Sequence record: PZ495249.1
Length of the DNA stretch: 64,000 bases
Direction: 5' to 3' (one strand)
DNA from: a phage
Shown: in pieces, positions 1 through 64,000 of the stretch
How positions within the stretch are numbered: position 1 is the first letter of the stretch
Layout of the letters: each line of letters begins with the position of its first letter
Program-made: the position numbers and the translations under genes
Notes under the pieces: generated by a model
Databases searched by the model: none
Seen by the model: only the letters and a program-made list of their open reading frames with translations
What the model was told of the DNA's origin: nothing

Positions 1-33
1 TGGGCGCAATGTCTAATAGTTATTTCCTATCAA

Positions 34-219
34 TTAAATATGATTGATAGCCACTACCTGATCAGGCTTAACACGGTTTTTTAGATTGTCAATCAAAATC
101 TCACCGTTATCAATCCCCAGGATCACGCCATTAACCATAAAGCCCCATTGATCACGATAACGCGCTTTTAAGCGCCCTCCGCGCTGTTCTATGGCCTTTT
201 CTATTTGTTCCAATGTCAT
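34..219 (-). CDS. hypothetical early protein (61 aa)
   Basis: track ORF; GGAGG upstream of ATG; part of leftward small-gene array. Confidence 0.55.
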   Translation of the reverse strand: MTLEQIEKAIEQRGGRLKARYRDQWGFMVNGVILGIDNGEILIDNLKNRVKPDQVVAINHI

Positions 220-284
220 TGGATAACCTCCGGTTAAAACTCGTTAGAAAGCGAAAGAGGCGCTATTCTGCGCCCCTTCTCTTA

Positions 285-422
285 TCACTCAATCCAGCCC
301 CGTTTCTCGGTGCGGTCGCGCTTTGTTTTGTTGCGCTTATCCCCTTTGCGGCTGGTATCTTCGTTCCATGCCTTGCGCGGTTTACCGTTACCCATTTTTT
401 CTACGTTGTTGGAACCATTCAT
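285..422 (-). CDS. small Lys/Arg-rich protein (45 aa)
   Basis: hand-called ORF below track cut-off; GAGGG RBS; leader hairpin upstream; frame checked against neighbouring track ORFs. Confidence 0.3.
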   Translation of the reverse strand: MNGSNNVEKMGNGKPRKAWNEDTSRKGDKRNKTKRDRTEKRGWIE

Positions 423-452
423 TTTTAAACCCTCGTTTTATTTTCAATGTTA

Positions 453-469
453 GCGGGAGAAGTTCCCGC
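453..469 (-). promoter_or_regulatory. leader/intercistronic stem-loop GCGGGA-N5-TCCCGC
   Basis: palindrome just upstream of RBS of ORF 285..422. Confidence 0.4.
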
Positions 470-484
470 CGTTGTTGTATCAGC

Positions 485-859
485 TTACGCTACGTTATGA
501 AACTTTGCAACCGCGATCAGTGACCCCGCCAGGTAAAGCCAGTAATTATCCCGCTCGCGGTCAATCGTTGCCTCGCGGCTGGTAGGCTTGAGATAACCCC
601 ACTCAATCAAAAGAGAATCAATCTCATTATAATAGTAAGCGTGGTTAATGTCTGACGGTAAACCCTGCAACCATGAGGCCATCGCTTTTAACACGTTGCC
701 ATTGTAGCGCTGCTGGTTTTCATAATACCAGTATTCAGAATTGAAACGGCGCATCAGTTCTGTAATCTTGCCCTCTTCACTGGTGATTAAGTCCTCTTTA
801 TGATCGTAAAACTCAATTGCTGCCAGGATGTAAGACTTGATTTTTTCTGCTGATTTCAT
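485..859 (-). CDS. hypothetical early protein (124 aa)
   Basis: track ORF; promoter and leader hairpin upstream. Confidence 0.6.
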   Translation of the reverse strand: MKSAEKIKSYILAAIEFYDHKEDLITSEEGKITELMRRFNSEYWYYENQQRYNGNVLKAMASWLQGLPSDINHAYYYNEIDSLLIEWGYLKPTSREATIDRERDNYWLYLAGSLIAVAKFHNVA

Positions 860-882
860 TTTGATAACCTTTTCATTGAGAG

Positions 883-899
883 GGGGAACCGCTCCCCCT
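883..899 (-). promoter_or_regulatory. leader stem-loop GGGGGA-N5-TCCCCC
   Basis: between promoter and start of gene 485..859. Confidence 0.4.
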
Positions 900-907
900 T
901 GAATACT

Positions 908-936
908 AATTTACTTTAAACCGTTTACCGTGTCAA
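908..936 (-). promoter_or_regulatory. sigma70-like promoter TTGACA-N17-TAAATT
   Basis: read on minus strand; upstream of gene 485..859; approximate coordinates. Confidence 0.5.
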
Positions 937-949
937 CCTGTTTTTAAAA

Positions 950-1312
950 TTATTCTTCGCTCTCTTCGGCTTCCAGGTCTGCGATCTCTTCCTCTAAGCT
1001 ATCGCGGCGCTCTTCCAGATCTTCCAGGTCGCTCGTTAACTCCTGATAGGCTGGCACTTCGTCAAGATCCATTGTCCCTTCATAGTCGCTTTTACCGCAA
1101 CGGTACGCCGCCGGATCAAGATTTTTCAGAGCATAGGACGGGCTAAACAATGATCCGCAAACGTCTATGTCTTCGTAGCAGTCATCGAGCATTGCATCAT
1201 ATTCCTCTTCGCTTGCTTCATAAGAGAAGTTGCGGATCTGACGCTCAGTTTCTGCAATATCACGGATCACACTTGCCAGTTCTGCGCGTTTCATTTCGAG
1301 GATAGTAGTCAT
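950..1312 (-). CDS. acidic early protein (120 aa, Glu/Asp-rich C-terminus)
   Basis: track ORF; consensus promoter at about 1380..1408. Confidence 0.6.
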   Translation of the reverse strand: MTTILEMKRAELASVIRDIAETERQIRNFSYEASEEEYDAMLDDCYEDIDVCGSLFSPSYALKNLDPAAYRCGKSDYEGTMDLDEVPAYQELTSDLEDLEERRDSLEEEIADLEAEESEE

Positions 1313-1379
1313 AATATTTTCTCTTCTGTTTAAGCGGGTGCATAATCCTATATTATGCTATTCCCGCCCCTTGATGAAT

Positions 1380-1408
1380 AATTTAATGCTTTTCGGTGAT
1401 GCTGTCAA
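1380..1408 (-). promoter_or_regulatory. sigma70-like promoter TTGACA-N17-TAAATT
   Basis: upstream of gene 950..1312; approximate coordinates. Confidence 0.5.
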
Positions 1409-1421
1409 CTGGTTATTGAAA

Positions 1422-1643
1422 TTATTTTTCTACTACCAATTGATACCAGGATTCAACATTGGTAAACACGATCCGTCCATCGTTACGCTCGGACATAAGC
1501 ATACAAGGCGATAACATACGCTCGGCGGCTTTACATTCAGCATAGACGGCGCTGATCTCACCTGGCTTGCTGTCATCAGCTTGGAAAGTGTCATTGATAA
1601 ACACGTTGCCAGCCACCAGGGAAATAATTGCAAATGTAACCAT
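1422..1643 (-). CDS. small secreted protein, signal-peptide-like N-terminus (73 aa)
   Basis: track ORF 1422..1655 trimmed to internal Met with GAGGT RBS; hydrophobic N-terminus. Confidence 0.5.
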   Translation of the reverse strand: MVTFAIISLVAGNVFINDTFQADDSKPGEISAVYAECKAAERMLSPCMLMSERNDGRIVFTNVESWYQLVVEK

Positions 1644-1644
1644 T

Positions 1645-1839
1645 TTAAACCTCACTATACCATGTTAAAAACTGCTGCTTTTCTGTTTCGGTAATATTGC
1701 GGTCTATACACAATTCACCATCATTGCAAGTGTAATCAAAAGCTAACGAAAGATTTTCAACACTGACAGATTTTTCATCCCACTCTAAAACCTCAGTTAG
1801 TTGGTTGAGTATACGTTGCATTTCGGATAGTGTCAACAT
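1645..1839 (-). CDS. hypothetical early protein (64 aa)
   Basis: track ORF 1645..1884 trimmed to internal Met with GAGGT RBS; longer form would run into the promoter. Confidence 0.5.
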   Translation of the reverse strand: MLTLSEMQRILNQLTEVLEWDEKSVSVENLSLAFDYTCNDGELCIDRNITETEKQQFLTWYSEV

Positions 1840-1883
1840 TTTAACCTCGTTAGATTGTTTGGTTTCTCTCTTCAATGGCTGCA

Positions 1884-1911
1884 TTATCTAACAGCCATTA
1901 CAGAAAGTCAA
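1884..1911 (-). promoter_or_regulatory. sigma70-like promoter TTGACT-N16-GATAAT
   Basis: upstream of gene 1645..1839; approximate coordinates. Confidence 0.45.
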
Positions 1912-2060
1912 CCGATCTCTTCTAATTTTTCTGTTCGCCAGGTATATTTGGTTAGCTTGCTTAACATCGCGCAACCTTCCGCATGAGTTAACGGCGAATC
2001 ATTCATGATCACTTTAACGCCTGTTTTATTGTTGACTACTACAACATTGTACTTTCTCAT
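1908..2060 (-). CDS. small hypothetical protein (50 aa)
   Basis: hand-called ORF; AGGAG 9 nt upstream of ATG; own promoter at about 2097..2124. Confidence 0.3.
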   Translation of the reverse strand: MRKYNVVVVNNKTGVKVIMNDSPLTHAEGCAMLSKLTKYTWRTEKLEEIG

Positions 2061-2096
2061 TGTTCCGGCTCCTGGTTTCTCTTCTCTATAGCGCCC

Positions 2097-2124
2097 ATTA
2101 TAAGGCGCTATAACGAAAAGTCAA
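2097..2124 (-). promoter_or_regulatory. sigma70-like promoter TTGACT-N16-TATAAT
   Basis: upstream of ORF 1908..2060; approximate coordinates. Confidence 0.5.
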
Positions 2125-2126
2125 CT

Positions 2127-2291
2127 TTATTTTTTCAGGCTCAAAGTGCCTTTGTTATCGGCATGAGACAAGCCAGGGAAGATCCAACCGTCTGCGCCTT
2201 TCACTGGTGCTTTAAGCTTCGCGCCTGTATTGGCGCTATTCACTTTACGGGCTACGTTGCGAGCGGCTTCACGGGTAGTCATTGCGATCAT
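2127..2291 (-). CDS. small hypothetical protein (54 aa)
   Basis: track ORF 2127..2348 trimmed to Met preceded by AGAGAGAG RBS; longer form would read through the leader hairpin. Confidence 0.45.
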   Translation of the reverse strand: MIAMTTREAARNVARKVNSANTGAKLKAPVKGADGWIFPGLSHADNKGTLSLKK

Positions 2292-2313
2292 GATGTTTCT
2301 CTCTCTTTGGTGT

Positions 2314-2335
2314 GGCGCGGGAACCATTCCCGCCC
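2314..2335 (-). promoter_or_regulatory. conserved leader stem-loop GGCGCGGGAACCATTCCCGCC
   Basis: between promoter and RBS; same sequence recurs at 3572 and 4492. Confidence 0.5.
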
Positions 2336-2346
2336 CTCTGATAAAC

Positions 2347-2375
2347 AATTTACGCTCTATTTAGTTCACTGTCAA
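2347..2375 (-). promoter_or_regulatory. sigma70-like promoter TTGACA-N17-TAAATT
   Basis: upstream of leader hairpin and gene 2127..2291; approximate coordinates. Confidence 0.5.
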
Positions 2376-2392
2376 GCTAATTTTGCGATAAT

Positions 2393-2506
2393 TTAAAAGC
2401 GGGTTACGATGAAATAGACAAGTGCTATCACCGCCCACGATGGAACCGCCAGGATCAGAGCATTAATAATGCCAGTGGTGAAGCAATTTGCTTTTTTGAT
2501 TAACAT
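2393..2506 (-). CDS. small hydrophobic protein (37 aa)
   Basis: hand-called ORF; single hydrophobic helix; promoter at about 2553..2582. Confidence 0.3.
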   Translation of the reverse strand: MLIKKANCFTTGIINALILAVPSWAVIALVYFIVTRF

Positions 2507-2552
2507 AGTGCATCCTCTTTGGTGTCGGCATCATTGCCGCCCTATGTGATGA

Positions 2553-2582
2553 ATTATGCGCCCCTCCTGGGCGCTTGTCAAT
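2553..2582 (-). promoter_or_regulatory. sigma70-like promoter TTGACA-N18-CATAAT
   Basis: upstream of ORF 2393..2506; approximate coordinates. Confidence 0.45.
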
Positions 2583-2585
2583 CCC

Positions 2586-3134
2586 TTATTTAAAATAATT
2601 TCGTAGGGCTTGCGCTGCCTCTTCCGGTGTCGGATGATACGGCGTGATCGCGTCCTCTTCCAGGACTACCGGATCAAGCTCCGGCTCTTCCTCCGGCGCG
2701 TTCTCTTCCTCCAGGAGTACAGATCCCGCCAGCTTATCGATCTTGCGCTGCGCCTTGTCTGCTTTCACGTCCAGGACTCGCAAGGCGCTACGATAAAGGC
2801 TCTCAGGCATCTTTCCCGCCTCATATGCTTTTGTAAGCGCTGCCACCTTGCCAGGGTACTCTAACAGCGTTTTAAACGCCGGATCTACCATCAGCAGGGG
2901 ATCGCCTTTCGCGTCATCTGCCGGATCTGCCGCCCCTGCAATGTCTGCCTGTCCATTTGGTAGCCAGCCTGGAACCGTGGCGCGGATCGCCGTGTTCCCG
3001 TTGTTACGCGCTACGCGCTGCCCCACTTGCTCGCCACTGTAGCCGCTTGCGTCATCCAGGAGATCAGGCGGGATCACCCTCCAATCATCCTCGTCATGCT
3101 TAACCCACGATTGAATAACATGCTCACGCCCCAT
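2586..3134 (-). CDS. hypothetical early protein (182 aa)
   Basis: track ORF; GAGGGG upstream of ATG. Confidence 0.6.
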   Translation of the reverse strand: MGREHVIQSWVKHDEDDWRVIPPDLLDDASGYSGEQVGQRVARNNGNTAIRATVPGWLPNGQADIAGAADPADDAKGDPLLMVDPAFKTLLEYPGKVAALTKAYEAGKMPESLYRSALRVLDVKADKAQRKIDKLAGSVLLEEENAPEEEPELDPVVLEEDAITPYHPTPEEAAQALRNYFK

Positions 3135-3137
3135 AGG

Positions 3138-3398
3138 TTAACCCCTCGTTACTAACTCACATACACGGTAAAGGCTCCCCGCATCTTTTGAAGGTAGCCA
3201 CCCGATCCGATACTTCCCGATCTCAACCTTCGTAACGTCCTTTACTTCGGCGTTACGGTGATTAAAGATAGTGTAACCGCCCCCACTCCGCTTGTAAACG
3301 TTTTCTTTAAACGTCATTGCATATCGTGCGAGATCATAGGCTGTTGAATCCATAAAGGCGATAACCTCGCCTTTACAGTTTAGAAACAATGGTTTCAT
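3138..3398 (-). CDS. hypothetical early protein (86 aa)
   Basis: track ORF; GGGGGAA upstream of ATG. Confidence 0.55.
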   Translation of the reverse strand: MKPLFLNCKGEVIAFMDSTAYDLARYAMTFKENVYKRSGGGYTIFNHRNAEVKDVTKVEIGKYRIGWLPSKDAGSLYRVCELVTRG

Positions 3399-3405
3399 TA
3401 CGTTA

Positions 3406-3552
3406 TTATTTCCCCCATCTGGTAAACCCCGCGCCCTGATTAGATTTTAACTCACGTTTCAAACGGGCGCAACGGCTCGCGATAGCGAAACGGGAGGGAG
3501 TTACAACGGTTGATCCGGTGTTGGTGTGGATTTTCATTACACGTTGTTTCAT
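3406..3552 (-). CDS. small basic protein (48 aa)
   Basis: hand-called ORF just downstream of promoter and leader hairpin; stop abuts start of next gene. Confidence 0.3.
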   Translation of the reverse strand: MKQRVMKIHTNTGSTVVTPSRFAIASRCARLKRELKSNQGAGFTRWGK

Positions 3553-3571
3553 AATCTTTCACCTTTGAGGA

Positions 3572-3593
3572 GGCGCGGGAACCATTCCCGCCC
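3572..3593 (-). promoter_or_regulatory. conserved leader stem-loop GGCGCGGGAACCATTCCCGCC
   Basis: between promoter 3603..3631 and ORF 3406..3552. Confidence 0.5.
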
Positions 3594-3602
3594 TTTGAGA
3601 TA

Positions 3603-3631
3603 ATATTAGCCCCATTCCTGGGACTTGGCAA
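3603..3631 (-). promoter_or_regulatory. sigma70-like promoter TTGCCA-N17-TAATAT
   Basis: upstream of leader hairpin 3572..3593; approximate coordinates. Confidence 0.45.
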
Positions 3632-3871
3632 CTATCTTACCGTAATTTTTTCACCTTTTACGATAATGTAAGTATGGCCTGAATTACTGTATTGATCGAC
3701 ATAGACACGGCGATCACGCCCCTGGAAATTAATTTTCCATTGAGTAGGTATTTTTGTACCATAGCCGGATCGTGTCTTAGAAAGTCCCGCCGTTTGCCAC
3801 CACAAAGGCGCTTCAATCGTCTCTACTTCCGCTAACAGTGAACCATCTTTTGCAATCAATAAAGTTTCCAT
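3632..3871 (-). CDS. hypothetical early protein (79 aa)
   Basis: track ORF 3632..3934 trimmed to internal Met with GAGAG..AAGAAG RBS; hairpin 3905..3924 lies upstream. Confidence 0.5.
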   Translation of the reverse strand: METLLIAKDGSLLAEVETIEAPLWWQTAGLSKTRSGYGTKIPTQWKINFQGRDRRVYVDQYSNSGHTYIIVKGEKITVR

Positions 3872-3904
3872 CTTCTTACTCTCTTCTGTTGGTGTAGGGG
3901 AATG

Positions 3905-3924
3905 ATAGCCCCTTTCGGGGCTAT
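3905..3924 (-). promoter_or_regulatory. intercistronic hairpin ATAGCCCC-TTTC-GGGGCTAT
   Basis: 8-bp GC-rich stem right after stop of gene 3938..4471; no clear U-run. Confidence 0.4.
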
Positions 3925-3937
3925 GGTCAAGCACTAT

Positions 3938-4471
3938 TTAGACGTTTTCAACAATACTTTTCAAGACGTCTACACCTTCCAGGAGATCACGCGCTGCACT
4001 GATCGCGGCTTCAATTGCATCCTCTTCGCCGCCGTGTTCTTTCCAGATCTCTTCTGCCGTGTCTAAGAGTGATCCTTCATCATCGTAGGAATAATCAAAA
4101 CCGCAACATACTACTTCACCGTCTAACAGGGTATGAGATCCGGCGGTAGCGTCAACCGTGAAATAGTAGTCATTGGCGGTAATGTCACGCGCTAATTGAC
4201 GCTGTAAACTTTCGTAAGCTTCACGGGACGGGTTAGCACGTCCTGCTTTCGCATAGTCTGCCGTGAGTTCTGCCAGCGTATACTGCTGAGGGATAGCATA
4301 TTTAAAGCTATTGCGATCTGCATCAGGGTTAGTAATAGTTACGCCGCCCTCGTGCGTGTCTGTCATTTTCCACTGATCCCCGAACTGGTCAAACGTGTAA
4401 GCACATACAACGTTAACAGTGAAATCAATGTTGTTACGGGAAAAGTTGAAAGTTTCAATGATATCAGACAT
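3938..4471 (-). CDS. hypothetical early protein (177 aa)
   Basis: track ORF; consensus promoter TTGACA-N16-TATAAT and leader hairpin upstream. Confidence 0.6.
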   Translation of the reverse strand: MSDIIETFNFSRNNIDFTVNVVCAYTFDQFGDQWKMTDTHEGGVTITNPDADRNSFKYAIPQQYTLAELTADYAKAGRANPSREAYESLQRQLARDITANDYYFTVDATAGSHTLLDGEVVCCGFDYSYDDEGSLLDTAEEIWKEHGGEEDAIEAAISAARDLLEGVDVLKSIVENV

Positions 4472-4491
4472 TTGGTTATCTCTCTTTAATT

Positions 4492-4512
4492 TGGCGCGGG
4501 AAACATTCCCGC
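4492..4512 (-). promoter_or_regulatory. conserved leader stem-loop GGCGCGGGAAACATTCCCGCC
   Basis: between consensus promoter and RBS of gene 3938..4471; no U-run, so not a terminator. Confidence 0.5.
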
Positions 4513-4525
4513 CGCCTATGAAGTG

Positions 4526-4553
4526 AATTATACGTTACTGGGTGAATCTGTCA
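4526..4553 (-). promoter_or_regulatory. sigma70 consensus promoter TTGACA-N16-TATAAT
   Basis: perfect -35 and -10 hexamers; upstream of leader hairpin and gene 3938..4471. Confidence 0.6.
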
Positions 4554-4562
4554 AGCGTTTAT

Positions 4563-4766
4563 TTACTCAATATCTAAAACTTTTTTCAGGCGGTTGATCT
4601 TCGCTTCGCGTTGCTCATGAGTGATCACGCACATTTCAACCAATGAATCAAGGAAAGCGGATACAATGCAATAGCCGTTAAAATCGTTTTCCTCTTCTTT
4701 CTCACAAAAGCCGTTCACGATCACTTTGATTGATTCAGTCGTCACTACTACATGTAATGTTGCCAT
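4563..4766 (-). CDS. hypothetical early protein (67 aa)
   Basis: track ORF; AGGAAG RBS; promoter at about 4818..4846. Confidence 0.5.
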   Translation of the reverse strand: MATLHVVVTTESIKVIVNGFCEKEEENDFNGYCIVSAFLDSLVEMCVITHEQREAKINRLKKVLDIE

Positions 4767-4817
4767 TTTCTTTTCTTCCTGTTATGCGGTGCGCCTCTCG
4801 CCTCGCCTTGTGTAGTA

Positions 4818-4846
4818 ATATTAGATCGCCGCCCCTATGCTGTCAA
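4818..4846 (-). promoter_or_regulatory. sigma70-like promoter TTGACA-N17-TAATAT
   Basis: upstream of gene 4563..4766; approximate coordinates. Confidence 0.5.
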
Positions 4847-4887
4847 CTACTACCATAAAATTTTTTATATATATTTCCCTGGTGCTT

Positions 4888-5067
4888 GAAAAATAAAAAA
4901 TTTTTTCACCTGGGAGTTCCCACAAAATTTTTTCGATTAGGTGGATCTCGTTTCGGAAATTTTCCTCTTACGTAAAACTCGTTACAAAAATTTTTCGACC
5001 TGGTAAAATCCGTTGGCGGAAAAAATTGAGATCCTAAAACTCAAATCAGCAAAAAATTTTCCTTGCG
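4888..5067. repeat. phased A-tract/T-tract array (AAAA(A)TTTT(T)C about every 30-35 bp, six copies)
   Basis: direct reading of the sequence; candidate intrinsically bent DNA. Confidence 0.5.
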
Positions 5068-5133
5068 CTTTCCTTGGTGTGGTGTATAGTGGTTATCAAG
5101 CCGCCACGGTGGAGGCACAAAGAGGAAATAACC

Positions 5134-5244
5134 ATGAAAGTTTACAGTGTATATGATGACGAAATTTGCAACCATTGCTATCACCCTAAGCGCTTAAAGT
5201 GGTGTTTTATCTGTAAGCAAGAGATGCAAAAACAGGGTAAATAG
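5134..5244 (+). CDS. micro-ORF with CxxC..CxxC zinc-ribbon pattern (36 aa)
   Basis: hand-called ORF; AGAGGA RBS; lone rightward ORF inside the non-coding control region. Confidence 0.3.
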   Translation: MKVYSVYDDEICNHCYHPKRLKWCFICKQEMQKQGK

Positions 5245-5246
5245 TG

Positions 5247-5276
5247 TTGACACGCCCCAGGGAACGGGGCTATAAT
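5247..5276 (+). promoter_or_regulatory. sigma70 consensus promoter TTGACA-N18-TATAAT (rightward)
   Basis: perfect hexamers; no obvious CDS downstream; fires into the repeat region. Confidence 0.5.
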
Positions 5277-5494
5277 CACCACATACAGAAGAGGACACGC
5301 CACCCCACGGCGTAAAGGCGGGGCTAACATACCAGGGCGCTGGTTGCAAGGTGGATCGCCGGTAGCTCGCCTCAAAAAAGTTTTGTAAAGATTGAATAAA
5401 GTGCTTGCGTCCTGGGTTGGTTGTGTTATTATGTATACATGGACAGGGGAACGGGGCTGGCGAGACAATCACCGGAGCTGCCCGTCATTCTGGA

Positions 5495-5595
5495 AATGCG
5501 AATGAGTCTCTTTTCGGTTTGTAGATGAGAATGATTCTCATTCAACTTTATAAACGAGAATGATTATCACTTGCAAATGAGAATGCTTATCATAC
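5495..5595. repeat. four operator-like near-palindromes GAGAATG(A/C)TT(C/A)TCA
   Basis: four spaced copies of an imperfect inverted repeat in about 100 bp. Confidence 0.5.
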
Positions 5596-5613
5596 TCATC
5601 CGGCAAATTTTCG

Positions 5614-5820
5614 AGAATTTTAAATTTTGCTTTTGGAAAAATGCAGATCGAAAAGTTAAAAAACTTTTAATAATTGGGGAATTTTTTGAAAATTTTAAAT
5701 TTTGGTTTTGGATTTTTCTGTGGTAAGATGCAGAAAAGTTTTAAATAATTCAGGGAAATTTTAAATTTTGCTTTTCAATATTTATTGAGCAACCTGGAGA
5801 AAAGTTTTAAATAGTTTGAG
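5614..5820. repeat. three tandem AT-rich direct repeats of about 70 bp
   Basis: GARAATTTTAAATTTTGSTTTTGG plus CAGAAAAGTTTTAAATA recur three times in the same order. Confidence 0.55.
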
Positions 5821-6049
5821 AGTGATTTTCAAAGTTTGTTTCCATATTGTTCGGACTGAGATGGAAATAGATTATCAAGTTATTACAACAACTTACAAGA
5901 TTGCTTAGAGTTTGATTTAAATATGGTGTTAAGAAGTTCAAACTGTGTCTATGAATTTACTGGTATGTTGGAGGTGAGGCTCCGAAATATTGAACCCCAC
6001 ACCCCTTATTCTAAAAACGAAAATTTTTAAAATATCAGATAATATCAGG

Positions 6050-6667
6050 TTAGCCTAACATCGGCAAGAAAAGTCGGTCGCCACTTAGAATTAGTTCTCT
6101 TTGAATTAATCCATAGATGACAAACCCGTGACCACACTTCTTATCCTCAGCATGAATCACATCGTAATAATCCATACCTAACTCCTGGTAGTGATAACCG
6201 TCGAAGTCTAACAGTGCAATTTTCTCACCATCATTAACCCGTTTCCATAAGTCTTTGAATGTATCTGTTTGCACCACTGCACGGGCGTACATTGGGAAGT
6301 ACAGGTTTCGACGGGCAGTGATGTAATCCAGTTTCTTGCCATCCCAGACACTATACAGAGGCTTTCTGCCTTTACCCATAGGGTAGCGTTCTGCTCTCCA
6401 GTTAGCCCAACCTGCTCGCGCCCATGTGTAATACGCTTCGGTTGGATCACCGTTCTCATCTACGTGCTCTTCGTACACTTTACTAAATTGCCAGGCGTTC
6501 TCCATATTCTTGGCTACAATGCCACCATACATAGGTATATCGCGCAGGTAGAACGGGCTAAGCTGCTGTCCGTATCCTTCTTTATCACGGCTGGTAGTGT
6601 TGACCACCTTAAACCCTTCCGGTACTTTGTCCCGCATACCAACCACGATTAGATTATCAAACTTCAT
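6050..6667 (-). CDS. hypothetical protein (205 aa)
   Basis: track ORF 6050..6739 trimmed to internal Met with GGAG-N6-ATG. Confidence 0.6.
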   Translation of the reverse strand: MKFDNLIVVGMRDKVPEGFKVVNTTSRDKEGYGQQLSPFYLRDIPMYGGIVAKNMENAWQFSKVYEEHVDENGDPTEAYYTWARAGWANWRAERYPMGKGRKPLYSVWDGKKLDYITARRNLYFPMYARAVVQTDTFKDLWKRVNDGEKIALLDFDGYHYQELGMDYYDVIHAEDKKCGHGFVIYGLIQRELILSGDRLFLPMLG

Positions 6668-6881
6668 TCTTATCTCCGTAGTTGTCGTGGTAGTATTGGA
6701 TGGCTTCTTCGAGATCCATTCCGCACATACCTGTTTCATTGATACTCACGGTGTATTTATTCTGATACCGTTGGATAACATTCCCTTCCTCGTCATGGCG
6801 AGTCCACCAACCTCCACCTGGGAGGATAGTAACCACATTGTTAAGGATAAAATCAAACATCTGTTCTTTAGTCAGTTTCAT
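6657..6881 (-). CDS. hypothetical protein (74 aa)
   Basis: track ORF 6657..6914 trimmed to Met with GGAGAAA RBS. Confidence 0.45.
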   Translation of the reverse strand: MKLTKEQMFDFILNNVVTILPGGGWWTRHDEEGNVIQRYQNKYTVSINETGMCGMDLEEAIQYYHDNYGDKNEV

Positions 6882-7098
6882 CAGGTTTCTCCGTAATCTC
6901 TTCGATAAAGGCAATCAGTGCTTGCCCTGCTTCATCAGCATTCTTGAGAGAGCGTTCGTAATTACTTGTCACTAAATCACGGCTTGCAGGATCAATCTGT
7001 GTGGGACGTAAATGATCCCACAGTGCCACCTGCCCTTCGTAGACACAGCAATTTTCAATCAGTGCTAATAGTTTCTGTTTTTCTGCTTGCGTAATCAT
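6868..7098 (-). CDS. hypothetical protein (76 aa)
   Basis: track ORF 6868..7143 trimmed to Met with GGAGGA RBS just after hairpin 7107..7134. Confidence 0.45.
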   Translation of the reverse strand: MITQAEKQKLLALIENCCVYEGQVALWDHLRPTQIDPASRDLVTSNYERSLKNADEAGQALIAFIEEITEKPDETD

Positions 7099-7106
7099 AA
7101 TTCCTC

Positions 7107-7134
7107 CACATGAAGAAAGCCCCTTTCGGGGCTT
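7107..7134 (-). terminator. rho-independent terminator
   Basis: AGCCCC-TTTC-GGGGCT stem followed by U-rich run on minus strand; after ATPase gene. Confidence 0.5.
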
Positions 7135-7139
7135 AGTTA

Positions 7140-8264
7140 TCACATAATCAGTGACAGGTTTGCACTTCGCGTTGTGCTTGGTTCCAGTACCACACGGAAG
7201 CTGTCGCCTGGTTCATCGCTGTACACCACCAGTTTACCACCTGCAATCAGGTCTGTCTTCCACTTCGTGGCGTTCAGGTGAATGCGTGGATCACCTTCAT
7301 CATCAATGATGACTGCGGAACATTCTTCGAATGCTTCCTGATTGTCCTGCGTTGCCGGACGCAGATAAACATCGAGGGTTTTGATGCCACTCAGGAATGA
7401 CATTGGATTGAATCCATGCCAGTTGCTAACCCAGTTCACTTCTGCCAGTTTACCGTTCACGGTGATATTGCTGATATCCCACTTGGCTTCGCCGCCCAGG
7501 GAAATACCCATCATATCCAGACACGCTTTGAAGGTCATGTCTTTGTAGAAGTTAAGCTCTTCCACGATGCCTTGAATCACATCGAAGGAGAGTTCCAAAC
7601 TCACATCCCACAGACGCTGGAAGCTTGCCTGATGCTCTTTATCATCGAGATTCTTATCCAGATAATCGAGCATTGTCTCCAGGGAGATCTTATCATAGTT
7701 GAAGCTGTAGAAGATACGGCTCGGACGGTTGATAAAGAACTCGGAGATGAAGCCGCTATTCTTGGTCAGAATAAACAGCTTGTTACCACTGCCTGTACCA
7801 TCCAAAAGCGTTAACAGCGCTTCCTGATCCTGTTTCTTCTCGTACACTTTGTCAAACTCATCGAAGATGACAATTGCTTTCTCTGCAATCTTGCTCATCA
7901 GTTCAATGAAATTGGCATCGCTATACGCTTGCGTTACCATAATAACTGGTAAACCCTCTGCTGCCAGTTTACGGCTAATCACCTTAGCCAGCATGGTTTT
8001 ACCGCTACCCTTTGTGCCGGATAAGAGAACACCTGTGTTCTTGCCCTGCTCCGCACGACGCTTGTAGGTAGAGATGATGTGCGATGCACGTTTCTCTGTT
8101 TCACCATACAGGACGCTTGGTACTCCTGTCAAATCCCCACGACTAAGGAAGTAGTTACCCAGTGGATCACGGCTCACTGTCCAGAAACCAGCAGGGAGAG
8201 TTTCGCTCTTGACACCTGCCTCTTTGTCCACTACTGCGATATCACCATAAATTGTGTATGACAC
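7140..8264 (-). CDS. P-loop ATPase (AAA-like), paralog of 24796..25956
   Basis: Walker A GTKGSGKT and Walker B IVIFDEFD; long blocks conserved with the 24796 gene product. Confidence 0.75.
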   Translation of the reverse strand: MSYTIYGDIAVVDKEAGVKSETLPAGFWTVSRDPLGNYFLSRGDLTGVPSVLYGETEKRASHIISTYKRRAEQGKNTGVLLSGTKGSGKTMLAKVISRKLAAEGLPVIMVTQAYSDANFIELMSKIAEKAIVIFDEFDKVYEKKQDQEALLTLLDGTGSGNKLFILTKNSGFISEFFINRPSRIFYSFNYDKISLETMLDYLDKNLDDKEHQASFQRLWDVSLELSFDVIQGIVEELNFYKDMTFKACLDMMGISLGGEAKWDISNITVNGKLAEVNWVSNWHGFNPMSFLSGIKTLDVYLRPATQDNQEAFEECSAVIIDDEGDPRIHLNATKWKTDLIAGGKLVVYSDEPGDSFRVVLEPSTTRSANLSLIM

Positions 8265-8278
8265 ATAACCCCCTTAAA

Positions 8279-8671
8279 TTATTTTTTAATCAACTGTGCT
8301 GCGTATTCAATCAGCCAAACTTTCGGTGCAATAGAGATGTAAGCCAACTGGAGAAGATTCGCGACAAGCATACTACCACCGACAGCTAAACCTACTACCC
8401 AGAAGATAAATTGTACGAAAGTACCCAACCCTTTTTCATACTGGTTCAGGTTTGGTTTGAATCTGTTACCCATTTTGCACAAGAACACCAGAATAACGAT
8501 ACCAACCACCATCCAAATCGAAACCTTCGCAATGTTCCACATGATAAGTTGATGGATAACTTCTGGAATTTGTTGTTTACCAAACTCCACAACATCGCTG
8601 ACGCTTTGTACTGTCACATCAATCATCTTGACCAGTAACTCACTTGCCTTTGCTTCGAGTGCCTCGTTCAT
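8279..8671 (-). CDS. membrane protein (130 aa)
   Basis: track ORF; AAGGAG RBS; hydrophobic segments. Confidence 0.55.
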   Translation of the reverse strand: MNEALEAKASELLVKMIDVTVQSVSDVVEFGKQQIPEVIHQLIMWNIAKVSIWMVVGIVILVFLCKMGNRFKPNLNQYEKGLGTFVQFIFWVVGLAVGGSMLVANLLQLAYISIAPKVWLIEYAAQLIKK

Positions 8672-8741
8672 GTTTTCTCCTTAGTGGATTAGTTTCTCTC
8701 AACAAGGAACACTTTACAGTGCTCCTCAGTGAAAGTCAACT

Positions 8742-9341
8742 TTATTTGAAGTTGCGCAGTACCAGGTTGGTATTCTGAATAGCGTTGATATCACGCTCAC
8801 TGTTACGAACCAGGAAAATACCGCCACCACTGGTGATCATGTCACGTTTAGCTACGAACACAGAGCGCAGGGACTGATCTTCGTTCAAAGCAACACAGAT
8901 ATCACCAGGTACGATGTTCAGGAATGTGAAGGTTTTATCGGTGTCCTTGCGGTACGTTGGCTGAGCCACACGAACACGCGCTGGTTTGCCGTTGAACAGC
9001 ACACGGATCGCATTACCTTTGATCTGGAACTTAGCTTTCGGTAGAACAGTTTCCAGAATGTTCGGGCGGGTAGAAGGGCTACGCGCTGTGCTAACCAGAC
9101 GGACATATTCACCTTGTTTTGGTTGCTCAACCATCACTTTCGCAGGTGCGGCAACAGGCGTTGCTTTTACGGTGGGTGCTTTCAGCTTAGCCATCTCACC
9201 TTCAACCTTCTCCAGCTTTTCCAGACGCGCATCAGCGAGAACAGACAAGCCGTATGATTTGGTTTCCAGATAATCAATACGTGCTTCCAGTTCAGCAACA
9301 ATCGCATCGTGAGTAGTTTTACGCATCAGACCAAAAATCAT
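8742..9341 (-). CDS. hypothetical protein (199 aa)
   Basis: track ORF; AGGAG RBS. Confidence 0.6.
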   Translation of the reverse strand: MIFGLMRKTTHDAIVAELEARIDYLETKSYGLSVLADARLEKLEKVEGEMAKLKAPTVKATPVAAPAKVMVEQPKQGEYVRLVSTARSPSTRPNILETVLPKAKFQIKGNAIRVLFNGKPARVRVAQPTYRKDTDKTFTFLNIVPGDICVALNEDQSLRSVFVAKRDMITSGGGIFLVRNSERDINAIQNTNLVLRNFK

Positions 9342-9355
9342 ATATTTCTCCTCTT

Positions 9356-9622
9356 TTAAAATTCAACACACTTGTCTAAGTGTTCCAGTTCAACTTCTGC
9401 CAAGGTTAGCATCTTAACTAAACCCTTGTCAATACCTAATTTGATTACTCCGTAATAATCACCAAACAAATCTGTGGGGCAGATCTCATGCTCAGTGACA
9501 ACCACTACCTCGTTACCAGCGACGTACTCACGCCACACCTTACCGCATTTCCACACATGATCTGCTGCATCATCAGAGATCATCTTCTGTTTAACTTTAA
9601 TCAAAACACCCTCGTTGTCCAC
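9356..9622 (-). CDS. hypothetical protein (88 aa), GTG start
   Basis: track ORF; first codon is GTG; overlaps stop of upstream gene. Confidence 0.5.
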   Translation of the reverse strand: MDNEGVLIKVKQKMISDDAADHVWKCGKVWREYVAGNEVVVVTEHEICPTDLFGDYYGVIKLGIDKGLVKMLTLAEVELEHLDKCVEF

Positions 9623-9846
9623 TCTTTACCAGAAGGATAATTACCTCGGCAAATCTTGCCGTCTGAATGCCAGTTTATGCTATCAGGGAACGTATGTCCA
9701 GCAATTTTTTCATGTGGGAGCCATTCTGTTGGCTTCTCATTCCCGTTGATCCACTTGAAACCAGCATCTTCAAGCAGTTCCAGTGCAAAGATCATATCAT
9801 CTTCACAATAAACCGTCATCTTCTGACCTTTAACGAAGTTCATCAC
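9601..9846 (-). CDS. hypothetical protein (81 aa)
   Basis: track ORF in tight array. Confidence 0.5.
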   Translation of the reverse strand: MMNFVKGQKMTVYCEDDMIFALELLEDAGFKWINGNEKPTEWLPHEKIAGHTFPDSINWHSDGKICRGNYPSGKEWTTRVF

Positions 9847-10178
9847 ATATCTCCGTAGCAGACGGTAATATCCATCTCTTTGCAGAGCTTATCCCAGGCT
9901 TGGCTACCGAAGCTGCGACCGCAAATGCAACTATATGCGAAGCAACATGCCGCATGGTACACTAAGGCTTCTGCATCTTCTTCGGCAGAAACTTCTTCTT
10001 GTTTGCCGTAACGCATATCGAACACCACTTTACCATCCTTTTCAAAAACATGCAAGTGGCTCTTAGCCTGGCTGTGGAGATCGGCATAATAAACACCGTT
10101 GGCACGTTTGTGCAACGAAACTTCAATATCGTTGTCAATCAGGTAGGACAGCATTTCTAATACGTTTGGGCTAAACAT
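9843..10178 (-). CDS. hypothetical protein (111 aa)
   Basis: track ORF; start overlaps neighbour stop. Confidence 0.5.
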   Translation of the reverse strand: MFSPNVLEMLSYLIDNDIEVSLHKRANGVYYADLHSQAKSHLHVFEKDGKVVFDMRYGKQEEVSAEEDAEALVYHAACCFAYSCICGRSFGSQAWDKLCKEMDITVCYGDM

Positions 10179-10187
10179 AATTTCTCC

Positions 10188-10595
10188 TTAGTTATACAGA
10201 TTGTTGAAGTATTTAGCAAAGAGTATACGCCCTTCGCGTTCAATGTCAAGACGTTCTGTACGTTTTGCAATATAATGTGGATCAGAGTGGTGGATGATAT
10301 CCTTACTTTGATCGAAAGCATCAATCATACGATCAACGACCCGCAGCCATTCCTTATCTGCCTGTTCAATCTGTTCTTCCGTATGCTCTCCCTGTGGGAC
10401 AGTTGGGAACATCTCACGCAGCAATAAACCAGGGACAGCGCGGAATGGATCATTCGCAATCACTACACGGAACTGGCACAACCCCTGAAAAATGATGGTG
10501 GCGAGAGTAGTATCCAGATCCAACACATCTTCTTTTTCCAGGATCACTTCGGTAATGGTGTCGCCTTTTTCATTCTTCATGTTCTTACTCCTCAT
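10188..10595 (-). CDS. hypothetical protein (135 aa)
   Basis: track ORF. Confidence 0.55.
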   Translation of the reverse strand: MRSKNMKNEKGDTITEVILEKEDVLDLDTTLATIIFQGLCQFRVVIANDPFRAVPGLLLREMFPTVPQGEHTEEQIEQADKEWLRVVDRMIDAFDQSKDIIHHSDPHYIAKRTERLDIEREGRILFAKYFNNLYN

Positions 10596-11055
10596 TTACA
10601 GCTTTCAATTTACGCAGGATGTTTTCCACTTCTGACATAGTTTTAGCTTCTTCAAGCTGGCTTGTCAAGCGAGTAATGATGCCTTTAATTACATCAGGAT
10701 TCGTCTTTGGCTCACGGCGGCGCAGAGCACTCATCTCTTCATAGTGCTTGTTCTCTACTTCCGTCACTTCGTTACGCCAATCCACTTCATCCATTGCGCC
10801 TTTACAGACGCAAGTGAAACCTGTCACATCGTAGTTGCCATAACGTGCAATGTTGGGTTGCAGAGGTAAGCCCTCGTTCCCGCAGTAGGCACACACTGGA
10901 CGACCATAAGTGCTGATCATTTTCGTGGGTTCAGCGTCACACTCACTATTCCAACTGATACGGTAGCTGGAACCATTATCACCATGTGAGGAACCAACAA
11001 AACCACGGCTAAAGCGGTCGTATGAACGTTCATCTGCGTAGTCAGGAATAGCCAT
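10585..11055 (-). CDS. hypothetical Cys-containing protein (156 aa)
   Basis: track ORF. Confidence 0.55.
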   Translation of the reverse strand: MAIPDYADERSYDRFSRGFVGSSHGDNGSSYRISWNSECDAEPTKMISTYGRPVCAYCGNEGLPLQPNIARYGNYDVTGFTCVCKGAMDEVDWRNEVTEVENKHYEEMSALRRREPKTNPDVIKGIITRLTSQLEEAKTMSEVENILRKLKAVNEE

Positions 11056-11068
11056 TTGAATTCTCCTC

Positions 11069-11362
11069 TTAGAATGCCAACACTTTCTTCGTTTCGGTAG
11101 GTGCAGTATCGAACAAGTCGATCACAAAGTCAAGCATTTTTATTAACTCGTTTGTGACATTAAACTCTTTATACGAACGGAGTTGAGTTTTCTCTTCTCC
11201 CACCTGGTGCAACACCTTAATCGGTGCATCCAGACGAATGTTACGATCTTCGTCCTCCTCGAAAGAAGCTAACCATTTCTCGTTAACACCGTGGATAGCA
11301 ATGATGATGCCATACCCTTCGGCTGTTTCTGAGATGTTCTTGGTAGATGCAATGATTTTCAT
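11069..11362 (-). CDS. hypothetical protein (97 aa), first gene of the leftward unit
   Basis: track ORF; AGAGGAG RBS; promoter at about 11392..11419. Confidence 0.55.
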   Translation of the reverse strand: MKIIASTKNISETAEGYGIIIAIHGVNEKWLASFEEDEDRNIRLDAPIKVLHQVGEEKTQLRSYKEFNVTNELIKMLDFVIDLFDTAPTETKKVLAF

Positions 11363-11391
11363 TTATTACTCCTCTTGTTTCAATACCGCCC

Positions 11392-11419
11392 ATCTTACTT
11401 GAAAAATATTTCATGTCAA
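11392..11419 (-). promoter_or_regulatory. leftward promoter TTGACA-N16-TAAGAT
   Basis: divergent pair with rightward promoter; -35 hexamers about 3 nt apart. Confidence 0.5.
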
Positions 11420-11422
11420 GTG

Positions 11423-11450
11423 TTGACTTTCATTTCTGGTTTGATAAGAT
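11423..11450 (+). promoter_or_regulatory. rightward promoter TTGACT-N16-TAAGAT
   Basis: 30 nt upstream of RBS of gene 11481..11969; strand-switch point. Confidence 0.5.
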
Positions 11451-11480
11451 TGTTGCATACAAAACGAGAGGAGACACCTA

Positions 11481-11969
11481 ATGTACAATCTGACCTGGAC
11501 TCAAGCCCAAGAAGCAATGCGTGAAGGTAAACGTGTTAAGAACAGCAACTTCACGGACGAAGAGTTCTTCTATATGGAAGATGGAAAGATCTGGGATGAG
11601 CAGGGCTACCCAATGGCTGGCTGGTATCGTGGCTACGATTGGCAGGAGGCAGGTTGGATGATCCTGGAAGACAACTTCAAACCTTTTGAAGAAGATATCT
11701 CAGAATCTGCCTGGAAAGAAGAAGAGATCCGTCTTACTGGTGCAGAACGCCAGAAGATGAAAGCTGTTATGCTTGGTGAAAACTATTCTGCACTGGAGGA
11801 GAAAGTTCTTGCACTTTACGCAGGGCAAGGTTATGATTTGGAAACTATGGATTGCTACGTTGGTATCACTCCACGATCTCCGACCTTACCTCGTGAAAAG
11901 GAGAACTACAACTTCCGTATCACGAAAGGTCGTGGTCATAACAAATTACAGAAGAGGAAAAAGAAATGA
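11481..11969 (+). CDS. hypothetical protein, N-terminus resembling DUF2829 (Tad2-like) fold
   Basis: track ORF; GAGAGGAG RBS; N-terminal W..A.EAMREGKRV...GW...DW pattern; first gene after rightward promoter. Confidence 0.6.
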   Translation: MYNLTWTQAQEAMREGKRVKNSNFTDEEFFYMEDGKIWDEQGYPMAGWYRGYDWQEAGWMILEDNFKPFEEDISESAWKEEEIRLTGAERQKMKAVMLGENYSALEEKVLALYAGQGYDLETMDCYVGITPRSPTLPREKENYNFRITKGRGHNKLQKRKKK

Positions 11970-12073
11970 TAACATTTCTGTTAGGGTTGGGTATCGGAAC
12001 ACTATTAGGATATATAGCTGTTGTTCTTATCGTTGGAGCAATAGCGGTTTTAATTTTAGATCTATTCAGTTAA
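11966..12073 (+). CDS. small hydrophobic protein (35 aa)
   Basis: hand-called ORF; ATGA start/stop overlap with upstream gene; one predicted helix. Confidence 0.3.
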   Translation: MITFLLGLGIGTLLGYIAVVLIVGAIAVLILDLFS

Positions 12074-12082
12074 GGAGCAGAG

Positions 12083-12256
12083 ATGACTAAATACTACCGG
12101 AACAAACATAACGATCTGATCTACTGGGTCCAGGATGATGTTGTGCTGTGTGACGATGATGATATGTGTGATACCATGCCATCAGCTTTCACTTTAGCCG
12201 AATTTGAGGAAGCACTGCTGGATACTTTTGCGTTTGAAGAAGTGATGGATGTATAA
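12083..12256 (+). CDS. small acidic protein (57 aa)
   Basis: hand-called ORF; AAGGAG RBS. Confidence 0.4.
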   Translation: MTKYYRNKHNDLIYWVQDDVVLCDDDDMCDTMPSAFTLAEFEEALLDTFAFEEVMDV

Positions 12257-12420
12257 TGACTATCTATCAAAATCAGTTTCGTGCTGTCATGCGTAAATAC
12301 GTTGGCAACAAGGGTTACGCCTCTACGGATGGTGGAGTCACTTGGTCTGAAAGCGGTACACCGGAAGAACTGATCAAGAAACTTCCATACTACAAAATTG
12401 TGAATAAAGGAGGAGAGTAA
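12256..12420 (+). CDS. small protein (54 aa)
   Basis: hand-called ORF; TAATG overlap with upstream ORF. Confidence 0.4.
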   Translation: MTIYQNQFRAVMRKYVGNKGYASTDGGVTWSESGTPEELIKKLPYYKIVNKGGE

Positions 12421-12421
12421 A

Positions 12422-12829
12422 ATGAAAAAACAATCTATCTTCAATACTGCTGTGGGTGTCCTCACTATCGCCTTAGCTACGGTTAGTCTTATTGGTTGTG
12501 AACAAGCTGCTGACGTTGCAAGCCGTAACATCGCCACCGCTGGCGATAACTTTGAAGTGTTGCGTTCTATTCACTTCATCAACACCCGTACAGATAAAGA
12601 ACTCATGCGTATCGAAGGTTACTGTGCGAAAGACAACAGTAGCACTGATCGTACACTGATCATCACCTGCCGAGATAAGGCCAACGGTTCCGTGAAGAAG
12701 CACTATATGGGGCTGTCTACCGACACCACCTACTTCATTGAACAAGTGGATGGTGCTCAGGTGAGCGTGGATCACACCCGTGTTATCTTTGCTCCACAAA
12801 CTCTGATCCCAAGTCTGGAAGTACGCTAA
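12422..12829 (+). CDS. lipoprotein (lipobox L-I-G-C)
   Basis: track ORF; signal peptide ending in LIGC; AAGGAGGAG RBS. Confidence 0.65.
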   Translation: MKKQSIFNTAVGVLTIALATVSLIGCEQAADVASRNIATAGDNFEVLRSIHFINTRTDKELMRIEGYCAKDNSSTDRTLIITCRDKANGSVKKHYMGLSTDTTYFIEQVDGAQVSVDHTRVIFAPQTLIPSLEVR

Positions 12830-13176
12830 TGGCTGAACTCACTGTACGTGAAAAGGTGATGAAAGCCGAACTGCAAAACATTGCCTGTGATCTGGGGTTA
12901 GACCACGAGACAGCGGGATTCTTGGACATTGTGAATGCAATCTTTGCATTACAACATCCGTGGATTGATGTTGATGGTATTGACAACATGCCATTTGGTA
13001 ACTGGATTGTCATTATGGCTGATGGTAAACATGGCGTTTGCCAGGTAGTACAAGGTGGTAGCGGTAAGTTTGCAGTGATCAATGGTCACTTCTACTTTGA
13101 CCTGGAACCAGTGGTAGCATACATGCCTATGCCTGAATATATCCCGAAAGGAGGTGTTGAATGTCCTTCTTCTTAG
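12829..13176 (+). CDS. hypothetical protein (115 aa)
   Basis: track ORF; TAATG overlap with upstream gene. Confidence 0.55.
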   Translation: MAELTVREKVMKAELQNIACDLGLDHETAGFLDIVNAIFALQHPWIDVDGIDNMPFGNWIVIMADGKHGVCQVVQGGSGKFAVINGHFYFDLEPVVAYMPMPEYIPKGGVECPSS

Positions 13177-13298
13177 GTATGAACTTGATGTTCATGGTGG
13201 CGTGTAACATTGCCGTTTGGTTGTTCAATAGTCCTGGCTTGGGGCTTGTTTTCTTAGGTTGTCAGGTTGTTTGCTTGTTCTTATCATTCTTGGAGTAG
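13161..13298 (+). CDS. small hydrophobic protein (45 aa)
   Basis: hand-called ORF; GGAGGT RBS; overlaps end of previous gene in another frame. Confidence 0.3.
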   Translation: MSFFLGMNLMFMVACNIAVWLFNSPGLGLVFLGCQVVCLFLSFLE

Positions 13299-13306
13299 GA
13301 GGTTTT

Positions 13307-13738
13307 ATGACAGATATCATTCGCGCTAAATTCGAGGAACTTCACCCGTACAAAGAGGGTAGCAACAAGAGCCTCTACGAATCGCTGTACGCGATCTTCA
13401 AGGAAGGATGGGAAAACGGTAAGTCTTCTCGTGAAAACACGCCAGAGAGCGATACAGGCCGTCGTTATGGCTTCTGCATCCCTGTTATGGAGTTTGAACG
13501 AGGTTGGGGTGCTAAACACGATGGCTACATGGTTGGTTTTACCATCGAAGATATTAAAGCCCGTCAGGAGATTTTTGAAAGAACCAATTCTGACGATTAC
13601 GGCTTGTACTATGCTCGCCCTAATGAATTTACTCCTGTGGAGTTGACAGAAGAGGCAATTGAAGCTTTAATGTTAGCTACCGACAGACACTGTACGATCT
13701 GGTTTGATTATGCAGAACAATTTGCAAAAGGAGAATAA
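13307..13738 (+). CDS. hypothetical protein (143 aa)
   Basis: track ORF 13259..13738 trimmed to Met with AGGAGG RBS. Confidence 0.6.
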   Translation: MTDIIRAKFEELHPYKEGSNKSLYESLYAIFKEGWENGKSSRENTPESDTGRRYGFCIPVMEFERGWGAKHDGYMVGFTIEDIKARQEIFERTNSDDYGLYYARPNEFTPVELTEEAIEALMLATDRHCTIWFDYAEQFAKGE

Positions 13739-13739
13739 C

Positions 13740-14015
13740 ATGCAGAACAACGTCACACCACGCGCTAATATTTCAGATCACATCATCGAAACTGCTGATG
13801 GCAGTTTGTTGTTACTGAAAGATCCTGTTGACTGGAAAGAGGGTGAAACTGTAAGAACAGCATCATCCTCCGTGAAAGGTGTTGACATTCGAGAGTTCTG
13901 TGCTGTATTCTGCAAGGACACAGGCATTCAACAAATTACCTTCGACCAAATGTATCAGATCTGTGAAGTGATGCTGCAAATGGAAGAAGCTGGAAAGGAG
14001 GTATTCCCTAAATGA
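13740..14015 (+). CDS. hypothetical protein (91 aa)
   Basis: track ORF 13704..14015 trimmed to Met with AAAGGAGAA RBS. Confidence 0.55.
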   Translation: MQNNVTPRANISDHIIETADGSLLLLKDPVDWKEGETVRTASSSVKGVDIREFCAVFCKDTGIQQITFDQMYQICEVMLQMEEAGKEVFPK

Positions 14016-14287
14016 GCAAACATCCATACTACCAACTGCTGGCGATGTTACGTAAACAGCGCAACAACATGATCGCAGACTTCCGTCACTTCAAACGGGA
14101 TCGTGTTAACCGTCATTGGATGCCACATAGTGCATTCTCTCATACGGTGACACGCTTCCGTCAGAAGATTAAGGAGATTGACAACCTGATCTTCTACAGT
14201 AAGCTGGCTATCCGTGTATCTCGTGAAACCGGAGTGCAATACCTATACGATCATGAGAACAACCGTATCTACTTTGAACTCCCGTAA
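14012..14287 (+). CDS. hypothetical basic protein (91 aa)
   Basis: track ORF; ATGA overlap. Confidence 0.55.
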   Translation: MSKHPYYQLLAMLRKQRNNMIADFRHFKRDRVNRHWMPHSAFSHTVTRFRQKIKEIDNLIFYSKLAIRVSRETGVQYLYDHENNRIYFELP

Positions 14288-14428
14288 ATAAATGTCACCA
14301 GGGTATTGACTTTCGTTAAAAAGTATGCTACCCTAACCCTGAAAGGTGACGAGCGAAGCGAGTGTGATTTATCTATTCGTTCCTGACACTCGTAGAGTGG
14401 AAGGGACGGATAGCTTAGAGGAGGAAAT

Positions 14429-14695
14429 ATGGATGTAATGACTATGAGATTCATAGTGATCTTCTTGATTATCCTGGTAGGTTTAGTTATTATACCTGCT
14501 GGTTTATGTCTTTGCTGGATGCGTAAGTATGGTGATAATGGTAGATGGTGGATGTTACCTGTATTGTTAGTTTACCTTTACCTATTCTTCAACTATTCTA
14601 ATCTTCTCATGCCTGAGAGATGGACATTGAAGCCAGTGGAAGTGTATCGCTGTGAATGGAAAACTGAATATATACCTAAATACCCTATTGACTAA
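14429..14695 (+). CDS. membrane protein (88 aa)
   Basis: track ORF; GAGGAGGA RBS; two hydrophobic segments. Confidence 0.55.
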   Translation: MDVMTMRFIVIFLIILVGLVIIPAGLCLCWMRKYGDNGRWWMLPVLLVYLYLFFNYSNLLMPERWTLKPVEVYRCEWKTEYIPKYPID

Positions 14696-14714
14696 CTGAT
14701 CAGAGAGGATTACT

Positions 14715-14924
14715 ATGACAATCAGCACAACAAAGTTACCAGCTAACAAGGACAGACCGGATGATCGTCCATACGAAGTTACTGCTTACGATGACATGAT
14801 TCTGATTGAACGTGACAGTAATTTCTTGTATGATTACGAATCTATGGCTCTAACCAAAGAACAAGCCCTGTGTCTCGCTCGATACATCATGGGTAAGTAT
14901 GGAATCAAAAACGAGGAGGTATAA
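14715..14924 (+). CDS. hypothetical protein (69 aa)
   Basis: track ORF; AGAGGA RBS. Confidence 0.5.
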   Translation: MTISTTKLPANKDRPDDRPYEVTAYDDMILIERDSNFLYDYESMALTKEQALCLARYIMGKYGIKNEEV

Positions 14925-14925
14925 C

Positions 14926-15153
14926 ATGCAAATCGAATATCCTGTGTTTCGTCGTAAAGGCGTGAAAGCCAAGTTCAACCTGGATCAGTATGCAGGCTAC
15001 AGTGTGGCTGAATGGGATACTTGTCGTATCCACCTGACGAACGGTAACACCGTTCACACGGCGTGGTCGCCGGAGCACCTGGAACGCGCTATCGAGCGTG
15101 CGGAGAAAGCCGAGATTGAGGCGGAGAACTGCCGTTGGGATCTTGAGGACTGA
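14926..15153 (+). CDS. hypothetical protein (75 aa)
   Basis: track ORF 14899..15153 trimmed to Met with GAGGAGG RBS; terminator follows. Confidence 0.5.
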   Translation: MQIEYPVFRRKGVKAKFNLDQYAGYSVAEWDTCRIHLTNGNTVHTAWSPEHLERAIERAEKAEIEAENCRWDLED

Positions 15154-15158
15154 TAACA

Positions 15159-15183
15159 AAGGGGCGTAAGCCCCTTATTTTAT
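15159..15183 (+). terminator. rho-independent terminator
   Basis: GGGGC-GTAA-GCCCC stem plus T-run. Confidence 0.55.
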
Positions 15184-15193
15184 AGGAGATGTT

Positions 15194-15634
15194 ATGAACC
15201 TGATTGAACTGTTAGGGGGAATTAAATTCCCATCAGATGTTAAATTTGTCAGCCAAGATGAAGATGGTGTGATAAATATGTACCACTCAGATCCTGAGCA
15301 ACGATCTGTCGAGCAATACTGGACATGTAAATTCTTCCTGCAATACTTAGAAGGTGAAGACGGTGAAGATCTCTATCTGCCATTGGCAGATGACTTCCGT
15401 ACTGCACTTCTGACTGTTGTTGATGGTAAAGTGGCAGGTCTTGCTTATGGTTGTGTGAATGCCCCTCCCAAACCAAAAGCTGAGTTCAAAATTCTCTTGT
15501 GTCAGGAAGATTTTGATTATATGATGGATGGCATGGAGGTTGCTGAACTCACGGTAGGCATTGTCAACCAGATCCTGAAAGAGCAGGGTGTAGATATTGT
15601 CTTTGCAGTAGAAGACAGTTCTGACGAAGAATAA
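15194..15634 (+). CDS. acidic hypothetical protein (146 aa)
   Basis: track ORF; TAGGAG RBS. Confidence 0.6.
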   Translation: MNLIELLGGIKFPSDVKFVSQDEDGVINMYHSDPEQRSVEQYWTCKFFLQYLEGEDGEDLYLPLADDFRTALLTVVDGKVAGLAYGCVNAPPKPKAEFKILLCQEDFDYMMDGMEVAELTVGIVNQILKEQGVDIVFAVEDSSDEE

Positions 15635-15651
15635 TTGATAAAGGAGATCCC

Positions 15652-16722
15652 ATGAAAGTAGGCTTAATTTTCGGTAAATTTGCACCACTGACAGCAGGAC
15701 ATGTCAACTTCATCCGTATGGCAGTAGAGTCGGGCATTGATCGTCTGTATTTGTTCCTGTCTTTCGACCAGAAGTTCAACGACACTCAAACTCCGTGGAT
15801 GCAGAAGCGCCTTGGCCTCACACAACGTTTGTGGGATCTCAAGTCTCTTATCGAAGACTCTGGACTCACTCGCAAAGTGATCGTAGACTACGTGGACGAG
15901 TCCAACATTCCTGGCTACCCAGAAGGTGGTAAGGCGTATGCTGAGTTGATTCGTGCTAAGATCCCCGAAGGAGAGGTGTTGACACACGCATTCTCTTCTG
16001 AGCCGGAGTATACTGCCTACTTCTCTGAGTATTTCCCAGAGGTGGAGCATGTTGTGCTGGATGCAGAGCGCAGCGGAGTAGATATTTCTGCTACACGCAT
16101 CCGTACCAACCTGCGGGACAACTTCGAGTATCTTTCCGAGCAAGCTAAACCTCGCTTTGTCAAGCGTGTGGCTATTATCGGTGTAGAAAGCACTGGTAAA
16201 TCCACGATGACCGAGCGTTTAGCTCACCACTACGCAACAACGTCTACGCCTGAGATCGGGCGGGACATTTGCGAAGAGTTATTCTGTGGTAGTGAATTCC
16301 TAATGGATCGTGAAGCGTATCTCAAAGTTGCTATGGCACACCGTATGGAAGAATATATGCACTCCAACGAGGCACACGTTGTCCACATCTCGGACACCAC
16401 CAACTTGATCACGCACTTCTCCGGTATTTGTTCAGGCAAACTGTATCTGAACGACCATATGTTCAGGGCTTTATCTCGTGAAGAAGCTAACACCTTCTAT
16501 GACCTGGTGTTGTTCCTGTCTCCAGAAGTCGAGTGGGTAGAAGATCCTCTGCGACTGCAAAATACGCCACGGAAACGACTTGACACACATAATTTCCTTG
16601 ATATGATGGTGACTGAACATTATGTCGGTCGTGTTCCTGTTGTTCACATCACGGGTACGGACTATGAAGATCGTATCAACCAGGCTATTAAAGCCATTGA
16701 TAAACTTTTAGCGGAGGGTTGA
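15652..16722 (+). CDS. nadR: NadR-like bifunctional NMN adenylyltransferase / ribosylnicotinamide kinase (no HTH domain)
   Basis: N-terminal nucleotidyltransferase motif GKFAPLTAGH; C-terminal P-loop GVESTGKST; AAAGGAG RBS. Confidence 0.8.
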   Translation: MKVGLIFGKFAPLTAGHVNFIRMAVESGIDRLYLFLSFDQKFNDTQTPWMQKRLGLTQRLWDLKSLIEDSGLTRKVIVDYVDESNIPGYPEGGKAYAELIRAKIPEGEVLTHAFSSEPEYTAYFSEYFPEVEHVVLDAERSGVDISATRIRTNLRDNFEYLSEQAKPRFVKRVAIIGVESTGKSTMTERLAHHYATTSTPEIGRDICEELFCGSEFLMDREAYLKVAMAHRMEEYMHSNEAHVVHISDTTNLITHFSGICSGKLYLNDHMFRALSREEANTFYDLVLFLSPEVEWVEDPLRLQNTPRKRLDTHNFLDMMVTEHYVGRVPVVHITGTDYEDRINQAIKAIDKLLAEG

Positions 16723-16724
16723 CA

Positions 16725-16898
16725 ATGTTTGGAAAACGTCTTAAAGTGTTGGCTACAGAACGAGCAGTACCAAAGCTGGAACTGCGTGAATATGAAATCG
16801 TGGTGCGCCACGGCAAAGAATGGATTGTTGACGGGTACGGCGGGTTTGTTCCGGTTAAAGAACTCCACCTTGCTAAGGTGACATTCGAAAGACTCTAA
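16725..16898 (+). CDS. small protein (57 aa)
   Basis: hand-called ORF filling the gap between nadR-like and the next gene. Confidence 0.4.
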   Translation: MFGKRLKVLATERAVPKLELREYEIVVRHGKEWIVDGYGGFVPVKELHLAKVTFERL

Positions 16899-16907
16899 GG
16901 AGGGTTT

Positions 16908-17093
16908 ATGAAAGTTGGAGATGTGTTGCGTTGTACTTACTCCGTGGACAGTGATTTCACGGTAGGAAATCTCTATGAGATCGTGTCTTTTGATAAGGAT
17001 GGTGATCCTATTTTGAGGGATAACGACGATTACACTGGCGGTATCGGTGTTGTCATGAATGGCACTCGTTGGCGTTTCGAGGAGGTTGAATGA
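16908..17093 (+). CDS. small protein (61 aa), tandem paralog A
   Basis: track ORF; shares MK.GD.(L/V)RCT..(S/D)D....G.LY pattern with next gene. Confidence 0.5.
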   Translation: MKVGDVLRCTYSVDSDFTVGNLYEIVSFDKDGDPILRDNDDYTGGIGVVMNGTRWRFEEVE

Positions 17094-17281
17094 AAATCGG
17101 TGATCGTGTAAGATGTACTCGCAGCGATGACTCTGAATTGTATTCGGTGGATACTCTCTATGTGATAGAAGGATTTGGATACGGTGGAATGTTGCTACGT
17201 GATGATAAGGGTGGTCTGGATCGCATTCCTATCCCGATGAAAGGTGCATTCTGGGATTTCGAACCAGTTTTAGAAAACTAA
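17090..17281 (+). CDS. small protein (63 aa), tandem paralog B
   Basis: track ORF; ATGA overlap with paralog A. Confidence 0.5.
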   Translation: MKIGDRVRCTRSDDSELYSVDTLYVIEGFGYGGMLLRDDKGGLDRIPIPMKGAFWDFEPVLEN

Positions 17282-17305
17282 TTTAATCCTAAAGAGGAGA
17301 TGAAC

Positions 17306-17998
17306 ATGAACTTATACGTTAAATCCACCTGGACTGACTTCTACGGCTGGAAACCTTTGGAATATCTTTGGTTGGTTATCTGTACTGCCAGTATCGGTGC
17401 GATCTCTATTGCGATGAACAGTACGCTGGTTGAGTTTATCTCCTCAGTAACAGGGATTGTAGGTGCAATCCTTGTGGCAAAGGGTAAAATTTCAAGCTAC
17501 TGGTGGGGTGTCATTGCTACGGCACTCTACGCATGGATCTCATACAAATACCAACTCTTCGGTGAAGCGATCATGTACACACTCGTGTTCCTCCCGATGC
17601 AGTTCTGGGGTGCAGTGGTGTGGAGTCGAAAGCTGAATGTAAGTGGAGATCGTGCAGATGTTATCAAGAACTACCTGACGACAAAGCAACGCATTTGGGT
17701 GAGCGTCGGTACGCTGGCAGCAATTGGGCTTTATGCCTTGTTCGTAGCCGAACTGAAAGGTAGTATGCCTGGTTTGGATTCTGCAACTGCAATCCTGTCC
17801 ATTCTGGCTACCACACTTATGATGTACCGTTATGCTGAGCAATGGTATGTTTGGGTGTTGGTTAACATCGTGGCAGTGGTCATGTGGATTCAGGCTACAC
17901 TACACCATGAAGGTGGTGGCGCAGCAGTGCTGGCAATGTGGGTAGCATTCCTGCTTAACTCTCTGTTTGGAGTGTACCAATGGCGCAAGCAAAGTTAG
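17306..17998 (+). CDS. pnuC: PnuC-family nicotinamide riboside transporter
   Basis: multi-helix membrane protein with PnuC-like W/Y-rich pattern; AGAGGAG RBS (alternative ATG at 17300). Confidence 0.8.
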   Translation: MNLYVKSTWTDFYGWKPLEYLWLVICTASIGAISIAMNSTLVEFISSVTGIVGAILVAKGKISSYWWGVIATALYAWISYKYQLFGEAIMYTLVFLPMQFWGAVVWSRKLNVSGDRADVIKNYLTTKQRIWVSVGTLAAIGLYALFVAELKGSMPGLDSATAILSILATTLMMYRYAEQWYVWVLVNIVAVVMWIQATLHHEGGGAAVLAMWVAFLLNSLFGVYQWRKQS

Positions 17999-18137
17999 TG
18001 AAATACTCCCTGTACGGGAGAATGGGTTGGGACAGTGAGCCAGTTTGTCTGCACACAAATCTTAGCGCGGTACAAGTGGCTCTTAAAATAGAACATTACC
18101 TCGCCACCTGGCGACATGTTGAAGTGAGGAGAGAATT

Positions 18138-18494
18138 ATGAGTTATCAAGAAGCATTAGAAGCAACAGGTGCGGAAGTGCTGGACTACCAGGAATTTGGT
18201 AGCTATCAGGGCGAATGGTTGGCTCTTGTACGAGTTAATGGTGTTCTCGGTGTAGCTGAGGGTTCCTACGGCTCCTGCTCTGGTTGTGACTCGTTTGAGG
18301 CAGAATTTGGTTGGGGTGATCGTGATGCTGACGACTACCAGGAGCGACTCGCTGATTTCGGCAATGGTTATCTTCCGGCTTGGTCGTTCAATGAATTAAT
18401 CTCTCGCCTGGAGTACCAGGTGGAGGAGTATTCATGGGGTGATTACGAAGAAATGTTGGAGAAAGTTAAGGCTTGGAAAGAAGCCTACGAGTAA
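18138..18494 (+). CDS. acidic hypothetical protein (118 aa)
   Basis: track ORF; GAGGAGAG RBS; strongly Asp/Glu-rich. Confidence 0.6.
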   Translation: MSYQEALEATGAEVLDYQEFGSYQGEWLALVRVNGVLGVAEGSYGSCSGCDSFEAEFGWGDRDADDYQERLADFGNGYLPAWSFNELISRLEYQVEEYSWGDYEEMLEKVKAWKEAYE

Positions 18495-18503
18495 GGAGGG
18501 ACA

Positions 18504-18881
18504 GTGAAAACAACGATTGAAGTTGATTTAAAATGGTATACAATGCGTCAGAATAACTCTGGTGGTTACTTCATCCGTAATGATGAAGTGAGAGACACGG
18601 TTATCATCCAAGCAACATCACCAGAGGATGCACAGAGTCGTGCTGATCGTATAACCTGTGGAAATGACTCATACTGTGAATGCTGCGGTGAACGTTGGTA
18701 CACTTGGTTTAGCTCAACAGATGGTGAAGAAGTACCAAGTTTGTACGGTACACCAATCGACGAATTAGATCGTGAATCTTTCCGTTATGATGCAGTGTTG
18801 TACTACTTTGACGGAACCAAGCGTTTCTATAAGTTTGGTACTGGGTTCGTACCTTACGAACAACTGGAGGATGATGAATGA
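18504..18881 (+). CDS. hypothetical Cys-containing protein (125 aa), GTG start
   Basis: track ORF; AAGGAGGG 4-5 nt before GTG. Confidence 0.55.
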   Translation: MKTTIEVDLKWYTMRQNNSGGYFIRNDEVRDTVIIQATSPEDAQSRADRITCGNDSYCECCGERWYTWFSSTDGEEVPSLYGTPIDELDRESFRYDAVLYYFDGTKRFYKFGTGFVPYEQLEDDE

Positions 18882-19240
18882 TTAAGTGGCTATTGGTGAT
18901 CGCGCTGTTTTTATCTGCTGGCGCGAATGCGCGGGAAGGATTCAAAGTGGTTGCCAATGGCACTAAATTCTTTACCTGGTATGGTGGTGTAGCTTTATAC
19001 CAAGATGAAGGTAAGGACATTCGTTGTAAGCTGGACAAGAGTACAAAATCAGTGGATCAGTGGGGCGATGCCTTTAAAGCCACTGGCTTTTATTGTGGGA
19101 AGGATCTCTTCATCCTTGTCAAAGAATACATGGACATAGACCGCCAACTCTTCATCACTCTCAATCCTGCGAAATTTGAAGAAAGGAAAACCTACAAAGT
19201 AGATTTGTTCCTGGAGTACAAAGAGGACGAGAAGAAATGA
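18878..19240 (+). CDS. secreted protein with signal peptide (120 aa)
   Basis: track ORF; N-terminus MIKWLLVIALFLSAGANA. Confidence 0.6.
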   Translation: MIKWLLVIALFLSAGANAREGFKVVANGTKFFTWYGGVALYQDEGKDIRCKLDKSTKSVDQWGDAFKATGFYCGKDLFILVKEYMDIDRQLFITLNPAKFEERKTYKVDLFLEYKEDEKK

Positions 19241-19614
19241 AAGTTTTAAATTTTTACCACCTTGGCAAGGTGATTCCAGAGGGAGCGACATACATTGGAC
19301 GTGCAATGCCCCACTTCGGGCTTAAAGCCTCCAAGTTTGCCAACCCTTTTAAGCTACAAGATGGAGAGCCAAGAGGCTCAACAATTCAGCGATACAAAGA
19401 ATGGTTGTGGGAACAGATACGTTCTGGTAAGATTACCCTTGAGGATTTACTGGAATTGGAAGGTCAAAACCTTGTTTGCTTCTGTGCTCCTCAAGCTTGT
19501 CACGGAGATGTGTTGGTTGCAGCCGTACAATGGGCGAGAAGAGAATGGGACAAACGTCACCCGCCATTTAAAGATGACTATTGGGTTTGGGAGGAAAATT
19601 ATGGTAACAGTTAA
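19237..19614 (+). CDS. hypothetical protein (125 aa) with CxC..CHGDVL motif
   Basis: track ORF; ATGA overlap. Confidence 0.6.
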   Translation: MKVLNFYHLGKVIPEGATYIGRAMPHFGLKASKFANPFKLQDGEPRGSTIQRYKEWLWEQIRSGKITLEDLLELEGQNLVCFCAPQACHGDVLVAAVQWARREWDKRHPPFKDDYWVWEENYGNS

Positions 19615-19831
19615 AGTGTTTGCCTATAAAGATGATTTGGGGATTGACTGCGAAGATTTCGTGGTTAATGATGGCATACTCTTTCCATTGGGAGAATCCA
19701 AGGATGAAGAAGATCGGAAAGCAACGGCTATCCGTTGTGTGAAAGGTCACTTTTACGGCTTAAATGCCGATCAGAACATGGACAAGAAAGCAGTCCTGAT
19801 TGCAACCTATACCTTCGAGGAGGAAGTATGA
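19601..19831 (+). CDS. hypothetical protein (76 aa)
   Basis: track ORF 19295..19831 trimmed to Met 103 with GGAGGAAAA RBS. Confidence 0.5.
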   Translation: MVTVKVFAYKDDLGIDCEDFVVNDGILFPLGESKDEEDRKATAIRCVKGHFYGLNADQNMDKKAVLIATYTFEEEV

Positions 19832-20202
19832 ATCAAACAACACAAGATATTGATATCTTCAAACTAACCATGCTGGCAGATCGTCCAGCCACCATTTACC
19901 ATGATCTGGATAAGAACGATACCTTCATCTACATCGGTGCAGAACGTTTCACAATTCCGCATGGTTCAATGGCACTCTCCCGACCAGGAGATCACCCACT
20001 GAAAGAAAAATTCAGAGGCTTCGGTTTCGCACAGGATGTTAAACTGGATGGTTGGATCAAAGTGTTCCAGATGGATGAACACTACCTGGTGATGTTCGCC
20101 ACAGAGAAGTTCACGGAGCAACCAGGGGAACCTGATGCAGTGAATGATATCATCCTGCTCAAAGCAGGTAACGCACTGGATGACGTTAAAGCCCTAAGCT
20201 AA
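19828..20202 (+). CDS. hypothetical protein (124 aa)
   Basis: track ORF 19735..20202 trimmed to Met with GGAGGAAG RBS. Confidence 0.55.
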   Translation: MNQTTQDIDIFKLTMLADRPATIYHDLDKNDTFIYIGAERFTIPHGSMALSRPGDHPLKEKFRGFGFAQDVKLDGWIKVFQMDEHYLVMFATEKFTEQPGEPDAVNDIILLKAGNALDDVKALS

Positions 20203-20211
20203 GGAGGCAAG

Positions 20212-20721
20212 ATGTTTTTTGATGTTTTCTCACCTTTGGTTGAATCTTCAAGCCAAGCGGTTATTTACCCTGAGTGGGATGAACGTGAAGAGTGGATTGA
20301 AAACCACGATTACGATCCGACAAATGTAAACTGGTGTAGCCTGGATGTTCATAACTTCAAACGTGATACAGGCATCTTAAAATATTACGCTTTCTACACG
20401 GTGGATAACATCTACGAATACTTTGTGTTCCGTAGTTTGATTATCCATCTGAACAAACTTGGTGGTCTGGAGGGTAAAGGTAGTTTCACTTTAGGCCACT
20501 ACATCCCCTTTAAGAAAGGGGGCGTTCACTTCCCCAGTAATTGGATCATTCAAACTCAACGTGAGAACTCTCACGCTGGAGATAAATTGCCGGAGAAAAA
20601 AGAAAAATGGACATGGGAAGAGCAGAAAGATTATATCTTCAAGCACTTACCAGAAGATTTGAACGGTGAGTATGCAGAAATCACTATAAAACGTATGTTG
20701 CAAGTGATGGACTTTTACTGA
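20212..20721 (+). CDS. hypothetical protein with possible HNH-like (His-Me finger) motif
   Basis: track ORF; AAGGAGG RBS; GHYIPFKKGG...N....REN pattern. Confidence 0.55.
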   Translation: MFFDVFSPLVESSSQAVIYPEWDEREEWIENHDYDPTNVNWCSLDVHNFKRDTGILKYYAFYTVDNIYEYFVFRSLIIHLNKLGGLEGKGSFTLGHYIPFKKGGVHFPSNWIIQTQRENSHAGDKLPEKKEKWTWEEQKDYIFKHLPEDLNGEYAEITIKRMLQVMDFY

Positions 20722-20730
20722 GGAGGAACA

Positions 20731-21192
20731 ATGAGTAAACGTTTTGGACGAAACCAAAAACGCAAAATGCGTGAAGCTCTGGCTGCACAGCAAGAACAAT
20801 TAAATAAATTGCAGAGAGATCTTGACAACAGTCGTAATGAGAATAGAATGGAGCGCGAATGTCTTGAAATGACATGCGAACTCCTGGGAGAATATTTCCC
20901 AACCCTCATGCCTAAAACCAAAGATGTAAATTACCTTCCAGTACAATTAGCTCGTACATCTGGTGAAGATATCTACAATATGATGGCGACTATTCACACC
21001 TTACGAGGTATTGAGTATCGTGCTGACCTCGACAGATTACGAGATACTATGTATATCCGTGTCTCTACACCGGAAGGTGGTACTGTGGCATATAACTGGC
21101 AGTTTAGAAATCTGCCCTCACACATCATGGAGCGAGTATTGGAACGAGATCTGATTCCCATGTTAGTGAATGAAATTAAGAGAGGAATGTAA
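20731..21192 (+). CDS. coiled-coil protein (153 aa)
   Basis: track ORF; GAGGAGG RBS. Confidence 0.6.
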   Translation: MSKRFGRNQKRKMREALAAQQEQLNKLQRDLDNSRNENRMERECLEMTCELLGEYFPTLMPKTKDVNYLPVQLARTSGEDIYNMMATIHTLRGIEYRADLDRLRDTMYIRVSTPEGGTVAYNWQFRNLPSHIMERVLERDLIPMLVNEIKRGM

Positions 21193-23006
21193 TGGCTAAA
21201 AGCGAACTAAGTTTTACACCGACTGACGAACAATTTGCAATTGAAGGTGCGTTCAAAGAGAACCGATTCACCACCATTCAAGCTAAATCTGGATCTGGTA
21301 AAACTTCCACATTGTATATGCTGGCAAATGGTACGGATGATAAGATCCTGTATCTGGCATTTAACAAAAGCATGGCAGAAGAAGCCCGTCGCAAGATGCC
21401 GGATAATGTAGAATGCAGAACATTGCATTCCATATGCTACCAGCAACTGGATCAGTCTCTGCGTCACAAGCTGACACGTCCAGAAGGTGCATACGTTAAC
21501 GTGGCAGGAACGGGTAACGAGATTGCCAAGAAGTTCAAAATCAATAACTTGATTGATAAAAATGGGAAAACTCTGCTCACTCGTGCAATGATTGGTTTGA
21601 TGATCAAGCAAACTGTGGGTAAGTTTGAATTCTCCGACGATGCTCACCTGGGGCGTAAACACTTCCCTACTGTGCATCTGGCAGATATTAAACGCAAAAA
21701 CATCAATGAAAACAAACTGATTTCAGAGGTGGTTACGTATGCTAAACAGCTTTGGCGTGAACGTATTGATCCTAAGTCAGAAACAATCATGACTCACGAC
21801 ACCTATGTGAAACTGTTTGAATTGTCGGGTAAAGACTTGGGATACGATATCATCTTTGGTGATGAGTTCCAGGACGTTAACCCTGCGTTCCTGTCCATCC
21901 TGCGTAATGCCAAGGCAGCTAAACGCATTGTGGTGGTAGGGGATGAATTCCAGAGTATCTATCAGTTCCGTGGTAGTCAGAACATGATGAAAGAAACCTC
22001 CACCTACGGTGTAGAACTTCCTCTGACAGCATGTTTTCGATTCGGTCCGAAAGTGGCAACTATCGCCAACATGATCCTGGAAGATAAAGAACCGCTGGCT
22101 CACCCGCTGGTAGGTAAAGGTTATGATACAACGGTAGGCAGTTATGTCTCTGATATGGTGGATTACACCAAGCCGTATACAATCATCTTCCGTAAAAACC
22201 TGACACTGCTGATGGAAGCAATGGATCGTATCGCTGATGGTGAGGAGATTATCATCAACGTTGACACCAAAGACTTTATCTCAATGGTGGATAGCGTGAA
22301 CGCTCTGCGTCGTGGTGATATTGAGAAGGTGAAACACGAAACAGTGTTACCATATGCAAACTGGGATGAGTTTGTAGAGTGCGCTGAGAGCGATCCTGAC
22401 GCGAAACGACTGCTTAACGTAGTTGTGAGTGGGAAAGCGAATACAATCGCTCACACCCTGCGTACACATCGAAATTCACCTACTGCGAAGGTGACGCTCA
22501 CTACGGCTCACAAGTCAAAAGGTCTGGAGTGGGATCAGGTAGTTGTTGCTAACGACTTCCCTTCCAACTATGATAAGAAAACAGGGGAATGGGTGGGTTT
22601 GGAAGAAGCAGAGCGTAACCTGTTGTACGTAGCCCACACTCGTTGTATCAAATGCTTACAGTGGAACAGCACTGTTCAAGAGATTATTGATATCAGGGGT
22701 GTAGCGCAGGAGAAAACTGCGCCCCCAAAGGAGAAGCCGCTTAAAGGCGGCATCCCCATCGAAAATGTTCGCTTAGGCGTGTTTGGTGCTGGCTGTACGA
22801 CAGCCAGTGATATCAAGTGCTTCGTAGCAGATAGCTTCGATGGTAACGATAACCACCTCCAGGCTTACGAAAGTTGGCTTGAAGATGGTGACGGTGAATT
22901 CCTGGGAGAGATTGATTTGATGCCGGACTTGTCCCGTAGCAATGACCTCTTAGGACGCATCGAAAGAAAGATAGCAATGGAAAACTATGACGGAGATACC
23001 TGTTAA
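21192..23006 (+). CDS. UvrD/PcrA-like superfamily 1 DNA helicase
   Basis: Walker A AKSGSGKT; Walker B FGDEFQD; helicase C-terminal motifs; 604 aa. Confidence 0.8.
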   Translation: MAKSELSFTPTDEQFAIEGAFKENRFTTIQAKSGSGKTSTLYMLANGTDDKILYLAFNKSMAEEARRKMPDNVECRTLHSICYQQLDQSLRHKLTRPEGAYVNVAGTGNEIAKKFKINNLIDKNGKTLLTRAMIGLMIKQTVGKFEFSDDAHLGRKHFPTVHLADIKRKNINENKLISEVVTYAKQLWRERIDPKSETIMTHDTYVKLFELSGKDLGYDIIFGDEFQDVNPAFLSILRNAKAAKRIVVVGDEFQSIYQFRGSQNMMKETSTYGVELPLTACFRFGPKVATIANMILEDKEPLAHPLVGKGYDTTVGSYVSDMVDYTKPYTIIFRKNLTLLMEAMDRIADGEEIIINVDTKDFISMVDSVNALRRGDIEKVKHETVLPYANWDEFVECAESDPDAKRLLNVVVSGKANTIAHTLRTHRNSPTAKVTLTTAHKSKGLEWDQVVVANDFPSNYDKKTGEWVGLEEAERNLLYVAHTRCIKCLQWNSTVQEIIDIRGVAQEKTAPPKEKPLKGGIPIENVRLGVFGAGCTTASDIKCFVADSFDGNDNHLQAYESWLEDGDGEFLGEIDLMPDLSRSNDLLGRIERKIAMENYDGDTC

Positions 23007-23194
23007 TGGACGGAAGTTCAATTCTGCACAAAGTATTAACCTGGCTTGAACAAGAAGTAGAAAAAGGCTTGCATGATCCCTCAGTGGATGCTAAAGTAGA
23101 GTCACTTTTGAAACTTGGCTGGACAAAGACCAAAGAACAACTCATCGAACTCGTTGAGAAGTGGGATGGCACTGAGGACAGTTTGAAGAAATAA
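23006..23194 (+). CDS. hypothetical protein (62 aa)
   Basis: track ORF; terminator immediately downstream. Confidence 0.5.
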   Translation: MDGSSILHKVLTWLEQEVEKGLHDPSVDAKVESLLKLGWTKTKEQLIELVEKWDGTEDSLKK

Positions 23195-23197
23195 TAC

Positions 23198-23219
23198 ATG
23201 CCCCTTCGGGGGCATTTTA
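23198..23219 (+). terminator. rho-independent terminator
   Basis: ATGCCCC-TTCG-GGGGCAT stem plus TTTT. Confidence 0.55.
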
Positions 23220-23232
23220 CAGGAGATAACTT

Positions 23233-23445
23233 ATGTGTGAGAATGACACTATTGCTTTTGGAATGAATGCAGCAGAAATCGTGTTGACAATTTTTGCATT
23301 TGGTTCTATCATTGCCTTAGCTGTTGTGATGATTGCCTATCTTAACGGACATATTTTTGCCGATGCTGAAACTAAAGCAACCAGAGGTACTCTCACAAGA
23401 GAACAGATCTCAGAACTGCATAGCCACATGATACGCAAAGAATAA
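23233..23445 (+). CDS. small membrane protein (70 aa)
   Basis: track ORF; AGGAGA RBS; one hydrophobic helix. Confidence 0.5.
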   Translation: MCENDTIAFGMNAAEIVLTIFAFGSIIALAVVMIAYLNGHIFADAETKATRGTLTREQISELHSHMIRKE

Positions 23446-23460
23446 TTAAAGGAGAAAAGA

Positions 23461-23895
23461 ATGAGCATTGTAACTCAAATGAAAGCAGATCGTATTCTGG
23501 CACGTACCACAGATAAAGGTGCGTTCGCCCTGTTAACCAATATCATCGGTGAGTTTGATCTCGCTCGTACTCAGAAAGCGAATCTGGGTAAATCCGAAGA
23601 CGATATCATGATCAATATCGTAAAAGTCGGGATTGCTCACACCAAAGAAGAGATTGCTTCTCTGAAAGCTGTATCTGCTTCCCAGGCACGTATCGAACGT
23701 GCAGAGCGCGATGTTATCGTACTGGAGCGCTATCTGCCGGAAATGCTGTCTGAGGAAGACCTGCGTTTCATTGCAGAAGAATTTGCTCTATCTGGTAAGA
23801 AAATGCCCGATATGATGAAACACCTGCGTACTGATTTCCCTAACCAGTACGATGGTAAACTGGCTTCCACTATCGCTAAGGAGATCTTGGGATGA
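23461..23895 (+). CDS. GatB/YqeY-domain protein
   Basis: track ORF; AAAGGAGAAAAG RBS; YqeY-like helical pattern (..LERYLPEMLSEEDL..). Confidence 0.65.
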   Translation: MSIVTQMKADRILARTTDKGAFALLTNIIGEFDLARTQKANLGKSEDDIMINIVKVGIAHTKEEIASLKAVSASQARIERAERDVIVLERYLPEMLSEEDLRFIAEEFALSGKKMPDMMKHLRTDFPNQYDGKLASTIAKEILG

Positions 23896-24728
23896 ATATT
23901 TTAAAAATTGCTTTTGATGACAAGCAGCTTGATAAAGAAAAACTGCAAAACGTCTTAGATGCTATTCAAACTGATCACATTTTCTGGGAGAATGCTGATG
24001 AATTTATTCTCTTTTCAAGAGACGGGGAATTCACATGGCTTGAAAAAAGCGGAGATACCATTTCTCTTGGTGGTGGTGCAAATCTACCTGGTGGAGTTGA
24101 GGTGGTTGATTTTGATGTGTGGTACAAAGAGGCTATGAAAACACTTGGAGAAGAAACAATTACCGATAAGAAAGAAGATAAAATTATCGGTATTCCAGAA
24201 GGGTTTATCTATCACGATGGTAAATCTGTCGTAGGTGACAAAGATCGCAAAGTGAAGATCGTAGTTCGCGAGGGGGATGTATTAGATGGTAGGGTGGGAG
24301 AATTCCGTTGGAATCATTACGGCAATGACCGAGATATTGTAGGTTATAGATTCTTGGATGACAAGCCAACACCTGTACGTAACCCTCGTCCACGCTATCG
24401 TAAACGTACTCGTCAGAAGCCAACCGTGGCTAAAACTATCGTCCGTGTACTTTACACCACGCAGCAAGTGTACACGTTTAAAAACGTGCGCAGTGTGCAG
24501 GTGATCGATGGTACGGTGTACATCCAACATGAGCGGGAAGTCACCGAAGGTATTAAAGAGAGCATCGAAACTGAGATCGATGAAAAACTGCTGATGGCTG
24601 TAGTGATCCACGATGTGGGTAATCGCTCAAGCTTCCTGCGTAACATTGACGGCTCCTGGGATTACCAGGCAGAAGATGGTACGGTGATCAATGGCGGTAA
24701 ACAACTCGGTCGAATTTTTAAAAAATAA
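23892..24728 (+). CDS. hypothetical protein (278 aa)
   Basis: track ORF; ATGA overlap. Confidence 0.6.
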   Translation: MNILKIAFDDKQLDKEKLQNVLDAIQTDHIFWENADEFILFSRDGEFTWLEKSGDTISLGGGANLPGGVEVVDFDVWYKEAMKTLGEETITDKKEDKIIGIPEGFIYHDGKSVVGDKDRKVKIVVREGDVLDGRVGEFRWNHYGNDRDIVGYRFLDDKPTPVRNPRPRYRKRTRQKPTVAKTIVRVLYTTQQVYTFKNVRSVQVIDGTVYIQHEREVTEGIKESIETEIDEKLLMAVVIHDVGNRSSFLRNIDGSWDYQAEDGTVINGGKQLGRIFKK

Positions 24729-24795
24729 GAGTTGATTTTCACAGGGGAGGTTGATATACTTCCCCTACACTTTAAAGAGAAAGAAGGAGAAATAC

Positions 24796-25956
24796 ATGTT
24801 CACACAATTCGGTAGCCAAATCTTCCTGCGTCAGAAATCCGGTGTTGATATCGACGTAATTCCAGCGGGTACTTATGGTATCGGCGTTACAATGGAAGGT
24901 GCGTTTTATCTGTACCCTAAAAACGATATGGAAGTGCCAGCCGTAACCTACGGCGACACAGATGACAAGTCCGAACGTATCATCAAGACGTTCCTGAGCC
25001 GTGATGGTAAGAACACTGGTGTTCTCCTGGAAGGTACTAAAGGCAGTGGTAAAACCCTGCAAGCGAAAATGCTGTCAGTGGCACTGCGTAAACAGGGCAT
25101 CCCTACCATCTCCATCGGTAGCCCGTTCAACGGTGAAGCGTTCATCAACTTCATGTCGAAAATCAAACAGCCGATCATGGTGATGGTGGATGAATTCGAT
25201 AAGCTTTATGCTGAGAAAGAACACCAGGACGGTCTGCTTACTCTGCTGGATGGTGTCGGTGGTTACAACAAACTGTTCGTTCTGACCAAAAACGATGGTT
25301 ATGTTTCTGAATTCCTGCGCAACCGACCAAGCCGTATCTTCTATAGCTTTAGCTATAAGAAACTGCCTAAGTCTACGCTGGATGATTACCTGGATAAAAA
25401 CCTGGTAAACAAAGCGTTCGTTGCAGACTTCGAAACTCTGTACAACCTGTCAGCAGATCTGAACTTCGACGTAATTCAGTCGCTGGTAGAAGAACTGAAC
25501 CGTTACCCTGACGATAAGTTCTCTGATGCGCTGAACCTGATGGGTATTTCGATCAACGAAGGTAGCCGTTCTGCCAAAGAGATTAAAACTCTGAAAGTGA
25601 ATGGTGTAGATCGTCTGCAAGATGTCCGTGGATTCGATCTGTCTGGAATGTCAGCACAGTCCCTGTTCCAGGGCGCTAAGTTCCAGATCAACGTAGACCA
25701 CAAAGAAGGTACTGAACGTCTGCCTAACATGAAAGGTGTTGTTACCCTTGACCAGCAGGACGCTGACGGCGATTGGTACTATGATTGCGACAAGATCTTC
25801 ATCAGCTACGATGAGAAGAGCATTAAGAGCATGGGCGGAGATGGTTATCACTTCGTGTTCGCTCAGGGCGATAACGTCATTGAGATTGAGGTGAAACAGA
25901 AAGAAACCCTCAACTACATGGATTACGCCTTCTCAGGCGCAGGTTACAACTACTAA
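24796..25956 (+). CDS. P-loop ATPase (AAA-like), paralog of 7140..8264
   Basis: track ORF 24751..25956 trimmed to Met with AAGGAGAAA RBS; Walker A GTKGSGKT; Walker B VMVDEFD. Confidence 0.75.
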   Translation: MFTQFGSQIFLRQKSGVDIDVIPAGTYGIGVTMEGAFYLYPKNDMEVPAVTYGDTDDKSERIIKTFLSRDGKNTGVLLEGTKGSGKTLQAKMLSVALRKQGIPTISIGSPFNGEAFINFMSKIKQPIMVMVDEFDKLYAEKEHQDGLLTLLDGVGGYNKLFVLTKNDGYVSEFLRNRPSRIFYSFSYKKLPKSTLDDYLDKNLVNKAFVADFETLYNLSADLNFDVIQSLVEELNRYPDDKFSDALNLMGISINEGSRSAKEIKTLKVNGVDRLQDVRGFDLSGMSAQSLFQGAKFQINVDHKEGTERLPNMKGVVTLDQQDADGDWYYDCDKIFISYDEKSIKSMGGDGYHFVFAQGDNVIEIEVKQKETLNYMDYAFSGAGYNY

Positions 25957-25960
25957 TTGA

Positions 25961-25986
25961 AAGGGGCGAAAGCCCCTTTCTTGTTT
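25961..25986 (+). terminator. rho-independent terminator
   Basis: GGGGC-GAAA-GCCCC stem plus TTTCTTGTTT; after ATPase gene. Confidence 0.6.
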
Positions 25987-25995
25987 GGAGGATTT

Positions 25996-26187
25996 ATGGC
26001 TCAGTTTTATTTCTATAAAGATCAGATCGATAGTGCAAAGGGGTTCGTAGAAAAGAGTGATCGAGATACTCGTGAAATGCTCGGTACTCTGGTGGAAATC
26101 CTACAAAGAAAAGAGTTGCTTTCTGATAGAGACATTGCTAATATTGTTGGCATTGAACCGTATGAGTTAGAACGCGCACCTTTCTAA
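25996..26187 (+). CDS. hypothetical protein (63 aa)
   Basis: track ORF 25957..26187 trimmed to Met with GGAGGA RBS; longer form would include the terminator hairpin. Confidence 0.5.
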   Translation: MAQFYFYKDQIDSAKGFVEKSDRDTREMLGTLVEILQRKELLSDRDIANIVGIEPYELERAPF

Positions 26188-26197
26188 GGAGGAAACA

Positions 26198-26803
26198 ATG
26201 AAACATAAGCTGATCGTCAACCTGCCACGCACCAACGGTGAACCTCTTGGTGTTCCAGTGGAGAAGGTGTGGAAAGCGCACTTTCATCTCACCCTGGCAG
26301 ATGTAAATAGTGAACAACTCATGGAGGCAGCAAAATTGATTGGTGCAAAATGTACCACAATCGATCTGCACCGTGATACTCAGTCACAGCGTGACCGTAT
26401 GCTCACTAAATACCAGGCGGGTATTGAGACAGATCTTATGTTGGATTGTGTAGCAAAACTCGAAGACGCTGGATTCAAGGTGGTACGCTATAAACTGGAA
26501 CGGATGTTCCGACATATTGCGTGTGTGATGTTTATGGATCTCAGTAAAGAGCATTACGGGGAAGTTCATATCAAAACTCCCGCCAGTACGCCGGAAATTG
26601 ACACTGGCTTCTTCCGTATCTCTTCCAATGCCGAAGAGGTTGATTATCGCTTCTATAATGCCCGTTTGTATTCCGCAGAAGATAAGTTGCGTTTCAATGA
26701 GGCGTATGGTATGCTTCTGTTAAATGGAATCGAAATGAAGAGCTATCACGTAGAACAAGTGATAGTAGATAGTAACTTAAACCTTGACGCATGGTGGGCT
26801 TAA
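26198..26803 (+). CDS. hypothetical protein (201 aa), possible 2H-phosphoesterase-like H-x-T-x motif
   Basis: track ORF; AAGGAGGAAA RBS; single HLTL motif only. Confidence 0.6.
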   Translation: MKHKLIVNLPRTNGEPLGVPVEKVWKAHFHLTLADVNSEQLMEAAKLIGAKCTTIDLHRDTQSQRDRMLTKYQAGIETDLMLDCVAKLEDAGFKVVRYKLERMFRHIACVMFMDLSKEHYGEVHIKTPASTPEIDTGFFRISSNAEEVDYRFYNARLYSAEDKLRFNEAYGMLLLNGIEMKSYHVEQVIVDSNLNLDAWWA

Positions 26804-26804
26804 T

Positions 26805-27464
26805 ATGACAATCAAACACATCTCTTTTGACGTATGGAATACCCTGATCACTGCTAATCCTCGTTATGCTTACGAGCGTACAGAAATTATTTCTTACTTT
26901 GGCGGAGTAGCTCCAGAAGAGGCAGATGCTGCCTATGCACACGTCAAACGTGTGTTGGATATGAATGCTGAACACATGTTGTGTGGTGATCAATATCACG
27001 CATGGTGGGCGTTGGGTAGACACTTGGGTGTAGATCGAAAATCAGCAGAGCAGATGAAAAAGTATTCTGAGATGGCTTTCCTGGTGAATCCACCACACCT
27101 GAGTATGGATTTGGTTGACCAACTGATTAATCTGGCGATGGATTATGAGTTGAGCATTAAGAGCAATACCAACTTCATTCCTGGATATATTCTGGCACAG
27201 GCTGTCGGTTTTGATCGTATGCCCTTCTGGGCTTTCATGCACTTTTCTGATAACTGGGAAATGTGTAAACCTGATAAACGCTTCTTTGACCAGACAGTTC
27301 TTCGATCTTACAATCGCCAGCTTCAACCTGACGAAGTGTTGCACATCGGAGATAGTGAAATTTTTGATGGGAAATGTGTTGACGCAGGATTTAATTTCTG
27401 TCACATTAAGAACCCACAAGACCTGTTAGAGAAACTGCAAAAAGGAGAAATCATCAATGCGTAA
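26805..27464 (+). CDS. HAD-superfamily hydrolase-like protein
   Basis: track ORF 26784..27464 trimmed to ATG; motif I ISFDVWNTLI (atypical second position), motif III KPDKR, motif IV GDSEIFDG. Confidence 0.65.
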   Translation: MTIKHISFDVWNTLITANPRYAYERTEIISYFGGVAPEEADAAYAHVKRVLDMNAEHMLCGDQYHAWWALGRHLGVDRKSAEQMKKYSEMAFLVNPPHLSMDLVDQLINLAMDYELSIKSNTNFIPGYILAQAVGFDRMPFWAFMHFSDNWEMCKPDKRFFDQTVLRSYNRQLQPDEVLHIGDSEIFDGKCVDAGFNFCHIKNPQDLLEKLQKGEIINA

Positions 27465-28290
27465 CCAGAAACAACACTTCGCCCATGTCTTTAGCGACCT
27501 GACTGTTGCTTGTTTTAATACTGCCGACTACTCACGTCTGAAATTCGGTAGTAATCAAGCTGCGAAGCGTATGGGACGTAAACTGGCAGAGAGCTTCTAT
27601 GAAGCCCACAAACTGCGTCTGTTGAACGAACAGTTCGTGGTGATACCTTCGCCTTACAACTACGTTAAAAACGCAGCTACGGTGTTGTCAGAGCATTTTG
27701 TAGACCATCTCAACTATCTGATGAACCGTATGGGTGGTGCTTACCCAATTGAGTGGGATATCATCCATCGTAAGGTAAGTTACATTAATGATTACGGCTT
27801 CCTGAGTAAGGAAGATCGTAAGGCTCTGATCGATGGCGACACGTTCTCCATCAATAAAGACTTTTGGGGCAACAAGAATCTGATCTTCATTGATGACGTG
27901 AATATCACAGGAACCCATGAGGATAAGCTGATTGAGATCCTGGATGCAGAGAATGTAACTAACGACACATTTTTCCTGTACTTTGCCAAGTATAACGGCA
28001 ATGAGGCAAACACCGAAGCGGCGCTGAATTTCAGCGACATTAACAGTGTCTCTGCATTTGTGCAGATGATCAAGGATGAACCAGATGCCAAGTGTTTGGT
28101 ACGTCCAATCAAATATCTGATGAGCCAGAGTGAGATCACATTTAAGGTGGCACTCAGCCAGCTTCCGCTATCTTATGTTGAAGCACTCTACTTCGGCTGC
28201 CTGGCGGAAGGTTACAACAGCATTGAGAAATATGAAGAGAACTTTGAGTTCTTGGAACACTTCTTTGAAAGTAACATCTTGAACAAGTAA
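27457..28290 (+). CDS. type I phosphoribosyltransferase-fold protein
   Basis: PRPP-binding-loop-like LIFIDDVNITGTHEDKL; AAGGAGAAA RBS. Confidence 0.65.
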   Translation: MRNQKQHFAHVFSDLTVACFNTADYSRLKFGSNQAAKRMGRKLAESFYEAHKLRLLNEQFVVIPSPYNYVKNAATVLSEHFVDHLNYLMNRMGGAYPIEWDIIHRKVSYINDYGFLSKEDRKALIDGDTFSINKDFWGNKNLIFIDDVNITGTHEDKLIEILDAENVTNDTFFLYFAKYNGNEANTEAALNFSDINSVSAFVQMIKDEPDAKCLVRPIKYLMSQSEITFKVALSQLPLSYVEALYFGCLAEGYNSIEKYEENFEFLEHFFESNILNK

Positions 28291-28299
28291 GGAGAGAGA

Positions 28300-28857
28300 A
28301 TGCTAAGAGAGATTAAAGAAATATGGGCTTCTGATGCAGGACGTATTGCAGTATCTGCTGATGGTACATACGAAGTGATATTTAAACACATCACCAGGGT
28401 AGATGATGAGGGAGGGGTGTTTGCTCTGGTTGAAAGCAACATGCGTGATGGTGGTATCTTCAGTGATTTTGCTATTATTGGTGGGCGTCAGAAAATGTTT
28501 TGGAAATGCGAATATGCCAAGGAGTTAGACTATCCCGAAATGACACTGGATATATCCGCAGCAGTACATGCCAGTCGTTATGTTAATCAACCTCGTGGTG
28601 TATTTGAGGTAATGGCTTATCTCACTTCCGAAACCGGAGAATGTGCAGATTGGCTGGTAAACCCTGATCGTCAGAAAGAAGATCTCTTGGGAGAGTGTGC
28701 TGACGTTATTATCTGCGCATTGGACCTTGCACTGATGCACAAGAAGTCAACCAGTGGTCTTGATGGTCAGGAACTGGCAGACGAAGTGATCAGTCATCTC
28801 AATGATCTGCTGAAAGTTAAAGCTGAGAAATGGTTGGATAAACATGCAGCAGATTGA
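28300..28857 (+). CDS. hypothetical protein, possibly MazG-like helical NTP pyrophosphohydrolase
   Basis: track ORF; AAGGAGAGAGA RBS; ECADVIICALDLALMH helix. Confidence 0.55.
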   Translation: MLREIKEIWASDAGRIAVSADGTYEVIFKHITRVDDEGGVFALVESNMRDGGIFSDFAIIGGRQKMFWKCEYAKELDYPEMTLDISAAVHASRYVNQPRGVFEVMAYLTSETGECADWLVNPDRQKEDLLGECADVIICALDLALMHKKSTSGLDGQELADEVISHLNDLLKVKAEKWLDKHAAD

Positions 28858-29332
28858 ACCTATTCAATACCGAGAAGGAGATCTTCTTGTCGCAGCTTCG
28901 GAAGGTGAAGTAGATGCGATTGCGCACTGCTGCAACTGCTGGAACACAATGAGGAGCGGCATTGCTCCCAAGATTAAGGCTAAATGGCCTGATGTGTACG
29001 CCGCAGATTGTGCAACTATTAAAGGCGACAAGTACAAACTTGGTGGCTACAGTAAAGCTGTAGTTGAGGATGGTTTCCTGACTGTCTACAACCTGTACGG
29101 ACAGTACGGGGATAGTAAACGAGATCAAGGCATTCGTGACCTGAATTACAATGCCATCTACGATGCACTGGATGCGATGGGAGCAGACCTGGTAGCCAAT
29201 GGTGCAAGACGTGTGGGTTTACCCCTGATCGGTTGTGGCTTGGCTGGAGGTAAGTGGTCTGTCGTTGAGGCCATGATCAAAGAAACTCTGACGCTGAGAG
29301 GCTTAGAGGTAATTGTTTATCAATTGAAGTAA
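28844..29332 (+). CDS. macro-domain (ADP-ribose-binding/processing) protein
   Basis: GDLL...VDAIAHCCNC and GLPLIGCGLAGG motifs typical of macro domains. Confidence 0.7.
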   Translation: MQQIEPIQYREGDLLVAASEGEVDAIAHCCNCWNTMRSGIAPKIKAKWPDVYAADCATIKGDKYKLGGYSKAVVEDGFLTVYNLYGQYGDSKRDQGIRDLNYNAIYDALDAMGADLVANGARRVGLPLIGCGLAGGKWSVVEAMIKETLTLRGLEVIVYQLK

Positions 29333-29342
29333 GGAGAAAATT

Positions 29343-29546
29343 ATGGAGTTTATTGTAGGATTGTTATTTCTGGTGGTCATATTCCTGATTTGCCTGATCC
29401 CAACGTGGTTGCTGATGTTGGCATATAACTACATTGTTGTGCTCGTTGGTCATCCTAACTGGGAAATCCCTGTCACGCTGTTGAGTGTGGTATGTGTCGC
29501 ATTCATTCTGACAGTGATCCGTGGAATATTCCGAGGTCGAAAATGA
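29343..29546 (+). CDS. small membrane protein (67 aa)
   Basis: track ORF; AAGGAGAAAA RBS; two hydrophobic helices. Confidence 0.5.
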   Translation: MEFIVGLLFLVVIFLICLIPTWLLMLAYNYIVVLVGHPNWEIPVTLLSVVCVAFILTVIRGIFRGRK

Positions 29547-29758
29547 AAAGAATTTTGTTGACTCTGGCTCTCGTCCTCGGTACTATGGGGACAGCTAACG
29601 CCGATGAGGTGAGAGTGAATCAGGTTTACGATGGTTGGGATGCTGTGAATAAGATCTTCATCATGCAGGATGATCAGAACCACAAGTTCTGTTACATCGT
29701 AAGCAATTCGAGCGGTTCAGTTGGTATGTACTGTTTCGATAAAGAAAGTTCAAAATAA
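29543..29758 (+). CDS. small secreted protein with signal peptide (71 aa)
   Basis: track ORF 29492..29758 trimmed to Met with GAGGT RBS; MKRILLTLALVLGTMGTANA. Confidence 0.5.
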   Translation: MKRILLTLALVLGTMGTANADEVRVNQVYDGWDAVNKIFIMQDDQNHKFCYIVSNSSGSVGMYCFDKESSK

Positions 29759-29839
29759 CGCTTGACTCTGTGCGAAAAGAGAGTAAAGTATAAGTTATCA
29801 AGAGGGAGATAGGCTCCCTCTTCAAAAGAGGAGAAAAAC

Positions 29840-30820
29840 ATGACTCATTTCGGATTCCCACTGCTGGATATCGCAGTGCTGGTTGGTGTACTGGTACTGT
29901 CAATCGTAGTGGACTTCTTCGGTCATAAGGAGAATAAAGAGATTGGTATTAAAAGTGCGCTGGCATGGTCAGCATTCTGGATTGCCCTGGCGTTTGCGTA
30001 CTACGGTTTTATTTGGGTAGAGTACGGTAAAGAATTTGCTTCCCTCTTCCTAAGCGGGTATGTATTAGAGAAGTCCTTGTCGGTGGATAACCTGATGGTG
30101 TTCATGGCAATCTTTGCAAGTTTCGGTATCAAATCGACACACTTGCAGCATAAGATTCTGCTTTGGGGTATCGCAGGTGCAATCGTCTTCCGTGGTATCT
30201 TTGTAGCAGCAGGTACTGCACTGTTCAACCTTCACTGGTCTGTACAAGTGTTGTTCGGTTTGATTGTCGCATGGTCTGCAATGGCTATCATCAAAGGCGG
30301 TGAGGATGAAGAAGATGTGGATTACTCCAAACACTGGGCTACCCGTTTGGTTGGTAAGATCCTTCCGGTTCATCCGGCTCTTGATGGCGAGAAGTTCATC
30401 ACGATCAAAAACAATATCAAATACGCAACTCCAGCCCTGCTGTGTGTGTTCGTGGTAGAGTTTACTGACGTAATCTTCTCCTTCGACTCTGTACCTGCGG
30501 TGATCGGTGTGACACAAGAACCTCTGCTGGTTTACTCTGCGATGCTGTTCGCAATCCTGGGTTTACGTGCTTTGTTCTTCGTGCTGAGTGTTGCAGTTAA
30601 GTATCTGGTTCACCTGGAGAAAGCAGTGGCGGTGGTCCTGGTGTTTGTTGGTGCTAAACTGATTTACCACCCGTTCGGTGAAACGTTACATGCTAAGTGG
30701 GCGTTCCTGCCACACGATATCTCAGCCAACGTTAGTCTGTATATCGTACTGGGTACTTTGGCACTGGGTGTTCTGGCAAGCCTGGTCTTCCCTGAAAAAG
30801 AAGACGAAGCAACAGCTTAA
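29840..30820 (+). CDS. terC: TerC-family integral membrane protein
   Basis: LEKSLSVDNLMVF and FSFDSVPAVIGVT...AILGLRALFF motifs; about 9 helices; terminator downstream. Confidence 0.85.
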   Translation: MTHFGFPLLDIAVLVGVLVLSIVVDFFGHKENKEIGIKSALAWSAFWIALAFAYYGFIWVEYGKEFASLFLSGYVLEKSLSVDNLMVFMAIFASFGIKSTHLQHKILLWGIAGAIVFRGIFVAAGTALFNLHWSVQVLFGLIVAWSAMAIIKGGEDEEDVDYSKHWATRLVGKILPVHPALDGEKFITIKNNIKYATPALLCVFVVEFTDVIFSFDSVPAVIGVTQEPLLVYSAMLFAILGLRALFFVLSVAVKYLVHLEKAVAVVLVFVGAKLIYHPFGETLHAKWAFLPHDISANVSLYIVLGTLALGVLASLVFPEKEDEATA

Positions 30821-30825
30821 TCAAA

Positions 30826-30850
30826 AGAGCCTCCTTCGGGAGGCTTTTGT
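30826..30850 (+). terminator. rho-independent terminator
   Basis: GCCTCC-TTCG-GGAGGC stem plus TTTT; after terC. Confidence 0.6.
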
Positions 30851-30864
30851 ATAAGGAGAGAGAA

Positions 30865-31062
30865 GTGAAAATCTTAAAAGTGATCTGGATCGTGTTTGAA
30901 AATATTTGTTACGCAATCGGATTTTTATTTTTGTTCACGGTGTTGACAATGGTACTTAACGGAGGTACTATTGAAATCATGAAAGACGGGAAGCAAACAT
31001 ATTGCTACTCGACCGATAAAACTAAATGTGAAATTTCAAGCGAGGAGAACAAACATGACTAA
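30865..31062 (+). CDS. small membrane protein (65 aa), GTG start
   Basis: track ORF 30847..31062 trimmed to GTG preceded by AAGGAGAGAGAA. Confidence 0.45.
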   Translation: MKILKVIWIVFENICYAIGFLFLFTVLTMVLNGGTIEIMKDGKQTYCYSTDKTKCEISSEENKHD

Positions 31063-31618
31063 TATGAAACTGGTACTGGGTGCTGTGATCGTTCTGGGTG
31101 CAAGTATGCTGGCAGGTTGTGATGACGATGTTCCAAAACAAACTCAATACGTCCCTGCTCCTCAGCAGCAGATGGTGGATGAGCAATACGTTAACCAACC
31201 AGCGCCTCAAGTTGTTCAGGCGGCTCCTGCTCCGGTTATCGTTCAAAGCGGCGGTCATGATTCGGGTGTTGGTGATTTTGCCACTGGTATGATCCTGGGT
31301 CACATGATGAGCGGTGGTGGTAACGGTGGTGGTTATAGCAATAACTCCAGCCGTACCACGATCATCAATAACAACACCGTAGCACAGCCTCGTAGTGGTA
31401 GTAGCTATTCCAGCAAGACCACTCGTTATTATAACAACAGCGGTAAGCAGGTGTATCAAACGCAGTCCCGTCCGACTATGAGCACTAACAGCGCATACTC
31501 GGCTAAGAAATCCTACTCCAGCCCAATGAGTAGCTATAGTAAACCATCTCGTAGTTATAGCAGCAGCAAGAGCTTCTCCTCAAGTCGTAGCAGCTTTAGC
31601 TCAAGTCGTCGTCGCTAA
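31055..31618 (+). CDS. lipoprotein with Ser/Tyr-rich C-terminal tail
   Basis: track ORF 31028..31618 trimmed to Met with GAGGAGA RBS; lipobox LAGC. Confidence 0.65.
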   Translation: MTNMKLVLGAVIVLGASMLAGCDDDVPKQTQYVPAPQQQMVDEQYVNQPAPQVVQAAPAPVIVQSGGHDSGVGDFATGMILGHMMSGGGNGGGYSNNSSRTTIINNNTVAQPRSGSSYSSKTTRYYNNSGKQVYQTQSRPTMSTNSAYSAKKSYSSPMSSYSKPSRSYSSSKSFSSSRSSFSSSRRR

Positions 31619-31630
31619 TAAGGAGGCAAT

Positions 31631-31870
31631 ATGTTTAAGAATGCAAAGAAAGGTGATATCGCAGTAATGGTTGACACAGACTTCTCGGCACACGGGGATA
31701 AAGATCAACTGGAAATCGTCCTGGTTGACGAAGACGGTATCTACGTCTACGATCCGAATGACCGACTGCTGTTTCAGCACGAAAGTGGCGTTGAATTCAG
31801 CTTCCTTATTGATTTTGATGGCACATTAGCAGGACGTGAGCCAGCAATTAAAGAAATCATTCCGCAGTAA
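31631..31870 (+). CDS. hypothetical protein (79 aa)
   Basis: track ORF; AAGGAGG RBS. Confidence 0.55.
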   Translation: MFKNAKKGDIAVMVDTDFSAHGDKDQLEIVLVDEDGIYVYDPNDRLLFQHESGVEFSFLIDFDGTLAGREPAIKEIIPQ

Positions 31871-31939
31871 GGTTGACTTTTGCTTAGAGGGATAATAAAG
31901 TCCCTCTCGTCAAGAGAAACCAATAACAAAGGAGAGAAC

Positions 31940-32503
31940 ATGCAACTTATCGTAAATAATGTGTACCACCTGACCGGAGAAGGTTTCGCGGAGAGTGTTC
32001 TGGAAGATAACAGCAATCTTTTCAGACTTGTTCGCATTGAAAACAACGGTGATTGGGTGTTTAAGGGTGTAACAACAGGAACTACTCAATTCTCTGGTGC
32101 TGATATGGTGAAAACTGGTGAAGCCGTTATTACGCCAATGTACCCAGTTCTTCAAACAGAAAAACCAAAACGTGCCAAACGTAAAAAGGGTGAACGAAAC
32201 AAAGCCCCAACTGTAAATAAAGCGACAATTACTTTCACAAGTGGAGAGCAGTATACAGTGAAAGACTTTATTTCCATCGAAGTAACTGCTGAGAAGGTTG
32301 TCTTTATCATGGAAGATAACTGGAAAGATACTGTAAACTACCGTCAAGCAATCACCGTACCTAATGATGATGTTGCGCGTGTCAAAGTCCGTGGTGTTAA
32401 CCATCAATTTGAACTGGATATGTCACTCACCAACTTGGGGACTGTGATCCTCGAAGCTGAGGGTGCAGAAATGTACACATCCTCCATTAACATGACTGTA
32501 TAA
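31940..32503 (+). CDS. hypothetical protein (187 aa)
   Basis: track ORF 31880..32503 trimmed to Met with AAAGGAGAGAA RBS. Confidence 0.6.
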   Translation: MQLIVNNVYHLTGEGFAESVLEDNSNLFRLVRIENNGDWVFKGVTTGTTQFSGADMVKTGEAVITPMYPVLQTEKPKRAKRKKGERNKAPTVNKATITFTSGEQYTVKDFISIEVTAEKVVFIMEDNWKDTVNYRQAITVPNDDVARVKVRGVNHQFELDMSLTNLGTVILEAEGAEMYTSSINMTV

Positions 32504-32513
32504 GGAGAAAGAA

Positions 32514-33617
32514 ATGTCTAAGAGTCCATTCCTGAATGCCGTGAAAGGCAATAAGCATGGTGCAAGTGTTCTGACCACTGTTGATGACAAACGCTCTGCA
32601 CTGGCTCCAAGTGTGCTGGAAGCAAGCCCTGTGTTTGCTCCGGCAGTTGTTAAACCTGTACCTGCTCTTCCTGCAATGAGCCGCAAGGAGATTGATGGAG
32701 TGGGCGCTGAGGCAGGACTAACTCTGCGTAGCCTCAACAGCGAAGTGCTGAAACACCAACGTGGTAATCAAGGCGGGGAGATGAATGAACGCCTCACTGC
32801 CCTGATTAAACAGGCTAAACAGCTTGATCCTTCTTCAATCAAGCAGTCAAAAGGCGTTGGTAAATTCATCAAGAAGATCATGGGGCTGAAAGAAGATCTG
32901 TTTGCTGAGTACGACAACGTTAACAACCGTATTGATGTTCTGGTGAAAGAACTGGAAGGTGATGTACGTAAAGAGGAAGATTCACTTGTCTATCTGGAAA
33001 AACTGAAATCCGCTATTGCTCAGTACGCCATGAGCCTTAACCGTGATGTGGAACTCCTGACGGACACCTACGCAAAAGAGGAAGCACGTTTCTTGAATAC
33101 ACCAGAGGAACAAGTGGAAACTCGTACCGAGATCCGTGATACCCTGGATATTCTGGAGATTCGTATTGCTGACCTTAAAGCACTGCGTCTGCTGTGTGTT
33201 CAGATGGGACCACGAGTGAACAGTATGATCAAGGTTAGCGAGATGCTTATGCGATCTGCTCGTAACATAGTGAACAACGTTATTCCGGCTTACTCTGCAA
33301 ACTTCTCAATGTATATTGAGAGCTTACGCCAGGCAGAAGCTGGTAAAACTCAGGCTAATGTGTTGGATGAATTCAACACTGCAATTCAAATGGGGAGCGA
33401 TTTGGCTGCACAAAACATTATCAATGCTACGGCTCTGTCTAACCGTCAGATTCTGGACATTGAAACCCTGCGTAAAGATCAGGAAAACCTGGTTAAAATG
33501 CTGGAAGAAACCAACCGCATCAATACCGAGGCTCGCGCCGCTCGTATTGATTACATCAACGAGGTTCAATCCCTGGAAGATGGGATGATCCAAAAAGTCA
33601 AATCTGGCTTAGTGTAA
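32514..33617 (+). CDS. TelA-like (toxic anion resistance family) helical protein
   Basis: track ORF; AAGGAGAAAGA RBS; all-helical 367 aa; C-terminal ILDIETLRKDQENL..EETNRIN pattern recalled from TelA/YaaN proteins. Confidence 0.6.
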   Translation: MSKSPFLNAVKGNKHGASVLTTVDDKRSALAPSVLEASPVFAPAVVKPVPALPAMSRKEIDGVGAEAGLTLRSLNSEVLKHQRGNQGGEMNERLTALIKQAKQLDPSSIKQSKGVGKFIKKIMGLKEDLFAEYDNVNNRIDVLVKELEGDVRKEEDSLVYLEKLKSAIAQYAMSLNRDVELLTDTYAKEEARFLNTPEEQVETRTEIRDTLDILEIRIADLKALRLLCVQMGPRVNSMIKVSEMLMRSARNIVNNVIPAYSANFSMYIESLRQAEAGKTQANVLDEFNTAIQMGSDLAAQNIINATALSNRQILDIETLRKDQENLVKMLEETNRINTEARAARIDYINEVQSLEDGMIQKVKSGLV

Positions 33618-33626
33618 GGAGAAAAC

Positions 33627-33833
33627 ATGCGAATTCGTATTTATAAACTGGAAGATGGGTATGTAGCTGTTCGTTATGATGATGAAGAGCAGTTTGCAGG
33701 GAACAGTGATCATATTTTATCTTTCCCTAATCTGGAGCCTGTGTTGGCTGTTGGTCGTGAACTCTATGGTTATGACCAGTGTTCAGCAGAACGCTTTGAT
33801 GAACTTGAGTTGGTCAAGGAGTTTGAGGTATGA
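33627..33833 (+). CDS. hypothetical protein (68 aa)
   Basis: track ORF; AAGGAGAAAAC RBS. Confidence 0.5.
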   Translation: MRIRIYKLEDGYVAVRYDDEEQFAGNSDHILSFPNLEPVLAVGRELYGYDQCSAERFDELELVKEFEV

Positions 33834-34069
33834 AGATTGCTCTCGTAATTGCCGATTGCGGTGATGGTAGCGCCACTATTCGTTTCTTCAAAGATGTTGA
33901 CTTTGCGGAGAAGATCGCTTACCATGATTACTTCTGTGAAGAGTTAGCAATGAGCGAAGGTGGAACAATCATCGAAGTGCCTGATGACTTCAAACCACCC
34001 GCTGGTTGGTCAGATCAAGACTATCGTGAAGAAGTAGAACGTGCAGGGTTGGATTTAGACGATGAGTGA
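33830..34069 (+). CDS. acidic hypothetical protein (79 aa)
   Basis: track ORF; ATGA overlap. Confidence 0.5.
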   Translation: MKIALVIADCGDGSATIRFFKDVDFAEKIAYHDYFCEELAMSEGGTIIEVPDDFKPPAGWSDQDYREEVERAGLDLDDE

Positions 34070-34268
34070 TAAAATTGTCTTGACACGCGAAGAGTTGAAG
34101 ACTATCATTGAAGACGCATTCATAGATGGTTGGAAGCAAGGGCAAGAATCGGATTGGTACGATGCAGAAGACTTTTTGCACTACCACGCCAATCCAGATG
34201 GTTCTGAGGAAGAAACTCAGTCTGAAACAACCATCGCAATCAAAAACTTAATGGAGGAAAAATTATGA
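34062..34268 (+). CDS. hypothetical protein (68 aa)
   Basis: track ORF; overlaps neighbours. Confidence 0.5.
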   Translation: MSDKIVLTREELKTIIEDAFIDGWKQGQESDWYDAEDFLHYHANPDGSEEETQSETTIAIKNLMEEKL

Positions 34269-35059
34269 GCGAGAAAATTAGTCTGGTGAAACGTCAGGAA
34301 CAACTGGTAATCAGCCTGAAAAAGAAAAAGATTGCACAGATCGTACTGCGCGTTGCATCTGCACTGGATATCTCCGGTAGTATGCACAGCCTATATCGTA
34401 ACGGGACTGTTAGCGATTTCGTTGGTAAACTCCTGCCGTTCGGTATGCAGTTTGACGATAACCAGCAGATCGATATGTGGGCGTTCAACAACTACTCTTC
34501 TGAACTGCCGCCAGCTACCGCTGACGTGTACGATGACTATGTAGGTAAATGTATGCGTAACGTATCCATCAATGGTGGCACGAGCTACGCACCAGTTATC
34601 CAGGCGATCTACGACGAATACTTTGGCTCTACGCCAATGAAAACTGTATCTCGTGAAGTTGAGGTACAAGAGCAGCGTCCGGTGAGCGGTTTCTTTGCCA
34701 AACTGACAGGTAAAACTGAAACCGTTACTGTCAAGAAAACGATCACAGAACAAGTACCAGATACCTCTGCGCCTGTGGATACCACACCTGCAATGGTGTT
34801 CTTCCAGACTGATGGTGAGAACAATGACGAATCCGCAGTACGCGCTGTACTGAACCGTAACAAAGGTAAACCTATCTACTGGTTCATGGTTGGTGTTGGT
34901 AATGCTCGCTTTAGCTTCCTGAAAGCTCTGGCAAATGAATACGATAACGTAGCTTTCATCGGCATTGATGACCTGGATCTGTCTGACGAGCAACTCTATG
35001 ACAAACTGCTGTCTGATGAGTTTGGTCAGTGGGTTGAGAAAGTAGGTGCAAAAAACTAA
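34265..35059 (+). CDS. von Willebrand factor A domain protein (TerY-like)
   Basis: MIDAS motif LDISGSM; vWA fold pattern; directly upstream of TerD. Confidence 0.75.
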   Translation: MSEKISLVKRQEQLVISLKKKKIAQIVLRVASALDISGSMHSLYRNGTVSDFVGKLLPFGMQFDDNQQIDMWAFNNYSSELPPATADVYDDYVGKCMRNVSINGGTSYAPVIQAIYDEYFGSTPMKTVSREVEVQEQRPVSGFFAKLTGKTETVTVKKTITEQVPDTSAPVDTTPAMVFFQTDGENNDESAVRAVLNRNKGKPIYWFMVGVGNARFSFLKALANEYDNVAFIGIDDLDLSDEQLYDKLLSDEFGQWVEKVGAKN

Positions 35060-35164
35060 AAATAGTTGTTGACTTACCCGAAGAAATACGTAGAATAGAT
35101 TACATCAAAGGGGAAGAGCGGTTCTTCCCCCCAGTAAATGAAAACAGAAAGAAGGAGAACATAC

Positions 35165-35767
35165 ATGTCTGAGAAAATTTCCCTGAAAAAAGGTTCCACC
35201 GAAAAGATCTCCCTGAAAAAGATCGCACCTCTGCTGAAAGAGATTCGTCTGGAATTCTCCTGGAAATCATCCACTAAACTGGATCTGGACGTAAGCGCAC
35301 TGGTGTGCCGTCATAATGCCTCTGGTAATCCAGAAATGCTGTCTGCCCGTCACCTGGTTTGCTATGCAAACAAAGTTGATCCAGAGCGTTCAACCTTCGC
35401 TGGCGAAGATGTTCGTGATGGTACTGGCAACCTGGAGCAGATCGATGTTACTCTGAGTAAAATCTCCCAGAATGCAGATGAAATTGCATTCGTGATCACC
35501 ATCGACGATGAAACTGGTCAGAAGCGCCTCGGTCATGCCTCCGAAGGTATGCTGAAAATCTTCGACGCAGAACGTAACGTCGAGATCCTGGACTTTGACT
35601 TCCTTGCACCGGAAGTTGCTGGTAACACCATCTGTCACGTAGCTTCGCTGGTTCGCGAAGATGGCGAATGGAAACTGAAAGCCTACGGTGTTGGTAAAGC
35701 AGGTATGGATATCTGTGATGTGGTGGTAGCATTCGGTGGTGACGTCAACTGGTTTGACTGCCCGTAA
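35165..35767 (+). CDS. terD: TerD-domain protein
   Basis: track ORF 35138..35767 trimmed to Met with AGAAGGAGAA RBS; TerD pattern ISLKKG..LDLDVSAL..GEDVRDGTG..EWKLKAYGVG. Confidence 0.8.
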   Translation: MSEKISLKKGSTEKISLKKIAPLLKEIRLEFSWKSSTKLDLDVSALVCRHNASGNPEMLSARHLVCYANKVDPERSTFAGEDVRDGTGNLEQIDVTLSKISQNADEIAFVITIDDETGQKRLGHASEGMLKIFDAERNVEILDFDFLAPEVAGNTICHVASLVREDGEWKLKAYGVGKAGMDICDVVVAFGGDVNWFDCP

Positions 35768-35782
35768 GGATTAATCTGCCAC

Positions 35783-35800
35783 GGAGGGCGCAAGCCCTCC
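35783..35800 (+). terminator. GC-rich hairpin (weak terminator or RNA-processing site)
   Basis: GGAGGGC-GCAA-GCCCTCC stem without T-run; after terD. Confidence 0.35.
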
Positions 35801-35828
35801 CCACTGAAACTTAAAGAAGGAGAATAAA

Positions 35829-36482
35829 ATGAGTGCATTAGAGAAACTGCGTAGCCTGTTCGAAGAAGATTTTGTTATTGATGTGGACTACAACGCAGCT
35901 AAGAGCCGCAAAGCTACAGCTTTATTTCAAGATGTAAGGGATATGGGTATTCATTTCACCGTCTGCGAGAATTTTGAAGATACTTGGATGGGTAAAACTG
36001 GTTTCACAATTGATAACTGGAACTATATGGGTATCAAAGACGGTGACACCGAGATCGATGACTGCGACTGGAGTGATCGTGATCCTCTCGAAGTAGAAGA
36101 GTTTGAAGAGATGGTTAGTGCAGCAATATCGGAATTCCAGTATCTGCAAAGTTTACCATCTTCAACCACTCTTGCAGTAGGTGTAAATACTGCTCCAGTG
36201 GCAATCGTGTTGGGTGATAATCTGGTAGTTAGCGGTGGTGTAGTTGTCGTCAACTATAAAAACGGTAGTTCTTACCACCTGGAACATGACGGTAAAGCTA
36301 CTCTGATCGTCGCAGACAAGGTGGTAGTCACAGAGCGTACTTTCCTGAAAGATGGTCAACCAGCCTACGAGCGTGTGACTGTCAAACTGGAATCTCTGGA
36401 TAATATTCAGAGCGACACCCTCAAGCTCACCGTCCTTGAAGATGGCGCTAAAGTGGACTTCACCACCACTTTCACACTGTAA
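35829..36482 (+). CDS. hypothetical protein (217 aa)
   Basis: track ORF; AGAAGGAGAA RBS; terminator downstream. Confidence 0.6.
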   Translation: MSALEKLRSLFEEDFVIDVDYNAAKSRKATALFQDVRDMGIHFTVCENFEDTWMGKTGFTIDNWNYMGIKDGDTEIDDCDWSDRDPLEVEEFEEMVSAAISEFQYLQSLPSSTTLAVGVNTAPVAIVLGDNLVVSGGVVVVNYKNGSSYHLEHDGKATLIVADKVVVTERTFLKDGQPAYERVTVKLESLDNIQSDTLKLTVLEDGAKVDFTTTFTL

Positions 36483-36488
36483 CATGAG

Positions 36489-36512
36489 AGGGGCGAAAGC
36501 CCCTTTCTCTTG
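36489..36512 (+). terminator. rho-independent terminator
   Basis: AGGGGC-GAAA-GCCCCT stem plus T-rich tail. Confidence 0.55.
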
Positions 36513-36569
36513 CAAAATCCTCCCTCCTGTGATAGAATAATAGTTCGTAAAACAAAAAGGAGGCAAAAT

Positions 36570-37094
36570 TTGCTGATACGAAACTTTGTAACAATTGCGT
36601 TACTATCATTAACTGCTTTTACATTTACACCTGTAATCGGCGTTGCCGAAGCTGCAAACGTAAAGACCGCTAAAGTAGTCCACAAGTGTACAAAGCGAGA
36701 TACGAAAGAAAATCTTTTAGCTTGTGCAATGTACGCAGAGAGCCGTAACCAAGGAAAGAAAGGAATGGCTGCTGTCGGTAATGTTGTTCTGAATCGTGTT
36801 AACGATCCTCAGTTCCCTAAGACCGTCAAAGGTGTTCTCTTCCAACCAGGACAATTCTCATACACGTATAAAGGCGCATTTAATGTCGTCGAAAAGGACA
36901 GATGGCAGGAGGCAAAGCATATTGCTGATCGCTTAATCTACCTTGATAAGAACTTCCCCGAAGCTCGTGATGCAACAGATGTAACGAAAGGGGCTAAGTA
37001 TTTCAAAAAGAAGAATATCCGTACCCATTGGGAGAAGGATATGATCTTGGTGTACCGTTACAAGGAACATCAATTCTATATACCTAAGAGCTAA
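36570..37094 (+). CDS. SleB/CwlJ-family cell-wall hydrolase with N-terminal signal anchor (endolysin candidate), TTG start
   Basis: track ORF 36510..37094 trimmed to TTG 6 nt after AAGGAGG; CAMYAESRNQG...GNVVLNRV...FQPGQFS hydrolase motifs. Confidence 0.7.
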   Translation: MLIRNFVTIALLSLTAFTFTPVIGVAEAANVKTAKVVHKCTKRDTKENLLACAMYAESRNQGKKGMAAVGNVVLNRVNDPQFPKTVKGVLFQPGQFSYTYKGAFNVVEKDRWQEAKHIADRLIYLDKNFPEARDATDVTKGAKYFKKKNIRTHWEKDMILVYRYKEHQFYIPKS

Positions 37095-37103
37095 GGAGAA
37101 AAT

Positions 37104-37385
37104 ATGCAGGATAGACATGTAGTGGTGGCGAGTTATTTGATGATTGGACTCACTGAGGAGGATGCTCTGTACATCCGTAAACACCTCGAAAGTTATGGTC
37201 AGATGTTCGTGGAGGAAGATGAGAACCCAAACGTGTTTCACGTAGAGGTTATTCACGACTCTATCTATCCTTGCATAGCTCTCAAGGTTGATGCAGAGGT
37301 GTGGGAACGTTTTTCACGATCTCACGACATGGTAGAACTCAGTGCTACGATGGCACAGAATAACATCTTGGGAGCAGTACATTGA
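37104..37385 (+). CDS. hypothetical protein (93 aa)
   Basis: track ORF; AAGGAGAAAA RBS. Confidence 0.55.
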   Translation: MQDRHVVVASYLMIGLTEEDALYIRKHLESYGQMFVEEDENPNVFHVEVIHDSIYPCIALKVDAEVWERFSRSHDMVELSATMAQNNILGAVH

Positions 37386-37609
37386 TGGCAGATATCATCG
37401 AAGTTAATTTTCGTACTAAGAAACGTATTGAGAAGTACACAATCCTGAAAAATGTTTGCGTTGTGTGTTTCAACAGTGTAATCTATGACTCTCGTCGGGA
37501 AGATAACTCCCCGTATATTGAACTTGAAAAGAACAAAGGCAATTGTATCTGTAAAGATTGTGCCGTAGCCATTAAGGAGGTTGTTGATGCAAACGAATGG
37601 GACAAATGA
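37382..37609 (+). CDS. Cys-rich small protein (75 aa)
   Basis: track ORF; CVVC...CICKDC pattern. Confidence 0.5.
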   Translation: MMADIIEVNFRTKKRIEKYTILKNVCVVCFNSVIYDSRREDNSPYIELEKNKGNCICKDCAVAIKEVVDANEWDK

Positions 37610-37784
37610 TGTAGAGGTGTTTGATGACCTGACTCAGGTGACAGACGAGAAGCTCTTGAAGCTGCGCGATGTGGCTGGTGATCATCTCCAGGAGACTTTC
37701 ACAGAGTACATGGCTGCACGAGATCGCTCTATTGCCATTCAGTTGGAGCTACAGAATCGTGGCATTGTGAAGCCTAAAGATTAA
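37587..37784 (+). CDS. hypothetical protein (65 aa)
   Basis: track ORF 37581..37784 trimmed to Met after AAGGAGG. Confidence 0.45.
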   Translation: MQTNGTNDVEVFDDLTQVTDEKLLKLRDVAGDHLQETFTEYMAARDRSIAIQLELQNRGIVKPKD

Positions 37785-37846
37785 TAGGCAATACCGATTG
37801 GACATTTCCACTGATCGGTGCTAAATTAACATTACAGGAGGGAGAA

Positions 37847-38410
37847 ATGATCTTCCACATTACTCCCTATCTTTCTGGTGATATCGGCAAAGGCATCAAC
37901 GATACCATCCGTGAACTGCCGGAAGATAGTTGGATTTGCTTGAGGGATATCGACACGATGTTCCTACTACCAGAACAACCGATGTGGCTTGAAACCCTCG
38001 TCCGTTCTAACCCAGAGTATGATGTTATTGGTGCATCATGCAACCGCTTGGGATCTACTTACCAATTGTTCGGTAACGAAATAAGTGACGATTCAGACAT
38101 ACGCAATCACATAGAAATTGCGAAAGCAGCCCGAACAGCCTGGGGCAATAGCATTGAAGATGTTCCTCTGGGAGTACCACTTGCAGGATTCTTCTTATTA
38201 TTCAGGAAGAGTTTGTGGCAAGAAATTCCATTCGAAGAAAGATCTATTCAATTCGATTTAATCTTCTCTAATACTCTACACGCAGCAGGAAAGCGATTAG
38301 GAATCATGCGAGGAATGTATCTGTTCCATACTTATCGTCTTGGAGCAATCGATCCACGTAGAGCCATTTCGCATCTCATTCACTGCCAGGATATGGAGAA
38401 GGTAATATGA
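37847..38410 (+). CDS. hypothetical protein (187 aa), possible sugar-nucleotide transferase
   Basis: track ORF; CAGGAGGGAGAA RBS; heads a three-gene block with two glycosyltransferase-like paralogs. Confidence 0.55.
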   Translation: MIFHITPYLSGDIGKGINDTIRELPEDSWICLRDIDTMFLLPEQPMWLETLVRSNPEYDVIGASCNRLGSTYQLFGNEISDDSDIRNHIEIAKAARTAWGNSIEDVPLGVPLAGFFLLFRKSLWQEIPFEERSIQFDLIFSNTLHAAGKRLGIMRGMYLFHTYRLGAIDPRRAISHLIHCQDMEKVI

Positions 38411-38436
38411 TTGATAATTTAAGGAGGATGTTAAAC

Positions 38437-39405
38437 ATGCTTGTTCATAAGCCCCGCTTATATTGTGATAACAAGTTAGGGAGTGGGTGCGACTATCACC
38501 GAGTGGTGATGCCTTTTGCTGATAATAAATTCAAACCAAAAGAGAATGTATTGGTGTTCAACCGTATTTATTCTCGTGGTGCAGAAGAGGTTCGCCGTCT
38601 GAAAGAGCGTGGTGTTAAAGTGGTAGTAGATTTAGATGACTTCTATGAACTTAACCCTGAGCATTACCTGGCAAGCGTGTTCACAAGTCACACACAGAAC
38701 ATCATTGACATGGTGAAATTAGCAGATATTGTTATCGTCACCACTGAATATCTGGCTTACAAGGTAAGGCCACTGAATAGAAATGTGGTGGTTATCCGTA
38801 ACGCACTGCCTTTCGACACTGGTCAGTTTACCCTGAGTGAAGATAAAGAGTCAGACACTCCGCTGATATGGGCGGGTGGTGCAAGTCACTATCCTGATCT
38901 ATCTCTTGTCTCGAACAGTTTTGATGATGATTTGTTAACAATTGCCGGATATGAAGAGCACAAGTCTGCTCCTGCTGGTAGTCATCAGCAATTGACAACT
39001 GCCGAGTGGAGAAAAGTCAGACGTAAGCTACCAAATGCACAATACAAACCAGCAGTACATCATTTAGGCGAGTATATGTCGGTGTACGATGGTCATGCCG
39101 TAGCTATTGCTCCCTTGGTTGATAACGACTTCAATGCTTGTAAAAGCAACTTGAAGATCCTGGAGGCAGGAGCTAAGGGACTACCTATCATTTGTTCTAA
39201 GGTGTTACCATATTATAATCCGGTGGATGCTAACGTGGTGTTTTATGCTGAATCCCGCGCAGAATGGCACTACGAGGTGGTGAAACTTCTTCGTAATCCA
39301 AACTACGCAGAGGATCGTGGTTTAATGCTTGCAGAACACGTCAGAACACATTACAATCTTGATGATGCAAATGAATTGCGCCGACAAGTGATCGAAAGTT
39401 TATAA
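38437..39405 (+). CDS. putative GT-B-type glycosyltransferase, paralog 1
   Basis: track ORF 38407..39405 trimmed to Met after AAGGAGG; C-terminal KSNLKILEAGAKGLPIICS motif. Confidence 0.6.
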   Translation: MLVHKPRLYCDNKLGSGCDYHRVVMPFADNKFKPKENVLVFNRIYSRGAEEVRRLKERGVKVVVDLDDFYELNPEHYLASVFTSHTQNIIDMVKLADIVIVTTEYLAYKVRPLNRNVVVIRNALPFDTGQFTLSEDKESDTPLIWAGGASHYPDLSLVSNSFDDDLLTIAGYEEHKSAPAGSHQQLTTAEWRKVRRKLPNAQYKPAVHHLGEYMSVYDGHAVAIAPLVDNDFNACKSNLKILEAGAKGLPIICSKVLPYYNPVDANVVFYAESRAEWHYEVVKLLRNPNYAEDRGLMLAEHVRTHYNLDDANELRRQVIESL

Positions 39406-39413
39406 GGAGTTCT

Positions 39414-40358
39414 ATGCCTAACATTGTGCTTGACACACGCGACGGACATAATTATAGTGTCTGTGATTTCCATAGAATTATCCTTCCATACAAACGAGCG
39501 CTCACCATTAACCCACAACACAATATCTTCGTGTTCAATGGTGTGCCTACTCGTGGGAAGTCAGGATTCCTGGCTCTCAAACAACTTGGTTTCAAAATGG
39601 TTATGGATCTTGATGACTCTCTACATATTCCAGAAGGACATATGCTTGAGGACTTGTTTGATACCCGTATCCGTGATGACCTCAAGTGGTTTTTGGAACG
39701 GAGTGATTTGGTAACAACAACTACTCCTGCTCTCCAGAAAGAACTCTCAGAATATAATGACAACGTGCATATTGTGCCGAATGGTTTGCCTTTCGATGAA
39801 TGGCAATTCACCATAACAAAGGATCGTTATTCTAAGAGTCCACTGGTGTGGGCTGGCAGTGAAACCCATAAACATGACTTGGCAATCCTACCGCCCCTCG
39901 GTAAGATGCTAACACTCTGCGGATTCCGTAGAGACAAAGAAGAGCTAAGTAGCTTGCAATGGATATTGATACGAGAAGATATTCAACCTGATTGTATCTA
40001 TGAAGGTGTCCGACCATACGCCACTTACATGGAATCGTATGACGGTCATCAGGTGAGCATTGCTCCACTTGTGGATAATCCTTTTAATAATGCAAAAAGC
40101 AATCTCAAGATTCTTGAGGCTGGAGCCAAAGGCTTACCGCTGATTTGTTCTCCTCGTGAGAATTATTTCACCGAAGAGTTTAAGGATCTGGTTTACTTTG
40201 CCGATTCATTATCCGAATGGAAAGATCTGGTAGAATACTTAGTAGAGTCTCCAGATATTTGTGTTGAAAAGGGAATGGCCTTAGCCAAATATGTACGTGC
40301 TCAATACAGTATTGACGCATTAAACGAGACTCGTAGATTACTTATTGAGAGGTTGTAA
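39414..40358 (+). CDS. putative GT-B-type glycosyltransferase, paralog 2
   Basis: track ORF; AAGGAG RBS; same C-terminal motif (KSNLKILEAGAKGLPLICS) and overall colinearity with paralog 1. Confidence 0.6.
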   Translation: MPNIVLDTRDGHNYSVCDFHRIILPYKRALTINPQHNIFVFNGVPTRGKSGFLALKQLGFKMVMDLDDSLHIPEGHMLEDLFDTRIRDDLKWFLERSDLVTTTTPALQKELSEYNDNVHIVPNGLPFDEWQFTITKDRYSKSPLVWAGSETHKHDLAILPPLGKMLTLCGFRRDKEELSSLQWILIREDIQPDCIYEGVRPYATYMESYDGHQVSIAPLVDNPFNNAKSNLKILEAGAKGLPLICSPRENYFTEEFKDLVYFADSLSEWKDLVEYLVESPDICVEKGMALAKYVRAQYSIDALNETRRLLIERL

Positions 40359-40627
40359 TGAACACATTCGATTTTGAATATAACTTGCCGTCCGGCACTC
40401 CTGTAATTGTCGAAGTAGATTTCTTCTACGAAGAACCAAATCCATTGTCTCGTGAAAGTGATTGGGACTTCTACGGTGGACTCATCATTGATGATGTTCG
40501 TGTCTATGATGGAATGGAAGAAATATCCAACGTAAGTATTACAGGTGCAGAAATAGCTTTCCAATTTAAGAAATACAAGGAAGACTTGGAACTTAATTAT
40601 GTAATGGAGAGCAACGAATATTTTTAA
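40358..40627 (+). CDS. hypothetical protein (89 aa)
   Basis: track ORF; overlaps stop of upstream gene. Confidence 0.55.
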   Translation: MNTFDFEYNLPSGTPVIVEVDFFYEEPNPLSRESDWDFYGGLIIDDVRVYDGMEEISNVSITGAEIAFQFKKYKEDLELNYVMESNEYF

Positions 40628-40639
40628 CAGGAGAAACCA

Positions 40640-42409
40640 GTGACACATGTTGTAAATAAGTACGGCTTTAATATTGATTTGAGTCGAGAAGGTCACACTG
40701 GTTGTCCACGTTGTATGAAGAATGGTAGAGATCGTTCACAGAATAACTTGATGGTATATGGGTTAGATAGTGGCGGTGAGCACAAAGGAGCACACTGCTT
40801 CTCATGCGAATTTACCATTCCGAGTCAAGAATGGTTGGATGAACACGGTGAAGAAATTGAAGAGGAGGATATCTTGGGAAGCGAGTTCAACCCACAAATT
40901 CATGATAAACTGAAAGAACAAACCGGAACAAACCCACGAGGCTATCGTGGAATCCGAGAAGATATTTCAAAACCCCTGGGTGTACGTTATGGTTATGATG
41001 CTGAAACAGGCAATGTGACAGACACATATTATCCAACCACTAAGAGCTATCAGATCGCAGGTTATAAACACCGCATTGATCCGAAAGACTTTACGCAACC
41101 CGTAGGGGAAACAGGTAAAGAATGTGACCTGTTCGGTGAGTTTAAATATCGAAACCACAGTGGTACAATCGTCATCGTAGGTGGTGAGCATGACATGCTT
41201 GCAGCTACACAGATGCTGATGGATCATAACAAAGGTGGTAAATACCCTGTGCCAGCCGTTGTCTCTGGTACATGCGGTGAGAGTTCCCTGCACAAGCAAC
41301 TGCAATCACGCTACAAGTTCCTTGATCAGTTCAAGAAAATCATTCTCTGCATGGACAATGATGATGCTGGTAGAGCAGCAGTAGAGAAGTGTGTTAAGAT
41401 TCTACCTCGCAACAAAGTGTACGTGATGGACTTAACTGAGGTTAAAGATCCTAATCAGGCACTTGAAGAAGGGAAGGTTGATCACTTCATTGACCGATTC
41501 TTTAAAGCGAAGATGTACACCCCTGCTGGTGTATACGCATCAAACGTCCTGTACGAGGCTGCATTGGAATGTTTGGAGGCTAAGGTCATAACCCTACCGC
41601 CATTCATGCGACAGGCTGCTAACATGCTTGGAGGCGGTTTGGTGGAGGAAGAGATTACTGTTATTCTGGCTAAAACCAGTATCGGTAAAACTCTCCTGGT
41701 GAATGAGATCACCAAACACATTATCATGGCGCACCCAGAGCATACTCTTGGCGTTCTTTCCTTGGAGGCAACGTACAAGAAGTATTCTCGTAACTTGCTG
41801 TCATCTTTCCTGCACATTCCTCTGCACCGTAAAACGGCAGAAGAGAAACAGGAGATCCTGAAAGCGAATGAGGAGAGAATTCGTAACTTCTACGAGCACG
41901 AAGACGGCACTCCACGTTTCTACGTGTGTGATGACCGAGGAGCTAACGTAGACGTTATCAAGGAAAAGGTTCTGGAGATGATCATCTACTTCGGAGTGAC
42001 AATCCTTGTTATCGACCCTTATTCTGACTTGCTTTCTGGTATGGATGTTTCCGCGCAGGAAGAACTCGCAACTTGGCTGAAACGTATTATGAAAGAGTAC
42101 GGTATCACTATTATCGTAATCTCTCACGTTAAGAAGTCTTCCAATAACAGCAATGAACACATTGTGGAAGATGATGCAATGGGTAGTAGCTTCCTGGCTA
42201 AAGGTGCTGGTATCACCATCGCACTGGAACGTGACAAACAAGCAGAAGATCCAATGGAACGAAACCGTACATATTGCTACATCCTCAAGAACCGTGAGTT
42301 CTCTGAGACAGGTGCAGCAGGTAGTTTCTTCTATGAAATCAAGACTGCTACCCTTCATGATTACGATCAGTACATGAACAAACTGCCTGTACCCGAAGGT
42401 AGTTATTAA
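40640..42409 (+). CDS. bifunctional DNA primase/helicase (T7 gp4-like), GTG start
   Basis: N-terminal Cys4 zinc ribbon; TOPRIM-like acidic motifs (MDNDDAG); C-terminal P-loop KTSIGKT. Confidence 0.85.
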   Translation: MTHVVNKYGFNIDLSREGHTGCPRCMKNGRDRSQNNLMVYGLDSGGEHKGAHCFSCEFTIPSQEWLDEHGEEIEEEDILGSEFNPQIHDKLKEQTGTNPRGYRGIREDISKPLGVRYGYDAETGNVTDTYYPTTKSYQIAGYKHRIDPKDFTQPVGETGKECDLFGEFKYRNHSGTIVIVGGEHDMLAATQMLMDHNKGGKYPVPAVVSGTCGESSLHKQLQSRYKFLDQFKKIILCMDNDDAGRAAVEKCVKILPRNKVYVMDLTEVKDPNQALEEGKVDHFIDRFFKAKMYTPAGVYASNVLYEAALECLEAKVITLPPFMRQAANMLGGGLVEEEITVILAKTSIGKTLLVNEITKHIIMAHPEHTLGVLSLEATYKKYSRNLLSSFLHIPLHRKTAEEKQEILKANEERIRNFYEHEDGTPRFYVCDDRGANVDVIKEKVLEMIIYFGVTILVIDPYSDLLSGMDVSAQEELATWLKRIMKEYGITIIVISHVKKSSNNSNEHIVEDDAMGSSFLAKGAGITIALERDKQAEDPMERNRTYCYILKNREFSETGAAGSFFYEIKTATLHDYDQYMNKLPVPEGSY

Positions 42410-42412
42410 TAA

Positions 42413-42432
42413 AAGGGGCGCAAGCCCCTTGA
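42413..42432 (+). terminator. hairpin, weak terminator
   Basis: GGGGC-GCAA-GCCCC stem with short T-run; after primase-helicase. Confidence 0.4.
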
Positions 42433-42448
42433 CTTAGAGGAGAGAATT

Positions 42449-42766
42449 ATGATACAGTTAAAAGGTTCCGTAACGACAGTCGAGAGAATGGATGTAGAAG
42501 TTACCCCGCAGGAACTATCCAAACACACAATAAAGAACTTCACCCCTTACGAAATAACCCGCATGGCTTATGCAAGTTGGCTTGCTGGCAAGGGTATGGG
42601 GACAGATGTTCAACTCAAACAAAATTCCCTTGGTGCATATTATTTTCAAGAGTATGAAAATAATGGGAGCCATTATTCAGGTTATTACGAAGTGAGTAAT
42701 GCATACAAGGAAGGTGACGAAGTTATTTGGGAGCAATTCCATCAGCTACTTAATACATTAAAATAA
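42449..42766 (+). CDS. hypothetical protein (105 aa)
   Basis: track ORF between primase-helicase and polymerase. Confidence 0.55.
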   Translation: MIQLKGSVTTVERMDVEVTPQELSKHTIKNFTPYEITRMAYASWLAGKGMGTDVQLKQNSLGAYYFQEYENNGSHYSGYYEVSNAYKEGDEVIWEQFHQLLNTLK

Positions 42767-42778
42767 TTAGGAGGGAAA

Positions 42779-45364
42779 ATGGGAGCATTTACTTTCGACA
42801 TTGAAAGTAACAACTTGCTTAATGATGAGAGTGTGGATTACCTGTCAAGTCCTTATCGACTGAAAGACAGTTTCGAGATGCACTGTATTGTATGCGAGAG
42901 TCATGACACCGGAGAGATTATTGCTTTCCACGATGGAGACAAGTATCACTTCGATGGTCGTCCTTACGTAGAGACTGACGGGAAATACACTTACAGCCTG
43001 TTAGAATACGAACATCAGGATTACACCCATTTTCCAATGAGCGCATTCCGAGACTTCGTTAAAGGCACTGGTGTATTTGCCAACAAACCTCAGTACAAGA
43101 TTACGAAAGTAGTTGGTCATAACATTATCAACTTTGACTTGTTAGCCATTAAACTCTACTTTAAAATGAATTACAGCGTGAAATACAATACTTGGGATAA
43201 TCAGGATGTAGAAATCTGTGATACCATGATCCTGAGTAAAGTGCTGAACCCTGACCGTTTCGGTGGTCATAGCCTGGCGGAATTATCCAGCAAGGCAGGT
43301 GGTGATGTTAAGCTTGACTTCCGTAAAGATATTCCGGTTGAAGATCGATTCAAAACGTTTGCAGCAGACATGCTCTATTACTGTATTTACGATAACAAAT
43401 CGAACACCGCCGTATATAAATATCTGATGGAAGAATGGGGAGACTACGATAAATGGGCGGAACCATTTATTCTTGAACAACGTATTGCTGATATTATCAC
43501 TCGTCAGGAACACCGTGGCTTCGCTTTCAATATGAAACAAGCCGAAGAGAATATAAAAGATCTTGATTCTAAGATGGAAGCGTGTAGACTTGAGGCTGAA
43601 CCTATTCTTCCTCCGAAACCTGCAACGAAAGGTTATCTGAAAGACTTCATTCCGCCTAAACTCCAGTTTAAGAAGAATGGTGATCCAACGAGTAACATTA
43701 CGAAGTTTGCAGCTAAGCATGGTGGTGAACTGGTTGAACGTGAAGATGGATGGTGGTTGATCGCCTTGGATAAGGAAATGAAACTTCCTATCTCCAGTGA
43801 AGAGCCAATCTGTGAACCTACTGTTCCGGCTACACTGAACGACACGACACACATCAAGAACTGGCTGGTAGGATTAGGCTGGAGTCCTTCTGAGTACAAA
43901 GATAAAGACATTACGTTGAAGTCTGGTACTAAGATTAAAAAGGACGAGGCGCAGATGGAGAAAGCGATTCGCGATTACGTGGATCAAACTTTAGCATCAA
44001 ACTTCTGTCAAGATCGTTGTGACCACCTTGAATGTACGCCTGAAACTCTTGAGTGGAAGCTGCGTGACCGTATTGCTAAGGCAAAAGGTAAAGGTGTGAA
44101 GGTATTGACTAACCCATCATTCACCAAGGGGCAGGAGAAAGAGATTTGTCCTAACTTGGCTGAACTGGGTGAGAAGTTCCCGTATGCTACCCAGATCGTG
44201 GAATACCTGACGTACAAACACCGTCGAAACTCTATTCTCGGTGGTGGTGCAGATTGGGAAGATGATGAAGAGGATCAGGAATACAACAAAGGTTATCTTG
44301 CAGCAGTAAGGGCAGACGGGCGTATTCCAACGCCAGCGGCAACGTGTGACGCTGCTACTTCTCGTATGAAACACCGTCTTGTTGCTAACATTCCTCGTGT
44401 AACCTCTCTATACGGTTTCCAGATGCGTAACATGTTTGGTGTAGAGGTTCCGGCATACTTCCAGATTGGTTATGACTTTGACTCACTTGAGGCGAAGATT
44501 GAATCACATTACTGCTGGAGATATGAAGCAGAGCCGCATGAATATTGTAACGCTCTTCTGTTAGAAAAGCCGCACGATGTTCACTCAATGATGGCACGAC
44601 GCATTACAGAAACTATCGGACGTAAGTTTGAACGTGCTCCGGCTAAATCTGTTAAGTATGGTATCACATACGGCGCTCAGGCTGCGAAGGTGGCTAAGAC
44701 AATCGGTAGTGATATGCACACAGGCCAGATGGTTTATGATGCATTCTGGGAAGCTGCAAAGCCTCTCGCATTACTGAAAGAACGTCTGCATGACTTCTGG
44801 GTTAAAACAGGTAAGAAATACATTCTCGGTATCGACGGACGTAAAGTGCCTACCCGTTCTGCTCACGCTATCCTGAACTCACTTTTCCAGAGTGGCGGGG
44901 TAATCTGTGCGAAACGTGCAATGGTGATTTACGACGACCTGATCGAAGAAGAAGGGCTGGCAGTTGACTTCTTTGTTGACGATTGGAAAAACAAATCCTT
45001 CGTGCAGCAAATGATCGCTTACCACGATGAAGCACAACTTGAGGTTACTCGTGACCTGGTTGAGTTCAAATGGTTCTCCAAAGAATCTCTGGGCTGGATT
45101 CAAGTTGAGGATGAGAAAGAGCAGGAACGAATCGACAAAGAATGTATGGCTAAAGTAAATGCGTGGAAAGCTGAGGAAGAAACTCGTACTGGTAAGATCT
45201 GGGCTAACGTACACGAATCTCCGAAAGGTGGTTGGTTTACTGGCTACAGTCGTGCAGGTGAACTGGCATCCATCGCAGTTAAGAAAGCAGGTGAATTCTA
45301 TGGCCTGAACGTAGAACTGACAGCAGGTTATGACTTAGGTAATTCCTGGGCGTCCTGTCACTGA
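42779..45364 (+). CDS. family A DNA polymerase with 3-prime to 5-prime exonuclease domain
   Basis: Exo motif FDIESNNL; polymerase motif B-like KSVKYGITYGAQ; HDEAQ motif C; 861 aa. Confidence 0.85.
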   Translation: MGAFTFDIESNNLLNDESVDYLSSPYRLKDSFEMHCIVCESHDTGEIIAFHDGDKYHFDGRPYVETDGKYTYSLLEYEHQDYTHFPMSAFRDFVKGTGVFANKPQYKITKVVGHNIINFDLLAIKLYFKMNYSVKYNTWDNQDVEICDTMILSKVLNPDRFGGHSLAELSSKAGGDVKLDFRKDIPVEDRFKTFAADMLYYCIYDNKSNTAVYKYLMEEWGDYDKWAEPFILEQRIADIITRQEHRGFAFNMKQAEENIKDLDSKMEACRLEAEPILPPKPATKGYLKDFIPPKLQFKKNGDPTSNITKFAAKHGGELVEREDGWWLIALDKEMKLPISSEEPICEPTVPATLNDTTHIKNWLVGLGWSPSEYKDKDITLKSGTKIKKDEAQMEKAIRDYVDQTLASNFCQDRCDHLECTPETLEWKLRDRIAKAKGKGVKVLTNPSFTKGQEKEICPNLAELGEKFPYATQIVEYLTYKHRRNSILGGGADWEDDEEDQEYNKGYLAAVRADGRIPTPAATCDAATSRMKHRLVANIPRVTSLYGFQMRNMFGVEVPAYFQIGYDFDSLEAKIESHYCWRYEAEPHEYCNALLLEKPHDVHSMMARRITETIGRKFERAPAKSVKYGITYGAQAAKVAKTIGSDMHTGQMVYDAFWEAAKPLALLKERLHDFWVKTGKKYILGIDGRKVPTRSAHAILNSLFQSGGVICAKRAMVIYDDLIEEEGLAVDFFVDDWKNKSFVQQMIAYHDEAQLEVTRDLVEFKWFSKESLGWIQVEDEKEQERIDKECMAKVNAWKAEEETRTGKIWANVHESPKGGWFTGYSRAGELASIAVKKAGEFYGLNVELTAGYDLGNSWASCH

Positions 45365-45368
45365 TAAA

Positions 45369-45390
45369 CAGGGGCGAAAGCCCCTTATTA
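45369..45390 (+). terminator. rho-independent terminator
   Basis: GGGGC-GAAA-GCCCC stem plus TTATTA; after DNA polymerase. Confidence 0.5.
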
Positions 45391-45402
45391 GAGGAGAAAA
45401 CA

Positions 45403-45633
45403 ATGAAATTAGTATTCCAAACAGACGACATTTTCATGTTCACAAAGGATATGGGAACATATACAGGTGGACAGATTATCATCCTGGGAGATAAAAACGG
45501 ATCATCATTTAATATCTTAGGTGACATTCGTAAGGATGGGGAAGAAAAACCTGTGACTGTAACAGGTTCAGAGAGTTGGTTAGAAACTTTATACCAAACT
45601 GGTGTTATCAAATTTATTGGGGAGAAAAAATGA
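45403..45633 (+). CDS. small protein (76 aa), tandem paralog A
   Basis: track ORF; GAGGAGAAAA RBS; C-terminal G.(I/V)K(F/L)(I/L)GE.K shared with next gene. Confidence 0.5.
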   Translation: MKLVFQTDDIFMFTKDMGTYTGGQIIILGDKNGSSFNILGDIRKDGEEKPVTVTGSESWLETLYQTGVIKFIGEKK

Positions 45634-45872
45634 AACTTGTAGAAACAGTAATCACTACCGTAGAATTTGAAGTAGGGGATGTAGTTATGTTCCTGGATGA
45701 AGTTGGCTTTTATAAATTGGGAGATGTAATTGTTCTCCGTAAAGATTCCGAGCCAGAGAGATTCAAAGCTGAGGGTGCAGGGTTTATTGCTGGAGAAGCT
45801 AATGTAACACAGAAATGGCTGCATGATCTTCTGAAAGAAGGTCGAGTGAAACTGTTAGGGGAGTTAAAATAA
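45630..45872 (+). CDS. small protein (80 aa), tandem paralog B
   Basis: track ORF 45576..45872 trimmed to Met after GGGGAGAAAAA. Confidence 0.5.
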   Translation: MKLVETVITTVEFEVGDVVMFLDEVGFYKLGDVIVLRKDSEPERFKAEGAGFIAGEANVTQKWLHDLLKEGRVKLLGELK

Positions 45873-46510
45873 TGGCATTATTCATGACCGTAGATAATCA
45901 AAAGCAAGCAGCATCAGAACTTCTTTCTAAATTGAAGATGGTAGATCCGTTTGCTATGATCGCAGGTGGTGCTCCTCGTGACTGGTACTTTAACACCGTT
46001 GCCAAGGACTTGGACGTATATCTCCGTCTTCCTAACCACAATACCATTGGATTGGTAACTTCCTTGGCTGCAATGGTGGGGATTAAAGATTTCTACCCTA
46101 TCGACAAGATTAAGGAATCAACCTACGCAGAATTACCTAACCTGAAATGGGTGTTTGAAGGTCGTTACAACGGTGTTCAAGTTAATCTGATGGTTATGGA
46201 GAAGGGTGTACGCGAAGAAATTATCAAAGATTTCGACGTGGCTATCTGTCGGGCATGGTTTGATGGGATCGAGTGTCATTACAATGAAGAATTTCAATTC
46301 TGTGTGAAGACTCGTGTTTGCCTGGTTCATGAGAACTACACTGGTAAAGAAGCCCACCTGCGTAAGATGGCTAAACGTTTCCCACAATTCATGTTCTATA
46401 AGAAAGTGGAGATCCCAGAAGAACCGGACGTGAGCTTTGACGCACCTCCAAGCCACGCTAAGGCTGCACCGCTTCCTCGTAAGCTGCCTGATTTCTGTGA
46501 TGAAATTTAA
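45872..46510 (+). CDS. Pol-beta-superfamily nucleotidyltransferase (CCA-adding-enzyme head-domain-like)
   Basis: IAGGAPRDWYF...DLDVYL matches the GG..RD...DxD nucleotidyltransferase signature. Confidence 0.6.
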   Translation: MALFMTVDNQKQAASELLSKLKMVDPFAMIAGGAPRDWYFNTVAKDLDVYLRLPNHNTIGLVTSLAAMVGIKDFYPIDKIKESTYAELPNLKWVFEGRYNGVQVNLMVMEKGVREEIIKDFDVAICRAWFDGIECHYNEEFQFCVKTRVCLVHENYTGKEAHLRKMAKRFPQFMFYKKVEIPEEPDVSFDAPPSHAKAAPLPRKLPDFCDEI

Positions 46511-46561
46511 TAAATAAGGGGTTGACAAGCCCCTCCATTTTATGTTAAGATGAGGACTTGA

Positions 46562-46960
46562 ATGACAGATTCACGCGCTAAAATAACAGTCGAGACTTCT
46601 TACAGTCGTGAGATGAACAGTCTCGTTCTCGTTGAGAAAGAAGCACTTCCGCAAGACAATTCGTTCTTCATACAACTCCTGAGTATCACTGGCGGTGCAG
46701 TACGTTTAAGTGTACGTATCGACGATTCTCAGTTCTCAGAACAAACTGTCACCCGTAAAGAATTTACCCTGTTGCAAGACACACTCCGAAATATCTTAGA
46801 TACTCCAGGCAAAGCCGGAATCATTAATCTTGGTGGAAACAAGATTCAACTTCTGCATTTTGAAAATGGTGAAATCGGTGTGGGTATTGGGAAAGGTAAA
46901 TATCTGTTAGAACCAACAGATGCAATTCTATTAAGAGAATTCTGTGTCAAAGTAATGTAA
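46562..46960 (+). CDS. hypothetical protein (132 aa)
   Basis: track ORF. Confidence 0.55.
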   Translation: MTDSRAKITVETSYSREMNSLVLVEKEALPQDNSFFIQLLSITGGAVRLSVRIDDSQFSEQTVTRKEFTLLQDTLRNILDTPGKAGIINLGGNKIQLLHFENGEIGVGIGKGKYLLEPTDAILLREFCVKVM

Positions 46961-46977
46961 TCCAAAGAGGAGAATAT

Positions 46978-47886
46978 ATGCCAGTAATTAATTCCGAAAT
47001 CGACCGCAAGACTAAACAAGAAGCATTCTGGGCTGAGGGTATTGTAGAATACGTTAAGCTGGATAAGTTTGCAGAGATGAAAGTCTCTTACATTAAAGTC
47101 GCTGGTCAGCCGGATAAGAAAATTGAGTCCACTCACAAAGCTTCCATTCTTCTGAAAGAGAAAGGTGCTGGTAAGGATGATCCAGGTGTTTGGATCGGTC
47201 TGGGTGATGTTAAGCTGCATCCAGAGCATGAAAATCTGCAAGTCAAGAAAGACGACCAGTGGGTGACTATCGAACGTGGTGTTGAAATTACACTGGACGT
47301 TAAGCCTAATGAATGGCAGGGTAAAACTTATTACCAATCATCCAAAGGTAAGATCTTCGTTGTATCTACCGAAGGTGTTCAAGCTGCTGCTCCGAAAGCA
47401 GGAAAAGGTGGTGATAGCACTCCAGCTAAACAACCGTTCAAGAAACGCGATACCGTAGGTATTGAAACTGGTCACGCTGTTAACGGTGCTCTTGAGCTAA
47501 TCCGTGGTGGTGTGAAAGGTGATGCCTTTGAACTCGCAGGTGTAGTACAGTCTGCCACTGTAACGCTGAAAGCAGAAGTTGCTAAGGCTCGTGGTGTGGA
47601 TATCACTGATTACGATCTGGGTGCTTCTGTCGGTCATGCTATCCTGAATGCTTGCCGTGATCACTCTCGCGATGATGTGACCATTGACGAACTGATTGAA
47701 GCTGCTCGCGATGTGCTGGCGCTATCTGATAAGGTGGCTGCTGCAATCCGTGGTGATGCTCCTGTTGCTGAATCCAAACCAGCCGCAGAGAAGCCAAAGA
47801 CAACTCGTAAGCCAAAAGAGGCGGTAAAAGCTCCTGAGCCAGAGCCAGAACCTCCAATGGACTTCGACGACGATATTCCTTTCTAA
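46978..47886 (+). CDS. ssDNA-binding-protein-like replisome protein with E. coli SSB-type C-terminal tip
   Basis: C-terminus ...PEPEPEPPMDFDDDIPF identical to the E. coli SSB tail tip; adjacent to polymerase and primase-helicase. Confidence 0.65.
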   Translation: MPVINSEIDRKTKQEAFWAEGIVEYVKLDKFAEMKVSYIKVAGQPDKKIESTHKASILLKEKGAGKDDPGVWIGLGDVKLHPEHENLQVKKDDQWVTIERGVEITLDVKPNEWQGKTYYQSSKGKIFVVSTEGVQAAAPKAGKGGDSTPAKQPFKKRDTVGIETGHAVNGALELIRGGVKGDAFELAGVVQSATVTLKAEVAKARGVDITDYDLGASVGHAILNACRDHSRDDVTIDELIEAARDVLALSDKVAAAIRGDAPVAESKPAAEKPKTTRKPKEAVKAPEPEPEPPMDFDDDIPF

Positions 47887-47890
47887 GGAT

Positions 47891-47928
47891 AAAAATAAAG
47901 GGAGCCTCTTTCGAGGTTCCCTTTTTTA
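47891..47928. terminator. bidirectional terminator at convergence of middle and late blocks
   Basis: 9-bp stem flanked by A-run on one side and T6 on the other; between convergent genes ending at 47886 and 47929. Confidence 0.6.
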
Positions 47929-49080
47929 TTACACAGCATTTACGGATAAGTAGGAGCTATCAGAAGCAACCACCGTACCTTGATATGTGGCAGTACATCC
48001 TATCCTGCACCCGCCATCGCCTACTCCAGTAATAAGACCATTACTATCAACCGTAGCCACTGTAGGATCTGTTGTGGTATAAGTGATAACCATATCTGAT
48101 AACGACGCTGCACCATCTGGTGTTATCGTTGCCACAAGTTGTTGTGTAGTCCCTACACTCATTGCACTCAAGCTTTCAGTGTACACGCTTAATGTAGATG
48201 CATAGCCTCCAGAACTATCAGAGAGCGTTGTTCCAACATTGTTTTTAGCTGTTAAACTTGCATCGAAACCACCTTCACTAACAAACGACATTAGCCCATT
48301 AGTATCAATGGTCATAATAGAAGTATTACTTGAAGCATAAACTTTATCTGTTATTGGTGCTCCGGTTGGAGTAACAGAGTATGTTAATTGTTTCGTGCCT
48401 CCCACTATTGCAATACCGATGGAATCTGTGGTAATGCTTGTGGCTGTCGGTACTATACTGGTCATGATAGTTAGATCGTCTATTTTACCACGCAGCATTA
48501 GCGCGTTATCTGTAGTCCCAGCAATACAGAAGGGATTAGCAGTATTTCCCCCGAAACCCTTAGAAATAGTTAAAACAGATCCGAGAAAGACATTATCTTT
48601 CTTCACATACAAGCTACTCCCTGACTTCGTTATTGTCAGTCGAAACCAAGTATTAACTGGTAGTGCAGCAGTCCCAAAACGAAATCTTTGGACTTCCCCT
48701 GTCGTGCTGTAGCCATCTATACTAACGGATGCGAATACTTGATACGTATTGTTTAAGGTTATCCACCAACTACCAGAACCAGCATTGTTATTCAAGTTAC
48801 CGCATAGAATAGCTTGAGAGGTGTTATCTAAATATAACCATGTGTCTATAAGTAGGTCGGTAGTAGTCCCAACCACAAGACCAGTAGGTAGGCCACCAGA
48901 CGGGTTTGTAACGGTTATTTTACTATTAGATGTTCCACTAAATATGAGCGAACCTTTCCCTGATGCCGAATCTGTAGACTCGGCAACACCTGCACCCAAG
49001 GTAACTACACCGAATTCTTGCAAGCGTTTAACGATGTAGTTTACGTAAGGCTTTCCTCCGGCGAGTAACACTTCAAGCAT
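47929..49080 (-). CDS. tail fibre/adhesin-like protein with Ig-like (Big_2-type) C-terminal domain
   Basis: TTDPTVATVDSNGLITGVGDGG Ig-like motif; Thr/Ser/Gly-rich; first gene of late leftward block. Confidence 0.65.
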   Translation of the reverse strand: MLEVLLAGGKPYVNYIVKRLQEFGVVTLGAGVAESTDSASGKGSLIFSGTSNSKITVTNPSGGLPTGLVVGTTTDLLIDTWLYLDNTSQAILCGNLNNNAGSGSWWITLNNTYQVFASVSIDGYSTTGEVQRFRFGTAALPVNTWFRLTITKSGSSLYVKKDNVFLGSVLTISKGFGGNTANPFCIAGTTDNALMLRGKIDDLTIMTSIVPTATSITTDSIGIAIVGGTKQLTYSVTPTGAPITDKVYASSNTSIMTIDTNGLMSFVSEGGFDASLTAKNNVGTTLSDSSGGYASTLSVYTESLSAMSVGTTQQLVATITPDGAASLSDMVITYTTTDPTVATVDSNGLITGVGDGGCRIGCTATYQGTVVASDSSYLSVNAV

Positions 49081-49089
49081 AAGTTCACC

Positions 49090-49758
49090 TTAACTAATAA
49101 ATGTATTAGGTACAGCAGGTAGATTCTGCTTACTTGTCGCCTCGTATGTTGCTTTCAAGACAGTCAGATAATTTTGTACCACAACACCCCATTGCTTCAT
49201 AGCTTCATCAATTAGGCCAAGGGTATCTGTTTTATTTAGTGGATTTGACACACCTTCTTTCAGATTGATCAGATAAGTATCGGTGGCAGTTCCGCTGGTA
49301 GCAGACGTTTTGATAATATTTAATAGTGCCATACCATCTGCTGTCATTTGCAGGGTGTAATTTTGACCTGCGTATGTAACAGTGATACCTGTGAAACCAT
49401 CTTGAATAAAGATGTTATACAAGTTAGCTGCTTGACCTTGTTTTCTTTGTGCAAGATCTGCTGCGGCTTCTTGTTCATCAAAATCACGTACAACATAAGT
49501 ACGGTAGAATTTACCATCTGCCCCTTGCACTGGAGTGACTTCTGTAATAACATCACCATCAGGAATAGGTGAATCGAAAATCACAGCATAACCAAACTCT
49601 TCAAGAATGTAATCTCGGCAAGGGTATGGATAACTGATGTTAGTGTTAGAAGCACGAATAGCAGGGAAATAAATAGGCCAAGAAAGATCAGCCATATTAA
49701 TTAACGGGGTGTAATCATAAACCAAAGTAAAATCTTCGATTGAAGTAGTTTCTTCCAT
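49090..49758 (-). CDS. hypothetical structural-module protein (222 aa)
   Basis: track ORF; GGAGGA RBS; between two fibre genes. Confidence 0.55.
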   Translation of the reverse strand: MEETTSIEDFTLVYDYTPLINMADLSWPIYFPAIRASNTNISYPYPCRDYILEEFGYAVIFDSPIPDGDVITEVTPVQGADGKFYRTYVVRDFDEQEAAADLAQRKQGQAANLYNIFIQDGFTGITVTYAGQNYTLQMTADGMALLNIIKTSATSGTATDTYLINLKEGVSNPLNKTDTLGLIDEAMKQWGVVVQNYLTVLKATYEATSKQNLPAVPNTFIS

Positions 49759-49770
49759 CGTATTCCTCCG

Positions 49771-49799
49771 AATAAAAGAAGAGGGGATTTCTCCCCTCT
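49771..49799 (-). terminator. rho-independent terminator
   Basis: AGAGGGGA-TTTC-TCCCCTCT hairpin plus U-run on minus strand; after collagen-like fibre gene. Confidence 0.55.
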
Positions 49800-49803
49800 G
49801 TTA

Positions 49804-52296
49804 TTAAGCGTAACCACCTGGTTTGAAACCAAGTAGGCTCGTTCCGTCCCATAACAGACTAACTGTGCAACGTCCAGTGGTGTAGGTTGGAGCCGTTCCA
49901 TCTGTCCAGTTGATTGTGTTAGTCCATGACACTGAACCTGTATTACCAGTGAAGATAACAACAATGGTCATCGCTCTACCCGCTGGTAGGTTAGTAATCG
50001 TTAGGGTTTTGCTTGATGCCAGAGAGACAGTAAACACTTGTCCCTGACTTGCGTCAAGTGTAGCAGTTGCAGTAGATACAGCCAAATCGTAACGATTTAG
50101 ACGAGTCCACACACCACCGCTTTGCATGTAATATCCATCTGTGGTAGGGGCTTTCGCCAGTGTTTCTACCCAAGCTGTATCTTTACGTGCATAAACTTTC
50201 CCATCAGCAGGAGCATCTGAGATTCCTGGAGAAGGAATCGTAAACGCTGTCCAACCACCGTCTTTACGAGCGTACATAGAGCCATCGCTTGGTGCGTCAT
50301 AGACGTTACCACCACCCATGTAACCCATAGAAGCCCAGTTAAGGCTGCTGGTTTTCTGGAAGAACTGTAGTGTTAAGGAGTTTAGGAAGTAGTCGCCTAC
50401 ACGTCCGTCAGCAGGTCCAGGGTTACGCTGCAATACGATCCACAGTGTACCTTGATCACCCTTATCACCTTTCACACCCTGCGCACCTTGCGGTCCCGCT
50501 GGTCCCTGGATATTACCTGCGTTCTGGTATGATCCATTTCCTGAGCTATCTACGTTCCAAACCCAGAAGTTGCCATCAATCAGATAACCTTCACCGATGG
50601 TTCCAGTTGCAGGAAGATCTGCGGTTGAATCAAGTTCACCAAGGATCTTAACCCCTGGTCCCATAGGACCTGGAATACCCTGAATACCTTGTTCCCCTTG
50701 AATACCCTGCTCACCCTGGATACCTTGTGGACCGCTGTTCACGCCCATATCGATCCAAGCTGTACCGCTCCAGATGTATGAACGCTGGTGAATGTAGTAC
50801 ATGTCACCTTGAATGTTACCAGTGGTAGGTAGGTCTGAGGTGTTACTTAGTTCACCCTTCGCATGAATAGAATTACCAGTGGCTCCTGTTGCACCTTGTT
50901 CCCCTTGGATGCCACGAAGAACACCCATATCCACCCAACCTTCACTCTTGTCAAAGTTTAGCGTATAGATGTAAAGATTGCCAGTGTCTTCTAAGCTATA
51001 TGCGCTACCGTATGGAGGCTTAACTGGAAGATCGCTTGCAGATGGTACTTGACCTTTAGCGGTGATTGAGATACCTTGTAGAACACCAGCGTTGAGCCAT
51101 TCACCAGTTCCTGCAACAGGATCTATTGCTACCCAAATATAGATGTATTTATCAGGACCGACTAAGTAAGCTGTACCATAATTAACATCTTCCGGCGGAG
51201 GTAATTGACTTTCGTTATCTACTTCACCTACGATGTTAAGACCTGTACCAGGAACACCTTGGATACCAGGTACACCTTGCTCGCCTTGGATACCTTGTTC
51301 ACCTCTATCTCCTTTATCTCCCTTCAGAGATGCAAGGAAATCGGCTTCGGAACCAAAGTTACCAGCATTAATCCAGATTTGGTAAGCGGAGTCCCCGTCT
51401 TTACCATCTGCACCGTTTGTACCAGCATTACCTTTGTCTCCCTTATCCCCTTTGTCGCCTTTCGGACCGACAATAGCTCCCATGTCCACCCACGCAGTAC
51501 CGTTAGATACGTAGAGGTAGGTTCCATAGCTCCATGCCTGAGATACGTTAGCTGGAGATGGTAGTGGCAGTAGTCCAGGATCAGAGATAGCACCCTGATA
51601 ATCAAATCCGTTAGCGTTTACACCAGGATCACCTTTCTGTCCTTGTGGACTTGGATCACCTTTATCGCCCTTGATGGATTGAACGAAGTCAAGCTCTGTA
51701 CCTGTGTTACCAACGTCTAACCAACTTTGATACGCAGATTTACCTTCCGGTCCCACTTGACCAACAGGCGACCATTGGATACTATCCCATACCCACATTT
51801 GCTCTTGAACAATATATGCATCACCAGGAGAGTTTCCTGTCATAGGTAGGTCGGATACAGAATCAAAGCTTCCTTTGATTACAAGACCACTACCTGTATC
51901 TCCTTTCAGAGAATCAAGCCATTCTTGTTCAGTACCGACGAAGCCATTATCTACCGCAATATCATATGCAGATTTACCAGCTTCTGGAATTTGTGTAGCG
52001 AGGTCGTCGATCTCTTGTTGAATAGTTGTGAACTTGGCATTGATAATAGCAATATCGTCAGCTTTACCAACGTTAACCCAAGTGTTAACACCGATGCCAC
52101 CTGTAGAACCAGGGGTAGAGTTTGCTGGAACGACTTTCGGTAAAGCGCCCTTCCATTGATAGTAGTTACCGTCTGTATCGTACAGTAATACTTCTCTTGC
52201 ATTTGTTAATGTAAAGCCAGCTACAAAGCTTCTACGCTTTCTGTAGGTAGCTTCGACCATATCAGCAATAGCGCTATTAGGTCTTGTTAGAATCAT
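49804..52296 (-). CDS. tail fibre protein with collagen-like Gly-X-Y repeats
   Basis: several Gly-X-Y runs (e.g. GPQGIQGEQGIQGEQGIQGIPGPMGPG, GPKGDKGDKGDKGNAGTNGADGKDG); 830 aa; GAGGAG RBS. Confidence 0.8.
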   Translation of the reverse strand: MILTRPNSAIADMVEATYRKRRSFVAGFTLTNAREVLLYDTDGNYYQWKGALPKVVPANSTPGSTGGIGVNTWVNVGKADDIAIINAKFTTIQQEIDDLATQIPEAGKSAYDIAVDNGFVGTEQEWLDSLKGDTGSGLVIKGSFDSVSDLPMTGNSPGDAYIVQEQMWVWDSIQWSPVGQVGPEGKSAYQSWLDVGNTGTELDFVQSIKGDKGDPSPQGQKGDPGVNANGFDYQGAISDPGLLPLPSPANVSQAWSYGTYLYVSNGTAWVDMGAIVGPKGDKGDKGDKGNAGTNGADGKDGDSAYQIWINAGNFGSEADFLASLKGDKGDRGEQGIQGEQGVPGIQGVPGTGLNIVGEVDNESQLPPPEDVNYGTAYLVGPDKYIYIWVAIDPVAGTGEWLNAGVLQGISITAKGQVPSASDLPVKPPYGSAYSLEDTGNLYIYTLNFDKSEGWVDMGVLRGIQGEQGATGATGNSIHAKGELSNTSDLPTTGNIQGDMYYIHQRSYIWSGTAWIDMGVNSGPQGIQGEQGIQGEQGIQGIPGPMGPGVKILGELDSTADLPATGTIGEGYLIDGNFWVWNVDSSGNGSYQNAGNIQGPAGPQGAQGVKGDKGDQGTLWIVLQRNPGPADGRVGDYFLNSLTLQFFQKTSSLNWASMGYMGGGNVYDAPSDGSMYARKDGGWTAFTIPSPGISDAPADGKVYARKDTAWVETLAKAPTTDGYYMQSGGVWTRLNRYDLAVSTATATLDASQGQVFTVSLASSKTLTITNLPAGRAMTIVVIFTGNTGSVSWTNTINWTDGTAPTYTTGRCTVSLLWDGTSLLGFKPGGYA

Positions 52297-52329
52297 TTAT
52301 TACTCCTCGTTCGATTATTAAACGGTAGC

Positions 52330-52360
52330 ATAGAAATTAAAGAGGGGATTTCTCCCCTCT
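52330..52360 (-). terminator. rho-independent terminator (same hairpin as 49780..49799)
   Basis: identical AGAGGGGATTTCTCCCCTCT hairpin; after tailspike gene. Confidence 0.55.
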
Positions 52361-52362
52361 AT

Positions 52363-55300
52363 TTACGTCGTTGGTACATCGTTTGGAGTTGGACGAATTA
52401 CCGCAGTGTTACCCACTGAAACATTACTTGCGTCGTTAGGAACAGTTTTAATTCTAATTCCAGCCGCAGTAGCTGTTTGAATAGGATCGGCAATATCAAT
52501 CTTGACAGGGTTTGTCCACAGGTCATTATCTTGATATGGTGCGCGGGTAATTACAGTATCGAGATCTGCACCACCTGCACCTGCCCCAGGAATACGGATA
52601 CGTGTTCCGGCTGATAATGGGTAATGGTATAACCAAGAAGCGTTTGTCGCCGTTCCATTTGGTACTAAGTTCTGAGCCAGTGATTTATCGCCAACAGTTG
52701 TTGCACGAATTCCGAATGCTGCAATATCTGGGATATATGCACCACTTGTCGTAACAAGGAAGAACGTGTTATCTGCTTTAACGATCATGTCACCTTTATC
52801 AAACTCTTTCCCAGTTGGGAAGTGCAGACCATCAATGTTTCTGCTTGGGTTAGCTTCCAGGTAATAAACCTTTCCGGTAGAACCAAGAAGAGCACCAATT
52901 CCGCCAGCGATGTTGGTATACATGTTGGCTTCAACGTTACAGTTGACACGGTGAATGTCAGAGTAACGGCAACGGCTCCATGCTGGACGACCACTAACCA
53001 TTGTGTTACCATTTGGGTAGCAGTTTACGTTAACCATTTCAAGAACAGATTTCTCGCGACGGAAGAATCCATCGTAGAATGTACCTGGTCCTGACTCTGG
53101 TTGACCAACACACTCGAAGCTGTTACAAGTGATGTTTGACATTGACAGCCAAGAAGCAATACCGAATAGCTGTAGTGCAGCACAACGGATGTTCTCGAAG
53201 CTCACACGGTTTTCAAATCCTGGTCCTGCTGAAACACCTGCGAACACACGCCCTGTGCGGGTATGAACGTTCTTAACAGAGTAGTTGAAGCAAGGGTTTG
53301 AAGGTCTACCTTGTGGTGGCTGAACTGGTTGTCCATCCGGTCCCAATACTGGGTTAGTACCCCACTCCAAGTAAATCAGACGGATATTACTTGCTGGAGT
53401 GTTAGCATCAGTTTTAGGTTCACCGTAAACACCGTCAATCGTGAAGTCTTTGCTTCCGTACATTACCACTGCACCTGTTGCTAAACCAGTACCTGTCGAA
53501 ACAGTCTGATCAGGATCACCGTGGATGTTCTCAATAGTAATGTTACGTCCAACTTCTACGTGAACAATTTGACGACAACGTTTTGCAAACACGTTGCGGA
53601 TTGTGATATTCTTACAGTATTGACTGTCTGGGATATCGTAACCATATGGTCCCTGTCCTGCCACACCGATACCGATACCCCAGTTGGAGTTAGCGATAGG
53701 AGCGTTTGTACCGTCAATGTTAGACAGATAGATGTTCTCGATCACACAACCATCATCATAGTGTTTACTGATAACGTTAAGTTCGATAGCATCACCTTGC
53801 ATATCCATGAAGGTAAGGTTGCGGAATACACCACGAGTTACAGGCTCACCAGTACCTTGTTGAAGAATACCGTATAAACCGTTTTTGAAGGTACAGTTGT
53901 CAATCTCGAATGTACCCGTGATTGGGTTGCCCTGGAATACCAGGCTACCAACTTGTCCTGCGCGTGGCGCACCGTCCCACAGGCAGTCGTAGATACGAAC
54001 TGCACCACCCCAATACATAACGCGAGCGTTACGGAAGGTTACACCTTCTAAGGTAGCATTTTGTAAACGATAGTCACGTTGACCACGGAATACACCACCT
54101 TTCAGCGTGATACCAGTGATATCAAAGCTGCTTGTAGTGAAAGTCATGTCACACCCGTAGGCGTTCAACACTTTCCCTTTGCTGTTAGCAGTTGCTGTCA
54201 GAGCCGCCTGGAAAGCTGCTTCTGGTGTGGTGTATTTTGAATTGTTCGCAAACTCAGACAAGTAAACAACGTCGAACAGATCGTTGAATACACCACCGTG
54301 TGGTGTTAGAAGCGCTTCTGTGTTCGTCAGAACCCAAGTGGTAGGGCTAACCCCTCCGCTGCTTTCTAAAGTGTCTGTAGCTGAAATTGTCTTAGGTAGA
54401 GTACCAGCCCAACGATAACGACCTGAACCCATACCGATAGTTTGGTTCTTGATAGTTAAAGTAGCTGCGTTACCGAAGCTCGTTGGCAGGTGAACAAATT
54501 GTCCACGTTCAACAGCCAGTGCAGCAAGGTCAACTGTACCACCTGAGTAAGTTAACACACCTGTTGCAGAAAGGCTACCGAAGTTACCGCTAATACCTAC
54601 TGGTAGAGTGTACGCTGCTTGGGTTGTAGGATCGTAAAGAGCCTTAATCCCTGTTAGAGACTGCCCTGTTTGTGCTAAACCAACTTCTGCATCTTTCAGA
54701 CCGAACTTACGTGCCACAATCTGTGTTGGAACTTTACTCATCTGAGTCGTCAGATCAGAAGTAGTAGTTTCCAGTGCAGTAACACGGTTTGCCAGGTTAG
54801 GATCGTTATCTGCGGCAGCTACAATTTTACCAATGTACGCAAACAGTTTGTTAGGTAGTCCAGTAGCAGGATCTAAACCAAGAGGTTCAGAAAGAATGAT
54901 CTTGCTGTCCTGAATAGTATACGCATCACCAACAATCTGCACAACCCCGTTGATAGTTACGATAGCACTATCAAACACGTATGGAGGGCTGATAACTTTC
55001 TCATAACCTGTTGCGCCAGTGTACAACCAAGGGTATACTTCGTTAGCAAGCTGTTCAGTTTTCATAGCCCAGAGAACCCAGTTATTATCTCCTACTGGAG
55101 TCCCTTGCATAGGGATTGGGTTAGCGGTTGTCGCTGTTGGAGCGTAGTAATACCCACTCAGAATCCCATTCTGGAAGAAACGGAGTTGGTTAAATACTGT
55201 TTCATTAGTACCTGCCGCCCAAGCGACAGGGCTTTTGAAATAGAAGTTATCAAGCAACGCTTTACGCAGCGTAGGAATTAAACCTGTTTCAGTTTCAACC

Positions 55301-55407
55301 GTAGCTGTCGCAGCACCGTTAATAACATCGTGCAACTGGTTAGAAGAGAAAATAACCAGGTCAACACCCTGATCGAGTGTTGTAGCAGGATATGTTGGAA
55401 ATGCCAT
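52363..55407 (-). CDS. tailspike / receptor-binding protein with parallel beta-helix-like repeats (candidate depolymerase)
   Basis: 1014 aa; repeated N.T..N pattern (NCTFKNG, NITIRNV, NITIENI) typical of pectate-lyase-like beta-helices. Confidence 0.7.
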   Translation of the reverse strand: MAFPTYPATTLDQGVDLVIFSSNQLHDVINGAATATVETETGLIPTLRKALLDNFYFKSPVAWAAGTNETVFNQLRFFQNGILSGYYYAPTATTANPIPMQGTPVGDNNWVLWAMKTEQLANEVYPWLYTGATGYEKVISPPYVFDSAIVTINGVVQIVGDAYTIQDSKIILSEPLGLDPATGLPNKLFAYIGKIVAAADNDPNLANRVTALETTTSDLTTQMSKVPTQIVARKFGLKDAEVGLAQTGQSLTGIKALYDPTTQAAYTLPVGISGNFGSLSATGVLTYSGGTVDLAALAVERGQFVHLPTSFGNAATLTIKNQTIGMGSGRYRWAGTLPKTISATDTLESSGGVSPTTWVLTNTEALLTPHGGVFNDLFDVVYLSEFANNSKYTTPEAAFQAALTATANSKGKVLNAYGCDMTFTTSSFDITGITLKGGVFRGQRDYRLQNATLEGVTFRNARVMYWGGAVRIYDCLWDGAPRAGQVGSLVFQGNPITGTFEIDNCTFKNGLYGILQQGTGEPVTRGVFRNLTFMDMQGDAIELNVISKHYDDGCVIENIYLSNIDGTNAPIANSNWGIGIGVAGQGPYGYDIPDSQYCKNITIRNVFAKRCRQIVHVEVGRNITIENIHGDPDQTVSTGTGLATGAVVMYGSKDFTIDGVYGEPKTDANTPASNIRLIYLEWGTNPVLGPDGQPVQPPQGRPSNPCFNYSVKNVHTRTGRVFAGVSAGPGFENRVSFENIRCAALQLFGIASWLSMSNITCNSFECVGQPESGPGTFYDGFFRREKSVLEMVNVNCYPNGNTMVSGRPAWSRCRYSDIHRVNCNVEANMYTNIAGGIGALLGSTGKVYYLEANPSRNIDGLHFPTGKEFDKGDMIVKADNTFFLVTTSGAYIPDIAAFGIRATTVGDKSLAQNLVPNGTATNASWLYHYPLSAGTRIRIPGAGAGGADLDTVITRAPYQDNDLWTNPVKIDIADPIQTATAAGIRIKTVPNDASNVSVGNTAVIRPTPNDVPTT

Positions 55408-55748
55408 TAATTTTTGTCCTTACTTTGTGTGCGTTTAGTTATTTCCTCTAACATCATCTGGATAGTCGCATTCTTGAGATCCATAATCTTTTCGATTTTC
55501 TGTTCAAGAGCGGTATTGTTTGCCATCAGAGTAGAGTTTATCTGGTTCAGCATCTGAGCAAGTTCGGCTTTCGTTGCGTAAGTTGATTCGACAAAGACGA
55601 GTTTCTTTTCTAATTCTCGATACTTGTCTTCAACTTCTTCTAAATCCGATGACATGTCATCAACTTTCTGTTTGAAGAAGAACCAGATAACACCAATTAA
55701 AGGGAGTATCGTTTCCTTTGCGATATCCCATAGTTCGGTAATTTGCAT
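55407..55748 (-). CDS. hypothetical protein with N-terminal hydrophobic helix (113 aa)
   Basis: track ORF; AAGGAG RBS; ATGA-type overlap with tailspike start. Confidence 0.5.
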   Translation of the reverse strand: MQITELWDIAKETILPLIGVIWFFFKQKVDDMSSDLEEVEDKYRELEKKLVFVESTYATKAELAQMLNQINSTLMANNTALEQKIEKIMDLKNATIQMMLEEITKRTQSKDKN

Positions 55749-55757
55749 GTGATCTCC

Positions 55758-56303
55758 TTATTTGGTTGGCAGGATAGGCCATTCAATATTAGTTGGATAG
55801 CCCTCTTGCGAAGTCACACGGCTTAGATATACCAAGTAACGTTGCAATTCTTTTAAGTAGGCAGCTTCTTCGTCAGTCATCATATCCAACTCTTTAGCCG
55901 CCTGTAACGGAGCCATAAGTTGAGAGACTTCGTTTTGTAATGTATCTGCTTTACTTTTTGCATTTGCAATCAGTTCTTCACGAGTTGGTATACGATCTTT
56001 TATTTTCCCTGTTCGAAGATCAAACACCTTGTTTTTGAAATCATCAATGACACCATCTAAATCAATATCGGCAATGCAAGCATTGATAGGCCACAAGCCA
56101 GATACATCCTTGGAGACGGATGTAATTACCCCAGACTGTTTATCGAAAACAATTTTCAGCTTATCATTATCAAACAAACGCTGGCATTCGTACCAATCTA
56201 CACCTTCTTGACTTTTCAGAAAAATGACGTTTAAAGTTTTCTGTAACTCCAGCTTGTCTTTATCTTCTGGGTTGTAAATTTTAAAATTTGTTAAAATAGT
56301 CAT
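55758..56303 (-). CDS. tail fibre assembly chaperone-like protein
   Basis: track ORF 55758..56327 trimmed to Met overlapping fibre stop (TAATG); Tfa-like C-terminus; sits immediately downstream of a fibre gene. Confidence 0.6.
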   Translation of the reverse strand: MTILTNFKIYNPEDKDKLELQKTLNVIFLKSQEGVDWYECQRLFDNDKLKIVFDKQSGVITSVSKDVSGLWPINACIADIDLDGVIDDFKNKVFDLRTGKIKDRIPTREELIANAKSKADTLQNEVSQLMAPLQAAKELDMMTDEEAAYLKELQRYLVYLSRVTSQEGYPTNIEWPILPTK

Positions 56304-57358
56304 TATAATTGTCCCACCGTGTACCAATTTCCGTTAACATTCTTCTGGACAGGTTTGAAATATAATGTATCCCCGCCAGGGTTTTCACCCTCGAAGTAAT
56401 AACCCATTACAAAACCGCCACCATCTGCTAAGACAGCCTGATTGTGTTTAATAATCTTCGTGTACGTCGCGCCTAAGCGGATATCTATAACACAGTTAGC
56501 AAGAGTCCAGTTCCAGTTGTTAGAGATCTGCCCTTGCAGGTAGTCCTGTACGTTAGTAATACGGTTGTTAACTGCACCAATCTGAGAGTTGATGTAGTTA
56601 GTTAGGTTGGTATTAACGTTGTTGATGTTGTTTTGCAACGTCGTCTGTAACGTGTTTAAACGTGAGTTTAAATAGTCTAAACGAACAAGCGCATTCTGGT
56701 TCACTGTATCCTGTGCATCGTTTGTACGAGGACTTGTCAGGGTAACATAACCACCATCCCACATAGTAACAACAGCAGTTTGAGCACCGTTTGCAGGGTT
56801 AATACGTGCCATTGATAAATAACCACCACCCGCATAAGTGGATGAGAAGTTACCATTAGTCTGACCAGCGAAATTCTGAAAGAAGATCGTTGCAGCATCT
56901 GTTGTGCTTGTACCACAGACATAAATATCACCGCCCCAAATACCACCATTACCATCTCGCTTAACTAATACGTTAGGAGTGACAACATTACTTGTAGCAT
57001 CTGAGATATTCGCTGATAAGTGGTTGTGACTGTTATCTACCACCTGAATTGAAAGAGTAACCTCTTTGTTACCATTCCAAGTTACAGAACCCGTGGCATC
57101 ACCAGCCATTGTAATCTTAGTACCAACAAGCGGAAGATAGGTGTTTGGTAACGTTGGCATGAAGTCATCTACGATGTAGTGAATCCATAATCCAAGGTTA
57201 TTCAGCAGCCAGTTTAATTCTTCGCAAGTCATAATTTGACCGAAGTCCATACCCACTGTGCGGATAGTTTCTTTCGGTCTAATCTTGTTTGTGTTCCCTG
57301 TCCCTGGAAGCGTTACTGTTTGTGTCGCCCAATCAGGGTAGTATGTTGGCTTAGCCAT
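56303..57358 (-). CDS. tail fibre protein (351 aa)
   Basis: Asn-rich coiled segment NNINNVNTNLTNYINSQIGAVNNRITNVQ; AAGGAG RBS; followed by chaperone gene. Confidence 0.6.
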   Translation of the reverse strand: MAKPTYYPDWATQTVTLPGTGNTNKIRPKETIRTVGMDFGQIMTCEELNWLLNNLGLWIHYIVDDFMPTLPNTYLPLVGTKITMAGDATGSVTWNGNKEVTLSIQVVDNSHNHLSANISDATSNVVTPNVLVKRDGNGGIWGGDIYVCGTSTTDAATIFFQNFAGQTNGNFSSTYAGGGYLSMARINPANGAQTAVVTMWDGGYVTLTSPRTNDAQDTVNQNALVRLDYLNSRLNTLQTTLQNNINNVNTNLTNYINSQIGAVNNRITNVQDYLQGQISNNWNWTLANCVIDIRLGATYTKIIKHNQAVLADGGGFVMGYYFEGENPGGDTLYFKPVQKNVNGNWYTVGQL

Positions 57359-57367
57359 TTAAACTCC

Positions 57368-57997
57368 TTACTCTATTTGCGCTATTAGCATACACATGCG
57401 TCCAGTTTCTTCTCCGGTAGATTCCATGTATAGGGAACCCAGGCCACCAATCCCATGAGGGGGCTTAGTCGCGTAATAGGAAGTGAAACCGAAAGCCGAT
57501 CCAGACTTCGCTCCTAAACGGTAGCTACTTAAAATTGGGAAAACGTTAAGCAGTTGCGCAATAGCCTGATCAGATTGCAGACACAAGTTATAAAAGAATA
57601 CGTCGAAGGTTTTGTTTAACCCAACGTATGTGTTAATCGTAGATCTATCTGTACCTGTGAAACGAGCGAAAATATCAATAATGTCGCCTCGTGTACCAGA
57701 GGATGCAACACGATATGCCCTGATTTTTAAAATCGTTCTATACTCTTCATCGTCAGAACCATTTCGTTCGATCCCCATTTCTTCACCGATGATATCGAGA
57801 TATTCACCTGTAGCAGTGGAGATCAAACGGTGTTTAGCAAGATAGATCATTGCCTGATCTATCTTTTGCTTTTCACTTGAAATGACGTAAAGGAGCTTGA
57901 CAATGTTTTCAGAAGATTTAAAATCTTCAATCAGGAGGTTTTTAACATCTTCATTGATATTATCCCAAGTCGTTACATGGTCAACACTCACTGCCAT
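57368..57997 (-). CDS. baseplate protein (P2 gpI-like position)
   Basis: track ORF; called from position next to the gpJ-like gene, in P2-like J-I-H-G order. Confidence 0.5.
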   Translation of the reverse strand: MAVSVDHVTTWDNINEDVKNLLIEDFKSSENIVKLLYVISSEKQKIDQAMIYLAKHRLISTATGEYLDIIGEEMGIERNGSDDEEYRTILKIRAYRVASSGTRGDIIDIFARFTGTDRSTINTYVGLNKTFDVFFYNLCLQSDQAIAQLLNVFPILSSYRLGAKSGSAFGFTSYYATKPPHGIGGLGSLYMESTGEETGRMCMLIAQIE

Positions 57998-57999
57998 TT

Positions 58000-59487
58000 T
58001 TAGACTCCGTATTCGTATGAAATGTTTTCAAGGTCGAATGATGGTACAACGTTGTACGCAGGAACGATATCGCTCTCAGTGTATTTACTGTCATCCTCAG
58101 TATTAAGTTTAACATAAACACGCAGAGAAGTCAAGCGTCCAAACGCCAGAGCGGAATAAATTACCCCTTTAATCTGGTCGTTAGTAACAGTTGAACCTAA
58201 TTCGAAGTAAGCTTGCAGGTCAGAGAGAGCCTTGACAATGTTTTCTCTTTCTGTCGTACTTAGAGTAGAACCGTTAGCACTCTGATAAACCAGTTTCAGA
58301 GAGTAAACTTGGCTATCACCTGGAGAGAAACGAATAATCTCTTGACCACCGTCTTCCGTTGTGATAGTAATAGCTGTAGTCCCATAAGTCAGGGTGTTGA
58401 TTGGCTTAGTGTCATAAATAACTTTAGCCACTTCCTCAGCGTTACCACCGAATACGATAGTTTGGAAAGTAAAGGCTGGTGCATATGTCTGATCGTGCAG
58501 TGTCGGGTTATCATAAATCTTAACCTTAGTTACACCGTCAGTTAACAGCAGAGCTTTGACAATCGCAGCACGAGTAGCAGCATTTGCTTCATCAAGGTTG
58601 TCATTGAAACGTGAACGGAATTCCGCATCGGTTTCAACATCACGACCTGGGGAGAATGCATAGAAGTTACCAGTGTCTAAGTAACCCGCAAATGTTGAAG
58701 AGATACCAGTGATACTCTCCACGCCAACAGGGTTATATCCAGCCTCTGCACCAACGACAGGAATTTCACTCCACTTAATTCCGATAGGAATGGAAGCGTA
58801 GAATTTCATTGGAGTAACAAGCCCAACGGGATTAACGTTATCTGAGGTATTAAAACCTACGTATACGTTGCTTGAATCGTTCCATACAAGGTTTCTATCC
58901 GTGATAGATACGTTTGCCTTAATGAAATTCATTAAGTCTGTAATGAACGTTGTAGAGTTCGGATTTAGCGTTTTACTGTTCAGACCACCATCACTTGCGT
59001 TCTGCATGTAGAATGTAATAGCGTTTACACCAGATCCTGTTGCGTTAGCCTTGGAAATAGTGTATGCTCCAATCTTAGCATTAAGCATGGTAGGAGTGCT
59101 GACGTAATATGTCAAGTCGTTATCTGCATTGAAATAGGTTTCTGTGCCTAATTCATAAGTCCAAGCAGCTTTGTTGTTTGTCTTAACGTAAGCATAACCA
59201 CTACCAGCAGATGCACCTTGGCGGTAGAAACCACGTTTAGAGAAAATCTCGTCGAGGTAAATACCTTCTGCGCCATCTAAGGTTTGCGTGTTATAGACAC
59301 CCTGCATACCTTCCCACAATGTGTAGTCGGTGTATGCAACAATGCGGAACAACTGCCCGAAAACCGTATCTTCGGAAGTTGCAGTGTCTGCCCCGAAAGT
59401 GTTTTTCAGGGAAGTCATGTAGTTATTCAGAATGTCATCGAATGTCGGGATTACAAATCCCGCATCTGTTAGGCCATAATCTGCCAT
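58000..59487 (-). CDS. baseplate wedge protein (gpJ-like)
   Basis: 495 aa; AAGGAGGA RBS; position between spike/wedge genes and fibre genes. Confidence 0.55.
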   Translation of the reverse strand: MADYGLTDAGFVIPTFDDILNNYMTSLKNTFGADTATSEDTVFGQLFRIVAYTDYTLWEGMQGVYNTQTLDGAEGIYLDEIFSKRGFYRQGASAGSGYAYVKTNNKAAWTYELGTETYFNADNDLTYYVSTPTMLNAKIGAYTISKANATGSGVNAITFYMQNASDGGLNSKTLNPNSTTFITDLMNFIKANVSITDRNLVWNDSSNVYVGFNTSDNVNPVGLVTPMKFYASIPIGIKWSEIPVVGAEAGYNPVGVESITGISSTFAGYLDTGNFYAFSPGRDVETDAEFRSRFNDNLDEANAATRAAIVKALLLTDGVTKVKIYDNPTLHDQTYAPAFTFQTIVFGGNAEEVAKVIYDTKPINTLTYGTTAITITTEDGGQEIIRFSPGDSQVYSLKLVYQSANGSTLSTTERENIVKALSDLQAYFELGSTVTNDQIKGVIYSALAFGRLTSLRVYVKLNTEDDSKYTESDIVPAYNVVPSFDLENISYEYGV

Positions 59488-59735
59488 TAATCTTCCTCCT
59501 TCTTATCAGGGGCAGGTGTTCTGCCCCAACGTAGATCGATCAGATTCTTCATTAAGCGTGAAGGTGTGATCATGAAAACGAAAGCCCAACCCATCCACTC
59601 AGGGATCTCTTTTTCGATCCCTAAGAAGATGAACATTCCTGTCATGGTAAGCATTCCGACTGCGTTCCACACTTTGGTAGAACTAACTTTGCTGTTTGGA
59701 TAAGTACAAAACATTCCGATTAAAAATTTCTTCAT
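59487..59735 (-). CDS. small membrane-like protein (82 aa)
   Basis: track ORF; ATGA overlap; hydrophobic segments. Confidence 0.45.
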   Translation of the reverse strand: MKKFLIGMFCTYPNSKVSSTKVWNAVGMLTMTGMFIFLGIEKEIPEWMGWAFVFMITPSRLMKNLIDLRWGRTPAPDKKEED

Positions 59736-62566
59736 TGGTTTTTTCTCAAGTCAATGCCAATATCTGGTAGGCTTGACTGCGGATTCAGTTCACGGTAAAG
59801 TGCATACAGACCGAAGCCACGTAGCAATTCACCTGCGTGGAAACCGAAGAACATGCCGTTGTCCGTATTGGCGCGAGGTGCAACACTCCAGCTTCCGTTC
59901 ATTGGATGATTAGGAGTCAGAATGATGTAATTTTCTTGGATCAGTTCGAAGCAACGATCAGCCACAATACCGATGTTAGGAATTTGATTTTCCAGACCAG
60001 CAAGACCAACATAAGAACATCCAGCCATCCACAACGCTGACATGTGACTTGTGAAGTCATCAATAGGTGCAAGCACTGTTCCATCTGGGTTAAAGATGGT
60101 TGGTGTACGTCCATCATTATGATCCTGGAACCATTTCAGGTAATCAACCCAGTTCTTAACAACTGTCAGTAGTTTAGGTGGAATAGGCTCGTTACGAGCT
60201 TTTAGTTCGTGCAGACAACGTGCAGCACAATAGAATGCGCGAGCTTCGTATCCATCCCAAGCTTTCTCGTTCCAGTGTTTCATTGTGAACTCATTGGTGT
60301 CACCGTATTTCTTAGCATCCCAACGATCCCATACGAATGCTTGAGCCATAGGACCAGGCATTACAGGATTGAATGTTGTGTAGAACCATTGTTGAGCGTC
60401 ATAAAGGAAGTTGATACTTTCATTCAGACGTGTATAATCAATGTTCTGACCTTTGAAGCAATACAGAGTAGGGTACTGGTATCCTGGGTATGGAAGTCCA
60501 CGCCATCCATCAAACAAAGCCGTATTAGGGTCACTGATGTTGGAGAACGGGATAATACCAGGTGTGTAGTACAAACTGTTTAGCTTATAGTCGATGATTA
60601 CACAATCACCAAGTTTGGCATTGTACGGATTGCTTCCCTGTACCGTGATACGGAAATACATGGTATAATCATCACCACTCGTAGAGGAGTAGGTGGTAGG
60701 TACGTCATTAACGCAATACCAATCAATTTTACCATTTACACCGTTCACTGGATCTGTATCCAGCACCAGGTTGATTTGATCTACATGGCTTAAATCAATA
60801 ACAGATGGTTTAGGATCTGTCTCTGGGTGGTTAGGCTGATAAGCACTTAATTTGAAGCTTGCTGGAGTTAGGTTTAATGTAGACCATGCACCACCAGTTT
60901 TCGGAACCATAGCCCACCATCTCCATCCGGCAGCATCTGTAATCGTGATATTAAAATCATCGTTGTAAGATCTGTACGATAGAGACTTTAAGTTTGTTGT
61001 CTCAGCATCAAGTAACCAGAAACCGATAGTGATACCACCATCGCCATCCATTGTTGCACTGCAAATCTGATCACTAATTCCTGATAGAATGTTAGTAGTA
61101 TACTGGAATTGTACCACAGTATTATCACCCCAGTCAACAACAATTCGTGGATCTGCAATAATATATTGACCACCACCAGGAGGAGTTGAACGGACGAAGT
61201 TATATAGCGGAATATCCATTGACTGAATCGCTGTTGTACCTAATGGCAAACCACAACGATACTCAACTAAATCATTCTCAGTTTTTGATTTACTCAGTGA
61301 TAATTCAGGGCGGAACAGCAGACCATTACCTGCATCATCTACACCGGAGAATTGAACACGGAGTTTAGAATTCTGATCTACACGGAACCAGATTGCTTGT
61401 TGTTCCAGTGTAGTTTGTGCAGCCACATTCTGACGAATTGTGATATAACCCTTTGAGTCACGTCCATATACCGGAGTAGCATCTGAGGGGTATGTGTAAT
61501 CATAACTGATACCGTCAGTAAATGGAATAGCTGCCATTGTTGATTTACGGAAGAATTTATCAAAACGGTCAATATCTGAATAGTCGATACATACCATTAA
61601 TGAAGACTGCCAGCAAAGCCAGTATTTTCTTTCTCCAGTAATTTTATACATGATGTAGTTAACATCGCACCACCATGTCTCAGCATCCGAGGCATTGTCT
61701 GCGAAGTCAAGAGAAATAGGAACGTTCACAGGACGGTTATGCCACATTTCATTACGTCCCATTAAATATCCACCTTTATCCACCGGATTGCAAGTTGCGT
61801 AATTGAACTTGTGGTTTCCATTTAATGTTGTGTTCTTTAACTGAACTGTTCCATATTCGGCAACAGAATACCCTTCTTGGATAATATTTCCGTCCCAATC
61901 CACTTTACGTCCCAGGCGGTCGATAATCCAATCCACATCATATTGCTGTCCCTTAGCATCCCAGTTTGTTGATCCGTCAGCGTTAGCAGCATATACTGTT
62001 GCGTTAACAGAATTCCAACCTAAGTTACCGTCGAAAGCGAACCATGCTTTGTCCAGATATTCACCCCAATGCGGAGCACCGTGAGGAATAACAGTACGCC
62101 CGTTTGTCCATGTCATCATGCTTCCTTTGAAGCCACCATGAGTAGGATATCCGTCATCGGTTAACGGGTAGTGTGCCAGGCGCGGTTCTTTCCCGTTAAT
62201 GATCCAGTTAGGACGATATTTAGCCGGAGGATCAGGAATAGGTTGACCACCGAAGAAGTGATCAATATAGGCTTGCCAGTATTTCTTAGCAGAGTCTAAA
62301 TATTTCTTATCCCCCGTAGCAAGATATGCATAGGCACATCCAAGAATCAGCACTGATTGACCTTCGGTAGTAGCGTCACCATTTGGCTGACCTTCTTGAC
62401 CTGTCCAGTTAATAAAGTGTCTGTTGTTCGCTAATACGAATTGTGGGTTGAATACGTAGTGTTGAACTGTAGGATCAATAGTCAAACCCGTATTACGATC
62501 AAGGAACTGAATATGTCCCTCAATCAATTGAAAAGCATTGTCAATATTGTGCTGTGTTCTTGACAT
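59732..62566 (-). CDS. large baseplate-associated structural protein (944 aa)
   Basis: track ORF; AGGAG RBS; Trp/Tyr/Asn-rich; embedded in baseplate cluster. Confidence 0.65.
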   Translation of the reverse strand: MSRTQHNIDNAFQLIEGHIQFLDRNTGLTIDPTVQHYVFNPQFVLANNRHFINWTGQEGQPNGDATTEGQSVLILGCAYAYLATGDKKYLDSAKKYWQAYIDHFFGGQPIPDPPAKYRPNWIINGKEPRLAHYPLTDDGYPTHGGFKGSMMTWTNGRTVIPHGAPHWGEYLDKAWFAFDGNLGWNSVNATVYAANADGSTNWDAKGQQYDVDWIIDRLGRKVDWDGNIIQEGYSVAEYGTVQLKNTTLNGNHKFNYATCNPVDKGGYLMGRNEMWHNRPVNVPISLDFADNASDAETWWCDVNYIMYKITGERKYWLCWQSSLMVCIDYSDIDRFDKFFRKSTMAAIPFTDGISYDYTYPSDATPVYGRDSKGYITIRQNVAAQTTLEQQAIWFRVDQNSKLRVQFSGVDDAGNGLLFRPELSLSKSKTENDLVEYRCGLPLGTTAIQSMDIPLYNFVRSTPPGGGQYIIADPRIVVDWGDNTVVQFQYTTNILSGISDQICSATMDGDGGITIGFWLLDAETTNLKSLSYRSYNDDFNITITDAAGWRWWAMVPKTGGAWSTLNLTPASFKLSAYQPNHPETDPKPSVIDLSHVDQINLVLDTDPVNGVNGKIDWYCVNDVPTTYSSTSGDDYTMYFRITVQGSNPYNAKLGDCVIIDYKLNSLYYTPGIIPFSNISDPNTALFDGWRGLPYPGYQYPTLYCFKGQNIDYTRLNESINFLYDAQQWFYTTFNPVMPGPMAQAFVWDRWDAKKYGDTNEFTMKHWNEKAWDGYEARAFYCAARCLHELKARNEPIPPKLLTVVKNWVDYLKWFQDHNDGRTPTIFNPDGTVLAPIDDFTSHMSALWMAGCSYVGLAGLENQIPNIGIVADRCFELIQENYIILTPNHPMNGSWSVAPRANTDNGMFFGFHAGELLRGFGLYALYRELNPQSSLPDIGIDLRKNQ

Positions 62567-63039
62567 TAAATAACTCCTGCTGTCGCTAACTTACCTGTCC
62601 AGGTAGCGCCGTTGTCATAGCTGGTGAACTCGAAAGTGTCAACAGCCCCTTGTGCATAACTCAACACCGGATCACGTCCATAGCTCCACTTGACAGAAGG
62701 AGGCCATGATACTAAATTAGCACCACTGCCTTGTTTCAATGCCAATACAAACGTCTGAACCACGTTCGTAGTTACAGGAATGTTTGTGAAGCTGATTGTA
62801 CATGTTGAGGATGATAGTGTGGCAGTGAAATAGTCTGCCGTGTTTAAGTCTAAAGATAAAGCACTACCTACTGTTCCTCTTACAGAGAGGCGGTTACGCA
62901 CCACCCCTCCTCCGGCAAGAAGAACTTTCAAGGCAGTTTTCTTAGTGATACCCGCTTGGTCAGTAATGAAGAAATCATTATCTCCTACTGACGTTGTTTG
63001 GGAAAGATCACTAACCTTGATTGTTGTTAGATCTGCCAT
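62566..63039 (-). CDS. virion structural protein (157 aa)
   Basis: track ORF; ATGA overlap with downstream gene. Confidence 0.55.
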   Translation of the reverse strand: MADLTTIKVSDLSQTTSVGDNDFFITDQAGITKKTALKVLLAGGGVVRNRLSVRGTVGSALSLDLNTADYFTATLSSSTCTISFTNIPVTTNVVQTFVLALKQGSGANLVSWPPSVKWSYGRDPVLSYAQGAVDTFEFTSYDNGATWTGKLATAGVI

Positions 63040-63667
63040 TTATACTGTTAACTCCCATAGTTGCAGTAATACCGAAGCCATTATCATTCGCCAATGCTTT
63101 ACCACCCTCGTTGACCATGATTTTCTCAACGAGTCCTTCTTCAACCCATTCATTCCACCAGGTAGAATATGTTCCTCTTGGTAGCCCAACAAAGTTGATG
63201 AAGCGGTATAGACGGTTAGAAGAATCGACAATTTCGAATGCTTCACAAGTGATCGAAGCGTTATCATCCCCAGATTCAGGATAAATAAATTCTTCGGAAG
63301 GTTGTGTGTTAAATACTGAGGTAACAGTATCTGCACCAACTGTAACAGTGACATTCATAGAGTAATATCTTTCATCACGATCAAAGTAGGACGTGTATGA
63401 ATTGATATTGTCTACGTAAATGTTGTTAGCAATTTCAGCCAGGAAGATTCTGTCCACAACTTCTTTCTTCTTAGCCACACCTACAATTTCTTGGAGATAT
63501 GGTACACCGAATTGAGAATTTAGGAACCACTCTCCACGATATGTTTTAAGAGTGATACCTAAAGTTTGAGCAGCAATTTCCGTCTTCGTTGTCGTTAGTG
63601 TAAGATCCCCGTTCGCAAGAACGAGGTCATTATTACTACCTAACTTTAGATCAAATGGAATACCCAT
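63011..63667 (-). CDS. putative baseplate protein (218 aa)
   Basis: track ORF; GGAG RBS; N-terminal DL.L..NGDL.L....EI.AQTL.I.L.T..GEWF pattern. Confidence 0.55.
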   Translation of the reverse strand: MGIPFDLKLGSNNDLVLANGDLTLTTTKTEIAAQTLGITLKTYRGEWFLNSQFGVPYLQEIVGVAKKKEVVDRIFLAEIANNIYVDNINSYTSYFDRDERYYSMNVTVTVGADTVTSVFNTQPSEEFIYPESGDDNASITCEAFEIVDSSNRLYRFINFVGLPRGTYSTWWNEWVEEGLVEKIMVNEGGKALANDNGFGITATMGVNSINGRSNNNQG

Positions 63668-63669
63668 TA

Positions 63670-64000
63670 TTATTCTCCAGTAGGTGGATCAGATTCACGA
63701 GAACTATTACCGCTCTGAACGTTACGGACTGTGTGGGTGTGGTTATGGAATCCAATACCGTTACCATCAGTCATCTTACCGCTTTCGTCGATAATTAAGC
63801 CGTTAATGTTTACTACGCCACCTTTCCATGTTAACTTACCGCCAGAGATGGTTAATGTTCCTGTACCATCCGTGATAGTTATTCCAGAAGGTGTCATATC
63901 CATTTTCATGCCTTGGCTATTGTAAATGGAAATAGTACCTGTCGGGTCGAATGAGGCGTATGTATTTTTATTGTTTGAGATAACCACTTTATCGGAGTCA
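63670..64000 (-). CDS. baseplate central spike-like protein, 5-prime end outside window
   Basis: reading frame open to window edge (track start is GTG at 63987); C-terminal GIGFHNHTHTV His-rich motif as in gpV-type spike tips. Confidence 0.5.
   Translation of the reverse strand, partial: DSDKVVISNNKNTYASFDPTGTISIYNSQGMKMDMTPSGITITDGTGTLTISGGKLTWKGGVVNINGLIIDESGKMTDGNGIGFHNHTHTVRNVQSGNSSRESDPPTGE

Follow-up and report, generated by a model that had tools for sequence, protein, structure and literature searches.

A nadR-pnuC locus in a relative of Klebsiella phages as a predicted nicotinamide riboside salvage module

Two phage systems, NARP1 and NARP2, have been experimentally proven to act against bacterial defence by reconstituting NAD+ (Osterman et al., 2024). 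The discussion of that study, together with its Fig. S3B, proposed the NadR-PnuC operon of phages as a further NAD+ reconstitution route, which was not examined there, and the same physiological suggestions for phage NadR-PnuC were made by Iyer et al. (2022). The literature on the Pnu transporters, in turn, describes trapping of the substrate by phosphorylation and the colocalization of Pnu genes with genes for kinases. Against this background, we analyzed a 64,000-nucleotide stretch of phage DNA (sequence record PZ495249.1; hereinafter the window, to which all coordinates refer and on whose + strand all features given with coordinates lie), in which a sequence-only reading had singled out an NAD+ salvage pair made up of a NadR-like enzyme and a PnuC-family transporter, with the hedged suggestion, already published in both of these studies, that such a pair could support replication or offset NADase defence. 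As detailed below, the combined evidence from family and structure matches, motif conservation, and gene linkage makes it likely that this phage carries a module for the salvage of nicotinamide riboside (NR), in which uptake by PnuC and the kinase and NMN adenylyltransferase (NMNAT) activities of NadR would yield NAD+. The pair as such is already known, being annotated in the closest relatives of this phage and in hundreds of other phages.

The nadR-like gene (15652..16722), whose ATG is preceded at a distance of 7 nt by the Shine-Dalgarno sequence AAGGAG, codes for a 356-aa protein that family and structure matches identify as a bifunctional NMN adenylyltransferase/ribosylnicotinamide kinase without a helix-turn-helix (HTH) domain. 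Profile searches recovered PHROG 3462 (E 6e-112) and TIGR01526 (E 4e-54, profile positions 1-324 of 325 covered), and structure searches aligned residues 2-353 with residues 9-349 of PDB chain 9x6f (E 2e-53) and residues 2-355 with residues 3-347 of the Haemophilus influenzae NadR 1lw7 over the full length (E 2e-38), with further matches to 8x7f (E 3e-32) and 6gye (E 6e-18). At the level of individual domains, the N-terminal nucleotidyltransferase models TIGR00125 and PF01467 gave weak matches to residues 3-66, and the C-terminal kinase domain was recovered as PF13521 (AAA_28; E 5e-20, residues 172-341). An alignment of 17 sequences (27-91% identity), including the H. influenzae NadR and the phage NadR 9x6f, showed the catalytic motifs of both domains to be intact throughout. 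In the NMNAT domain, the nucleotidyltransferase motif GKFAPLTAGH (residues 8-17; 15673..15702) has P12, G16, and H17 invariant; the threonine that takes the first position of the HxGH signature, giving the variant TAGH, falls inside the (T/H)xGH range and is likewise found as TxGH in the crystallized phage NadR 9x6f. The second nucleotidyltransferase motif, ISATRIR of the ISxTxxR type (residues 145-151; 16084..16104), has invariant S146 and R151 and a nearly invariant T148. In the kinase domain, the Walker A P-loop GVESTGKST (residues 177-185; 16180..16206) keeps G177, E179, S180, G182, and K183 invariant, and the Walker B region HISDTT (16384..16401) contributes the invariant D248, which pairs with the FIDTD segment of the H. 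influenzae enzyme; the Walker A lysine and Walker B aspartate are described as essential conserved residues in the NadR literature. Finally, the LID region WVEDPLRLQNTPRKR (16534..16578) aligns with WVDDGLRSLGSQKQR of 1lw7 and has invariant D298, R301, and R309. The 356-aa frame, its two signature motifs, and the identity of its product as a NadR-like NMNAT/NR kinase, all of which the earlier reading had called from the letters of the sequence, are hence borne out by full-length matches and a complete set of catalytic residues.

This protein scores below the curated equivalog cutoffs of the family (TIGR01526, 184.1 versus 341.15 bits; NF005988, 166.9 versus 201 bits), which points to a divergent phage clade of the family rather than an enterobacterial-type equivalog. 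Enterobacterial NadR is trifunctional, serving as both repressor and enzyme; unlike it, the predicted phage protein lacks the N-terminal HTH DNA-binding domain. The earlier reading had made this claim, and it is confirmed by several features of the translated sequence: NF005988, the model for enterobacterial NadR, is matched only from profile position 65 of 411 onward, the reading frame already opens at the earliest start codon available downstream of an in-frame stop, the protein starts just 7 residues before the NMNAT motif, and the 146-aa ORF immediately upstream has no Pfam match. In the literature searched, we found neither a published assay of phage NadR activity nor a paper tied to PDB 9X6F, 9X6H, or 8X7F, and no activity, transport, or expression data on any phage NadR-PnuC pair.

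The second major component, pnuC (17300..17998), codes for a predicted nicotinamide riboside facilitator of 232 aa, or of 230 aa from the ATG at 17306, which is the likelier start because the Shine-Dalgarno sequence AGAGGAG abuts position 17300. Its hydropathy profile is that of a multi-transmembrane (TM) protein, and searches recovered PF04973 (E 9e-39, 133.6 bits versus a cutoff of 27.3), the PnuC-specific equivalog TIGR01528 (111.4 bits, above the cutoff of 42.45), and the Neisseria mucosa PnuC structure 4qtn (E 1e-34), of which chain residues 12-230 of 244 are spanned, the additional N-terminal TM among them. TM6 carries the substrate-binding motif WxxW(x)3N as WYVWVLVN (residues 182-189; 17843..17866), which aligns with WALWIVVN of 4QTN, and two gate tryptophans, W108 (in QFWGAVVW) at the cytoplasmic end of TM3 and W228 (in GVYQW) at that of TM7, match tryptophans of the same structure. 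In the Pnu family, WxxW(x)3D/N is the ligand-binding motif, ending in Asn in PnuC and in Asp in the thiamine transporter PnuT. These features support the prediction that the transporter of the window is a PnuC-type nicotinamide riboside transporter. With the enterobacterial PnuC subfamily model NF011926, by contrast, it obtains only 52.3 bits against a cutoff of 335, so far below that it appears to be no recent copy of a host gene.

Another substrate altogether (thiamine, riboflavin, a deoxynucleoside, or a nucleoside analogue) might be handled by such a transporter and kinase, making the module unrelated to NAD+. The Pnu family does include PnuT for thiamine and PnuX for riboflavin as well as uncharacterized members, and the NadR of the window lies under its curated equivalog cutoff. 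Against this stand the passing score of the transporter with the PnuC-specific TIGR01528, the terminal Asn rather than the PnuT-type Asp of its WxxWxxxN/D motif, the nature of the partner, a full NadR that in its NMNAT domain aligns collinearly with the NAD-bound H. influenzae NadR, and the retention of the PnuC-NadR linkage across phages. We therefore regard a substrate outside NAD+ metabolism as very improbable, and nicotinamide riboside remains the preferred cargo.

The five genes from nadR through pnuC, that is, these two and three small ORFs between them, are tightly packed on one strand; each has its own Shine-Dalgarno sequence, and no terminator was found between nadR and pnuC. On the 5′ side, a terminator-like GC hairpin with a T-run (15159..15176; AAGGGGCGTAAGCCCCTT then ATTTTAT; a consensus match only) probably forms the upstream boundary of the nadR transcription unit. 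Downstream of it lies a 146-aa ORF with no assigned function (15194..15634; dN/dS=0.17-0.19), a conserved neighbor in sister Klebsiella phages, with 64-67% identity to the ORFs directly 5′ of nadR in KP13-26 and phi1_175008. Within the 3′-terminal part of nadR, a promoter-like sequence (16580..16607; TTGACA, a 16-nt spacer, TATGAT, and an extended TG; 11 of 12 positions by consensus match only, in a region where 24 such sites were found versus 18.9 expected) might drive the small ORFs and pnuC from an internal position. An NAD riboswitch or other RNA element at the locus was considered and rejected, as a search of Rfam at gathering thresholds returned no match anywhere in the window, and relaxing the cutoff to E 1 for 14900-18300 brought up none either.

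The first of the small ORFs (16725..16898; phrog_10388, E 1.5e-18) can be read in a longer form from 16719 but most likely starts at the ATG at 16725, giving a 57-aa product that matches its homologues; it is 95% identical to that of KP13-26 and is present in 90 phage records. In Erwinia phages, 12-13 kb separate it from nadR or pnuC, so it has no specific tie to the module. The other two are tandem paralogues belonging to an "MKxGDxVRC" family: a 61-aa ORF (16908..17093) shows 43% identity (E 5e-11) to the following 63-aa ORF (17090..17281), whose start overlaps the preceding stop (ATGA) and which shares 62% identity with the N-terminal portion of a phi1_175008 ORF of 98 aa. Copy number and gene order of these paralogues vary among the sister phages. 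The small ORFs were accordingly rejected as a third component of the module, the 57-aa ORF being remote in Erwinia phages and the other two being variable-copy paralogues. The arrangement of three small ORFs followed by a PnuC-family transporter thus stands as first read, with 16725 and 17306 as the likelier starts. The module as a whole is situated 5′ of genes for a helicase, a primase/helicase, and a DNA polymerase. Elsewhere in the same 64 kb we also observed a macro-domain gene, of a class tied to ADP-ribose and NAD+ conflicts.

Among the sister Klebsiella phages compared (KP13-26, OP617743; phi1_175008, PQ360875 and PP357458; KP2025, PP919962; Stephanstirmvirinae), the same order is seen, with a 146-150-aa ORF followed by nadR, small ORFs, pnuC, and a 53-aa ORF, and GenBank labels the two main genes nadR or nicotinamide-nucleotide adenylyltransferase, and pnuC. 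With 80-82% nucleotide identity to these, about 82% identity in NadR, and 89-90% in PnuC, the phage of the window is a distinct species-level relative. The number of small ORFs between nadR and pnuC differs, with three in the window (including the tandem duplicate), two in KP13-26, and three in a different order in phi1_175008. A sister phage additionally encodes Sir2-like, ATP-dependent ligase, Nudix, and epimerase proteins, for which tblastn against the 64-kb window returned nothing at E 1e-3; any copies of these NAD-related genes in the present phage would have to be located beyond that stretch.

Beyond these relatives, a survey of 50,697 phage records placed NadR in 773 and PnuC in 783 of them, the two being spread over genera in nearly the same way, and the PHROGs collection contains both families. 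In IMG/VR, a PnuC homologue occurs within 6 kb of NadR, always on the same strand, at 67 of 76 NadR loci (88%); two of the nine loci without a nearby PnuC are cut by a contig end. The two genes are adjacent in phages as different as the T5-like phages, Vibrio phages, Bacillus phages, and ICP1 (in the last, the pair is present in nine records only), and FKP3 keeps nadR without pnuC next to it. nadR-pnuC is hence a co-oriented phage module conserved across very different phages, and, together with the retained WxxWxxxN motif and gate tryptophans of the transporter, this bears out the sequence-testable parts of the salvage-pair claim. Both genes are under strong purifying selection, with dN/dS ~0.06-0.14 overall (0.06-0.14 for nadR and 0.07-0.09 for pnuC), values obtained with synonymous sites near saturation.

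These data bear directly on the notion that both genes were picked up from a host, do nothing for the phage, and are decaying as passengers. Nothing specific speaks for it beyond the presence of equivalents of both genes in host enterobacteria; the low dN/dS, the intact reading frames and catalytic motifs, and the conservation of the pair in hundreds of phages all speak against it, and the low scores with the enterobacterial models (NF011926, 52 versus 335; NF005988, 167 versus 201) argue against recent capture. Selection and conservation effectively refute this reading, to which we give almost no weight.

In terms of mechanism, the NR salvage module would be expressed within an early or middle block of phage genes 5′ of the replication genes. 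By analogy with the Pnu family, PnuC would insert in the host inner membrane and let NR enter by facilitated diffusion, whereupon the P-loop kinase domain at the C-terminus of the phage enzyme would phosphorylate it to NMN. As NMN is no Pnu substrate, it would therefore be trapped in the cell, and the N-terminal nucleotidyltransferase domain would then join it with ATP to form NAD+. The infected cell would thereby maintain or enlarge its NAD+ pool, spending 2 ATP on each NAD+, and the module would need extracellular NR, or NMN turned into NR by periplasmic phosphatases. Having neither an HTH repressor domain nor an NAD riboswitch, it would stand outside host NAD feedback control. Gene identities, domain layout, intact motifs, selection, and linkage are read from the data themselves, whereas we infer the enzymatic activities of NadR, the substrate of PnuC, when the genes are expressed, and what the phage gains from them. 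Enterobacterial hosts have nadR and pnuC of their own, so that any added value of the phage copies is hypothetical.

A different main job could be the recycling of NMN inside the cell, with the NMNAT domain returning to NAD+ the NMN that the NAD+-dependent DNA ligase of the host, or other NAD+ pyrophosphatases, set free during heavy replication, and PnuC being secondary. NMN is indeed the by-product of the bacterial ligase LigA, the module is located in a region of replication genes, and FKP3 retains nadR though no pnuC follows it. However, PnuC lies within 6 kb on the same strand at 88% of the viral NadR loci, purifying selection on pnuC is as strong as on nadR, and the kinase domain, which is dispensable for such recycling, has its motifs all intact; the sister phage's own ATP-dependent ligase would further lower reliance on the NAD+-dependent enzyme. 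On balance, we consider recycling an unlikely main role, and the salvage of imported NR the better account of the locus.

A narrower claim concerns the selective reason for such salvage, with which it is compatible rather than exclusive: that the module is a counter-defence device, a third phage pathway of NAD+ reconstitution that lets replication be completed in the face of SIR2, TIR, and other NADase effectors. The idea is the one advanced by both Osterman et al. (2024) and Iyer et al. (2022), and its principle is established by NARP1 and NARP2 (Osterman et al., 2024) and by NrsAB in ICP1, where, according to the ICP1 literature, isolates escape restriction by the NADase system Nezha only when they have NrsAB. 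The module moreover shows the accessory, patchy distribution common among anti-defence genes (e.g., its presence in nine ICP1 records only and the FKP3 nadR without an adjoining pnuC), and the macro-domain gene in the window provides a link to ADP-ribose/NAD+ conflict. On the other side, the NADase product nicotinamide is the starting material from which NARP1 and NARP2 restore NAD+, whereas NadR-PnuC uses neither nicotinamide nor ADP-ribose; since it needs fresh external NR, its supply would not scale with the damage. Further, no supporting experiment was found in the literature searched, and no NARP1 or NARP2 enzyme was detected among the window ORFs scanned. We also considered ICP1 as evidence against an anti-defence role and dropped it, as the pair is present in nine ICP1 records only and the Nezha-tested isolates may not carry it. 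We accordingly hold counter-defence to be a tentative and rather doubtful explanation for the upkeep of the module, and are similarly guarded about the route it implies, namely that NadR-PnuC might overcome NADase-based abortive infection by taking up fresh NR and not by reusing breakdown products. Should the module indeed keep NAD+ up in infected cells, it would represent another phage escape from NAD+-depleting bacterial immunity, and one tied to an external vitamin precursor, such that success on NADase-armed hosts would be set by environmental NR or NMN, for example, in the gut.

Comparisons with characterized systems place the predicted NR salvage module of the window among several established themes. 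Its closest cellular counterparts are the H. influenzae NadR (1LW7) and the N. mucosa PnuC (4QTN), the same combination of a two-domain enzyme and a transporter, to which the phage proteins are collinear over the full length with conserved motifs; the H. influenzae enzyme is ~30% identical to that of the window, and its residues 1-59 (the HTH region) are missing in the phage copy. Bacterial NR salvage operates by the same uptake-and-trapping logic, the difference being that the copy in the window is virus-encoded and would be expressed from the phage programme. The Lactococcus lactis NadR (6GYE) naturally lacks the HTH domain and has both enzymatic activities, so an HTH-less NadR is a normal form of the enzyme, though this cellular gene is only distantly related (E 6e-18). 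Among viruses, the T5-like phages of the BASEL collection (Osterman et al., 2024, Fig. S3B) have, like the window, an HTH-less NadR with a TxGH motif beside a PnuC on the same strand (~35% identity in NadR and ~38% in PnuC); in them the two genes are directly adjacent, whereas ~580 bp of small ORFs separate them in the window. The structures 9X6F and 9X6H are of a T5-like phage NadR and match that of S114 and other Salmonella phages at 100% identity. With the concept in print and the genes available in tractable T5-like BASEL phages with a deposited NadR crystal structure, the window adds one more member, found in a Klebsiella-phage-like genome of the Stephanstirmvirinae, and no new concept. 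NARP2 (Nampt/NadV and Nmnat, e.g., in vibriophage KVP40) and NARP1 (Adps and Namat) are likewise two-gene phage routes to NAD+. The window ORFs scanned yielded no PRS-like, NAPRT-like, or Nampt enzyme of these pathways, and a search of the literature for a "NARP3" returned no relevant paper. The only overlap is the final step of NMN adenylylation, which is common to NARP2 and NadR-PnuC. Unlike NARP1 and NARP2, NadR-PnuC has a kinase in place of a phosphoribosyltransferase and adds a membrane transporter; and where those pathways start from nicotinamide (with ADP-ribose in NARP1), thereby reusing the products of NADases, NadR-PnuC would start from imported nicotinamide riboside.

Two motifs had suggested that a 356-aa protein joins a nucleotidyltransferase to a P-loop kinase, and we recovered the ORF (15652-16722, + strand) with both in place: GKFAPLTAGH, a nucleotidyltransferase (T/H)xGH motif (residues 8-17), and GVESTGKST, a Walker A P-loop (residues 177-185). 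The protein matches PHROG 3462 ('nicotinamide-nucleotide adenylyltransferase'; E 6e-112), covers positions 1-324 of the 325 in TIGR01526, the model for NadR with NMN adenylyltransferase (NMNAT) and ribosylnicotinamide kinase (RNK) domains (E 4e-54), and is collinear with NadR proteins whose structures are solved (9x6f, E 2e-53; H. influenzae 1lw7, E 2e-38; 8x7f; L. lactis 6gye). The proposed lack of an HTH domain also holds: alignment to the enterobacterial NadR profile NF005988 begins only at position 65 of 411 and thus leaves out the HTH region; the absence is real because the ORF cannot be extended upstream and a domain search of the preceding 146-aa ORF found no recognisable domain. In this the protein resembles L. 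lactis NadR, for which an HTH-less form with both activities is the normal one (PMC7221760). Its scores fall below both curated NCBI equivalog cutoffs (TIGR01526, 184 vs 341; NF005988, 167 vs 201), which marks it as a divergent NadR of the phage type, not of the host type.

We aligned 17 sequences sharing 27-91% identity, H. influenzae NadR and 9x6f among them; the columns that do not vary coincide exactly with the functional motifs, whose roles have been described (PMC7221760): P12, G16 and H17 in (T/H)xGH; R140, S146 and R151 in ISxTxxR; G177, E179, S180, G182 and K183 in Walker A; D248 in Walker B; and D298, R301 and R309 in the LID. Thr replaces the first His of HxGH in the clade of the window protein, as it does in 9x6f. 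PDB 9X6F/9X6H is 100% identical to the NadR of T5-like Salmonella phages, so that a crystal structure of a phage NadR already exists.

The second member of the pair, predicted as a PnuC-family transporter lying after three small ORFs, was likewise borne out in family and gene order: the 232-aa protein (17300-17998, + strand) passes the Pfam PF04973 threshold (E 9e-39) and the PnuC-specific equivalog TIGR01528 (111 bits vs a cutoff of 42), and aligns with residues 12-230 of N. mucosa PnuC 4QTN (E 1e-34). It retains the TM6 binding motif WxxWxxxN (as WYVWVLVN) and the two gate tryptophans. Its poor score against the enterobacterial PnuC subfamily model (52 vs 335) indicates that the gene was not copied recently from a host. 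Because the Shine-Dalgarno (SD) sequence AGAGGAG (17293-17308 region) directly abuts the ATG at 17300 and is normally spaced from the in-frame ATG at 17306, translation probably starts at the latter, giving 230 aa.

The window is part of the genome of a large lytic phage whose relatives are Klebsiella phages in the subfamily Stephanstirmvirinae, of which KP13-26, phi1_175008 and KP2025 show ~80-82% nucleotide identity to it across the nadR-pnuC region. Comparison with two of these sister phages gave dN/dS values of 0.06-0.14 (nadR) and 0.07-0.09 (pnuC), synonymous sites being close to saturation; selection maintains both genes. The block lies within a long series of small + strand genes that begins at a divergent region at ~11.1-11.5 kb, and upstream of helicase, primase/helicase and DNA polymerase genes, a context from which early or mid-infection expression is probable. 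A terminator-like hairpin (15159-15176) precedes the 146-aa ORF; downstream of it, as far as pnuC, the genes follow one another closely, every one has an SD of its own, and no intervening terminator was found. Rfam has no match in the window, hence no NAD riboswitch. Within the 3' end of nadR we noted a near-consensus sigma-70-like site (16580-16607, + strand; TTGACA, 16 nt, TG-TATGAT; 11/12), a candidate promoter that, by its consensus match, could allow separate transcription of the small ORFs and pnuC.

We considered whether the three intervening + strand ORFs belong to the module. The first (16719/16725-16898; 57 aa, phrog_10388) is conserved beyond its neighbours (95% identity to KP13-26; dN/dS 0.05) and occurs in 90 phage records from Stephanstirmvirinae, Certrevirus-like and Erwinia phages; it is tied to nadR/pnuC only among the closest relatives, and in the Erwinia phages it lies 12-13 kb from either gene. 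The second and third (16908-17093, 61 aa; 17090-17281, 63 aa) lie in tandem and are paralogous (43% identity, E 5e-11); they belong to a small 'MKxGDxVRC' family whose copies differ among KP13-26, phi1_175008 and the window in number, length (57-98 aa) and placement with respect to the 57-aa ORF. Given this distance and variability, the three do not appear to be part of the NadR-PnuC module.

The pair itself recurs widely. By tblastn, 773 of 50,697 phage records have a NadR homologue and 783 a PnuC homologue, with near-equal counts by genus (NadR/PnuC: Vibrio 337/363, Salmonella 173/174, Klebsiella 48/47, Escherichia 38/38, Bacillus 24/24, Lactobacillus 18/18, Prevotella 15/15, Erwinia 14/14); under independence only ~12 records would be expected to hold both. 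In the independent IMG/VR set, a PnuC homologue accompanies 67 of 76 NadR loci at a distance of no more than 6 kb; the two genes share a strand in every case, their order varies, and two of the other nine loci are cut by a contig end. Vibrio phage ICP1 (MW794141.1, 11833-13593) carries adjoining NadR (35% identical) and PnuC (34%) genes annotated only as hypothetical proteins; their presence in just nine ICP1 records (MW794141-MW794149) makes them an accessory module there.

A separate observation concerns Klebsiella phage FKP3 (PP895363.1, 21753-23759), in which the nadR homologue, annotated 'RNA ligase', forms one ORF of 668 aa with halves 92% and 79% identical to those of the window NadR. 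A 311-aa in-frame insert sits exactly within its Walker A P-loop (GVES/CVDNL...HIFITGN/CGKST, slashes marking the junctions); with Cys at position 1, a terminal Asn and a +1 Cys it looks like an intein, but Pfam detects no Hint or homing-endonuclease domain in it. No pnuC lies within 2.5 kb after this gene.

Taken with the observed gene identity, motifs, selection and linkage, which uphold the sequence-only reading, the best-supported model is a classical nicotinamide riboside (NR) salvage route run from the phage genome, with predicted activities, substrate, timing and benefit. PnuC would ease NR entry; the NadR kinase domain would convert NR to NMN; Pnu transporters do not move NMN, which would hence be trapped, a principle of Pnu transport plus phosphorylation taken from the literature; and the NMNAT domain would form NAD+ from NMN and ATP. 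Having neither HTH domain nor riboswitch, the module may, we propose, escape host NAD feedback.

Elsewhere in the window, a 162-aa Macro domain ORF (28844-29332, + strand; PF01661, E 4e-5) is a second gene tied to NAD+/ADP-ribose conflicts. Among solved structures it comes closest to the bacterial macrodomain 5e3b (E 9e-18) and to human OARD1/TARG1 (E 2e-8), and it is predicted to be a hydrolase of the ADP-ribose-removing type; it adjoins a MazG-like pyrophosphatase (28300-28857), and its sister-phage homologue is annotated just 'phosphatase'. Elsewhere in its genome, the sister phage phi1_175008 (locus 16312-17190) encodes a Sir2-like 'NAD-dependent deacetylase', an ATP-dependent DNA ligase, a Nudix hydrolase and nucleotide-sugar epimerases, and thus has its own NAD+-consuming functions; the window contains no homologue of any of these proteins. 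We also recovered DUF7296 (18504-18881, +; E 2e-29) and DUF4326 (19237-19614, +; E 8e-20) ORFs shortly after pnuC, two paralogous phrog_2376 ATPases ~17 kb apart (7140-8264, -; 24751-25956, +; E ~1e-101 each), and a TerD-like 'tellurite resistance' homologue (phrog_5890; 32514-33617, +) upstream of a three-gene glycosyltransferase cluster (37847-40358, +; phrog_14179, then two tandem phrog_7162 paralogues) with possible DNA- or surface-modifying roles.

The window pair is thus real and rightly interpreted, but ordinary, one more instance of an auxiliary module already well known in phages: its sister-phage genes already bear nadR/pnuC annotations, papers on phage genomes have reported the pair since 2012 at the latest, and Iyer et al. 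2022 (PMC9503650) include it in their list of phage NAD+ synthesis domains. An anti-defence role, too, has already been hypothesised: Osterman et al. 2024 (bioRxiv 10.1101/2024.02.11.579819) noted that phage NadR genes usually share an operon with a PnuC gene and that this operon, which lay outside their study, may be yet another NAD+-producing pathway. The literature searched contains no experimental test of a phage NadR-PnuC pair. ICP1, most isolates of which are sensitive to Nezha if they lack NrsAB, was considered as a natural test of an anti-defence role, but only nine ICP1 records have the pair and the argument was dropped. Such a role is plausible but has a weakness, and a true third NAD+ reconstitution pathway, dependent on external NR, seems to us less likely than not. 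Apart from the pair, none of the window ORFs scanned resembles NadV or a PRS-like or NAPRT-like enzyme. Whereas the proven pathways NARP1 and NARP2 rebuild NAD+ from nicotinamide, a product of the NADase reaction (Osterman et al. 2024, bioRxiv 10.1101/2024.02.11.579819), NadR-PnuC would require external NR, and its capacity would therefore not scale with the damage.

Follow-up and report, generated by a model that had tools for sequence, protein, structure and literature searches.

NARP3 is a two-gene NAD+ reconstitution pathway, composed of a NadR-like enzyme and a PnuC transporter, that defeats NAD+-depleting defences (PMC13464706, Sci Adv 2026). The two-gene operon Bas30_86/87 alone restores NAD+ and phage growth, in heterologous hosts (PMC13464706). 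DUF7244 belongs to the SH3 clan and has been described from T1-like phages as a stand-alone SH3 of no tested function, whose gene adjoins the lysis cassette (PMC13164509). Orphan antitoxins carried by phages are an established form of counter-defence, for example against DarTG (PMC11257639; 10.1101/2023.12.14.571748).

The window (the whole 64-kb stretch of phage DNA analysed here) encodes a NadR-like enzyme and a PnuC-like transporter, with a pair of small ORFs, A and B, between them. A and B alone are an ordinary case of small phage accessory genes that are old paralogues. Their value comes from the setting, since the pair is wedged inside a recently described NAD+-reconstitution counter-defence pathway, in a slot where related phages of the Klebsiella, Citrobacter and Enterobacter types differ by exchange of alleles, tails and copy number. 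The nearest isolates are Klebsiella and Citrobacter phages of the Stephanstirmvirinae, with about 80% identity over the locus and 79% over the DNA polymerase gene, so the window comes from an uncultured relative of these.

The operon around ORFs A and B

The pair is part of a tight plus-strand block with the following features:

15159..15176, terminator-like hairpin that precedes the block
15194..15634, plus strand, 146-aa ORF from the ORF list
15652..16722, plus strand, NadR-like NMN adenylyltransferase / ribosylnicotinamide kinase (AAA_28 4.9e-20, CTP_transf_like 0.007, phrog_3462 6e-112)
16580..16607, plus strand, sigma-70-like promoter match TTGACA-16-TATGAT with TG (11/12 match), a candidate only
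16725..16898, plus strand, conserved 57-aa companion gene directly upstream of the slot (phrog_10388 E=1.4e-18)
16897..16903, plus strand, Shine-Dalgarno AAGGAGG of A, read from the sequence, overlapping the stop codon of the 57-aa gene
16908..17093, plus strand, ORF A, coding for 61 aa (pI 4.2, net charge about -7.5), of the A-type and without a tail, in a family of small SH3-like barrels of phages
17079..17085, plus strand, Shine-Dalgarno GAGGAGG of B, read from the sequence, made by the C-terminal codons of A (F-E-E-V-E)
17090..17281, plus strand, ORF B, coding for 63 aa (pI 4.5, net charge about -4.5), of the B-type and without a tail, in the same SH3-like small-barrel family as A
17306..17998, plus strand, PnuC-like nicotinamide riboside transporter (NMN_transporter 9.1e-39, phrog_1880 9.7e-69)
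Downstream of pnuC, small ORFs with DUF7296 and DUF4326

E. coli NadR is about 410 aa. The window's NadR-like protein is shorter, at 356 aa, and it therefore probably lacks the HTH domain, which Bas30_86 lacks too. The pnuC ORF opens at 17300; a start at the ATG of 17306 is correctly spaced from GAGGAG (17294-17299) and agrees with the start in relatives when starts are aligned, and the L011 gene call is 230 aa (L followed by a number denotes a related locus). The 57-aa gene lies upstream of the slot in KP13-26, KP2025, FKP3, L007, L008, L011, L024 and Tr1, and its product has 89-100% amino-acid identity across relatives. The candidate promoter lies within the 3'-terminal part of nadR, ahead of the block formed by the 57-aa gene, A, B and pnuC, and the motif is retained in L007 and L008 (as TATAAT in L008). 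Promoter-like sites in the region overall are not in excess over shuffles, and the conservation of this candidate could simply reflect coding constraint.

Mutual similarity and translation signals of A and B

The earlier note described two ORFs with a shared sequence pattern, joined by an ATGA, and its coordinates, plus strand and overlap are all borne out. The overlap is at 17090-17093, where the ATG of B (17090-17092) lies over the TGA of A (17091-17093). The pairwise alignment proposed as a check places the similarity far above chance. The two proteins are identical at 26 of 61 positions (43%, BLASTP E=6e-11), and their Smith-Waterman score of 98 compares with 24.6 +/- 4.9 for 5000 shuffles (z=15), none of which scored as high. 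In the DNA alignment 100 of about 190 columns are invariant, an identity of only about 53%.

The ribosome binding site and start context of A also serve the lone slot gene in L007 and L008. The Shine-Dalgarno of B lies within A, which together with the ATGA overlap suggests that translation of A and B is coupled. The A-B junction (GAGGAGGTTGAATGAAAATC) is identical in the window and L024, and in FBKp34 an A-type C-terminus (GAGGAGGTAAAATGA), as in A, overlaps the start of pnuC. A frameshift fusion of A and B was considered and dropped, since no slippery heptamer was found at the junction by reading.

The A and B proteins of L011 are identical to those of the window despite eight (A) and three (B) differing codons. 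The three differences in B are all synonymous, with no nonsynonymous ones, and omega for A is 0.03, where the path-averaging of the Nei-Gojobori method books a TTG/CTT leucine codon as nonsynonymous. In the comparison with L024 the Nei-Gojobori omega comes to 0.42 (A) and 0.20 (B). Judged from a strong Shine-Dalgarno each, the ATGA overlap and purifying selection, A and B are real, expressed-looking genes. The ORFs are very short and have no annotated function, as would be expected if they were not genes or if their similarity were due to chance, but the probability of this is virtually nil given the alignment statistics above, 61 homologous clusters, changes relative to L011 that are only synonymous, a structure model with pLDDT 96 and the strong Shine-Dalgarno sequences.

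The slot in related phages

Relatives differ in what fills the slot that separates the 57-aa gene from pnuC:

KP13-26: slot empty; pnuC present
KP2025 and L007: B-type gene with tail (103-104 aa)
L008-L010: A-type gene with tail (98 aa)
FBKp34 and L023: A-type gene alone (61 aa), with an ATGA overlap with the pnuC start
FKP3: B-type gene alone; no pnuC
Citrobacter phage Tr1: 280-aa fusion; no pnuC
Window, L011 and L024: A then B, both tail-less

A-type and B-type genes are alternative occupants of the slot in related phages, and are usually single and tailed. The comparison of copy number in relatives, suggested along with the claim that these are accessory genes, upholds that claim, as slot content varies among related phages. 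In the Tr1 fusion, a homologue of the window's 53-aa gene is joined to two and a half barrels and a tail. Relatives have further paralogues, of 74-78 aa directly 3' of nadR and of 72-74 aa 3' of pnuC, to give one to three copies per locus, and in Geezett a family member is present without pnuC.

Outside this group, SSE121 of the Vequintavirinae has one family copy directly upstream of pnuC. PVP-SE1, KB57, 4MG and AV124, also Vequintavirinae, possess both nadR and pnuC and lack a family member in the vicinity, and the nadR-pnuC interval in the Vequintavirinae holds small genes that are unrelated. A general association with pnuC was rejected as a rule on account of these four phages.

The window has a second tandem pair:

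45403..45633, first gene of the second pair, 76 aa, with an ATGA overlap with the second gene
45630..45872, second gene of the second pair, 80 aa

The earlier note had listed this as a similar duplicate pair, and the two genes are indeed real paralogues with an ATGA overlap (27% identity, BLASTP E=3e-8, z=11 against shuffles). Comparison of A and B with the second pair found them to be unrelated (z<1.5 against shuffles, hhalign probability 0.2%). The second-pair family is tiny, with nine clusters and none among isolated phages. Among relatives, L018-L021 have the 76-aa gene by itself and L022 has both genes, and the variable-slot pattern of the A/B locus recurs here. A Gad2 link for the gene that follows the second pair was discarded, as there is only a "weak" precomputed match in relatives and the window's 212-aa protein has no Pfam match.

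Age and origin of the tandem

The nearest relatives of A are P0010 (95%), P0021 (87%), P0030 and P0043 (69-70%), and P0036 of FBKp34 (66%), and the nearest relative of B is P0004 (92%, alignment A6). A neighbour-joining tree of the barrel domain puts A and B in separate deep clades with other subtypes between them. The pair had been described as a recent tandem duplication. A and B are true tandem paralogues, but they are not recent ones, given their 43% protein and about 53% DNA identity, their separate clades and the closer orthologues of each elsewhere. The view that one small gene was recently duplicated in place and is now diverging fast has in its favour that the two genes are neighbours on the same strand, of the same length, with a shared N-terminal motif and an ATGA overlap. 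It is nevertheless very improbable, since beyond the low identity and the separate clades, closer orthologues of each copy fill the same slot singly in other phages, the tandem is retained in the diverged lineage L024, and both copies are under purifying selection.

L024 has the order 57-aa gene, A-type, B-type and pnuC, with a 3' end identical to that of the window, and its A and B proteins are 87% and 71% identical to those of the window. The dS values between the two are 0.12 for the 57-aa gene, 0.21 for A and 1.08 for B, so that B exceeds the other two five- to nine-fold. In L011 the 57-aa gene, A and B have 100% protein identity to the window, versus 88% for nadR and 92% for pnuC. In L007 the protein identity to the window is 96% for nadR, 98% for pnuC and 89% for B, and the first 60 codons of B have 94% DNA identity to the tailed 103-aa orthologue of L007, P0004. 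The A-B cassettes found are a handful from at least three lineages (window, L011 and L024), two of the three being metagenomic contigs. The tail-less A-B tandem is one conserved cassette, present in the window and at least two other lineages, and its junction and 3' end are common to the window, L011 and L024. Judging from the identities, the flanking nadR and pnuC have a history that differs from that of the cassette.

From the mosaic identities we infer that the tandem arose by an old recombination that juxtaposed two alleles of the slot, and not by a recent duplication in place. The cassette appears to have moved since then between phage backbones as a unit. Both the mosaic identities and the differences in dS point to this juxtaposition of alleles and to an exchange of the cassette and its parts by recombination. 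The earlier description of the genes as rapidly evolving is correct for the content of the slot and the exchange of alleles by recombination, but not for the coding sequences, which are under purifying selection (omega 0.2-0.4 against L024); the rapid evolution is thus a turnover of slot content and not a fast change of sequence. Even if the barrels prove functionless for defence or nicotinamide riboside uptake, the pair would still be a clean example of a tandem formed by allele juxtaposition.

Family and fold

A and B are diverged paralogues in a narrow, phage-restricted family of stand-alone SH3-like barrels. The family profile, built from A, B and the copies in relatives, matches only 61 clusters among 5.8 billion proteins, and the long contigs with family members in this search are about 135-155 kb. 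An exhaustive profile search of 1.84 billion representatives gave 334 matches at E<=0.001, many of them to small proteins that stand alone and others to proteins with two to four clear tandem barrels per chain. Several barrels in one chain are found in P0063 (2.5) and in P0085, P0095 and P0105 (two each), and P0062, P0064 and P0069 have four matched stretches of barrel each. Long repetitive adhesin-like matches of the profile were judged probably to be artefacts of summed weak repeats. The window has no family members besides A and B in its 64 kb, and scans of IMG/VR with A, B and the family alignment gave pattern matches and no confirmed relatives.

The AlphaFold2 model of A is a five-stranded SH3-like barrel (pLDDT 96), and Foldseek against viral models retrieves small uncharacterised phage proteins, including one DUF7244 protein. 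Neither ORF reaches the threshold of DUF7244 (PF23896); A has no match at E<=1, and B scores 16.1 bits (E=0.012, gathering score 27). The 74-aa paralogues P0001 and P0009, which lie 3' of pnuC in relatives, pass DUF7244 with 30.1 and 32.5 bits, and a profile that contains A and B finds P0001 at 1.8e-26 and P0009 at 3.6e-22. By this transitive profile search the A/B family is a distant relative of DUF7244. A and B have no sequence match to the canonical SH3 profiles (Pfam SH3_1, SH3_2 and SH3_9), and neither they nor the tailed orthologue had a usable match in NCBIfam, PADLOC or PDB sequences.

The C-terminal tail of relatives

Single-copy orthologues usually end in a conserved 38-aa tail with the consensus DExxQTxALIKLLExSQxDVxxGRVMTREQLLExLxKD. 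In the model of the tailed P0004 (pLDDT 91), the tail is predicted to form two helices packed after the barrel. One tail variant occurs on different types of barrel, in P0030 (A-type) and P0007 (B-type), so barrel and tail are shuffled as modules. A and B end right after the barrel, and there is no tail-like ORF anywhere in the 64-kb window. B lacks the 114-nt tail of the tailed gene in L007. A tail-less B ending in "PVLEN" is also found in L024, so the tail-less form is an established variant.

A metagenome scan was carried out with the tailed-orthologue alignment, seeded on the tail motif itself and the barrel-to-tail junction, and gave four matches to the tail region alone. Three of the four are the extreme C-terminus of small ORFs that lie immediately upstream of ParE-type toxin genes. 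The neighbouring genes score 54.9, 40.7 and 17 bits for ParE_toxin, so that two of the three pass the gathering score of 23. The motif common to the relatives' tail and the proteins upstream of ParE is xDVAAGRVMTxEE...L, a short similarity of 24-42 residues. A search of 5.8 billion proteins with the tail profile gave non-family matches only at E>=0.6, the PDB sequences gave only spurious ones, and Pfam, NCBIfam and PADLOC gave no antitoxin or defence match for A, B or the tailed P0004. The likeness of the tail to antitoxins is only a lead on what the ancestral role of the family may have been, and is not a finding on A and B.

It is conceivable that the family consists of phage orphan-antitoxin mimics, with a barrel and a toxin-binding tail, that neutralise host abortive-infection toxins of the ParE/RelE type, and that A and B are derived tail-less forms. 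The two-helix tail conserved in most single-copy orthologues, the motif at the end of three small ORFs just upstream of ParE-type toxin genes, the precedent of orphan antitoxins as phage counter-defence, and the adjoining counter-defence module, NARP3, would all agree with this. However, A and B are tail-less in a window without any tail-like ORF, the similarity is short and comes from a scan seeded on the motif itself, and neither the database-wide search (E at least 0.6) nor Pfam, NCBIfam, PADLOC and PDB sequences have a match, all of which makes such mimicry quite unlikely. For A and B it would imply a different working mode, or that only the barrel's share of the function has been retained.

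Possible role of A and B

The favoured reading, with a probability a little better than even, is that A and B are small cytoplasmic protein-binding modules, a split two-barrel array that is expressed with NARP3 and is not needed for its chemistry. The products are small and acidic, and no signal peptide or membrane segment is evident in either by reading the sequences. The SH3-like fold is a generic one, which makes "protein-binding module" almost a default reading. A and B probably work as a pair, a two-barrel array that corresponds in split form to the fused multi-barrel proteins of relatives, the argument for a pair being one of fusion and adjacency only. They may be translated along with the counter-defence operon, and what they bind may be a protein of the host or of the phage. 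They do not appear to be an obligatory part of the NAD+ salvage chemistry, because Bas30_86/87 alone is sufficient (PMC13464706), family members occur in FKP3, Tr1 and Geezett without pnuC, and unrelated genes occupy the interval in the Vequintavirinae.

The repeated place of family members beside pnuC, with the ATGA overlaps in FBKp34 and L023 and the copy in SSE121, exceeds what would be predicted for a passive hitch-hiker, which goes against the reading of A and B as modules that NARP3 does not need. The main rival to that reading takes A and B to be accessory subunits of NARP3 that dock on PnuC and/or the NadR-like enzyme, by analogy with FeoA on FeoB, and that would couple or regulate the import of nicotinamide riboside and its phosphorylation. 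Family members are indeed found inside or beside nadR-pnuC in nearly all Stephanstirmvirinae-like loci examined (after nadR, before pnuC or after pnuC), the A-type genes of FBKp34 and L023 share an ATGA with the start of pnuC, and the one copy in SSE121, a phage of another subfamily, lies directly upstream of pnuC. Against this, the match to FeoA is no better than that to dozens of unrelated SH3 barrels, without a FeoA Pfam match; FKP3, Tr1 and Geezett have family members and no pnuC; KP13-26 has pnuC and an empty slot; in PVP-SE1, KB57, 4MG and AV124, nadR and pnuC are present and a neighbouring family member is missing; and two genes suffice in heterologous hosts (PMC13464706). A role as accessory subunits is a possibility, though an unlikely one.

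A wider proposal concerns the whole family. The barrels, tailed or not, would form a so far undescribed class of counter-defence proteins in phages, grouped with NARP3 in an anti-defence island. The tailed single-copy forms would be orphan-antitoxin mimics directed at ParE/RelE-type toxins of the host, the two barrels of A-B would bind an immune or NAD+-related protein of the host, and the swapping of slot alleles would be the footprint of an arms race. As a whole this proposal is unlikely. An "RNA ligase" at the nadR position in FKP3, once considered as support for an anti-defence island, was dropped because the protein has a NadR-type AAA_28 C-terminus and its annotation is doubtful. If it is true that the barrels bind host immunity proteins or tune the uptake of nicotinamide riboside, either NARP3 would be extended or a new anti-defence family added, with relevance for engineering therapeutic Klebsiella phages.

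Comparison with known systems

As in NARP3, the genes of the window for a NadR-like enzyme and a PnuC transporter belong to a compact block on one strand. The published genes are adjacent and sufficient, whereas three small genes (the 57-aa gene, A and B) lie between those of the window, and A and B are not among the components defined for NARP3.

FeoA, a small SH3-like cytoplasmic partner of the FeoB transporter, has no sequence relation to A and B, as there is no FeoA Pfam match. The structural score with FeoA cannot be told apart from the scores with unrelated SH3 domains, and the family persists in several phages that lack the transporter.

Classical antitoxins have DNA-binding N-terminal domains of the RHH, Phd/YefM or AbrB types. 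The N-terminal domain of the A/B family differs from that of type II antitoxins in being an SH3-like barrel. The likeness to type II and orphan antitoxins is limited to the C-terminal helical tail of the tailed relatives, which A and B do not have. As with orphan antitoxins, the tailed relatives are without an adjoining cognate toxin.

Multi-repeat small-barrel proteins, with DUF6501/DUF7244-like repeats, occur in phages and bacteria and are matched by the same profile as A and B. These proteins are one chain, whereas the two barrels of the window are separate polypeptides.

DUF7244 proteins and the A/B family are both phage-restricted stand-alone barrels, 57-75 aa long, with an SH3-like fold and no assigned function. 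The context of DUF7244 is the lysis cassette of the Drexlerviridae, while that of A and B is a NAD+-salvage operon in a myovirus-type genome of roughly 150 kb. The A/B family also differs from DUF7244 in being multi-copy, with one to three members per locus, and in having tailed and fused multi-barrel forms.

Source phage and its paralogous genes

The DNA polymerase gene of the window (42779..45364) has only about 79% DNA identity to the nearest isolated phages, which by this gene are Tr1, KP13-26 and Phapecoctavirus-type coliphages. This divergence places the window in an uncultured member of the Stephanstirmvirinae, probably new at the genus level. No tRNA genes were found within the 64 kb window.

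In addition to A and B, the two diverged SH3-like barrel genes, the window encodes other paralogues:

45403..45633 and 45630..45872, second tandem pair, 76 and 80 aa, with an ATGA overlap
38407..39405 and 39414..40358, third tandem pair, adjacent, glycosyltransferase-like, 332 and 314 aa
24751..25956 (+) and 7140..8264 (-), dispersed AAA/STAND-like ATPases on opposite strands

The second pair has the DNA polymerase gene on one side and a 212-aa gene (45872..46510) on the other, and its members share 27% identity (E=3e-8). It has no relationship to A and B. Its family comprises only 9 clusters, with no match among isolated phages, and relatives hold either both genes or only the 76-aa one. The gene that follows the pair in five relative loci (L018-L022) has a precomputed Pfam match to Gad2 (anti-Gabija), graded 'weak'; a Pfam search with the 212-aa protein of the window at E<=0.01 returned nothing. 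The third pair has 37% identity over 323 aa (E=4e-71), and the ATPases have 44% over 308 aa (E=1e-78).

Barrel fusion and the separate tail

A 53-aa ORF at the end of pnuC is homologous to part of a fusion protein in Citrobacter phage Tr1:

17980..18141, 53-aa ORF, sharing 19 nt with the 3' end of pnuC
40722..41564 of OR515479.1, Tr1 fusion WNL63397.1, 280 aa

The 53-aa ORF is conserved in KP13-26 (91% aa), and its homologous segment forms the N-terminus of WNL63397.1 (BLASTP E=1e-5). The fusion continues in a single reading frame through two full barrels, one truncated barrel and a helical tail. It occupies the slot after the 57-aa gene in Tr1, as A and B do in the window, and both nadR and pnuC are absent at the Tr1 locus.

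The tail of the barrel family, a two-helix C-terminal segment that A and B lack, is also found elsewhere. Its motif, ADVAAGRVMTxEE...L, lies at the C-termini of small ORFs in three unrelated metagenomic loci (L030:339-951, L031:375-859 and L032:2872-3404), each with a ParE/RelE-type toxin gene directly downstream. P0215, a 48-aa ORF (L034:2501-2647) in another phage-like setting, after SprT-like and TelA genes, consists of the tail without a barrel, indicating that the tail occurs also as a separate small protein.

NadR-like and PnuC locus

15652..16722, NadR-like gene
16580..16607, candidate sigma-70-type promoter, near-consensus TTGACA-16-TATGAT with TG, inside the 3' end of nadR
17306..17998, PnuC gene

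The candidate promoter is placed upstream of the block formed by the 57-aa gene, A, B and pnuC. It is retained in two relatives with a single tailed slot occupant (L007 and L008), a retention that coding constraint alone may explain. The first ATG of the pnuC ORF, at 17300, is directly abutted by the Shine-Dalgarno sequence GAGGAG (17294-17299); the ATG at 17306, which matches the start used by relatives, is the likelier one.

Klebsiella phage FKP3 has a 668-aa gene (L003:776-2782) at the nadR position. Its 'RNA ligase' annotation looks doubtful, given that its C-terminal domain is a NadR-type AAA_28.

NARP3 is a recently described phage counter-defence pathway for NAD+ reconstitution, with NadR-like and PnuC components (PMC13464706). 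The NadR-like and PnuC genes of the window each match one of these components, but they are kept apart by three small genes, whereas the NARP3 genes are adjacent.

Follow-up and report, generated by a model that had tools for sequence, protein, structure and literature searches.

An acidic 118-residue protein of a Stephanstirmvirinae-related phage is a member of PHROG 28969, an uncharacterised phage family with an invariant CxxC loop

The gene at 18138..18494 on the + strand of the window, by which we mean the whole 64,000-nucleotide stretch of phage DNA analysed here, encodes a highly acidic protein and is a new member of a catalogued, uncharacterised phage family, PHROG 28969. The reading that we rank first, and hold tentatively, is that the product is a dispensable accessory protein that binds a DNA-handling protein and carries a metal-dependent CxxC loop. 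For annotation, the value of the result lies in a defined family member with the signature G-S-C-x-x-C-D; the analogy to Ocr should be kept out of the annotation.

The start of the acidic gene and the stop of the 53-aa gene upstream share the overlap ATGA. A 125-aa gene with a GTG start codon begins 9 nt after the acidic ORF, which is therefore one unit of a tightly packed + strand block. Its full-length match to PHROG 28969 (E = 4e-47; residues 1-117 against profile positions 1-118 of 120), together with its homologs, rules out a chance ORF, and the 118-aa acidic ORF is a real gene. A scan for promoter consensus sequences found none specific to the acidic gene, and promoter-like sites were no commoner than in shuffled sequence. 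The gene, its parts and its immediate neighbours are as follows.

17980..18141, + strand: upstream 53-aa gene (PHROG 2381), the left boundary of the variable slot
18126..18131, + strand: Shine-Dalgarno sequence GAGGAG, 6 nt 5′ of the ATG, read from the sequence
18138..18494, + strand: coding sequence of the acidic protein, ATG at 18138, stop ending at 18494, 118 aa; from the ORF list and sequence, the PHROG match, homologs and the AlphaFold2 model
18138..18374, + strand: N-terminal core, residues 1-79, holding nearly all invariant or near-invariant columns; many distant homologs align here only
18270..18290, + strand: invariant loop G45-S46-C47-S48-G49-C50-D51, with G45, S46, C47, C50 and D51 identical in 264 of 264 sequences
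18375..18491, + strand: C-terminal half, residues 80-118, variable, acidic and helical, with W100 and an acidic residue at 102 alone well conserved
18504..18881, + strand: downstream DUF7296 gene, 125 aa (Pfam DUF7296, E = 1.9e-29), the second gene of the swappable cassette

The initial annotation had described this ORF as highly acidic, aromatic-rich and of Ocr-like size, and had proposed a DNA mimic. The description is borne out: the coordinates agree, 26 residues are Asp or Glu (22%) and 7 are Lys or Arg, for a net charge of -19, 20 are Phe, Trp or Tyr (17%), and the length compares with ~117 aa for Ocr. Calculation of pI and charge had been suggested at the same time as a check. It gave a pI of 4.05, which is as low as the routine can go, since the identical value was returned for several ORFs, and the true pI is ~4 or lower; by negative charge density the protein ranks fourth of the 106 greedy gene calls in the window. 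Its acidity is nevertheless not unique there, as 35% of the calls have a pI below 5 and 15% of the small proteins have a net charge of -10 or below. The second acidic protein that had been pointed out, at 950..1312, exists as well, on the minus strand (120 aa, net charge -27, 31% Asp/Glu). It has an acidic, coiled-coil-like C-terminus, belongs to the uncharacterised PHROG 9294 and has homologs in 143 phage records, mostly of rV5-like Escherichia phages; a search of solved structures gave no match to it.

PHROG 28969 is an uncharacterised phage family that has no Pfam entry, and it was the only family returned for the acidic protein by the Pfam, NCBIfam and PHROG scans. A word-indexed search found 443 homologs, and an exhaustive profile search found 963 clusters at 50% identity, almost all from phages. 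Almost every member is a protein of 110-190 aa that stands alone. The deposited phages with a homolog are confined to Seuratvirus (Seurat, slur01, DruSM1, KurtStettler and others; 64-66% identical) and Stenotrophomonas phage CUB19, and the family counts among its members Seurat gp72, slur01 gp23 and DruSM1 NGRRMQZB_92, the ORF80 of Ojima et al. The Seuratvirus homologs share with the acidic protein their length and the invariant motif, whereas the genomic setting differs, being a Stephanstirmvirinae-like myovirus of ~150 kb here and siphoviruses of 57-61 kb in Seuratvirus. At least 128 viral loci in IMG/VR carry the family gene. By comparison, 185,579 representative prokaryotic genomes held 9 loci only (in Stenotrophomonas, Granulicella, Microbacterium, Streptomyces, Saccharibacteria and other candidate-phyla assemblies), tblastn over 72,556 plasmids found no homolog, and a DNA-level search of 5,426 complete E. 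coli genomes gave no match. On these counts we consider the family to be essentially phage-specific, with a very wide host range that takes in phages of Proteobacteria, Actinobacteria, Acidobacteria and candidate-phyla bacteria.

Domain fusions gave little functional guidance: two members carry a C-terminal DUF6745 and one a zinc-ribbon tail, and nothing beyond DUF6745 and zinc ribbons turned up. Full-text literature searches returned nothing on DUF7296, DUF6745, PHROG 28969 or the motif GSCSGCD, and neither the supplements of two accessory-gene screens nor those of the paper describing the EVADES anti-defence database contain the family motif. The libraries of the HIDEN-SEQ paper cover T4, Bas37 and Bas54 only. 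A 2026 Klebsiella paper on NAD+ anti-defence genes was set aside, as its phage is an unrelated member of the Straboviridae.

In an alignment of 264 sequences, Y3, G21, G25, G45, S46, C47, C50 and D51 are invariant, and A10, G11, F20, Y23, Q24, W27, A29, G42, E56, F74, G75, Y78 and W100 are conserved in at least 90%. E56 is kept in 94%, and the only conserved basic position is 70, which is Lys or Arg in 88%. The signature of the family can be written Y-G-S-C-x-x-C-D-a-F-E-a-E-F-G. Most of these positions are not acidic, and the strongest conservation in the alignment is that of the non-acidic G-S-C-x-x-C-D loop and the aromatic core, which charge mimicry would not account for. The residues between the loop cysteines vary (SG, SY, SV, DY, SH). 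Around one fifth of members have, just after the loop, an insert that supplies four potential ligands (CxxH...CxxC or HxH...CxxC); these inserts and the single zinc-ribbon tail suggest a metal role, and the G45-D51 segment is probably a metal-binding or contact loop.

Acidity is conserved in a different manner. A set of 192 members has a median pI of 4.2 and a median net charge of -15, and in 90% of them the net charge is -10 or below. Just five columns (51, 56, 85, 102 and 105) hold an acidic residue in at least 70% of sequences; in many other exposed columns the share of Asp or Glu is 40-65%. Net charge is thus kept while the acidic positions drift, which suggests selection on electrostatics, and we take acidity, as judged from the linear charge distribution and the alignment columns, to be a selected trait of the family.

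The structure prediction that the initial annotation had named as a further check went against an Ocr-like protein. AlphaFold2, given an alignment of 61 sequences, returned a model with a pLDDT of 87.4 and a pTM of 0.80 in which the protein is a compact alpha/beta domain, without an Ocr-like helical rod. The predicted elements are listed by residue.

Residues 3-9: helix
Residues 13-20: strand
Residues 26-33: strand
Residues 36-43: strand
Residues 44-51: CxxC loop, the part of lowest confidence (block pLDDT 70-73)
Residues 52-56: helix
Residues 67-76: helix
Residues 84-97: helix
Residues 102-117: helix

The predicted fold has no convincing match among solved structures. Foldseek against the PDB gave no match with E below 0.3, only weak echoes of double-stranded-RNA-binding domains and their alpha-beta-beta-beta-alpha topology, and against a viral structure library it found family members only; known DNA mimics were absent from the structure matches listed. 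Tektin, the sole match in a profile search of PDB sequences, was discarded as a chance hit. At the level of sequence families, no Pfam family matched the acidic protein at E up to 1, and a Pfam scan of 61 members returned neither an Ocr nor an ArdA family among its matches; HMA, thioredoxin, glutaredoxin and NifU profiles were likewise missing from the matches at E up to 1. Apart from noise, the same scan gave weak, partial matches to the bacterial SH3_3 profile in 24 of the 61 members (best E = 1.9e-5), the window protein being without one. This likeness appears to be confined to a hairpin of the form W-x-A-x-V...G-x-x-G-W-V, and the model has three strands as opposed to the five-strand barrel of SH3_3. 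Two further assignments were considered and rejected. A thioredoxin- or glutaredoxin-type fold places its CxxC at the N-terminus of helix 1, which is not the arrangement in the acidic protein; an HMA domain has no profile match in the 61 members, and the CxxC loop follows strand 3, whereas the GMxCxxC loop of HMA domains comes after strand 1.

The window phage is related to Stephanstirmvirinae, with a genome of ~150 kb. Its nearest relatives among deposited genomes are Klebsiella phages, KP13-26 for one; they are ~82% identical in DNA and cover the region only in part. Alignment with KP13-26 locates the edges of the variable segment: DNA identity is ~95% through the 53-aa gene up to the ATG of the acidic gene, is then lost, and returns to a high level at the end of the DUF7296 gene. 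The slot enclosed by the 53-aa gene and a 120-aa gene for a signal-peptide-like protein is filled in KP13-26 by two different small genes. Metagenomic phages of ~150 kb have the order NadR ... PnuC, 72-aa gene, acidic gene, DUF7296, 160-aa gene, 120-aa gene, DUF4326, and their acidic protein, in the same position, is 64% identical to that of the window. The exchange in KP13-26 and the gene order in the ~150-kb relatives place the acidic gene in an accessory region that varies by recombination, the breakpoints falling at gene boundaries. The DUF7296 protein has an invariant motif of its own, Y-C-E-C-C-G-x-R-W, and its gene adjoins the acidic gene in the 150-kb relatives and in one distant viral contig (L037/L133). 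As an obligatory partner it was rejected, since the family gene is present at only 1 of 30 DUF7296 loci.

Several side observations concern the surrounding DNA. The segment 17980-19240 as a whole is an accessory-gene hot spot whose interior genes are swapped between related phages; comparison with KP13-26 (L001) and L096 showed that the KP13-26 slot contains a DUF7244 gene and a 93-aa gene, and that the latter aligns at the DNA level with the 3′ part of the 160-aa gene of the metagenomic relative, a gene that the window does not have. A NadR-like gene (15652-16722, +) lies 1.4 kb upstream of the acidic gene and a PnuC-like gene (17300-17998, +) 0.2 kb upstream. PnuC-like proteins transport nicotinamide riboside or NMN, and NadR is a nicotinamide-nucleotide adenylyltransferase and ribosylnicotinamide kinase; the pair is kept in KP13-26 and in the 150-kb metagenomic relatives, and this NAD+ salvage pair could offset NAD+-depleting defences. 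Two adjacent, overlapping small genes (16908-17093 and 17090-17281, both +) are paralogs of 61 and 63 aa, 43% identical (E = 6e-11). One PHROG and some deposited genomes call the 125-aa DUF4326 protein encoded at 19237-19614 (+) 'ribonucleotide reductase NrdA-like', a label that, given the size of the protein, looks like one carried over from a fusion protein. Upstream of a 146-aa acidic ORF that precedes NadR is a strong terminator-like hairpin (15159-15176, +; 7 bp stem with 5 G-C pairs and a T-rich tail), and an 11/12 match to the sigma-70 consensus lies at 16580-16607 (+), within the 3′ end of nadR. The hairpin and the promoter-like sequence may mark the transcription unit to which the acidic gene belongs.

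Elsewhere in the family, neither clustering of neighbouring genes nor bulk PHROG and Pfam scans revealed a fixed partner gene. The theme that recurs, both at individual loci and in the bulk scans, is DNA metabolism. In temperate settings the gene is found next to recombination functions: in Stenotrophomonas phage CUB19 it immediately precedes recT-yqaJ-ssb, in a Stenotrophomonas prophage it belongs to the early operon, after a CI-like repressor gene and before ERF-YqaJ, and at another locus it lies upstream of RecT and a RecA-dependent nuclease. It also accompanies replication genes: a T7-like module has it between DNA polymerase A and a 5′-3′ exonuclease, at a further locus a primase-helicase and polymerase A flank it, and a 234-kb phage carries a tandem pair directly downstream of phage GyrB/GyrA (L021, 4554-4940 and 5001-5366; the same contig as L104). 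In an enterobacterial prophage it is part of an operon of the order dksA/traR ... excisionase-like ... integrase. The gene that follows it in a 173-kb phage encodes an Acb2/Tad1 hairpin domain (L102, 4350-4598), and in DruSM1 the homolog lies in the same operon as ORF83-85, which follow it by three to five genes (L093, 6241-7315).

DruSM1 provides genetic evidence from published work. Ojima et al. made single-ORF deletions of this Seuratvirus and tested their plating against the Gao et al. defence library (pLG001-034) in E. coli DH10B, with 33 systems in DH10B mentioned elsewhere in the same paper (bioRxiv 10.1101/2024.04.14.589459). The library named includes BREX type I, Druantia I, a 'restriction-like' system and others, and it names no classical type I-III restriction-modification system (bioRxiv 10.1101/2024.04.14.589459). 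We identified NGRRMQZB_92 (66% identical to the acidic protein) as ORF80 from the deletion primers in Table S1, which match its first eight and last seven codons. According to that table an ORF80 deletion mutant was obtained, and its altered-defence column is empty, while ORF83, ORF84 and ORF85 are listed against AVAST type III and qatABCD (bioRxiv 10.1101/2024.04.14.589459). Since the mutant was obtained, the DruSM1 homolog is non-essential. DH10B itself lacks hsdRMS, mcr and mrr. With classical type I-III restriction-modification outside the screen, the result weakens an anti-restriction role and does not refute it; redundancy of ORF80 with the 7-deazaguanine DNA modification of the phage is possible. 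The existing mutant is a ready start for experiments.

These results bear unevenly on what the protein might do. An Ocr- or ArdA-type mimic that occupies the DNA-binding groove of type I restriction-modification enzymes, and of BREX, is in our judgement very unlikely. The size and charge (118 aa, net -19) resemble those of Ocr, family-wide acidity with drifting positions speaks for such a mimic, as do the dispensability of the gene and its place in a swappable accessory slot, and DNA methyltransferase genes occur in some family neighbourhoods; relatives near proven or annotated anti-defence genes, or at the positions of the lambda and T7 nuclease inhibitors, favour the DNA-mimic idea in general. 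The predicted alpha/beta fold is nonetheless not a helical rod and resembles no solved structure convincingly, the Pfam scans found neither any family for the window protein nor Ocr or ArdA among the members, and the gene sits mid-operon among DNA-metabolism genes and not at a genome end where it would be injected first. ArdA-type genes are common on plasmids, whereas the 72,556 plasmids yielded no homolog. In the DruSM1 screen neither BREX I nor the restriction-like system is listed as affected by deletion of the homolog, and conservation peaks in the non-acidic loop and the aromatic core. An anti-defence factor that works without DNA mimicry, for example by inhibiting or triggering an immune protein absent from the tested library, would be consistent with the clustering of the homolog with DruSM1 ORF83-85, with the adjoining Acb2/Tad1-hairpin gene and with the behaviour of the slot. 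We think it distinctly improbable, because no phenotype is listed against the systems tested and because conservation this strong, in phages of distant phyla, points to a universal target as opposed to one sporadic defence system.

The main rival takes the invariant loop as its starting point and proposes a small metal-binding (Zn, Cu or Fe) or thiol-redox protein that acts through a CxxC-D loop between strand and helix, its acidity being incidental. It draws on the complete conservation of G45, S46, C47, C50 and D51, the near-constancy of E56, the lack of any conserved basic residue other than that at 70 and the extra zinc-type ligand sets beside the loop in many members; a resemblance to the (S/T)-C-x-x-C loop of the Atx1/CopZ metallochaperones adds a lead. 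Yet none of the profiles HMA, thioredoxin, glutaredoxin and NifU was among the matches of the 61 members, the fold is of neither the thioredoxin nor the beta-alpha-beta-beta-alpha-beta type, variation between the cysteines is unusual for a tuned redox motif, and no redox or metal-handling gene is consistently nearby, so that we regard this proposal as possible and, on balance, rather unlikely. An accessory subunit of the phage replication or recombination machinery, such as a cofactor of a polymerase, primase-helicase or annealing protein, has a precedent in host thioredoxin, a CxxC protein that serves T7 DNA polymerase. In several phages the gene does come directly after DNA polymerase A or between primase-helicase and polymerase, RecT or ERF with YqaJ adjoin it in temperate phages, and a jumbo phage has the tandem pair after its gyrase genes. 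Among the replication proteins encoded nearby, however, no single phage partner recurs, since they belong to different, non-homologous families; in the lineage of the window and in Seuratvirus the neighbours are small uncharacterised genes, and the DruSM1 deletion is viable. We therefore consider a dedicated subunit of this kind unlikely.

The account that we tentatively prefer is that of an accessory protein that binds a DNA-handling protein. We hypothesize that the acidic gene is expressed along with DNA-metabolism genes and that its product would bind another protein one-to-one, rather than acting as an enzyme. Its surface, diffusely negative, would face a basic protein of host or phage that handles nucleic acids, a form of nucleic-acid mimicry in the broad sense, with a genomic position nearer to those of lambda Gam and T7 gp5.9 than to that of Ocr. 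The G-S-C-x-x-C-D loop would be a metal-dependent element, the metal probably being Zn, and could serve as a structural, dimerisation or contact site. We infer the binding to a protein, the DNA-handling nature of its target and the binding of metal by the cysteines. The bulk charge, the dispensability, the accessory slot, the recombination and replication neighbours and the occasional anti-defence neighbours all fit a decoy acting on a DNA-handling protein. Other features speak against one: the most conserved residues, Gly, Ser, Cys, Gln and aromatics, would be more typical of a ligand or catalytic site, no conserved neighbouring gene offers itself as a partner, and the ORF80 deletion brought no listed change in defence, with BREX type I and the restriction-like system among those assayed. 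Two conserved cysteines are also too few for a zinc site within one chain.

A bolder version, which we regard as doubtful, is that the family forms a new alpha/beta-fold class of host-takeover protein. Its CxxC-D loop, bridged by a metal, would assemble an acidic decoy, and the decoy would block a universal machine for processing DNA ends or organising DNA, such as RecBCD/AddAB-type nucleases, HU or SMC complexes. A decoy with a universal target would explain the spread of the family over phages of such different bacteria. If a host DNA-handling machine were indeed inhibited, the protein would represent a widespread, structurally new and possibly metal-dependent phage nucleic-acid mimic, and a function would be assigned to about a thousand sequence clusters of phage 'dark matter'.

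Among known systems, Ocr (T7 gp0.3) is likewise a small, strongly negative and dispensable phage accessory protein. It is an elongated, all-helical protein that forms a bent, B-DNA-like dimer and counters type I restriction-modification and BREX, whereas the acidic protein has a predicted alpha/beta fold with an invariant CxxC loop, matches Ocr in neither sequence nor profile, is not encoded first at a genome end, and has a DruSM1 homolog whose deletion is without a BREX phenotype. ArdA differs in the missing profile match and in the absence of the acidic family from the 72,556 plasmids. The HMA domains of Atx1/CopZ and the zinc hook of Rad50 are CxxC metal sites. With Atx1/CopZ the acidic protein has in common a local (S/T)-C-x-x-C at a strand-to-helix junction, although the beta-alpha-beta-beta-alpha-beta order of HMA domains differs from that of the model; in the manner of the Rad50 hook, two cysteines per chain would suit a two-coordinate or chain-bridging site. 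Lambda gam and T7 gene 5.9, at comparable genomic positions, encode acidic, non-essential RecBCD inhibitors that mimic DNA. Both inhibitors are helical and are not known to carry a CxxC motif, and neither shows homology or a fold match to the acidic protein; the family gene nevertheless lies, like gam, upstream of annealing-protein and exonuclease genes in temperate phages and, like gene 5.9, between DNA polymerase and 5′-3′ exonuclease in a T7-like module. AcrIIA4, an acidic anti-CRISPR protein that mimics DNA, is built of a helix, three antiparallel strands and then helices, an order of secondary structure that, like its acidity, is similar to that of the protein described here.
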